From positions 1-30,556 of the IMG/VR virus record IMGVR_UViG_3300032312_000364: a stretch of DNA of 30,556 nt; one strand, given 5' to 3'. This document shows positions 1 to 30,556 of the stretch, piece after piece (the first letter of the stretch is position 1; each line of letters begins with the position of its first letter). The notes under the pieces were generated by a model. That model was not told the DNA's origin. It worked only from the letters and a program-made list of their open reading frames with translations, and did not search any database. The position numbers and the translations under genes are program-made. Origin of the DNA: a virus. Its lineage: Duplodnaviria > Caudoviricetes.

Positions 1-95
1 CCAAATGCTTCAAGCCAAGTTGTTGGCATTGCGTCAAGTGCATTTAATCTTTCTTCTTCTGTACCATCTCTTGTTTTAATATCTAAACCAATCAT
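1..95 (-). CDS. 5' end of a gene running off the window, probably a large internal virion (ejection) protein
   Basis: ATG at 95-93 overlaps the TAA of the 667-aa ORF (TAATG coupling). It reads MIGLDIKTRDGTEEERLNALDAMPTTWLEAF, open to the window edge. Function inferred from position only. Confidence 0.6.
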   Translation of the reverse strand, partial: MIGLDIKTRDGTEEERLNALDAMPTTWLEAF

Positions 96-2098
96 TATGG
101 TGAGTATTGGTTATAATTAATTTCTCTTACCGCTTCATAGCTAGTAATTTGATCCATAGGAATTTTAAAAGTATTTCCATTTTTATCTTTTATTAATTTA
201 AATTCACCATCATAATCTTTAAAATCTATTCTAATATTTTGATTATTAATTCTCATTGGCGTAAATAAACCATTAGCACCTTTAACTCCAAATTTAATTC
301 CTGTATTACCATCCATATACCAATCACCATTTTTTTTAAAAAAATCTATAGATTCTTGTTGAGATAATAATTTTCCACCTTTACCAACTGGATCAATACT
401 AAAATCACTAAAATCAATATCATCATAATAAAGTTTAGTTTTAAATATTTGATTTTTAGCGTCTATAAGACCAGTGTTTACAAGTTTTCCATTAACATCA
501 AAAGGAATATAAAAATTATCATTAGTAGTTTCATAATCCGCTATAAAACCTAATGACAATTTATTTGCAGCATCAGATACATCAGAATATTTACCTTCAT
601 AAATACCTCTCATTGCAGCATTTTTAATTGTTGTAACTGTTGTTCCTAATGATTGAGAGTAAGTTGCATAACCATCTGGTTGATTTGCTATAATATCTGC
701 AAGAGGTTTTATATTTTTAGTAATTTTATTTATTAATTCTATTTCAATATTTTGTTCAGGAAATTTTGCTTTAACAATTTTTTTCTCATCATCGTTTAAT
801 TCTCCTAACAAAGAAAAATTTTGTAAATCTAAATCATTAGTAGATATAGCAAGAGATATGTGTTTTCCTATTTTTTGATCAATTTGTTTATTAATATATG
901 GCATAGCATCTCCATAAAATGCTTTTAAATCTCTAACAACTTTTTGTTTTTGCTTAACATCTTTTGTTCCTTTAATTAAATCACCAATTTCTTGTATTTT
1001 ATTATTTGGTAAATATGTTCTATATTCATCTGGTATTTTTTGTTGATCATATTTTGCATCTAATGATTTTTTAAAAACACTAAATTGATTTGGATCTTGC
1101 AAAGATTGCAAATAATCTTGATTTATTTTTGGATCTAAATTTATAAAATATTCAGCAGCTCCTTGTTCATTAATTGTTTTTCTTTTTTCATCTAATGCTT
1201 TTTGTGCAATATTTTTAATTTTTGTTTGCGTTTGTTCATCTGGATATCTTTGTTGTATTATAGGTAATAATGAATTTAATGTATCAGATTGTTGAGGATA
1301 TGGAGTATCTTTAATTATTGATTTTATAAAATTAGTATCATTTTCTTCTTGTCTTTTTGCAGAAATTGTTTGAGCATAAGAAATAAATTTATTTCTATCT
1401 TCTAAATCAACTAATGAATATAAACTAGGATTTTCCCTTAATCTGTTTAAAAAATTTTCATCAGTTCTTGAATCTTTTTGCATAGCTAAAGTTTCAATAG
1501 ATTTATAAATATTATCTAATTCAAACTTTTTCTTATTAACGCTAACAGTTGGATCTGGATCTGAAATTTGTGTATTAACTAAATCTGCAGCTTTTTGTTT
1601 TGCAAAATCTATATCTATAGCACCAATATTAATTTCTGTAAAAATACCAGACTTTGCATCATTTAAAACTTTATTTTTTTCAAACTCCATTAATAATCTT
1701 GATTTTTGTAATGTAGCTAAATTAATAGTTGAAAGAGAAGCATTTCCTTTTTCTAAAAATCTTTTTTTAACAAAATTATTTTCATTAGCTAATTCATTAT
1801 CAACAATAGATTGAATTGTTTCTTTTCCTTCTTTTAAAAAACTAGAAGATGCTTCGCTAGGAAATGGGTTTTTAGAATGTTTATCAAAAGCATCATATAA
1901 TTTTGGTAATAATTTATTTTCATAATCTAATGATTTTATCTTAGCCTCTTCTTCTCTTTCTTTAATATAATAATTAGCTACTAACGATTGTGCTTTAGTA
2001 AAAACATCATTAGTAACTGGAACTTGAAAAGAAGTTCTAACGCTAGGTACTTCAGCAGTTGGTCTTCCTTGTGCTTCAAATGTAGGTATCTTTGGCAT
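95..2098 (-). CDS. Putative internal virion/ejection protein
   Basis: 667 aa, helical-looking, MPKIPTF N-terminus. Lies downstream of the tail tubular and small internal-protein genes, as in T7/BPP-1-like podoviruses. Confidence 0.6.
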   Translation of the reverse strand: MPKIPTFEAQGRPTAEVPSVRTSFQVPVTNDVFTKAQSLVANYYIKEREEEAKIKSLDYENKLLPKLYDAFDKHSKNPFPSEASSSFLKEGKETIQSIVDNELANENNFVKKRFLEKGNASLSTINLATLQKSRLLMEFEKNKVLNDAKSGIFTEINIGAIDIDFAKQKAADLVNTQISDPDPTVSVNKKKFELDNIYKSIETLAMQKDSRTDENFLNRLRENPSLYSLVDLEDRNKFISYAQTISAKRQEENDTNFIKSIIKDTPYPQQSDTLNSLLPIIQQRYPDEQTQTKIKNIAQKALDEKRKTINEQGAAEYFINLDPKINQDYLQSLQDPNQFSVFKKSLDAKYDQQKIPDEYRTYLPNNKIQEIGDLIKGTKDVKQKQKVVRDLKAFYGDAMPYINKQIDQKIGKHISLAISTNDLDLQNFSLLGELNDDEKKIVKAKFPEQNIEIELINKITKNIKPLADIIANQPDGYATYSQSLGTTVTTIKNAAMRGIYEGKYSDVSDAANKLSLGFIADYETTNDNFYIPFDVNGKLVNTGLIDAKNQIFKTKLYYDDIDFSDFSIDPVGKGGKLLSQQESIDFFKKNGDWYMDGNTGIKFGVKGANGLFTPMRINNQNIRIDFKDYDGEFKLIKDKNGNTFKIPMDQITSYEAVREINYNQYSP

Positions 2099-2595
2099 TA
2101 GTTTGTTCCTGAAGTTCCAATGCTTGTTCCAGTTGGTTTTAAATAACCACCCATTCCAAGTAAACTTGTTCCTGTTTGCATTATTGTACCCATTTGTGCA
2201 GTTCTTGCTGTTTGTCTAGCAACCTGTCCCTGTATCCTAAAAAAATTAGCTTCTTCAAACTTTCTTGCTTGACCAATCTTAGCATTATATTCCATAATAT
2301 TTCTTTCTTTTTCAGCCTCTTCTGCATTAGCTCTTAATATTCTTAAACCTGTACCAGAAAAATCTGCACCAGTTTTTGCAATCCTAGTTGTAGTTTGTCC
2401 CTGTAATTGTTGAAACTTTTGATCAAATCTAGATATATCAAATTCTAATTGTTTTTCAATCTGTGCTGCTTCTTGTTCTGCAATCTGTGCATTACGATTT
2501 TGAACTGCTTGATTGTATTTACCTGCAGCACCTTGCTGCTGGTATTGCATAGCACCTAAGCCACCTACAACTAAATATGGTACTGCTGGTGCCAT
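2098..2595 (-). CDS. Small internal virion protein (T7 gp14-like position)
   Basis: Gly/Ala-rich hydrophobic N-terminus, Q/A-rich coiled region, Gly-rich C-terminus; synteny. Confidence 0.65.
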   Translation of the reverse strand: MAPAVPYLVVGGLGAMQYQQQGAAGKYNQAVQNRNAQIAEQEAAQIEKQLEFDISRFDQKFQQLQGQTTTRIAKTGADFSGTGLRILRANAEEAEKERNIMEYNAKIGQARKFEEANFFRIQGQVARQTARTAQMGTIMQTGTSLLGMGGYLKPTGTSIGTSGTN

Positions 2596-3086
2596 TAGAA
2601 AATCCTCGCAAATCTATAATGATCAGAACCATCAAAACCATAGTTCCTCATTAATCCTTCGTTACTTAATCCCATCCATTTAGCAAATCTAATACCAATA
2701 CCAAAGTCTGCTCTTACAGCAGTTTGTATTCTTTTAAAGTTATGAGCTTTTGCTAATTCTTCAAAATTCTTTTTAATTGCACGAGCAATAACAATAGGGT
2801 GATTCCAAATATCATAAGTTGCAAGAACCCAACCTTCTCCAACATTACCCCATATTCTTTTGATACCAGCTGATGCAACAATCTGTCTATTGACTGCACC
2901 TGTAAATGCTAATCCATTTTCTTCTAAATTCATACATTCAGTCATATTGTCATTAGCTAAAAAATTTGCATCTAATTGCATAAGTTTATGATTCATTTGA
3001 GATTGCATAATTATTTTACCATGATCAGATATGTATGGTATAATTACTAATCTATCTTTATCTTCATTCATAATATTAACCATCAT
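2595..3086 (-). CDS. GNAT-fold protein (T7 gp13-like position)
   Basis: C-terminal RIQTAVRADF...RFAKWMGLSNEGLMRNYG resembles the acetyltransferase-fold motif. Directly follows tail tubular protein B. Confidence 0.65.
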   Translation of the reverse strand: MMVNIMNEDKDRLVIIPYISDHGKIIMQSQMNHKLMQLDANFLANDNMTECMNLEENGLAFTGAVNRQIVASAGIKRIWGNVGEGWVLATYDIWNHPIVIARAIKKNFEELAKAHNFKRIQTAVRADFGIGIRFAKWMGLSNEGLMRNYGFDGSDHYRFARIF

Positions 3087-5337
3087 TTGTAATCAATTCT
3101 GGGTATAACGATAAAACTGTTAAAGGTAAAGGTTGAGTTTGACGTACATAAATGAAACCATCAGTTTCATAGTTGCCTCTAAACTCTACTTCCTTATCAC
3201 CTGTAAATACTGGGATAGCTTGATCCATAGGATTAGCAGAAGATCTAAATGGAATTGATTCCATATTATCTAAGTTTGGTCCAACCTCTACACCAATAGA
3301 TTCATAAAGTCTTACTGTAATATTATATATTCGTTTTGTTTTAGCTTGTGATGTACCATTTTGTGAACCAGCATCTAATCTCATTGTTTGTAATAGTGAT
3401 GTATATTTTAATCCAACTTTAACTTTAGTAGATGATCTTGCTAAAGTAATAGATCCACCAGATACAGTTCTATCTGGATGTGTTGCACCATTTGCAAGAA
3501 CAGATACAGTTTGTCCCTCAAGATGATCTAATCCAGAAATTGTAGTAGTTGCAGATCCAGAGTAAGCAAGTTGTGAATCTAAGAAATTAAAGTTTGAATT
3601 ATCTGTTTGATCAAAATCAAATTGATTAATGTATTCAACATAACGTCTTGTAACACCATTAATGGTACGTTTAACAATAACCCATGATTGATATTCTTTA
3701 TCATCTGTAGGAATAGTAGCTATGGATTCGCATACTGCAATACCTGTACTAAATGCACCACCAAATATATGTTGATGCCAAGCAACAACTTGTTGTTCTC
3801 TTTGATAAGTTAAACAAACTAATTTACCATCTGATCTAACACACCAAATAAGTTGATTTGGTTCTTGTTGATAAGACATAGAGTTAATTCCAGATTCTGA
3901 AATATGTTCAGCAAGAATAGTCATGTCAGGTGCAACATAACCATCAACGTCAAAGTTATAAGCTAGTTCTCTAATCTTTCTTTTAGCACGTTGTAAAAAT
4001 AAAGTTACGTTTCCAACAGGAATTGCATCTATATTTGCACAACCATGATTAGATTGTTTTTTAATAAGAATGTTTGTTGGAGTTACTGGATCATCTGTAC
4101 CACCACCTGATACTGAAAATTCTCCACCTACTGTACCAACAATTAATGTTCGTGTTGCAGATAAAAATCTAATTGCATTAACTTGGTTAGAAGCGATTGT
4201 ATAAATGATTGCATCATCATCTGCTACTGTAGTATGATAACCATCATCCATGTTTTCATAATCACCTGATTTAGAAAAGAATAAAGTTTGAGGTTGATGT
4301 TCAGTTCCTGCAAATACTAATCTTTGTTCATAGAAAGTTACGCAAGAAGGATAGCCTGTATATTCTGACCATGCACCTAAAGCCCAGTCTGTACTTGCAC
4401 TAGATGCTGTAAATGTTTTTATTACTGTACCTACAACAACTGTTGTAGAAGTGATTGATGTAATTTTAAAATGTCCATCATCAAAATGAACTAATCTTCC
4501 AATATCAGCAGATGTAAAACCATTGCCATCATTAATACCTGTTGTTGATGATGCGGTTACTGTTGTTGTTTGACCAGCTTGTCTGTTTGATGGATTTAAT
4601 GTTGTAGTTGTAATATTATGATCTAAGAATGGTCCATTAGAAAAATCTACATTTGTAATAGTCCAAGAGGTATGACCAGTTCTTGATAATTTTCTTGGTG
4701 GAAAATCAGGATGACAAATGTACATAACGTCAGCTGATTGAGCAAATTTTAAATCTGCTAGATCTGCTGTTTCATAAGTTGTTGTTAATGTGTAAACTCT
4801 ATTTGCAACACCACCTGATGTATAAGTTGTGTAAGAAGTTGTATTAACATTGTTTCCATCTACATCTTGTAAAGCAAATGTATTAGTTGCAACACTTGCT
4901 ACCTTAAATCTTTTACCATTAACTTGTGTCATTCCTACAACACCAGAAATAACAACTGTATCTCCATTAGCAAAACCATGTGATGCAGATGTTACAACAC
5001 CAGGATTAGCTTTTGTAATTGCTGTGATTGTTTTATTAGATTCTAATATTGCACCACTGTCTTTATAAAAACGAATATAAAGATCACCAAATTCTAAAAT
5101 GTAAGTTTGTGTTGTTGAAAATTCAAAAGGTATTAATCTTGTAAATGCTGATGATGTTTTAACTTCAGCTACAAATGTTGTGCCTGGTCTTCTTGCTGCA
5201 GATCCATGAGGATAGACAACCATGTTCTGTAAAGTCTTACAACCAGATGCGTATTTGGCTAGATCATTTCTACCATCTAAACGTGGTGATAATTCTCCAC
5301 CTGTAAAGTTTGTTAATTGAACAGCAACTCTAGCCAT
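3076..5337 (-). CDS. Tail tubular protein B (nozzle)
   Basis: 753 aa with motifs NFTGGELSP, RRPGT, FAQSADVM, YPSCVTFYEQRL and AWHQH, typical of podovirus nozzle proteins. Confidence 0.9.
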   Translation of the reverse strand: MARVAVQLTNFTGGELSPRLDGRNDLAKYASGCKTLQNMVVYPHGSAARRPGTTFVAEVKTSSAFTRLIPFEFSTTQTYILEFGDLYIRFYKDSGAILESNKTITAITKANPGVVTSASHGFANGDTVVISGVVGMTQVNGKRFKVASVATNTFALQDVDGNNVNTTSYTTYTSGGVANRVYTLTTTYETADLADLKFAQSADVMYICHPDFPPRKLSRTGHTSWTITNVDFSNGPFLDHNITTTTLNPSNRQAGQTTTVTASSTTGINDGNGFTSADIGRLVHFDDGHFKITSITSTTVVVGTVIKTFTASSASTDWALGAWSEYTGYPSCVTFYEQRLVFAGTEHQPQTLFFSKSGDYENMDDGYHTTVADDDAIIYTIASNQVNAIRFLSATRTLIVGTVGGEFSVSGGGTDDPVTPTNILIKKQSNHGCANIDAIPVGNVTLFLQRAKRKIRELAYNFDVDGYVAPDMTILAEHISESGINSMSYQQEPNQLIWCVRSDGKLVCLTYQREQQVVAWHQHIFGGAFSTGIAVCESIATIPTDDKEYQSWVIVKRTINGVTRRYVEYINQFDFDQTDNSNFNFLDSQLAYSGSATTTISGLDHLEGQTVSVLANGATHPDRTVSGGSITLARSSTKVKVGLKYTSLLQTMRLDAGSQNGTSQAKTKRIYNITVRLYESIGVEVGPNLDNMESIPFRSSANPMDQAIPVFTGDKEVEFRGNYETDGFIYVRQTQPLPLTVLSLYPELITNDG

Positions 5338-5342
5338 GGTTT

Positions 5343-5924
5343 TTAAAACCTAGAGTTGATAAACGTATTTGAATCTACTACAGATGCCATACCCATTTCC
5401 TGATCTGTGTTATATCCTTCAGTTGAATCTACAAATCTAGCATCTTTTAATTTTTCTTGATACAGTGAATACATTTGAGTAGCTACTGGATTAGATGAAG
5501 TTACTGCATAAGCAATATCAGCAGCTAACGCAGCACTTAAAACTTCTCTAAGTAATTGATCGTATTCATTAGGATCTTCAACTCTTGATATATATAATAT
5601 TTTCATAGAAGTAGAGTGAGATAAAATCTTTCTTCCTTCTACAACGTGATCAGATTCGTAATCTAAAATTTTAATTAATCTTAAACAATCTGATGGTAGT
5701 GTAAATTGTTTTGTAAATCCCCAAGCTGGTGTTTCTGTATCAGCTGGTAGTTGAGCTCGTTTTAACAAACAGTTCCAAGGATGATGTCTAAATACTGCAT
5801 CTCTTACATTTAAATATCTAGCATTGCAAAGTCTTGCATTCTTAGAATCTTCTGTAAGTGTTAAGATTGTAGATGCACCTAATTGATTTAAAGCTCCGTT
5901 ACAAATTTCTACTACTGATGCCAT
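5343..5924 (-). CDS. Tail tubular protein A (adaptor)
   Basis: 193 aa with EICNGALNQLG, HPWN and LPSDCLR motifs. Confidence 0.88.
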   Translation of the reverse strand: MASVVEICNGALNQLGASTILTLTEDSKNARLCNARYLNVRDAVFRHHPWNCLLKRAQLPADTETPAWGFTKQFTLPSDCLRLIKILDYESDHVVEGRKILSHSTSMKILYISRVEDPNEYDQLLREVLSAALAADIAYAVTSSNPVATQMYSLYQEKLKDARFVDSTEGYNTDQEMGMASVVDSNTFINSRF

Positions 5925-5925
5925 A

Positions 5926-6150
5926 TTAGTCTTTCTTTACTACAATATTGTATTTTTGCCAAATCTCTTCTTGAGATAATCCTTGTTCATCTTCTTTTTG
6001 TTTATTTCTTGAATTAATCTTATTTTGTTTAATAATCTCAACTAATGCGTATCTATAAACATCGCTAGATCCATTCCATTCAAAGTGTAATAGATGTTTA
6101 GGTTCTGCATAGATTTCTAATAATCTTGGATCAAAATCACTTAGAGTCAT
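5926..6150 (-). CDS. Hypothetical protein, paralog of 6137..6346
   Basis: 74 aa. Shares the LH...YRYxLV...LxxxEI pattern with its neighbour. Confidence 0.7.
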   Translation of the reverse strand: MTLSDFDPRLLEIYAEPKHLLHFEWNGSSDVYRYALVEIIKQNKINSRNKQKEDEQGLSQEEIWQKYNIVVKKD

Positions 6151-6346
6151 TTTTAATAATGTACTTTCTTCTTAATTGTCTTGGTTTAACTTTAGCAAAG
6201 ATCTCAGCTTCTGTAAGTTCTAAGTCTTTATCAAAACCATGATGTGCAGTTGATGTATGTTTAAATCTATCAACTAGAACATAGCGATAGATATAATCTT
6301 TATTTTGTAAATGTAAAATGGTTTTTATTTCGTTTGTTTTTTTCAT
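6137..6346 (-). CDS. Hypothetical protein, paralog of 5926..6150
   Basis: 69 aa ORF within the operon. Confidence 0.7.
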   Translation of the reverse strand: MKKTNEIKTILHLQNKDYIYRYVLVDRFKHTSTAHHGFDKDLELTEAEIFAKVKPRQLRRKYIIKNDSK

Positions 6347-6351
6347 TAGAC

Positions 6352-6377
6352 ATAGTGGGGATTTTACTCCCCACTAT
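6352..6377 (-). terminator. Stem-loop after the capsid/cement genes (terminator or mRNA stabiliser)
   Basis: Perfect 10-bp stem ATAGTGGGGA/TCCCCACTAT with a 6-nt loop; weak U-tract. Confidence 0.7.
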
Positions 6378-6397
6378 TAATTAGTTATTAACTATTT

Positions 6398-6895
6398 CTA
6401 GTTAACTGTGTACTCTATAATAAAACTTAGATCACCAGCAGTATCACCAGCCGCAGGAAAATTAATTCCTACGAAGTAAGTCGTAGCAGGATCAGACGAA
6501 AGTCCAGCATCTTGCCAAACTTTTTGTCCCATTTTATTTATATCTCTAGCTTCAAATGCAACTTCAGTTCCTGTTTTTACAGCACCTCTTAATTCTGTAA
6601 TCGCAGAAGCGTAAGCGTCAGCATCTACCACAGCTAAAGCTGTAGTATATAAACCAACATCAGCAGTGATTGTAGTAGCAGAATCTAAATCATCATTGAA
6701 GATTTTGATTGAACTAATACTAGCATTGCTTGGTATTGGTGCTAACATAACTGTGTCTGAAGCACTTAAATCGCCAGCAGCTAAAGCTATTGTTCCTTGT
6801 GCAATTCTTTTTACACCATGCAGTTCTTCTGCAGAGTTTAGCACTTGAGGAACAGCAACAAAGTTAGCTACTAGACTTGTATTTACGTTTGCCAT
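6398..6895 (-). CDS. Capsid decoration/cement protein
   Basis: 165 aa, beta-rich, immediately downstream of the major capsid gene. Confidence 0.6.
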   Translation of the reverse strand: MANVNTSLVANFVAVPQVLNSAEELHGVKRIAQGTIALAAGDLSASDTVMLAPIPSNASISSIKIFNDDLDSATTITADVGLYTTALAVVDADAYASAITELRGAVKTGTEVAFEARDINKMGQKVWQDAGLSSDPATTYFVGINFPAAGDTAGDLSFIIEYTVN

Positions 6896-6919
6896 ATTTT
6901 TATTCTCCTATTGTTAGTA

Positions 6920-7804
6920 TTATTCGTCGCAAGCTATTTCGACAACTTTTTCTTCTTCCATTCTAGTTGCACCAATGCTCATAGCGTAATAAACTTGAGT
7001 GCTGTACGATTTGTCAGCTCTCTCGTCAATTCTAGCTAGAACATCTTGACCAACCGCTAATTTAATAGCGTCTGATGTGAATGCGTAACATAGTCTGTCG
7101 TCAGTGTTAGTTGCGTCAAATGGTAATCTATTGCTAACAATAAATTTAAAACCTAAGAAAGAGTCTATTTGACCCTGAGCTAGTGCTTTAACTGTATTGA
7201 AATCGCTAGATGTGATTTGAGTTGTTCCTAATAGATTGCTAATTTGTCTTGGTCCACAAAGGAAGAATCTAGGTAAACTAGGATCAACGTCTGCTAAGTC
7301 CAATATTTTTTTAGCTTCTAAAAGTTTAGTAATGCTCAAACCACCAGCTGCATCGTTACCTTGTGATGAACTATAAGGTTTTTGCCCAGCAGGTAATACA
7401 ACAGAAGTAGATCCTGTTTCACCTGTAAAGCTAGTACCACCTAAAGCAGCGATTACTACATCATCCATAGCTCTTCCCATAGCAGCAGCCGCAGCTTTTG
7501 CATAAGAAGAAGTTGGATCAATTAATAATCTAACTTTGTCTGCATTGTCTATTAGATCAGCCCACTCGTAATCTGCAAGACTTACTCGTCTTCTTGAGTG
7601 TGGTGTATCTAATTGTGGAGTATCAGCGTGTCTAGATGTTCTTAATTGAGCAGTTGTTTTACCAACTTGATCAAAGAACGCATTCTTTCCTACTACTGAC
7701 TCAACATCCACAACTCCTCTTAGTAATGATCCCATTTGCTGAGATAACATTTGTACGTTTGAACTGTACTGCTGTACAAAAGCAGTTGTTATTTGATTTG
7801 ACAT
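6920..7804 (-). CDS. Major capsid protein
   Basis: 294 aa. ITTAFVQQY, QQMGSLLR, DTPHSRRR, FLGFKF and GATRMEEEKVV are characteristic of this podovirus capsid family. Confidence 0.92.
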   Translation of the reverse strand: MSNQITTAFVQQYSSNVQMLSQQMGSLLRGVVDVESVVGKNAFFDQVGKTTAQLRTSRHADTPQLDTPHSRRRVSLADYEWADLIDNADKVRLLIDPTSSYAKAAAAAMGRAMDDVVIAALGGTSFTGETGSTSVVLPAGQKPYSSSQGNDAAGGLSITKLLEAKKILDLADVDPSLPRFFLCGPRQISNLLGTTQITSSDFNTVKALAQGQIDSFLGFKFIVSNRLPFDATNTDDRLCYAFTSDAIKLAVGQDVLARIDERADKSYSTQVYYAMSIGATRMEEEKVVEIACDE

Positions 7805-7849
7805 ATTGTCATTTCCTTTTGTTAAGTTAAGTTTAAGTTTATTTCAGAA

Positions 7850-7990
7850 AGTTCCCCACCACCAAGGTAGGCTATCTTGCATTTAACGACTGTTAGTCGG
7901 TTGTCTTTCCAACAGGCAAGTAAGGTTCTAATAGAATTGTCTTACAATTTCTAAGAAGATTTAATTAAAAATCTCCCTAGAAATCGCAAT
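7850..7990 (-). promoter_or_regulatory. Structured 5' leader of the major capsid gene
   Basis: Several hairpins (7947-7984, 7920-7945, multibranch 7876-7920, 7855-7871). Mismatches resolve as G-U pairs on the minus strand. RBS AAAAGGA lies before the ATG. Confidence 0.6.
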
Positions 7991-8019
7991 ATAGTATTTT
8001 TGATTTGATTGCAATAGAA

Positions 8020-8895
8020 TTATTGATTTAATAATTCTCTTAATGCTAGCACCTGATTAACTACTTTGTTGTGATTAGGGTGCATTTTATTCCAATAAGC
8101 ACCTTGCTTATCAGTTGTTAACTCATCAATTTCTTTTTCAATATCTCTACCTTGAAGAATATTTTCGGCTTCTGTACCGATAATTTTATCTTCAGATAAG
8201 AGATTAGCAATATTAGCAAATGCTTTAATGATCTTTGGATTATCACCTAATCTAGATCCATCTCTTAATTGAGTATCAAGAAGTTCTGGTTCTAAATAAG
8301 TTTGAGCAACATTTGCAGCTTTTCTCAAGTTGTCATCGTATGCTCTTCCCCATTCTGATCTTAAAGCATTAGTAGCTTCAGCTTGTGCAGTTTCCATATT
8401 CACTGACATTTCTTTTGCTGAGCCTTCTAATGTTGATTTATAAAACTCTAATATGCCTTGAGCTTGTTTATTATTTAAACCTAGCTTGTGAGCATTTTGT
8501 GCGAATCCTTTGATTACTTTTTCATCAACAGGAGCAACATCAGTTTTAAATTCTAGTTTATAATTATCAGGAGTTTCTGGTCTTCCTAATTTATTATACA
8601 CTTCATTCCACTGTTCATCTGTTGCAGACTTTCCTGGAAGAGGAATCTTATCAGTTCCAATCATAGATACTGCATTGATGTAGCTTTTAGCTAACGCATC
8701 TAGTTCAGTAAATTTTTCTATGTTTGGATTTGATCTATACTCTTCAGAGATCGCTTCTTTCCAAGTCTTACCAGAAGATGGTTGAGTTGGTTGTTGTGTT
8801 GAGCTTAGTATTGGTTGTGATGTTTCCTGTGTACTTTGTGTTGTTGCACTTGTAACAGGCTGAGTTCCCTCAGTTGTCTGTACTTGTTCTAACAT
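8020..8895 (-). CDS. Capsid scaffolding/assembly protein
   Basis: Low-complexity T/Q N-terminus, LAKSY, KLGRPE, LRSEWG and YW..HPNH motifs. Sits between portal and capsid genes. Confidence 0.8.
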   Translation of the reverse strand: MLEQVQTTEGTQPVTSATTQSTQETSQPILSSTQQPTQPSSGKTWKEAISEEYRSNPNIEKFTELDALAKSYINAVSMIGTDKIPLPGKSATDEQWNEVYNKLGRPETPDNYKLEFKTDVAPVDEKVIKGFAQNAHKLGLNNKQAQGILEFYKSTLEGSAKEMSVNMETAQAEATNALRSEWGRAYDDNLRKAANVAQTYLEPELLDTQLRDGSRLGDNPKIIKAFANIANLLSEDKIIGTEAENILQGRDIEKEIDELTTDKQGAYWNKMHPNHNKVVNQVLALRELLNQ

Positions 8896-8896
8896 T

Positions 8897-9115
8897 TTAT
8901 TTTCCTTTTAGTTTATCATTTAGCAGCATGTTTTTAATAAATAGAAGAACGCTGCGTTGTCCCTCCATATATGCACTCTCATGACTATCCCCTCTAATAT
9001 TAGTGGTAGCATTATAGTGGCATCTCTTTTCTAAATCTTGCATGACAATCTTGCCATCATCAGATTCAAAAACCATTTTATAATATTCTTTTAATTTATT
9101 TACTTGATCTTCCAT
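8897..9115 (-). CDS. Bbp19-like small protein
   Basis: F.SDDGKIVMQDL...AYMEGQRSV motif; directly after the portal gene. Confidence 0.7.
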   Translation of the reverse strand: MEDQVNKLKEYYKMVFESDDGKIVMQDLEKRCHYNATTNIRGDSHESAYMEGQRSVLLFIKNMLLNDKLKGK

Positions 9116-9133
9116 TCATTTTCCTTTCGTTTG

Positions 9134-10762
9134 TTATTCTTGTGGGTTTACTAAAGCTCTAGCCTCCTCAGGTAATGCCTTGGCAAGTGGTGCTACAGCT
9201 CCACCAGCTTGTGCAATTTGTTGCATTTGTTGCATTTGCATTTGTTGATCTTGTTGTTGTTGTTTCTGTTGTCTAATCGCATTAACTTCTGATTTAGAGT
9301 TTAATACTTTAGCAGGAACACCAACGATGTCAGCTAAGTGTGTTACTAGATTATCAATATTGATATGATCAAATACTGGAGATACTTGTGCAAGTGATCC
9401 AAATATTTCTATAGCTCTCATAATAGATTGTAGTTCAGAAGATCTTTGTGCTTTAGCAAGTGGTGATACATATTCAATTTGAATATCTACACCTGATAAA
9501 AAATCTGGTGCTGGTTTAAATAATTTCTTTCTAAGTAATATTGCAAAAGTTCTATCAATTAATGGTCTTAATAATTCTGATTGTAATCTTCCTAGAACTG
9601 GACCAAGCAATCTCATCTTCTCTTCGTTACGTTGTACAACTTCTGTTGCAGTCATTTGTGGACCAGATTGCATCATTAATTGATTTACATAAAACGTATC
9701 TCTAATAGCATTTCTTCTTTGCTCTTCCATGTTTAAACCTAATGGATTATTTGCACCAATGTTTAATGGTTCAATTCTATCTCTAGTTCCTGCTCTGTAG
9801 AAATTTAAACCACCTGGTACTGTTCTTACTGGTAAAATAAATCCATCGTCAGGAACTAATAAAGGAGGATCAACTTGTTTCTGAGCTGCTTTGATTGTCG
9901 TCTTAGACATTTCATTTAACATCTTTACATCTGGCAATGCAGTCATTGCAGGTGATCTTCCATAAATTTCAAATGATGCTTTTAAATAACGTGGTACTAC
10001 ATAAGGGAACTCATTAAATCCTGATTGAGAAATTTCGTGTTTGTTTTCTGGTTCAATATAACAAGATGCGAATGGCATATTCTTGTTATCTTTTTTTCTA
10101 GGATCGTAATTTTCTCTTGGATATACAACGTGAAGAATTGTAATTTCTTCATAAGGATCTTTTAATGCAATACCTCTAGTTGTTTTAGAAACATTATTTT
10201 CGCCAAATTGCATTATACATGCACGAGCTGTTAATTTAAATTTTCTAAATACTGTATCTACTTTTCCTTTATTGTTTTCTGATATGTAAACTTCACCAAT
10301 GTGTCTTGTAGAAAATCTAACAATATCTTCTTCATCTTCTTCAATGTACATTGCTGCTGTACCGAAAGTAATTAGATCGTGATATAGTTCAAATATTTCT
10401 TGTTGGAAATTAGATCTGTTAAATGCTTCATACATTTTTTCTGTTGAATCTTCTAACCATTCCTTTGCTGCATCTTCATCTACTAAATCTATATTTTTAA
10501 ATTTTAATGAGAACCAAGGTGTAGATGGGTTAGTAAGCATACCATGTAGAGATGCTGATAATAATTCAACTGCATGGAGTGGTGATGAATCAAATATTAA
10601 TTCAGATCTTTTATCTCCTTGTGATCTTTTTTTAGTTACATCTGCTTTTCTTGGCATCATGTAATCTGACACTTCTTGCCAATGCGATTCCCAAGTTTGA
10701 CGTTGTGTTACTAATTTTCCAAATCTCTTTAAGAGATCTTTTACTAAATCTGTTTCAGCCAT
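9134..10762 (-). CDS. Portal protein (head-tail connector)
   Basis: 542 aa with SNF..E, FGTA, YGRSPAM.ALPD, MTATEV, LGPVLGRL and YVSPLAKAQ motifs. Confidence 0.95.
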   Translation of the reverse strand: MAETDLVKDLLKRFGKLVTQRQTWESHWQEVSDYMMPRKADVTKKRSQGDKRSELIFDSSPLHAVELLSASLHGMLTNPSTPWFSLKFKNIDLVDEDAAKEWLEDSTEKMYEAFNRSNFQQEIFELYHDLITFGTAAMYIEEDEEDIVRFSTRHIGEVYISENNKGKVDTVFRKFKLTARACIMQFGENNVSKTTRGIALKDPYEEITILHVVYPRENYDPRKKDNKNMPFASCYIEPENKHEISQSGFNEFPYVVPRYLKASFEIYGRSPAMTALPDVKMLNEMSKTTIKAAQKQVDPPLLVPDDGFILPVRTVPGGLNFYRAGTRDRIEPLNIGANNPLGLNMEEQRRNAIRDTFYVNQLMMQSGPQMTATEVVQRNEEKMRLLGPVLGRLQSELLRPLIDRTFAILLRKKLFKPAPDFLSGVDIQIEYVSPLAKAQRSSELQSIMRAIEIFGSLAQVSPVFDHINIDNLVTHLADIVGVPAKVLNSKSEVNAIRQQKQQQQDQQMQMQQMQQIAQAGGAVAPLAKALPEEARALVNPQE

Positions 10763-10765
10763 TTA

Positions 10766-11020
10766 TTATCCTAGCAATGTTGGTGTGCCTAAAGTTGCAC
10801 CTTCTTGAATGCCTGTAGATCCTGTTAATATAGTTGGAGATCTACCACGTCTTCTTCTTTTAATTCCTGTAGCGTCAGTTGTTGTTGCTTGATCTACTTC
10901 TGCAGTAGTTGGTGATATTGCTTTTGTTCCTTGAATTTGTTTTACAGAATCTCCAAAAGTATTAGCACCAGTCATAGCAGTAATTTGTGGTGGACTTGGT
11001 TTAGATATTACTCCACCCAT
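10766..11020 (-). CDS. Small virion-associated protein
   Basis: RRRGRSPTILTG...TLLG C-terminus; upstream of portal. Confidence 0.7.
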   Translation of the reverse strand: MGGVISKPSPPQITAMTGANTFGDSVKQIQGTKAISPTTAEVDQATTTDATGIKRRRRGRSPTILTGSTGIQEGATLGTPTLLG

Positions 11021-11021
11021 A

Positions 11022-11234
11022 TTACATTCCTAATAAACTTTTTTTCTCAGTAGTTGCTTCTTCAACTAATGGAGATGTTAATATTGTACTTGCTCTGCCT
11101 TTTCTTCTTCTTTGAATTTCATCTTGCTCAGCTTTTATTTTTGCCTGTTCTTCTTCTGACAACTTAGTAGAAGGCGGTTCAGGTAAAGGTTGCACTGGTG
11201 GCAACGCTGGCATTTTTGGCGATAAGAATCCCAT
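11022..11234 (-). CDS. Small virion-associated protein, paralog of 10766..11020
   Basis: Pro-rich N-terminus, RRKGRASTILTS...KSLLG. Confidence 0.7.
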   Translation of the reverse strand: MGFLSPKMPALPPVQPLPEPPSTKLSEEEQAKIKAEQDEIQRRRKGRASTILTSPLVEEATTEKKSLLGM

Positions 11235-11246
11235 ATATAAAAAATC

Positions 11247-12557
11247 CTATATTATTTTGTACTCACTATCTGCTACACTTTGCGGTGCAGATTGTCTAGT
11301 ATTTATTTCTTGGATTCCAACTGCAAGGTAACGCATAGCATCACAAGCGTGTGAACTCCAATCATGTACAGGCTTAGATCTAAACATTCTGTTTTTATCT
11401 ATAAACTTCCTATGGTAGTGTCTTAACGCATCTATAAGTTTTTTGCAATGGTCTGTATCAATCCAACATCTAGGTAGTAACATTGTGGTTGCATGGATGC
11501 CATCTTCAAATGGAATTTTAGGAACTACTTTAAAATTTACACCTAATTGATAAGCAACCTCACGTCTTGTTTTACCATTACCAAAATCTGTAACTTCAAT
11601 ATCGTGTGGTGCGAAATGATCTTTATAAACGTAATCTTTAGTTTGTAGCATTTGAACATAGTGTGGTAACCCTTGACCACGTTCTTCATAGTAATCTATT
11701 ATATTAATTGCTCTTCCCATTTGTTGAAAGAATATAACTGCTGAATGATCTGACACGCCTAGATCCCACGCAGTAGATACAGGTAGTGATGGATCATAAG
11801 GAACTCTTGTTAGCTGCCTAGCATCTTCTATCTTAGTTATAACATCTCCATAAACAGCACCTTCTATATTCGCAATCCAATCGCATTCAAATTCTTGTAG
11901 GTATTTCTTTTCACCCATTACTTTCTTTGCGGCTTCTAATTCTGATTGATCAACTATATTTGTTTGAGATGCTTTAGCTTTATAATGAAACCATTGTTTA
12001 TCACCTTGTGCGTGTTGGAATAATTCATAGAAGTTATTATTAGTTCCTTGTGGTGTTCCAATAAATACGCACCATCCTTTTCTATCTGATAATGCTGGTC
12101 TTATAATTTCTGTAAATAACTTACCTTGTACGTTTGCATACTCATCAATAACGCAACCATCTAAATAGATACCTCGTAATCCATCTGAGTTCTCTGAACC
12201 TAATAATGTTATTCTAGCTCCATTAGGAAGATCGCATCGTAATTCTGTTTCATTAAATTTAACTCCAGGTATTAATGATGTGTATTGTTTCATATAATCC
12301 CAAGCAATAGATTTAGCTTGTTTGAAGGTGGGTGCTATGTAGGCGTATCTAGGTGCTTTGTTAGTAGAACGTAGTGCTGACATTAGTAGATGATTAATCA
12401 TACATACTGTTTTGCCAAACCTTCTATGGCAGACTAATACTGACCAGCGATATTTCTTCATATTAAAATGAAGTTCAATTTGTTTTTCTCTTGGGTAGTA
12501 TGGAATCTTGTATTGTATTGTACCGCTGTTAATTACTGTTTCTGTAATCGTTGTCAT
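11247..12557 (-). CDS. terL: Terminase large subunit
   Basis: Walker A (HRRFGKT), LRG + Walker B (VIDE), GTP motif III, QEFEC, nuclease WDLG and HACDAMRY. Confidence 0.96.
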   Translation of the reverse strand: MTTITETVINSGTIQYKIPYYPREKQIELHFNMKKYRWSVLVCHRRFGKTVCMINHLLMSALRSTNKAPRYAYIAPTFKQAKSIAWDYMKQYTSLIPGVKFNETELRCDLPNGARITLLGSENSDGLRGIYLDGCVIDEYANVQGKLFTEIIRPALSDRKGWCVFIGTPQGTNNNFYELFQHAQGDKQWFHYKAKASQTNIVDQSELEAAKKVMGEKKYLQEFECDWIANIEGAVYGDVITKIEDARQLTRVPYDPSLPVSTAWDLGVSDHSAVIFFQQMGRAINIIDYYEERGQGLPHYVQMLQTKDYVYKDHFAPHDIEVTDFGNGKTRREVAYQLGVNFKVVPKIPFEDGIHATTMLLPRCWIDTDHCKKLIDALRHYHRKFIDKNRMFRSKPVHDWSSHACDAMRYLAVGIQEINTRQSAPQSVADSEYKII

Positions 12558-12772
12558 TAGTGAATCGCTTTAGATTGTTCATTGCTTATAATTGCATTCT
12601 CAATATTTAATAACATCATTAACCAAGAACTAAATATTGCTGAGTGTTCTTTGTTTTGTAATCCTGTGAACTTAACTGTTATTGAATTATCTTTCTCAAT
12701 ATAAACAACTGCTTTTACATTTGCTGTATAAAAGTCATTGTCATCATCATCTTGGTACATTGATCTGTTCAT
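12557..12772 (-). CDS. Hypothetical protein coupled to terL
   Basis: 71 aa; TAATG overlap with terL. Confidence 0.7.
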   Translation of the reverse strand: MNRSMYQDDDDNDFYTANVKAVVYIEKDNSITVKFTGLQNKEHSAIFSSWLMMLLNIENAIISNEQSKAIH

Positions 12773-13430
12773 ATACTATTAGTAGTATTTTAATATTATA
12801 TTAAGGTTGGTCAGGCAAAGAAAAAAGGTGGTGGGTTGTTTGTGGATATACCCATTATGAGTTAGCGATTTTGTGTGTGGCGAAGATTCTGTGTGGTGAA
12901 CTGACTGTGGCTCAAAGTGAGTTCTCTAGTCCCATGTATATATATATACTGATCGGCGGCTCAACTGGCGGTGGTATGGGGTGTATGCAATCTGAAATTG
13001 TGCGACTTCCTACATGACTAAATAGTTTACACCAATAACTAATAACTTATCGCTGTAAATTTAATTACAACCAATGCAATATAGTGTTGTATTAATATCA
13101 CAGTGTTGCATATCCGCTACACATAACACACGTTTTAAATGTAATTGGTTGCATAGATAAATAGGAACTTTATCACATGTTTTATAATGTTTAATGTTTA
13201 TACTTACTCACACAAGCAATCGTTGTTAATTGCTTTAATGTATTCTTAATGATCTTCTTTAATTCTGTTTATTCAATCTCTAAGTTAATCTGTGAATAGT
13301 TTTGTTTATCATTTCTTTTCTTATTAATTCTTTTCTTTTTGTCTTCCTTTTCTTTTAACCGCATAAAACAAAGCTTTAAAAATAAATCTATTTAATTTCA
13401 ATAGTTTAATAATTTAATTAAAAATAATAG
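12773..13430. other. Long non-coding region; candidate genome terminus/packaging or origin region
   Basis: No convincing ORF. Contains a G-rich stretch, a (TA)6 palindrome, 19-bp-period repeats and a pyrimidine tract. Transcription diverges here. Confidence 0.45.
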
Positions 13431-13459
13431 TTTACATTAATATTATTATAGCCTATATG
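13431..13459 (+). promoter_or_regulatory. Sigma70-type early promoter
   Basis: TTTACA-17-TATATG, with an AT-rich region upstream. Confidence 0.55.
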
Positions 13460-13490
13460 GTTATTATAACAAACAATGAAAGGTAATACA

Positions 13491-13865
13491 ATGAAACTAC
13501 ATCACACTAAATACAAACAAAACTATAAAAACTATATTCTTAATTGCATAGAATTAGATTGCAATGGAAACGTAATAAAAACAGATGAAGATAAAATCAA
13601 TTATATATTTGATCGTTTTTATTCTGAATATAAATGGAACATTGAAAGAATTGGTAAATATAGATCAATGACTGAATGGTTGTCTGGTTTAGCTTTAGAT
13701 ATTCCATTCTATTATGAAGATATAATTAAGCTAGCTATAGAAATGGGTTCTTTAGATGCTAACGCTAGCGATAAGTTAAAAGAAAAAGTTCAAGAAAATT
13801 ACTTTGCTTTTATGGCTAATGTAATTCTTAGCTTTGAACCTAAACAATTAAAACAAGTAGCATAA
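13491..13865 (+). CDS. Early hypothetical protein
   Basis: The track ORF starts at 13476, but the GAAAGG RBS points to ATG 13491. EWLSGL motif. Confidence 0.8.
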   Translation: MKLHHTKYKQNYKNYILNCIELDCNGNVIKTDEDKINYIFDRFYSEYKWNIERIGKYRSMTEWLSGLALDIPFYYEDIIKLAIEMGSLDANASDKLKEKVQENYFAFMANVILSFEPKQLKQVA

Positions 13866-13872
13866 TTAACTA

Positions 13873-13902
13873 TTGACAATATGGTTATTAATATACTATC
13901 AT
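13873..13902 (+). promoter_or_regulatory. Sigma70-type early promoter
   Basis: TTGACA-18-TATCAT. Confidence 0.6.
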
Positions 13903-13935
13903 CAACTAAACAAATAACTTTGAAAGGGTTATACA

Positions 13936-14106
13936 ATGAAAACATTTAAACTAATCTATGAAGAAACAATATTGTATGAAAAAATCATAGATGCTAAAAA
14001 TATAGAAGATGCACGAGAAGAATTGGCTAGCGAAGTTGCTGACTTATCAACTTGGCAAATTAAATACACTGACAGTCAATACAACGAAGTTATGGAGGTT
14101 GTTTAA
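13936..14106 (+). CDS. Small acidic early protein (56 aa; not in ORF track)
   Basis: MKTFKLIYEETILYEKIIDAKNIEDAREELAS...; RBS GAAAGGG. Confidence 0.75.
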   Translation: MKTFKLIYEETILYEKIIDAKNIEDAREELASEVADLSTWQIKYTDSQYNEVMEVV

Positions 14107-14225
14107 TGTTTAATAGATCAGACTTAAACGCTTTATTAGCAACAGTTATAATTATTCTACTTGGCTACGGAGTAATGCACTTGCTTATATTCCTAGATGA
14201 ATATTATAAACTGTCAATTTATTAA
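14106..14225 (+). CDS. Small membrane peptide (39 aa; not in ORF track)
   Basis: MFNRSDLNALLATVIIILLGYGVMHLLIFLDEYYKLSIY; GGAGG RBS; TAATG coupling. Confidence 0.7.
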   Translation: MFNRSDLNALLATVIIILLGYGVMHLLIFLDEYYKLSIY

Positions 14226-14243
14226 CTAATGAAAGGTAAAAAC

Positions 14244-14438
14244 ATGACTGACCACAAATGCGAACTGTGTAAATTAGAAAATAATTTAGATGATGGCTAT
14301 CTTAATATTGCTGAAATTTGCTACGCTGAAGATAAAGTTGTCGAACATTTTGAAAATCAATATGGCGTTGATCTTCAAAATTTTTGGTGTTTCAAGTGTG
14401 CTGATAAAACAATAAGACAACTGGAGGAGATAGCTTAA
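14244..14438 (+). CDS. Small zinc-finger-like protein
   Basis: CxxC (CELC) and CxxC (CFKC). GAAAGG RBS suggests start 14244 rather than 14229. Confidence 0.7.
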   Translation: MTDHKCELCKLENNLDDGYLNIAEICYAEDKVVEHFENQYGVDLQNFWCFKCADKTIRQLEEIA

Positions 14439-14665
14439 TGATTAAATACCAAGTTGAAGAAGACTTTCTATGTGGTGGATGGGAAAACGTAGAAACAGAT
14501 GGTGATGGTAACAAAGTTTACTATGAAACCGAACAGTAAGCACAAGACAACATTAATCAATTCGTTAAAGAATGGAATGATGAAGTTGATAATGGTAATA
14601 ATGAACATGGTGATCATTATAATGTTGATAATTTTAGAGTTGTAAAAATAGAGGTAAAATCATGA
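14438..14665 (+). pseudogene. Early gene interrupted by an in-frame TAA
   Basis: 76-codon frame coupled at both ends (TAATG, ATGA) with a GGAGGAG RBS. Single TAA at 14537-14539 (ETEQ*AQD). Confidence 0.7.
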
Positions 14666-14862
14666 CATCAATACAACAACTACAAGAGCATATAAAAAGA
14701 TTAAACGATGAAAAACTATTAAACCAATTTGATCTTTATAATACATACCAAGTAAAAGATATTAAAGAGGTTGTTTATTATCGTTTAGTTGAGTGTGAAC
14801 TAGAAAACAGAAGACTACTAACACACAAACTAATGGAGGATGATTACGAATATGCAGAATAA
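14662..14862 (+). CDS. Hypothetical protein
   Basis: 66 aa; GAGG RBS. Confidence 0.7.
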   Translation: MTSIQQLQEHIKRLNDEKLLNQFDLYNTYQVKDIKEVVYYRLVECELENRRLLTHKLMEDDYEYAE

Positions 14863-15133
14863 AAAAACAATAATATTAAATGGCTTGGATGTTGTGACCA
14901 ATAGAAAAATGATCAGCATTAAACTTCCTGTATGGAAGAAGTTAATTAGCTGCTCAAGACATGAAAACATAACAATAACTAAGTTAATAGATAAGTTAAT
15001 CAGTAAATATATTGAGGATAATAATTACGATATAGAAAAAATATTTAATGATAACTTAGAAGTAAAACAAGACGTATTAACTAGCTTAATTGATTATAAT
15101 TTTAGTACGCAAGATCAAATAGAATATAAATAA
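14840..15133 (+). CDS. Possible ribbon-helix-helix DNA-binding protein
   Basis: RKMISIKLPVWKKL...ITITKLIDKLI fits a beta-strand/helix/helix pattern. True start may be 14852. Confidence 0.5.
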   Translation: MITNMQNKKTIILNGLDVVTNRKMISIKLPVWKKLISCSRHENITITKLIDKLISKYIEDNNYDIEKIFNDNLEVKQDVLTSLIDYNFSTQDQIEYK

Positions 15134-15643
15134 TTACTGATCAATTATATCTGGCTTGGCTTGGTTTATCTCTTCGTATTTATTATATTGAGCCTCAAGG
15201 GTCGGTGAATCTAGCCAAGAAACGACTATGTTATTAACTGTTCCTTTGTTTACCATGTCTTTGCCTTTGCTTCCGTAAATGTCTGTTAATTTTTCTCCTA
15301 GCCACATTAAGAACTTGGTTTTCTCACGAAGAAACATAATTGTTTGAGGATCTGGGATATTATCAGTTGATGAATAGATATTAATTAATTTTTCAACGAG
15401 TGTCTGAACTCCTATCTTTCTTGCCTCTTCAAATCTTTCTTTTAATTCTTTATTCTCTGGCTTTCTTAACTGACTGTAGAATGACATCAAGCTGATCTGA
15501 TAAATATTGTTTGGCTTTAATAGCTCTGATACCTGAACTCCTGCGTAGATTTGCTCTATGAATGTATCGGCTAGTGTAGGATTGCTCAATAAGTTTTGGC
15601 TTGATTTTTCCGTAATAATATTGCTCGGCTTTGTTTCTGTCAT
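15134..15643 (-). CDS. terS: Terminase small subunit-like protein (Sf6 gp1-type)
   Basis: HTH-like N-terminus, ELKERFEEAR, LREKTKFLMWLGEKL..IYG and a C-terminal beta strand (IVVSW). Confidence 0.65.
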   Translation of the reverse strand: MTETKPSNIITEKSSQNLLSNPTLADTFIEQIYAGVQVSELLKPNNIYQISLMSFYSQLRKPENKELKERFEEARKIGVQTLVEKLINIYSSTDNIPDPQTIMFLREKTKFLMWLGEKLTDIYGSKGKDMVNKGTVNNIVVSWLDSPTLEAQYNKYEEINQAKPDIIDQ

Positions 15644-15902
15644 TGTTAAATTGCTTTAGTTTTTGGAGAACTGTTATCCTACTTTCATCATCATATCCAG
15701 ACTTTTTAAAACCACCCTTACCTGCTCTATCTTTGAAACCGAAGTAGTCTGTATTACCTCCACCATGAAACCTACATTTATAAATGTTATTACTTTGCTT
15801 ATCAAACTTACCTGTTGGATAGCCTTTTGCAAGGCAAGGTTTGTTACCCCTGTGTTTAGACACACCCATACAAAAGATCTTTCGGCTTGGTCTTCCTCCC
15901 AT
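15450..15902 (-). CDS. HGGxSTG-type Cys/His domain protein
   Basis: C..SK...KPC...CRFHGGGNT. Coupled to the initiator gene and overlaps terS by 194 nt. Confidence 0.7.
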   Translation of the reverse strand: MGGRPSRKIFCMGVSKHRGNKPCLAKGYPTGKFDKQSNNIYKCRFHGGGNTDYFGFKDRAGKGGFKKSGYDDESRITVLQKLKQFNNDRNKAEQYYYGKIKPKLIEQSYTSRYIHRANLRRSSGIRAIKAKQYLSDQLDVILQSVKKARE

Positions 15903-16660
15903 TAAAATTTATTCTTCTTCATCTCCCATGGCTTGATACCATTAGCCTTATTATATTTAACACGAGCAACGTACCTTTCACTTCTCTGCTTACCATTGGA
16001 TTGAAGAGCTTCTGTTATCTTTTGTTTAGCAATAACTTCAGGCAGTAATTTTTTTTGGCGTAGCTCTTGCTGTTTATAATCCAACACTAACTTCATATAC
16101 CATTTATAAGTTGGGTTATTTAATAGCTTGTTAGTATCGGCAGGGGATAGACCATTTAGAAACCTATACAATGTACTAATCAATACATCTTTATCGTTCT
16201 TATACTTGTTTATTATATCATCTACTCTTTTATCATTATCCATTTTATTATTAGAATTATCTTTATTAAGATATATACTAAAGTTATCTTTCTTAATACC
16301 AGTCAGCCTGACTGCACCAATCAGTCCCCCTGACGTATCACTCACGTCACCCTGACTGCTACCTACCATTAAAACAGGGTTAAGTTTATATAAATTAGTA
16401 GAAGAAAGACGCTTCTTTTTAAGCAATCCAAGCGACACCATTAACTTAATTCTGCGGTAAATTGTAGCCTTAGATATACCAAGAAGGCTGTGCATAAGAG
16501 CAAGACGTGGGTAGCACTCACCTGTCTTCTGATTTGAGTACCTTAAAAGCACAACAAGTATCGCTAGGCAATCGGCTTTATTCCTACCTGCCAAGCCTAA
16601 GAATATATCGTTTTTAAATAGACTTACAGGCACTCGTATATGACTTGTGTATTTACCCAT
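15902..16660 (-). CDS. Replication initiator-like protein with N-terminal winged HTH
   Basis: LLRYSNQKTGECYP...LGISKATIYRRIKLM...TNLY (HTH_36-type pattern). Confidence 0.7.
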   Translation of the reverse strand: MGKYTSHIRVPVSLFKNDIFLGLAGRNKADCLAILVVLLRYSNQKTGECYPRLALMHSLLGISKATIYRRIKLMVSLGLLKKKRLSSTNLYKLNPVLMVGSSQGDVSDTSGGLIGAVRLTGIKKDNFSIYLNKDNSNNKMDNDKRVDDIINKYKNDKDVLISTLYRFLNGLSPADTNKLLNNPTYKWYMKLVLDYKQQELRQKKLLPEVIAKQKITEALQSNGKQRSERYVARVKYNKANGIKPWEMKKNKF

Positions 16661-16663
16661 ATA

Positions 16664-17065
16664 TTATGTGCATTTATGCTGTTCCCTTAGCCAATTCAAA
16701 TAACCTATATATTCCGCCTCATTTAATTCAACCATAGATCCCTCTGAAATAGGGTCTATTTCTTCTAAAATGGCATTGATTTTTGACACAACAAAGGTTG
16801 GGTGAGCCATACCCTCTATGTTATAATAAACTATATAAGCAGGGATGTTTAATTTAGTACCTACATCAGCAGTTATATAAGCAACTTTGTTATATTTCCC
16901 TACATCATAGGTTGATTCTATAATAGCAATACCATTTCTGCACTTTGAACAATATTCGTAAGAATCTAAATCAATCATCCTAAAAAAGCTGTTATCCTGA
17001 ACTTTCCTATGCCATTCATTGTACCAATTAACTCTTGCTTGATTAAAATAAATATCTTTAGCCAC
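16664..17065 (-). CDS. Hypothetical protein, possible degenerate PD-(D/E)xK fold
   Basis: IDLD..CSKC..IIE pattern. Confidence 0.55.
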   Translation of the reverse strand: MAKDIYFNQARVNWYNEWHRKVQDNSFFRMIDLDSYEYCSKCRNGIAIIESTYDVGKYNKVAYITADVGTKLNIPAYIVYYNIEGMAHPTFVVSKINAILEEIDPISEGSMVELNEAEYIGYLNWLREQHKCT

Positions 17066-17715
17066 TATTTTTTTTCTGTATCTTTATACTCATAATTATA
17101 CTGACCAACTTCTGTTTCTGTTGTAGTCCACTTAGGTTGATCTTCAACACTCCAAACTTTAGTATTAACTAATCTATTAATTAAAGGTGGCTTACTCCAA
17201 TCAACACCCATATTACTGTCAAACACCCTAAGGCGATTATTAGGTTGTATGCTAAAATTACCATTATCCATTTCTATAACATGTCCACACTTGTGTTGAT
17301 CTGGTTTAGAAGCATAACCAAAATCTAATTCATTAAAATCACCCTCAGACCAATCTAATGTGAACATATACTTGCCTAGCTGCGGAGTTTTATCTCGTTG
17401 TAAGAACTTTACTTTAGATCCTGCTAACTGATGAAATGTTGTTACTGAAATATTATAACTAAAAGAATCCCATAAACATAAATCTGATAATGGTTGTTCA
17501 GGTACACCTTCGTCTTGGCAAAATGCTGAGATAGGTGAACGCCACCATATACCACCATCTTCCATAACAAAATTAAATAGAGGAACTTGTTTAGGAATAC
17601 TTGTTACTCCAAATACTACACACCAAAAATATTTATCGTGTGAGTCTTGCTGATCTCTTAAATAGTTTCCTCTTACATAGCATTCTATCAATGGTATGTT
17701 GGCGTTTAAATACAT
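17065..17715 (-). CDS. Conserved phage protein of unknown function
   Basis: 216 aa with YLNANIP, LWDSFS, HKCGH and QPNNR motifs. Confidence 0.8.
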   Translation of the reverse strand: MYLNANIPLIECYVRGNYLRDQQDSHDKYFWCVVFGVTSIPKQVPLFNFVMEDGGIWWRSPISAFCQDEGVPEQPLSDLCLWDSFSYNISVTTFHQLAGSKVKFLQRDKTPQLGKYMFTLDWSEGDFNELDFGYASKPDQHKCGHVIEMDNGNFSIQPNNRLRVFDSNMGVDWSKPPLINRLVNTKVWSVEDQPKWTTTETEVGQYNYEYKDTEKK

Positions 17716-17858
17716 TATTCTTTTTCCCTTTCTTGTTTTAATTGTAGATTGAGAGCTTGCACTTCTTCGTTAAGCCGATCAATTTCTTTTTTAAGTAAGA
17801 CAACTTTCTCGTCATACAATTCTATTACATCTTCAATTTGTAGTTCTTGATCAATCAT
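17715..17858 (-). CDS. Coiled-coil peptide (47 aa; not in ORF track)
   Basis: MIDQELQIEDVIELYDEKVVLLKKEIDRLNEEVQALNLQLKQEREKE. Fills the gap and is coupled to the next gene. Confidence 0.75.
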   Translation of the reverse strand: MIDQELQIEDVIELYDEKVVLLKKEIDRLNEEVQALNLQLKQEREKE

Positions 17859-17859
17859 A

Positions 17860-18051
17860 TTAATGTTTAATTAGTTTAATGTTATAGTCTTCAGCAGGAT
17901 TATAAAATTCAAATCCAAATCTTTCTTCTAATTCTTTTTCAAGATCTTTAGATTCTTCTAGAAGTTTTATTGTTTCAACTTTCATATTATAAAGATTAAT
18001 ATGATCTTCAGGCGATAACATTAGGTAAATATCTTTATCCTTTTTATTCAT
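17860..18051 (-). CDS. Hypothetical protein
   Basis: 63 aa; GGAG RBS. Confidence 0.7.
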   Translation of the reverse strand: MNKKDKDIYLMLSPEDHINLYNMKVETIKLLEESKDLEKELEERFGFEFYNPAEDYNIKLIKH

Positions 18052-18321
18052 TTAGTTCTCCAGTTTTTTAATAGATAAAATTACGCCACGAGGAATTACA
18101 ACACAATCTCCCACATCTAAACTGTCTGAATTAAAACTATATGTTGCAAAAGTTTTTACCCAATCTTTATTCTCTTCATAAAGATAACCTATCGTAGTAC
18201 ACATAGCAGGAACTAAGTCTTTTAAATCTTCCTCAGTATTCCATGCGTTGTCGCAACTGTTTATATCCAGCCAACTTATAATAACTTTATCAAAGTTTAT
18301 GGGTTTCATACCAGCTTTCAT
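18052..18321 (-). CDS. Conserved small phage protein
   Basis: WLD...W...TIGYL...IPRGVI pattern. Confidence 0.7.
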   Translation of the reverse strand: MKAGMKPINFDKVIISWLDINSCDNAWNTEEDLKDLVPAMCTTIGYLYEENKDWVKTFATYSFNSDSLDVGDCVVIPRGVILSIKKLEN

Positions 18322-18517
18322 AAAAGTTATTAGGTTGAATTGATCCCTTAGTTCTTTCAGTTATAACTTTCATAAACTTAGGGTGTGGAATACGCTGACA
18401 ATTTTTCCATCTTAAAATAGTTACTGTTGGATTTGTTCCTGTTAATCCAAATAACTTTGCCAGTTCTTTATTGCTGAGCTTATGATCTTCTTGATACTGC
18501 GTTAGTTTGTGTTTCAT
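18290..18517 (-). CDS. Cro-like HTH transcriptional regulator
   Basis: LSNKELAKLFG...TILRW...RIP...I...TKG.IQPNNF. Near the start of a divergent operon. Confidence 0.8.
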   Translation of the reverse strand: MKHKLTQYQEDHKLSNKELAKLFGLTGTNPTVTILRWKNCQRIPHPKFMKVITERTKGSIQPNNFYESWYETHKL

Positions 18518-18609
18518 TTAGTTTTCCTTTTTATTCTATTACCAAAGCAATCAAACATTCTGTGATACCTCTTTAATAATTTATTTAATTGTGATTTATT
18601 CTTAGTCAT
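18514..18609 (-). CDS. Basic peptide (31 aa; not in ORF track)
   Basis: MTKNKSQLNKLLKRYHRMFDCFGNRIKRKTK; GAAAGG RBS; ATGA overlap with the Cro-like gene. Confidence 0.6.
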   Translation of the reverse strand: MTKNKSQLNKLLKRYHRMFDCFGNRIKRKTK

Positions 18610-18631
18610 ATTTACCTTTCTGTTTTAAACC

Positions 18632-18696
18632 CTTATAAACCAATGTGGTTTCATGTCAATTATTATTATTGACATAAAGGTTATTTAGAATATTGT
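18632..18696. promoter_or_regulatory. Back-to-back divergent sigma70 promoters
   Basis: Minus strand TTGACA(18659-54)-16-TATAAG; plus strand TTGACA(18669-74)-16-TATTGT. Confidence 0.7.
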
Positions 18697-18720
18697 AAGT
18701 TAAAAAATGAAAGGCTTAAA

Positions 18721-19686
18721 ATGGTTATTGATTTAACAAAGAACAATTCTATAGCAGCACTAAATAATTTTGATCCTGATATTTGTATTAAATATTATCA
18801 GGCACTTGGTTTAGACCACAGCTCACCATCACAGGATAACATGAGTGATTCTGATTGGTTGTGTAGATACGTTTTTTTTGATGAACAAACTAGGCGTGCT
18901 TTACAAGGTTCATACAGAATGTCAGCTGGCGTAAGCATTGGTAGAGCTTCTCAAAGATTTGTTTCTAAATATATGTATGAAGCAGAGAAAAGAATTCTTA
19001 ATGAAAAAAAAGATTTAGATACTATCATCAAAGAAGAATTAGATCTTTACGATAAGTATGTTGTTGCAGATGAAGAGGATAGAATACAAAAAGAAGATAC
19101 AAAAAATTATCTTGCAGATATGATTAAGATTTGTTGTAAAGCATTAGCTGATTTTAAGTTAGGAGATGAAGTAGCAAGCGAAAGATACTGCACTTATAAA
19201 TTTAAAGAATTAGTTTTAGAAAAATTAGGGAGAATAGATTACGAGCAAATGGATAAGTCAGGCAGTGCTGCTAAACTTATTGAACTTAAGACAAAGCATC
19301 GTAGCAAAAGAAAGTCAGATACAAAAGCTGGTTACTCTTGGGTAAAAGGATATTTGCCAAAAAATCCAGACTTAAACCATGTACGCCAGTGTGCTTTTTA
19401 TTGGTACGCCACAAAAAAAACTCCTCACTTGCTTTATGTTAATCAAGATAGCTACAATGTATTTACTCCTGACACTTGTGAATTGCTTACTCCTGAGTAC
19501 ATGGAATTTTTAATTCAACAAGATTTGATTAAATCTAAAATTCGCCAGAACTTGATCTACATCACAAAAGGAAATGCTCGTGAAATGGCTAAGCTAATTC
19601 CGCCGCCAGACTTCTCAAGTTTCATGTGGAAAAACATAGCTGATGAACATGTTAGATTAGCTGCATCACTATGGGACAATGTGTAG
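18721..19686 (+). CDS. PD-(D/E)xK exonuclease (RecE/Cas4-like recombination nuclease)
   Basis: H.SPS, E, GRID, IELKT and Q.AFY motifs. Confidence 0.8.
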   Translation: MVIDLTKNNSIAALNNFDPDICIKYYQALGLDHSSPSQDNMSDSDWLCRYVFFDEQTRRALQGSYRMSAGVSIGRASQRFVSKYMYEAEKRILNEKKDLDTIIKEELDLYDKYVVADEEDRIQKEDTKNYLADMIKICCKALADFKLGDEVASERYCTYKFKELVLEKLGRIDYEQMDKSGSAAKLIELKTKHRSKRKSDTKAGYSWVKGYLPKNPDLNHVRQCAFYWYATKKTPHLLYVNQDSYNVFTPDTCELLTPEYMEFLIQQDLIKSKIRQNLIYITKGNAREMAKLIPPPDFSSFMWKNIADEHVRLAASLWDNV

Positions 19687-19864
19687 AATTATGGATATAA
19701 ATTTTTATAAAAAAACTCATTATAAGATTATGGAAAGTTATAGGCATGATATTATGATGCGTAAAATTAAAGAGAGAGAAGATAAGTTATTTAGAAAAAT
19801 GTTTATAAAGATATTATTAATTATTGTTATAGTAATAGTGCTTATAACTTTAATTACTAGATGA
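19679..19864 (+). CDS. Small protein with C-terminal transmembrane segment
   Basis: Hydrophobic run ILLIIVIVIVLITLI. Confidence 0.65.
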   Translation: MCRIMDINFYKKTHYKIMESYRHDIMMRKIKEREDKLFRKMFIKILLIIVIVIVLITLITR

Positions 19865-20100
19865 AAGTAATTCTAATGATCATAATGATGAATGGCACAG
19901 TACATAATCTAGGCTATCAAGTAGAATCTTATGACGCTAGAACTTGCGATAAGTTATTTGACAGTGTAACTTACAAAGGAAAAACAAGTAGTAAGAATAA
20001 GGTAGGTACTTTCTATAAGTCAAAGGAAGTATTTGCTCATACTTGTTCAATAGAAAAAACAACTAAAGGAAACAATGAAAGAAAAAATAAAACAAGTTAA
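19861..20100 (+). CDS. Hypothetical protein with hydrophobic N-terminus and two Cys
   Basis: 79 aa; ATGA coupling. Confidence 0.65.
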   Translation: MKVILMIIMMNGTVHNLGYQVESYDARTCDKLFDSVTYKGKTSSKNKVGTFYKSKEVFAHTCSIEKTTKGNNERKNKTS

Positions 20101-20680
20101 TGAATTGTGTGCAGCCAATGGTGCATACATAAATCAACATGGTAAGAAAACAGTATCAGCTTGGTCTAAAGTTAAATACTTTAGAGAAGTATTTGGTACT
20201 GAGTTTGGGATAAATACTATGATTGTAGAACACTCTGACAGATATGTCATAGTTAAATGTTTAATCATGGGTTACGATCCTGAAAGAATTATAGCAACAG
20301 GTTACTCTAAACAGTTTAGAGATAAGCCAGGTTATCTTGAGATAGCTGAAACATTTGCTACTACACGAGCTTTATCATTCTTTGGAATTTGCTTGGAAGA
20401 TTTGACAAGCAAAGAAGAGTACGAGGATTTAGAGATCCCAGTACAACCAATGAATGGAAAAGATACTACATCAGCCGCTATAAGATATGATGATGGTATA
20501 ATTTTAGAGCTGACTAAGAAAATTAATTACGCACCGCATACAGCAAAACTAGATTTTCTGTGGCGTGCTAATAAAGATCTTCTTAATCAGATAAAAATAA
20601 AAGATCTCGCAACTTACAATTCTATCTTGCAAAGATTTAATAGTAAGCGTGATGAGATCACAACTCAAAATGAGGTATAA
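20075..20680 (+). CDS. Single-strand annealing protein (Rad52/Sak-like)
   Basis: V....KYFR..FG, IIATG, LEIAETFATTRAL..GI. Lies between the exonuclease and SSB-like genes. Confidence 0.7.
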   Translation: MKEKIKQVNELCAANGAYINQHGKKTVSAWSKVKYFREVFGTEFGINTMIVEHSDRYVIVKCLIMGYDPERIIATGYSKQFRDKPGYLEIAETFATTRALSFFGICLEDLTSKEEYEDLEIPVQPMNGKDTTSAAIRYDDGIILELTKKINYAPHTAKLDFLWRANKDLLNQIKIKDLATYNSILQRFNSKRDEITTQNEV

Positions 20681-21021
20681 TGAACGAGCAACCAAAGAAT
20701 AAGATATATTTAAATCTTGTTCCTAACTTAAATAAAAAGCCAGGCGATAATCAACCAGTATTTGTTGCACCAACATCTCCAAAATCCCCAGAGGGAAAAA
20801 ATTGGAAGATGAATGTGAACATAAATAATGAATGGTACGATTATGCGGCATTTGACGGAGTTTCGATTGATGGTGAACCAACAGGCGGTTACACTGTGAT
20901 CTTAACAAAGAAAGAAGCACAAGCAACAGCAGGAGCAAATAAACAACCAGCATTTAAAGCTGGTGGATTTCAAAAGAAAGCGTTTACAAGTAACAAATCT
21001 TTTGGTAATCGCAACTACTAA
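20680..21021 (+). CDS. Putative single-stranded DNA-binding protein
   Basis: N.NKK...QP.F beta-rich core with a flexible aromatic tail; synteny. Confidence 0.5.
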   Translation: MNEQPKNKIYLNLVPNLNKKPGDNQPVFVAPTSPKSPEGKNWKMNVNINNEWYDYAAFDGVSIDGEPTGGYTVILTKKEAQATAGANKQPAFKAGGFQKKAFTSNKSFGNRNY

Positions 21022-21111
21022 TAGTAGGTAATACTATTATTACCTCTATCCCTAGGGTTTTCATCAGGCAGTCATGCCTACCCTTTCATTGTTTCCCTAG
21101 GGGTAGAGTAA
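21019..21111 (+). ncRNA. Candidate structured RNA with a loop antisense to RBS/start regions
   Basis: Hairpin 21019-21039, then a ~17-bp stem (21040-57/21095-111) enclosing AGGCA-GTCA-TGCCT and unpaired ACCCTTTCATTGTTT. Confidence 0.55.
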
Positions 21112-21130
21112 AAAACAGAAAAGGATATAC

Positions 21131-21424
21131 ATGGTAAGCAAGTCAGACTTCATTGATATTGAAGAAAAAATTCAGAAAAGAATTATAGAAGAACGTAATC
21201 AAGAGTATGGAGATTACCAAGAGAACTTTGCATTACTTGCAGAGATGTTTTCAATAATACTTTTTAGTAAGATTAAAACAGCATTACAACCAGAAGACGT
21301 TGGTCATATAATGATGGCACTTAAACTATATCGCTGCACTAAGAAATACAAAGCAGATAGTTATGATGATCTATCTATTTATTGTAAGATGACTAAGCAG
21401 GTTAGGCAAAATAAAAAATCATGA
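21131..21424 (+). CDS. DUF6378-like phage protein
   Basis: ERNQEYGD...NF..A....V...M..LK..R...DSYDDL..Y. Confidence 0.7.
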   Translation: MVSKSDFIDIEEKIQKRIIEERNQEYGDYQENFALLAEMFSIILFSKIKTALQPEDVGHIMMALKLYRCTKKYKADSYDDLSIYCKMTKQVRQNKKS

Positions 21425-21621
21425 AGGTTGTAAGATTAAAAAAGTGTGAATGTTTTTTTACTTATGTAGAAGAATTTGACACAGCAGAACATGCTATTGA
21501 TCCTGATAAACGAGGTTTGTTTATTAAAGTTAAGGTTGGAGCAATAAGAGTAAACTCAGTAAGTATAAGACAGAAAGAAGATAAATATGATGAACATAAA
21601 GCAGCTAAAGGAACAAATTAA
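21421..21621 (+). CDS. Hypothetical protein
   Basis: 66 aa, coupled to neighbours. Confidence 0.65.
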   Translation: MKVVRLKKCECFFTYVEEFDTAEHAIDPDKRGLFIKVKVGAIRVNSVSIRQKEDKYDEHKAAKGTN

Positions 21622-22096
21622 ATTAAGATACACTACTAATGTGTATGCAAACTTAACAGATAAAGAACGCAAACTTTATCGTTTAGGTTTTAAGACTGGA
21701 TATAAATTAGCCAGAGAGTTTTTTAAAAAGCATGTTGTTACTAAACAGAATACAGTTTTTAAAGAAGTTGTTAAGTATGTAACAATCAATGATGTTGTAG
21801 TGCCTGAGAATGTAAAAGAAATGTTATCTATTGTTGCCAATCAACTTAGCATAGATGTTAATGAAATACTTACTAAGACTAGAATACAATCAGCTGTGAT
21901 TGCACGATCCATTTTAATTAATGTTCTTAGAGATAAGTACGCAATGCCATTTACAAAGATAGGCGTGCTACTTGGCAATCGTGATCATACAACTATGATC
22001 CATCATGTTAGAATGAAAATGAATAAGGAACATTTCTGGAAACCAGATCATATTATCTGGAACAGATATAAATATGTGATGGATAATGTTAAGTAA
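21587..22096 (+). CDS. Protein with DnaA C-terminal (domain IV) DNA-binding domain and no AAA+ domain
   Basis: KTR...IAR...KIG..LGNRDHTTMIH matches the DnaA signature RDHTT. Confidence 0.85.
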   Translation: MMNIKQLKEQIKLRYTTNVYANLTDKERKLYRLGFKTGYKLAREFFKKHVVTKQNTVFKEVVKYVTINDVVVPENVKEMLSIVANQLSIDVNEILTKTRIQSAVIARSILINVLRDKYAMPFTKIGVLLGNRDHTTMIHHVRMKMNKEHFWKPDHIIWNRYKYVMDNVK

Positions 22097-22261
22097 TTAC
22101 TTCTTAAATCCTGCTAATAAACTTTTATAAGACTTTTTAGAAATTGTAGATTCAGATTTAGATCTTGATGTACCAGCTTCTTTACGTTTGTTAATATTAT
22201 AATACAAACCTTTGCGAGCAGTTTTGCCTTCTTTAGTTTTATGATATTTAGATTTATCCAT
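22097..22261 (-). CDS. Small basic protein (54 aa; not in ORF track)
   Basis: MDKSKYHKTKEGKTARKGLYYNINKRKEAGTSRSKSESTISKKSYKSLLAGFKK. Confidence 0.75.
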   Translation of the reverse strand: MDKSKYHKTKEGKTARKGLYYNINKRKEAGTSRSKSESTISKKSYKSLLAGFKK

Positions 22262-22262
22262 A

Positions 22263-22424
22263 TTACATTGATAACAAGGATTTAAATCCTTTAGCCATCT
22301 TTCCTGTTACACCTTTAATAGTTCCTTTATTCTCTGACGCATAGAATACAGCTTTACCTTTTTCTTTACCATATTCTTTTTGCATTTCTGCTAAAATCTT
22401 TTTACCTTTTTTATTCAGTGGCAT
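22263..22424 (-). CDS. Small basic protein (53 aa; not in ORF track)
   Basis: MPLNKKGKKILAEMQKEYGKEKGKAVFYASENKGTIKGV... Confidence 0.8.
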   Translation of the reverse strand: MPLNKKGKKILAEMQKEYGKEKGKAVFYASENKGTIKGVTGKMAKGFKSLLSM

Positions 22425-23028
22425 ATTAATAAATTAGTTTGTTTGATTTAGAAAGATTAGCAGATGGTGTTAGATATTGCAAGTTCCATTCTACATGCAA
22501 ACCACAAACAGTCTTACCTTGTAATGGGACAATATGATCAACATGATAACCTTTGGGACAGTTCTTATATATCTCTTTTATCTTATTAAGATTAGCAAAC
22601 TTAGGTGTAGCTTTTAATTCTGATGCTTTTCTTTTAGCAAAGGCGGCTCTTTTAACATGAGGATTTTTTAAATTATATTTTTTAATTCTATTTTTTATTT
22701 TTTCTTTATTAATTAAAGAATATAATTTTACCTTTTTTTTTATTTTATCTATATTATTTATATAATATAATCTTTTTTTTTCTTTGTTTATTTTTTTATT
22801 ATTTAAATAATAGATTCTACGCTTTTCTTTTATTTTATCTTTATTTTTTAAATTATATAATTTATTTGCTTTATTTTTTTTATCTTTATTTATTAAATTA
22901 TATTTTTTTTGATATTCTTTAAGATACTCTATATTTTTTAAACGATAATTTTTATGATATTCTTTGTTATATTCTTTGTTTTTTAAACGATAAATTCTTT
23001 GATATTCTTTTTTATTCATTGGCATATT
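22406..23028. repeat. 22-bp direct repeats flanking the HNH gene
   Basis: CTTTTTTATTCAGTGGCATATT (22406-27) vs CTTTTTTATTCATTGGCATATT (23007-28); one mismatch. Confidence 0.8.
22426..23025 (-). CDS. HNH endonuclease with Lys/Asn/Tyr-rich N-terminal repeats
   Basis: YHVDHIVPL...[11 protein letters not shown]...N.SKSN; ~15-aa repeats YxLxNKxK; markedly lower GC than flanks. Confidence 0.9.
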
Positions 23029-23269
23029 TATGTCTGCACTTCTTTGTTTTTAAATAATCTATGTACATCTGCATACGCTTTTCGCTATCTTGATTAGCCA
23101 CTGGTCTTTCTTTTATATTGTTTTGTCTTGTTGTTTCTGATTGTTCGTAGCACTTTGTATGCTGACAAGTTCTGTCTGCAAAGATAACAAATGAATCTGT
23201 ATTGATAACTTCTATGTTACAAGATTTACAAAAGCCTACACTTTTCAATATAAACTTTTTCTTAGCCAA
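23012..23269 (-). CDS. Zinc-finger-like hypothetical protein
   Basis: CxxC...HxxC. Confidence 0.7.
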
Positions 23270-23271
23270 GA

Positions 23272-23544
23272 CTAACTCTTTTTATTTTTATTTGCGAAAG
23301 CTCTGGCTTCTTCTTTAGATCCAAATCCCCAGGCTTTAAGTGCTAGCTTTAATCTTGTTGGCTTACCAGATTTAGAAAGTAATGATCCCTTCATCCCACC
23401 AAACCTTGCAGCAAAAGAAACTCGTCTTGGGTTAGTACCTGTCTTTACAGGAGCTTTAAGATTAGATCCTTCAGTACGATTAAAGTATTTACGACCAGCT
23501 TCGTTTAAACCACCGCTAGGATTTTGATACATTTTTTTAACCAT
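23272..23544 (-). CDS. Basic conserved phage protein (DUF6321-like)
   Basis: GGLNEAGR...NLKAPV...RRVSFAARF...ALKAW. Confidence 0.7.
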   Translation of the reverse strand: MVKKMYQNPSGGLNEAGRKYFNRTEGSNLKAPVKTGTNPRRVSFAARFGGMKGSLLSKSGKPTRLKLALKAWGFGSKEEARAFANKNKKS

Positions 23545-23660
23545 TATAATTTCTCTCTAAAAGGGTTGTAGTCATCCTCATTTATCTTAAAGCATTTACA
23601 CTGTTTTAGTAAAGCACAAAATCCTTTTCTTAACCAAAAAATACATTTGACATTTAACAT
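23544..23660 (-). CDS. Cys-rich peptide (38 aa; not in ORF track)
   Basis: MLNVKCIFWLRKGFCALLKQCKCFKINEDDYNPFREKL; GGGGAG RBS; TAATG coupling. Confidence 0.6.
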   Translation of the reverse strand: MLNVKCIFWLRKGFCALLKQCKCFKINEDDYNPFREKL

Positions 23661-23663
23661 AAA

Positions 23664-23789
23664 CTATACTCTCCCCTGACCAACATATTCTTTATAAGTT
23701 TTATTTTTATTAACACGCTTAGTATGTCTGCCTTTTCTTTTCTTAGGTGGCTTTCTAATATGTTTGTTCTCAAGATTTTTTTTTGCCAT
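23664..23789 (-). CDS. Highly basic peptide (41 aa; not in ORF track)
   Basis: MAKKNLENKHIRKPPKKRKGRHTKRVNKNKTYKEYVGQGRV. Confidence 0.7.
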   Translation of the reverse strand: MAKKNLENKHIRKPPKKRKGRHTKRVNKNKTYKEYVGQGRV

Positions 23790-23895
23790 TCTTTTTCTTT
23801 AGTTTAATCTTAATGTTAGATCCTTGCTGAGCAAGTAAGCTAGGTTTCTTTTTAGAATAAGATTGTCCAAACATTGTAGAGATTTGATCAGACAT
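23770..23895 (-). CDS. Basic peptide (41 aa; not in ORF track)
   Basis: MSDQISTMFGQSYSKKKPSLLAQQGSNIKIKLKKKNGKKKS; coupled to the holin stop. Confidence 0.6.
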   Translation of the reverse strand: MSDQISTMFGQSYSKKKPSLLAQQGSNIKIKLKKKNGKKKS

Positions 23896-24275
23896 TATTT
23901 TTTAGTGAATGCGTCAATGCTCGGCTTCAACCCATAAATCGCACCGAAGATACCAACGATTAACCATTGATACCAACTAGGGAACTTACCAAAATAATCA
24001 AAGAACAAATCTAATTTAGATTTAATATTAATGTCATCACTAATAACTGCATAAGATAAAACAATAATAGGAATACAAACAACGATTAAAACAAATTCAT
24101 CTTTCCATGATTTGTCTTGTTGATCGTACACATCTCTAGTGTACTCTATTTCACCACGTGCCATGCGTTCATAGTGTCTTTTTTCAGCTTCAGATTCTAA
24201 TAGTTCTGATTGCTTATGATTCTTATAAATCTCAGCACCAGTTTTAAAAACAGTAGGTAATATATTCCACCACAT
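23895..24275 (-). CDS. Putative holin
   Basis: SWKDEF followed by two transmembrane segments and P.WY; adjacent to the lysozyme gene. Confidence 0.65.
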   Translation of the reverse strand: MWWNILPTVFKTGAEIYKNHKQSELLESEAEKRHYERMARGEIEYTRDVYDQQDKSWKDEFVLIVVCIPIIVLSYAVISDDINIKSKLDLFFDYFGKFPSWYQWLIVGIFGAIYGLKPSIDAFTKK

Positions 24276-24709
24276 TATATTTCACACTTCCTAACTAAGT
24301 TAGCCAGCTCTTCGCATCTGCTTGGTGTCTGTCTGTACCATGCTGAGTTTAACATTTCTGCAGCAGCTCTTGTGTAATCAAATTCGTTTAAAGCTGCAAA
24401 CATATTCTTAAATTTAGATACACCAGTCTTTCCTAATTGAAATACCATCTCAATAATAACTCCTTTAACAAGCATAGGTAAAGGCTGTGTTCCAACTAAT
24501 TCTTCCATACCTTGTTTAGCTTTAATAAAATCTTTATCAAACAATGCTTCAAGTATATCTTTGTCATAGATAATACCTTCTTCAAAATCATCATCTTCAG
24601 TAAGTAAATGACCATAACCAATAGTACCTTTGCCAAGTGAATCTAAATATACTTTGGCAGAGAAACCTTCGTGCTTCTTGATGCGTGTTTTAACGTCTTC
24701 GTAATTCAT
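24275..24709 (-). CDS. Endolysin, T4-lysozyme-like (GH24)
   Basis: HEG...YLDSLG..TIGYGH (E-x8-D-x5-T triad), M.FQLG, SAWYRQTP.R. Confidence 0.92.
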   Translation of the reverse strand: MNYEDVKTRIKKHEGFSAKVYLDSLGKGTIGYGHLLTEDDDFEEGIIYDKDILEALFDKDFIKAKQGMEELVGTQPLPMLVKGVIIEMVFQLGKTGVSKFKNMFAALNEFDYTRAAAEMLNSAWYRQTPSRCEELANLVRKCEI

Positions 24710-25008
24710 TTAATTAATATTTTACCATCTTCATATACATATACAATCTTAACATTCATAGTGGATTGTATTTTAGATGGAGATCTATTGATACGATCAT
24801 TCTTTTTGTGTGCATATTTAGTAGCTGACTTTCTATATGATACAGTCTTAACATCGTAGTTAGTATATTTTTTTGTCTTAGTATTAAATACAACAAGATC
24901 TATTGGACCAACACCACCTAGTGCTGTGAATACAATTAAGTCAGGATCTTTAGCAAAGTGTGCTTGTGCTAATGCTTCTGATACTAAACCCTTGTCTGAT
25001 TTCTTCAT
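24706..25008 (-). CDS. PD-(D/E)xK endonuclease-like protein
   Basis: KG..SE, GPIDLV and DVKT. Confidence 0.7.
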   Translation of the reverse strand: MKKSDKGLVSEALAQAHFAKDPDLIVFTALGGVGPIDLVVFNTKTKKYTNYDVKTVSYRKSATKYAHKKNDRINRSPSKIQSTMNVKIVYVYEDGKILIK

Positions 25009-25037
25009 CAGTATTGTAAACCCTTTTAGTTTTTTGT

Positions 25038-25268
25038 TTATCTAAATTGAAAGAAACTACCAACTGCTGTAACAATACCGCCAAGGAATATAATAAAATA
25101 AATAATCCCTTTACCTTTACTCATATCGCTACGAAGATCTTTAACATCACTACGCAATTCATCTATTGTTTTAATAAGTGTTTGCATTCGTTCAGCACAA
25201 ATCTTTTCATGTGCAGACAAACGAATAGATGTACCAGATGTAGGTTGCTTCTTTCTCTTCATACACAA
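25038..25268 (-). CDS. Coiled-coil protein with C-terminal TM (lysis-associated)
   Basis: RLSAHEKICAER, coiled coil, hydrophobic C-terminus. Start is probably the second Met (25262). Confidence 0.7.
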   Translation of the reverse strand: MCMKRKKQPTSGTSIRLSAHEKICAERMQTLIKTIDELRSDVKDLRSDMSKGKGIIYFIIFLGGIVTAVGSFFQFR

Positions 25269-25296
25269 GGTATAGTGGTTGTGGATAAAAAGTCAA
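25269..25296 (-). promoter_or_regulatory. Promoter of the lysis operon with a DnaA box in the spacer
   Basis: TTGACT-16-TATACC; TTATCCACA at 25288-25280. Confidence 0.6.
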
Positions 25297-25309
25297 TTAT
25301 AGATTGTTA

Positions 25310-25528
25310 TTATATTGATTGATTAGGTATCTCTATACAATCAAATAGGAAAGCAGGTTTATCTATTTCAAATTGTAATGGTGGGAATATAAGAGCTTGA
25401 TCTTTTATCAAATCATATCCAGCCATAGAGCATTCTTTGAATGTTTCAAACTTCTTACCTGTGCTTATTGTATCTAGGCAGTTAGTTGTAACCATTGAGC
25501 AAACTGTAAATACTAATAAAAAATTCAT
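25310..25528 (-). CDS. Small Cys-containing protein with hydrophobic N-terminus
   Basis: 72 aa, four Cys. Confidence 0.65.
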   Translation of the reverse strand: MNFLLVFTVCSMVTTNCLDTISTGKKFETFKECSMAGYDLIKDQALIFPPLQFEIDKPAFLFDCIEIPNQSI

Positions 25529-25533
25529 TAAAG

Positions 25534-25562
25534 TTATTTACACTAATATGTGGATAAGTAAA
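25534..25562 (-). promoter_or_regulatory. Candidate promoter overlapping a DnaA box
   Basis: TTTACT-16-TAAATA. TTATCCACA at 25557-25549, plus an inverted imperfect box TTATTTACA at 25534-42. Confidence 0.5.
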
Positions 25563-25590
25563 TAAAGGTGGTATTGCTACCACCTCTATT
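25561..25590 (-). terminator. Intrinsic terminator
   Basis: Minus strand AATAGAGGTGGTA-GCAA-TACCACCTTTATT followed by a T-rich run. Confidence 0.75.
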
Positions 25591-25601
25591 GTAAGGATTA
25601 A

Positions 25602-25760
25602 CTATTCGTTATCCTCATCCTCGTCTATATCATCCTCAAGATCATCATCTTCTAATTCATCATCATAAGAATCATCTTGATTTACTTGGAGTTCCAAGTC
25701 ATCTAATAAATCTTTTATCTCATAGATAATATCAGATGGGGATTTTTTCTTTTTTGCCAT
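25602..25760 (-). CDS. Very acidic small protein (52 aa; not in ORF track)
   Basis: MAKKKKSPSDIIYEIKDLLDDLELQVNQDDSYDDELEDDDLEDDIDEDEDNE; AGGAG RBS; own terminator. Confidence 0.8.
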   Translation of the reverse strand: MAKKKKSPSDIIYEIKDLLDDLELQVNQDDSYDDELEDDDLEDDIDEDEDNE

Positions 25761-25865
25761 ATCAAACTCCTATTAGTTGGTTTGGCATGTGCGAGATAAA
25801 GTTAATTGAATAATAAGTAAATAAAATTATTTTTTATAACTTATTGTTTTATAACTATTATTTAT

Positions 25866-25985
25866 TTATTTTTTATATAGTTTTTCTACTGTATCTGCGT
25901 AGTTCTTCCAGAATGATTTTGCATCTTCAAAAGCATCCGCATAGAACTTAGTCCAGTAGTTTTTAATATCAGTATAGTTTAACAT
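25866..25985 (-). CDS. Aromatic amphipathic peptide (39 aa; not in ORF track)
   Basis: MLNYTDIKNYWTKFYADAFEDAKSFWKNYADTVEKLYKK; GGAG RBS. Confidence 0.75.
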   Translation of the reverse strand: MLNYTDIKNYWTKFYADAFEDAKSFWKNYADTVEKLYKK

Positions 25986-26027
25986 TATATTCTCCATTGG
26001 TTAATGAAGGGTATATAGGTTAAATTA

Positions 26028-26135
26028 TTATATTTTCAATATGGCTTTGATAGATTCAATAGCTTTACTGATTTCATCTTTATAAGCATAACCAATGAAA
26101 CCTCCAGCTAGTAAACCAATAATAAGTGTAATCAT
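26028..26135 (-). CDS. Small membrane peptide (35 aa; not in ORF track)
   Basis: MITLIIGLLAGGFIGYAYKDEISKAIESIKAILKI. Confidence 0.7.
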   Translation of the reverse strand: MITLIIGLLAGGFIGYAYKDEISKAIESIKAILKI

Positions 26136-26136
26136 A

Positions 26137-26892
26137 TTATTTCTTGTTTAGTTGTGAAATAAAACTACCATAATATTCTGCACTTCCCAAGTGATTTATA
26201 GGTGTAGAAAGATCTGTCCAGATCTCAAAGCCACACTCTTCAGCTAATCTACAGAAATAATAATCTTCAGATAGAAATCTGTTTACTCCATCTTTCTCTT
26301 TATATATTCCAACAGGAAAAAAATCATACGCATTGTCTGATCCTTCTATTCCTGTTCTTAGATCTGGTTTGTATTTAAGATTAGGAAACTTATCCATAAT
26401 AGTATTAAACACCTCACGTTTAATTAACATGAAACCAGTAGCTGATTCTTTTACCCTTGCGAATCCCTGTTTAAATTCTGTGTTAGGATATAGATTAACA
26501 TTGAACTGCAAAAGATAATCACGCATTGTCTGTTCATCTATATTATTATTTTCTTTGATACGATCTAGTAACTGCTGCCAATAGAAACCTTTGACAGGAT
26601 AGGTGCATGTAACAACTTCTTTATTAAACTCTATAACTCTTAACAAGTTCTGTAGTGTAAAACCTATATCAGCATCAATAAATAAAAGATGTGTTCCATT
26701 AAATTCTTTATTATCTAAGAACTTAGTTACAAACTTATTTCTAGCACGATTGATTAAAGATTCAGTTGGTAGTGTTTCAATCCTAAGATTGTGTCCCATA
26801 TTATTTAAAGGTTTGATGCAATTAAATAATGAATGGAATGTCATGTTACTGATGTTGCCACCATAGCATGGGATTGCAATGAGTATGTTCAT
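26137..26892 (-). CDS. Glycosyltransferase (GT-A fold, family 2-like)
   Basis: ILIAIP, ESLINRARN, LLFIDAD (DxD), ATGFMLIKR and SEDYYFC. Confidence 0.85.
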   Translation of the reverse strand: MNILIAIPCYGGNISNMTFHSLFNCIKPLNNMGHNLRIETLPTESLINRARNKFVTKFLDNKEFNGTHLLFIDADIGFTLQNLLRVIEFNKEVVTCTYPVKGFYWQQLLDRIKENNNIDEQTMRDYLLQFNVNLYPNTEFKQGFARVKESATGFMLIKREVFNTIMDKFPNLKYKPDLRTGIEGSDNAYDFFPVGIYKEKDGVNRFLSEDYYFCRLAEECGFEIWTDLSTPINHLGSAEYYGSFISQLNKK

Positions 26893-26963
26893 AGTGTTTG
26901 AACAATCCCATTAATAAATTTACTTTGTAAATTTAAGCAAGGAATAGCAATTAATATATTCAT
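26889..26963 (-). pseudogene. Internally deleted glycosyltransferase paralog (24-codon remnant)
   Basis: MNILIAIPC is identical to the GT N-terminus but uses different codons. It is followed by a perfect hairpin, then a stop coupled (ATGA) to the GT. Confidence 0.7.
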
Positions 26964-26985
26964 AACCCTTTTAGGATTATTTATA

Positions 26986-27270
26986 TTATGGTTTAGTTGG
27001 GAATACTACTGAATTAACTTGTTCAACTGTTGATAAACCTTCAGTCAAATCTCTAAGTGATTGTCTGTAAGAAGACATAGCAGCAGATAAAGTATTATCA
27101 GATAAAGCAAGGTAATCTGTAGAAGCTAATAATGAATTACGTTTAGCTCTTAATGAAGCTAAAGATCTATCAAATGCTCCTGCATTCCAAGCAGTTTCGT
27201 CTGCCTGACGTTGAGCTATTTCCTCAGCACTAAGGGGAATTTGTATTCCATCTACTAATTTATGCTCCAT
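26986..27270 (-). CDS. Tail fibre assembly chaperone-like protein
   Basis: LRAKRNSLLASTD...YRQSLRDL...FPTKP. Confidence 0.8.
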   Translation of the reverse strand: MEHKLVDGIQIPLSAEEIAQRQADETAWNAGAFDRSLASLRAKRNSLLASTDYLALSDNTLSAAMSSYRQSLRDLTEGLSTVEQVNSVVFPTKP

Positions 27271-27424
27271 AATAATCTCCTTTTATATATTGGTTCTTTA
27301 CTGAATGCAATGAAGTAAAGCTCATCATATTATCTCCTATTTATTATTGTTAATTGAATTAGTCAAGTTATACGATTCCTGCGAAACAATAGTGTAGCTT
27401 GTGTTGTTTAAAATATCTATCATT

Positions 27425-28081
27425 TTAAACAATACCATACATTAAAATTGTTCCATCATCTATGTTTCCACTAGACATCTTAAATTGTACTGCATTAACA
27501 GCCGAAGTTGTATTTCCATATCCTGCTGAAAAGGAATCAACTATAAAATTACTAGCATACATTCCATTTGCTCTTGATATAAAATGCTTAACATAAGTAG
27601 TAGATGCTGGATTAAAAATTTGTAAGCACCCATTTGAATTGCTGTCGTTATCATTACCAATACCATCAGTAATTCTTTGAAAAGCCGTTGATTGTGCCAA
27701 GTCATCATCAGTGTCATAACCTACTGCTGCACTTGAATCACCTTCATTGTGTTCAGCTTGAAAAAATGTAGATGTTTTTGTTACGTTATAATTTGAACCT
27801 GAGTCTGTACTCATATTAAAAGTAAAAAAAGTATTATTAGTTGCTGGGTGTATATTAATAAACCAAAACTGATACTCTTTATAAGTAGAATCAATACCAG
27901 TAGTAAAAGAAATAGAAGCTGAGTTACTTGCTGTCTGCGAACTTATTAATTTCATACCACCAGTAGCAATCGCCGCATTGTAAGCAGTTACATTGGCAAT
28001 AGAATTGTTATTCAATGAAGCTGGTAATAAAACACCACTTGTAGTTATGTTGTTTGCGAATGATCTTGTTATTGTTCCCAT
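27425..28081 (-). CDS. Tail-tip/receptor-binding protein, paralog C
   Basis: LISSQTAS...STDSGSNYNVTKT...TTYVKHFI...NTTSAVNA.F.MSSGN...YG. Confidence 0.7.
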   Translation of the reverse strand: MGTITRSFANNITTSGVLLPASLNNNSIANVTAYNAAIATGGMKLISSQTASNSASISFTTGIDSTYKEYQFWFINIHPATNNTFFTFNMSTDSGSNYNVTKTSTFFQAEHNEGDSSAAVGYDTDDDLAQSTAFQRITDGIGNDNDSNSNGCLQIFNPASTTYVKHFISRANGMYASNFIVDSFSAGYGNTTSAVNAVQFKMSSGNIDDGTILMYGIV

Positions 28082-28138
28082 AAATAAACTCCTAGTTTAT
28101 GAATTTCTATATTGTAGTGCAACGGAAATATAGCCATG

Positions 28139-28822
28139 TTATGATTTTTTCACTCCGTATAATTTAATAACACCATCAAAGTTACCAGAACTCATTTTAA
28201 ACTGACAAGCATTTACTGCACTAGTTGTATTACCATAACCTGCAATATAACAAGGAATAGAATAAACTAAACCACCTGATGTACCGAAGTATTGTGTATT
28301 TGCTATGAAGTGTTTAACATAGGTAGTTGAAGATGGATTAAAAAGTTTTAATTCTCCACTTAAATTTCCATCAGAATCACTATTATCCATAATACTATCG
28401 CTACCAGCTAATGATAATACTTGAAATGCAGTAGATTGTGCCAAATCATCAGTATCAACATAAGCAATACCAGCACTAGAACCACTTTCATCATGATATG
28501 CTTCAAATGCAGTTGTGGTTTTTGTTACATTATAGTTAGAACCAGAATCTGTTGATAGATTAAAAGTAAAATCTACATTGTTATTTCTAGGTGCAATATT
28601 AATAAACTTAAACTCATACATATCATAAGTAGAATCCAATCCTGTTGTAAAAGAAATAGTAGCACTATTGGAAGCTGTCTGTGTTGATAATAATGTTAAT
28701 GTTCCAGCACTAGCATTAGCAAAAGAAGTTACAGCACTTACTGAAGAATTTGTAATTCCAGCAGGAAGTATAACTCCACCAGTTGTAATGTTGTTTGATA
28801 AACCTCTTGTGATACTACCCAT
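28139..28822 (-). CDS. Tail-tip/receptor-binding protein, paralog B
   Basis: Same conserved blocks as paralogs A and C, with loop insertions. Confidence 0.7.
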   Translation of the reverse strand: MGSITRGLSNNITTGGVILPAGITNSSVSAVTSFANASAGTLTLLSTQTASNSATISFTTGLDSTYDMYEFKFINIAPRNNNVDFTFNLSTDSGSNYNVTKTTTAFEAYHDESGSSAGIAYVDTDDLAQSTAFQVLSLAGSDSIMDNSDSDGNLSGELKLFNPSSTTYVKHFIANTQYFGTSGGLVYSIPCYIAGYGNTTSAVNACQFKMSSGNFDGVIKLYGVKKS

Positions 28823-28867
28823 TATTTAATTCCTACGCAGTTTGTGTTAAGTGAAATGTTTATCATT

Positions 28868-29518
28868 TTACTTAATACCATATAAATAAATTTTACCATC
28901 TGCAATATTGCCAGATGACATTTGAAATCTAATAGCATTAACAGCACTAGTTGTGTTACCATATCCTGCATTATAAGTGTCATAACTAGCATTGTCAGAT
29001 TGATATTTATTAACTCTACTAATGAAATGTTTTACATAAGTTGTAGAACTTGGATTATATAAATCTAAAAAACCAGAAACAGATTCGTCAGCACCATTAC
29101 CAATATTATCTGCAATAATTTGAAATGCTGTACTTTGTGCTAAATCATAATCAGTTTTATATTCTAAAGTAGTTGCCACATCAGATTCATAATGAGCCGC
29201 TACAAAATGTGTTGTAGTTTTAGTTACGTTATAATTACTTCCACTATCTGTACTCATATTAAAAGTAAAATTAACTGTATCAGTTGCTGGTCTAATATTA
29301 ACAAACACAAACTTATATGCTTTGTAAGTTGAATCTAAGCCAGTTGTAAAAGATAAACTTGCTGATGCCGAAGCAGTTTGAGAAGATATAAATGTAATTC
29401 CATCTTCAGCATTTGGCAATACAGTTATTCCAGTTACAGAAGAATTAGTTATAGCACCAGAAGTAAATACTCCACTTGTTGTAATATTGTTTGCTGCGGC
29501 TCTAGCGATTGCTCCCAT
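28868..29518 (-). CDS. Tail-tip/receptor-binding protein, paralog A
   Basis: Same conserved blocks; directly follows the tail fibre gene. Confidence 0.7.
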   Translation of the reverse strand: MGAIARAAANNITTSGVFTSGAITNSSVTGITVLPNAEDGITFISSQTASASASLSFTTGLDSTYKAYKFVFVNIRPATDTVNFTFNMSTDSGSNYNVTKTTTHFVAAHYESDVATTLEYKTDYDLAQSTAFQIIADNIGNGADESVSGFLDLYNPSSTTYVKHFISRVNKYQSDNASYDTYNAGYGNTTSAVNAIRFQMSSGNIADGKIYLYGIK

Positions 29519-29546
29519 AATTATGATAACCTACAAGTTAGTTTCA

Positions 29547-30556
29547 TTAGCTTAATCTCAAATATCTTACAGTAATTTCTGCTAGATTTGCTGGTGCAGT
29601 AGCAAATGTTAAAGTTGTACCTGATATTGTATAGTCATCAGTTGGAACTAATGTTAATCCATTAACCACCACTAGAATATCTGCAACTGCTCTACCAGAA
29701 TCTATTGTGATTGTAGTAGCTGAACCATTACCTGTAAAGTTAGCTGAAGTATAAGCACCACCAAGTGGTAAATATCTATAAGTTATTTCAGCAGAAGTAG
29801 CAGGTGCAGTTACGAAAGTTAATGTAGTTCCTGAAATTGTATAATCTGTTGTAGGTGTTAATTGAAATCCATTTACAAATACCAATACATCTTCAACTGT
29901 TCTACCAGATGAAATTGTAAATGCTGTTGTAGATCCATTGCCTGTGGCAGTACCTGACGAATAAGTTAATGTTGTAGATCCAAAAGATAATACTCCTGAT
30001 CCATTTGTTCTTAAAAATTGTCCATTAGTTCCATCAGTGTCAGGATAAGATATTCCATCTAATACAACTTTACCTGTACCATTTGGTGTAATGCTAATGT
30101 TACCATTAGAAGTAGATACTATTGAAAAAGTATTAATGTCTAAATTACCACCAAGTTGTGGAGTTGTATCTTGTACTAAATCTGTAATACCACCTGAAGT
30201 TACAGCTATCCAAACAGAACCTGTATAGTATTTTAAATTACCAGAAGTTGTATTATAATATAAATCTCCTGCAGTTAAAGCAGCACCATCATTATCTAAA
30301 GTTGGATCAGTTGCTTTAGCACCTAAGTAAACATCATCAAAATTATCAGCCGCTGTTAAAGCAGCATCTCTTGCAGCGTTAGCCGCATTAGCTGCATTAC
30401 TAGCAGTGTTAGCAAAGTTACTAGCATTGTTAGCAAAATTACTTGAATTGCTAGAATATCCTAAAGCTAAAGTTGCATTAGCTGATGCAAAACCTGCTTG
30501 TGTTGTAGCAGTTGCTGCATTTGATGAAGCAAAGCCAGCTTGTGTAGTTGCAGTAG
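29547..30556 (-). CDS. Tail fibre protein, 3' part (start lies beyond the window)
   Basis: The frame of the 112-aa track ORF stays open to the window edge. Ala/Ser/Asn coiled coil, FDDVYLGAK..DPTLDNDG, DTTPQLGGNLD, ITPNGTGKV, LRTNGSGVLSF, then two ~70-aa tandem domains. Confidence 0.88.
   Translation of the reverse strand, partial: TATTQAGFASSNAATATTQAGFASANATLALGYSSNSSNFANNASNFANTASNAANAANAARDAALTAADNFDDVYLGAKATDPTLDNDGAALTAGDLYYNTTSGNLKYYTGSVWIAVTSGGITDLVQDTTPQLGGNLDINTFSIVSTSNGNISITPNGTGKVVLDGISYPDTDGTNGQFLRTNGSGVLSFGSTTLTYSSGTATGNGSTTAFTISSGRTVEDVLVFVNGFQLTPTTDYTISGTTLTFVTAPATSAEITYRYLPLGGAYTSANFTGNGSATTITIDSGRAVADILVVVNGLTLVPTDDYTISGTTLTFATAPANLAEITVRYLRLS

Follow-up and report, generated by a model that had tools for sequence, protein, structure and literature searches.

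Optional gene-less inserts with template-strand hairpins at the junctions of a pelagiphage tail-tip operon: candidate selfish DNA

What occupies the short spacers between the tail-tip genes of a marine phage, and why do they combine small reading frames with hairpins? The DNA analysed here (hereafter the window; 30,556 nt, from a genome that is likely 35 kb long) belongs to a relative of the SAR11 phage HTVC010P. HTVC010P-type phages rank among the most abundant viruses of oceans and lakes. One sequencing run, a possible source of the window, was identical to it (0 differences), which excludes an assembly artefact. The tail-tip operon is laid out as follows.

29547..30554, minus strand: 3' part of a tail fibre gene that runs off the window (tail-fibre PHROGs)
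28868..29518, minus strand: paralogue P1 (216 aa, phrog_14820)
28139..28822, minus strand: paralogue P2 (227 aa)
27425..28081, minus strand: paralogue P3 (218 aa)
26986..27270, minus strand: tail assembly chaperone (PF16778)

A previous sequence-only reading proposed that every spacer of this array is a mini-ORF, most with a hairpin, left by a process that deletes or swaps host-range genes. The five mini-ORFs indeed translate as described, and all four spacers are filled, the fourth holding two inserts. A sixth cassette, S5, was absent from that reading, as was a 14-pair hairpin at 27401-27435.

29533..29558, minus strand: S1, a 26-nt insert of the 3'-type that places a recoded end RLS* and an ATG before the old RLS* at 29532-29521; mini-ORF 29547-29521
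28833..28878, minus strand: S2, a 46-nt insert of the 3'-type at ATG^G, with recoded GIK* and an ATG ahead of the old GIK*; mini-ORF 28866-28822
28844..28878, plus strand: S2 hairpin, 15 pairs including 2 G.T, containing the recoded P1 end
28079..28134, minus strand: S3, a 56-nt insert of the 5'-type (family A), placed behind the original start ATG at 28137-28135
28107..28133, plus strand: family A hairpin of S3, 7 pairs, a 3x3 G.A-closed internal loop and a GCA triloop
27379..27435, minus strand: S4a, a 57-nt insert of the 3'-type at ATG^G, bringing recoded GIV* and an ATG
27271..27328, minus strand: S4b, a family A insert that follows the original start of the chaperone; mini-ORF 27328-27260
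26889..26963, minus strand: S5; an initial copy of the following gene's start (MNILIAIPC) and a hairpin at 26915-26935

Two layouts recur. The 5'-type runs from the old start through a hairpin to a new ribosome site and a new ATG, and the 3'-type from a silently recoded gene end through an ATG and a hairpin to the old end. The last codons of the tail fibre gene are thus the recoded copy supplied by S1. In S3 the family A hairpin is followed by a second one (28084-28100), with the ribosome site in its loop, and by the new ATG. S4a has two plus-strand hairpins, 27401-27435 over the new end and 27364-27401 over the old end. In S5, the hairpin is followed by a recoded working start at 26892, which is itself paired in a second stem (26868-26911), and the mini-ORF of 24 codons ends in an ATGA overlap.

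The hairpins at 27296-27320 (S4b; GA/GA and a GCA triloop) and 28107-28133 are exactly as first described. For the third, 27364-27401, the 10-pair stem is real, while its GC-GAA-AC cap has a C.A closure, a position that is C-G in the relatives L013 and L027. The other two spacers had been said to carry degenerate versions. Instead, S2 has the 15-pair hairpin (z −5.2, in a region picked after inspection), preceded by a 2-pair mini-hairpin with a GCA loop in 28833-28843, and S1 has no significant fold against shuffles (z 0.0 and −0.65). The hairpin 27296-27320 is the sole strict stem-GA-NN-GNA-NN-GA-stem in the window (0.0 in 30 shuffles), and the loose version is not enriched (4 sites in 5 rows, against 2.3 rows in shuffles). 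Whole spacers S1–S4 folded no better than shuffles (z −1.9 to +0.9). Support for the hairpins comes from the relatives rather than from the window alone.

Among relatives, the spacers vary, as the sequence-only reading needed. Each of the four junctions is either empty or filled (13/36, 17/39, 13/45 and 18/46 filled; 30–44% per junction); these counts leave out 35 of 80 loci (L045, L046 and L048–L080), whose arrays differ. All four were filled in 1 of 34 loci, and filling was about independent among junctions (permutation p 0.08; near-duplicates L004, L031 and L044 dropped in this test only), so that the filling of every spacer in the window is a matter of chance. A genome-wide factor filling all junctions was accordingly rejected; one of six junction pairs, fibre–P1 with P2–P3, was associated (p 0.002). 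The short allele is a clean gene overlap and the long alleles are insertions into it, made at a sense ATG^G. This break is absent in S5, L139 and L290, and S1 is a further exception to the fixed short target. The precise empty joint of S3 (28080-28139) was found in 3 of 4 sequencing runs, and the S2 insert is identical in L002, L004, L008 and L013. Collapsed alleles also occur, either as a recoded end alone or as a short remnant. Inserts sit in conserved islands between mosaic paralogue bodies, and identical inserts occur in backgrounds whose similarity some hundreds of bases away is 55–70%.

The spacers are optional inserts of 25–60 bases, and no lost gene was detected where they sit. The gene order from the three paralogues to the chaperone never holds an extra gene in 46 close sequences, and no larger allele appeared there (46/46), in the 167 scorable family A contexts, in a protein-based search of 80 loci, or in two recoded-end searches (5 and 11 loci, 4 of the 11 being unrelated chance matches). 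The longest filled allele is 154 nt and contains no gene. The proposal that the hairpins are scars or attC-like sites of a system deleting or swapping host-range genes draws on their position amid variable tail-tip genes, on the varying paralogue number of distant relatives and on the failure of the close relatives G015 and G017 to align over the tail-tip module. However, paralogue bodies are as mosaic at empty junctions as at filled ones, so exchange needs no hairpin, and the most variable arrays (3–7 paralogues; L045–L046, L048–L080) lack a strict hairpin. As for the integron analogy, no gene cassettes were gained or lost between sites, no attC-like core was found, no attC R boxes were seen by eye in the hairpin alignment, and no recombinase matched among the scanned window proteins (part of the ORFs, from ~30.6 of likely 35 kb). 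This explanation is already largely refuted and we give it hardly any credence. The original idea is thus partly supported overall: its mini-ORFs and hairpins stand, and its scar reading is not supported.

One family of 5'-type inserts, family A, was found in 171 contexts before more than 10 gene families and never around a gene; cultured HTVC010P carries one. The GenBank CDS AGE60300.1 begins at an element's ATG. The left flank was ATGG in 96 of the 97 contexts where the search did not impose it, and the downstream start was ATGG in 166/167, compared with 38% of gene starts. The S3 hairpin scored 45.4 bits with the family A model, of which its sequence type is itself a part. Stem positions were 96.9% paired and 7 of 10 pairs were doubly changed, with 44 doubly changed cells (0/500 shuffles), cells being counts of related sequences and not independent events. 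Consistent with the first description, the fold is strand-specific, being formed by the plus (template) strand and capped by GA/GNA. G.T wobbles in the stem numbered 23 on the template strand and 0 on the mRNA strand; in protein-selected loci the sense strand had 15 A.C against 0 G.T, 19 of 34 stem mismatches there were of other kinds, and four-fold sites had no C/G skew (26 C, 25 G). Sense-strand A.C is also expected from selection for weak mRNA structure. Predicted energies differed modestly: the template strand was lower in 14 of 17 cases with DNA parameters (mean −1.1 kcal/mol) and in 11 of 17 with RNA parameters, one row being mis-cut. Skew and iterons gave no signal of replication direction. 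The right end of the element is fluid (62 variants, 7–61 nt). Inserts of unrelated sequence share the layout; hairpins take up all but ~11 of 52 nt, compared with 24 left over in shuffles, and in S2, S4a, S5, L139 and L290 the duplicated working copy is among the bases paired.

In all 62 variants the mini-ORF stops at the next start (18 expected), fitting the claim that translational coupling is kept. This is also what a regulatory cassette would do, a leader ORF with a ribosome-site hairpin tuning tail-tip protein levels through the mRNA under phage selection. Such a role fits 30-nt add-on hairpins that preserve frame, a ribosome site often within the hairpin loop, and the clustering of inserts in tail genes. 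It fits poorly with wobbles favouring the non-coding strand 23:0, a mini-ORF peptide that is not conserved and an insert that most relatives lack at each junction. No terminator-like match was present at any insert, excluding the RNA-terminator alternative, and no Rfam family was found in 21000-30556 (two chance matches, E 0.8 and 3.5). We regard regulation as improbable. A promoter role was rejected, promoter-like sites in 26700-29800 being at chance level (21 vs 19.6).

The inserts recall the PeSL cassettes of T4-type phages, which bear a sigma-70 promoter and a terminator stem and shuffle the genes between them (PMC2839356). Like PeSLs, they are small intergenic stem-loop cassettes running from a stop codon to the SD/ATG, repeated and concentrated in variable regions. 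Unlike PeSLs, they have a template-strand fold, a mini-ORF and a duplicated gene start or end, match no promoter or terminator of their own, and are not needed for gene exchange. No sigma-70-like promoter was found within an insert; one conserved stretch, missing from the consensus-scan list, occurs in empty alleles too.

27339..27366, minus strand: promoter-like stretch led by TTGACTAA, kept in filled and empty alleles (45/46)

Could the inserts simply be debris? Fold-back and template-switch repair at recombination hubs might leave neutral remnants, made uniform by quasi-palindrome correction and screened by selection for nothing but coupling. The 3'-type inserts do read as copy, inverted copy and copy of the local gene end, insert sequences are many and unrelated, and collapse is frequent. 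Yet a single family recurs before unrelated genes whose starts stay uncopied, non-canonical G.A closures are kept in both 2x2 and 3x3 loops, and the four-fold sites have no strand skew to explain the wobble bias. This origin seems very improbable.

A more serious alternative starts from a full gene in the window with the same junction layout.

22426..23025, minus strand: free-standing nuclease gene of HNH type; 18 of its first 19 nt are identical to the next gene's start

We take this protein to be an HNH nuclease from its motif. HNH nucleases might cut junctions, with insert and recoding breaking the site and being converted into sensitive genomes; the mini-inserts may then be reduced nuclease alleles. 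The window's HNH family occupies many junctions (79 loci). The MAYT gene has three kinds of allele at its 3' end, empty, mini (L139, L290) and full HNH; in L224 a new end IPATAR* is followed by an HNH gene and the old end IPATAR*. Ser TCA/AGC and Arg recoding occurs both with and without an insert. Marker exclusion and intronless and collaborative homing are precedents described in T4-like phages (PMC2988022). Free-standing homing endonuclease genes resemble the inserts in their junction insertion and in the rebuilt start or recoded end (PMC2988022, PMC10448857), a layout that the HNH family of these phages shares (window 23025-22426, L224). Unlike such genes, the inserts hold no nuclease ORF (0 of 167 scorable contexts, 0 of 46 loci) and have a conserved single-strand fold, for which immunity has no need. 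HNH genes were absent from paralogue and chaperone junctions in 46/46 sequences, an HNH motif lay within the 2.5-kb flanks of only 1 of 80 family A loci, the minis are unlike HNH gene ends by eye, and none of the hairpins listed by the strict scan lay in the HNH loci L186–L264. We judge immunity or passenger homing unlikely.

Alternatively, an enzyme may move or cut the hairpin: an HUH peel-and-paste transposase, a GIY-YIG nuclease resembling Ssn or a site-specific recombinase that works on a small circle. This shifts the sequence-only reading from host-range genes to the insert itself. The break is fixed at ATG^G with the hairpin ending 0–1 nt away in 16/16 correctly cut inserts, and this exact placement resembles an enzyme site, as does the conserved GA/GNA cap. 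IS200/IS605-type non-autonomous elements and MITEs are short and gene-less, with a one-strand hairpin at a fixed 4-nt site, and a replaced gene 3' end is the footprint of integrative elements. The inserts resemble these and attC sites in the gene-less one-strand hairpin, fixed short target, precise empty allele and replaced gene end, and differ from them in ends that vary across insert types, in the lack of visible R boxes and in including working host-gene parts. In a Flavobacteriaceae genome, CGTC repeats that flank a GIY-YIG gene, as repeats do in the published Ssn arrangement (PMC11893778), bear an identical cap. CGTC REPs and the Ssn-related motifs with the GIY-YIG nuclease SsnA are likewise directional ssDNA hairpins (PMC3733652, PMC11893778). 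In the CGTC examples examined, an 8-pair stem bears the GA-NN-GNA-NN-GA cap, and the phage model gives them scores (8 matches in G029).

In contrast to CGTC REPs, the inserts flank no nuclease gene, number ~1–6 copies per genome, are tied to start and stop codons and carry no CGTC tag, none being found 5' of the stem in the hairpin alignment. The window had no CGTC tag or SRM match, though the SRM pattern likewise failed on the Flavobacteriaceae control. A tblastn search of the window and 526 loci detected no relative of the GIY-YIG protein. A candidate role of 3'-type mini-ORFs as GIY-YIG gene starts was rejected, no GIY-YIG motif ORF occurring in L001–L180. No transposase or integrase was found for the inserts, and no integrase has been reported for HTVC010P-related phages (10.1101/672428). 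No autonomous copy was present in the 171 contexts, nor an autonomous partner in three collections (10 of 64 parts of the metagenome scan). The host-genome scan gave 9 loci, comprising 2 phage-like contigs in MAGs, 3 Flavobacteriaceae repeats and 4 chance matches, none named as Pelagibacter. A dedicated enzyme appears quite unlikely.

We tentatively favour another explanation, which still falls short of probable: the spacers may be non-autonomous, gene-less selfish DNA spreading by homologous gene conversion, of which we infer both the drive and the enzyme. Each insert rebuilds the gene piece that it displaces and carries a template-strand hairpin, whose predicted one-sided fold would make gain easier than loss. 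Counted in favour are the exonuclease and Sak-like genes of the window.

18721..21021, plus strand: likely recombination module, with a Cas4-like exonuclease (18721-19686), a Sak-like annealing protein (20075-20680) and a gene presumably SSB-like that has no database match (20680-21021)

The module assignment draws on phrog_1706 (E 9e-5) and, as a lead only, on Atlas similarity (0.95) to PF06378 clusters, with no Pfam match. Atlas similarity also suggests, again as a lead, a Hjc-like protein at 25008-24706. Ribosomes would translate the mini-ORF and then reinitiate on the following gene, keeping the cost of an insert low. In coinfection, the phage exonuclease and Sak-like protein would anneal single strands at the conserved islands, the donor strand folding away the whole insert with its duplicated copy and pairing with an empty site through both flanks. 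The opposite strand would fold worse, A.C replacing G.T, and the duplicate is recoded, which would lessen both deletion by slippage and blocking of the mRNA. The shared TAATGG microhomology might serve occasional jumps to new genes. The 30–44% insert polymorphism also fits neutrality or balance.

Our literature searches found no published account of such inserts. For the phages themselves, the inserts mislead annotation, the start of AGE60300.1 having been called at the element's ATG. As HTVC010P carries an insert, the system is open to culture and oligonucleotide tests. If an enzyme reads the inserts, the covarying GA/GNA cap common to Ssn-type repeats would point to an unknown ssDNA-processing protein. 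If recombination is biased without an enzyme of their own, the inserts would be a minimal class of selfish DNA, and the same bias would offer a rule for designing insertions to be moved through single-strand annealing. In its boldest form, which we think rather unlikely, this would be an enzyme-free gene drive: 50-base parasites of pelagiphage operons, invisible to ribosomes, winning recombination because only the donor strand folds and competing with homing endonucleases for start-stop junctions.

The window derives from an HTVC010P-like podophage, HTVC010P being the best cultured match, and the stretch showed zero differences from the contigs of one sequencing run that may be its source. The features considered here are:

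Minus strand: tail fibre gene, the phrog_14820 tail-tip paralogues P1–P3, a PF16778 tail chaperone gene and a gene of 251 aa
22426–23025, minus strand: AT-rich HNH-type gene, its first 19 nt being a near copy of the next gene's start, identical at 18 of them
5′-type inserts (S3, S4b): old ATG kept; downstream of it come a hairpin, in most cases another hairpin whose loop holds the ribosome site, and the new ATG
3′-type inserts (S1, S2, S4a): synonymously recoded last codons and stop, then ATG, a hairpin and the old gene end

A sequence-only reading described five mini-ORFs and several hairpin sequences, all of which were found in place; it overlooked a further insert, S5 (26889–26963), in which the opening nine codons of the 251-aa gene are duplicated. 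That every spacer is filled holds for the window, but all four junctions were filled in just 1 of 34 loci. A P3 search gave 80 loci, of which 45 close ones were analysed with the window and 35 with other array types were excluded. Each junction was polymorphic, with an insert in 13/36, 17/39, 13/45 and 18/46 cases, respectively (the window and some near-duplicates are counted), and the longest filled alleles measured 63, 98, 64 and 154 nt. A TAATG overlap was the commonest alternative allele at the first three junctions, and filling was approximately independent (p 0.08). A precise empty S3 joint was present in three of the four runs examined. The same reading took the spacers for scars of lost or swapped genes; in 46/46 loci, no further ORF of at least 60 aa occurred in the interval from the first paralogue to the chaperone, and we regard this origin as hardly credible. 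Their status as insertions and not scars is much better established than any account of how they move. At three empty junctions (L011 and L006 at the P2 end, L043 at the fibre end), the gene end is recoded from Ser TCA to AGC, as if an insert had collapsed.

The proposed hairpin-dependent exchange was likewise not borne out, as paralogue bodies are mosaic alike at filled and empty junctions. Between relatives, the bodies are ~55–70% identical, whereas identity is mostly 75–100% over the first 120–240 nt and the last 30 nt. The paralogue junctions are recombination islands; because conserved ends and divergent bodies occur equally at empty junctions, the hairpin is not required for them. The paralogue genes occupy 27425–29518 of the window, with starts and ends nearly identical between relatives; none of the proteins scanned was recognised as a reverse transcriptase. 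In two relatives 78–90% identical elsewhere (G017, L299–L300; G015, L297–L298), the fibre end, triplet and chaperone (26900–30200) could not be aligned, so this whole module appears replaced. Upstream of the chaperone, a TTGACTAA-led stretch (27339–27366, minus strand) is kept in 45/46 relatives and is a possible internal promoter.

In the paralogue genes, both insert types break at sense ATG^G. S1 breaks at a G^G that lacks the ATG, and the break lies elsewhere in S5 and in the 3′ alleles of MAYT-type tail genes. The 3′-type inserts differ in sequence but are built alike: an 11-nt leader, which in five inserts forms a covarying two-pair mini-hairpin, precedes a long stem that ends 0–1 nt from the break and encloses the recoded gene end. 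Because the old gene end comes last in these inserts, the mini-ORF often closes with the final residues of its host gene (RLS*, GIK*, YGVK*).

Within the window alone, evidence for a hairpin motif was thin: one strict GA-NN-GNA-NN-GA hairpin was found versus 0.0 in 30 shuffles, but a looser version of the motif occurred near chance, and whole spacers S1–S4 folded unremarkably. Family A is the main 5′-type family, with a template-strand (plus) hairpin; S3 and S4b belong to it. A pattern search yielded 99 viral and 119 metagenome loci (10 of 64 metagenome parts), representing 171 distinct contexts. The next gene started 38–92 nt beyond the element in all 167 scorable contexts, the other four lying at contig ends. 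Genes downstream included the paralogues, MAYT/MAYI, MAID, MAIT, MAST and MAII types, and the gene after the replication initiator. With no ATGG requirement in the pattern, the left flank was still ATGG in 96 of 97 matches, and the next gene started with ATGG in 166/167 contexts, which are kin, versus 283/736 gene starts. MAYT-type starts in element-blind loci lacked family A in 6/6 cases. A covariance model applied to 557 kb detected 11 copies at E <1e-4, all in tail regions and never more than two to a record; among them was the copy of cultured HTVC010P, which lay outside the model's training set (34.1 bits).

In HTVC010P (KC465898.1; L180 5139–5792), the annotated start of AGE60300.1 is the family A ATG, in frame, and the true start likely lies 16 codons downstream; at the two junctions after this one, the mini-ORFs are shorter and a hairpin loop holds the ribosome site. 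In the window, minus-strand ORFs 15450–15902 and 15134–15643 (terminase-small-like) share 194 nt, read in different frames, and family A precedes the former in three relatives (L134, L163, L165).

Read as template strand, the alignment had 96.9% of its 229 cells paired, with double changes at 7 of 10 pairs, and no shuffled or slid control approached this pairing and covariation. Non-Watson–Crick cells comprised 23 G.T, spread over seven positions, when the template strand was read, versus 0 G.T on the sense strand, where the search pattern itself barred G.T at one of the seven. In protein-selected loci, 41 stems read on the sense strand held 15 A.C, 0 G.T and 19 other mismatches. Four-fold sites in the region comprise 26 C and 25 G, making mutation bias an unlikely cause of this strand bias. 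G.A closures were retained in both 2x2 and 3x3 loops. In DNA, GNA triloops form stable structures, as do tandem G.A pairs. The predicted strand difference was modest (template strand lower in energy in 14/17 with DNA parameters and 11/17 with RNA parameters, one row being mis-cut).

In all 62 distinct tails, the stop of the family A mini-ORF falls in the interval from 2 nt ahead of the next ATG to 13 nt past it; 500 shuffles averaged 18.4 such tails and never exceeded 29, although the interval was fixed after the data were seen and the tails are related. Added second hairpins are mostly 30 nt, which keeps the frame, and the peptide sequence is variable. The mini-ORF would thereby maintain translational coupling. 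Tuning at the mRNA level, to which these stops and the sense-strand wobble counts are both relevant, is improbable.

Among window proteins, Cas4-like exonuclease, Sak-like and Hjc-like candidates are leads. Relatives carry the window's HNH family at many different junctions, its members varying at the N-terminus, and an HNH motif lay near family A in just 1/80 loci; a role of the inserts in nuclease immunity is unlikely. At the 3′ end of a MAYT-type tail gene, empty, mini (L139, L290) and full HNH (L224) alleles coexist; the last has the new-end/old-end layout of the mini-inserts, its HNH frame ending in the displaced old gene end. The GA-NN-GNA-NN-GA cap is also found on CGTC repeats of a Flavobacteriaceae genome. 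These repeats (L272 1477–2230, L270, genome G029) have long apical extensions that bear the cap and flank a 96-aa GIY-YIG gene; the published SRM pattern fails on them. The phage loci searched yielded neither the CGTC tag nor such a gene. A dedicated enzyme reading the hairpin is conceivable from the shared cap, and on balance quite unlikely.

Annealing proteins show strand preference, and hairpin-driven deletion occurs on the lagging template. Our tentative preference, held at somewhat less than even confidence, is that the inserts would be neutral to translation and non-autonomous, would spread via single-strand annealing at the recombination islands, and would have a one-strand fold acting as their ratchet. 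Neutral debris is a very improbable account of them. In HTVC010P-related phages, HNH genes are patchy and no integrase is reported in 10.1101/672428, where the words "hairpin" and "intergenic" are also absent. Our literature search, which covered mainly the main texts of open-access papers, found no earlier description of these inserts. Collectively, the mini-inserts are a real, widespread and structurally selected family, a variant of non-autonomous palindromic elements.
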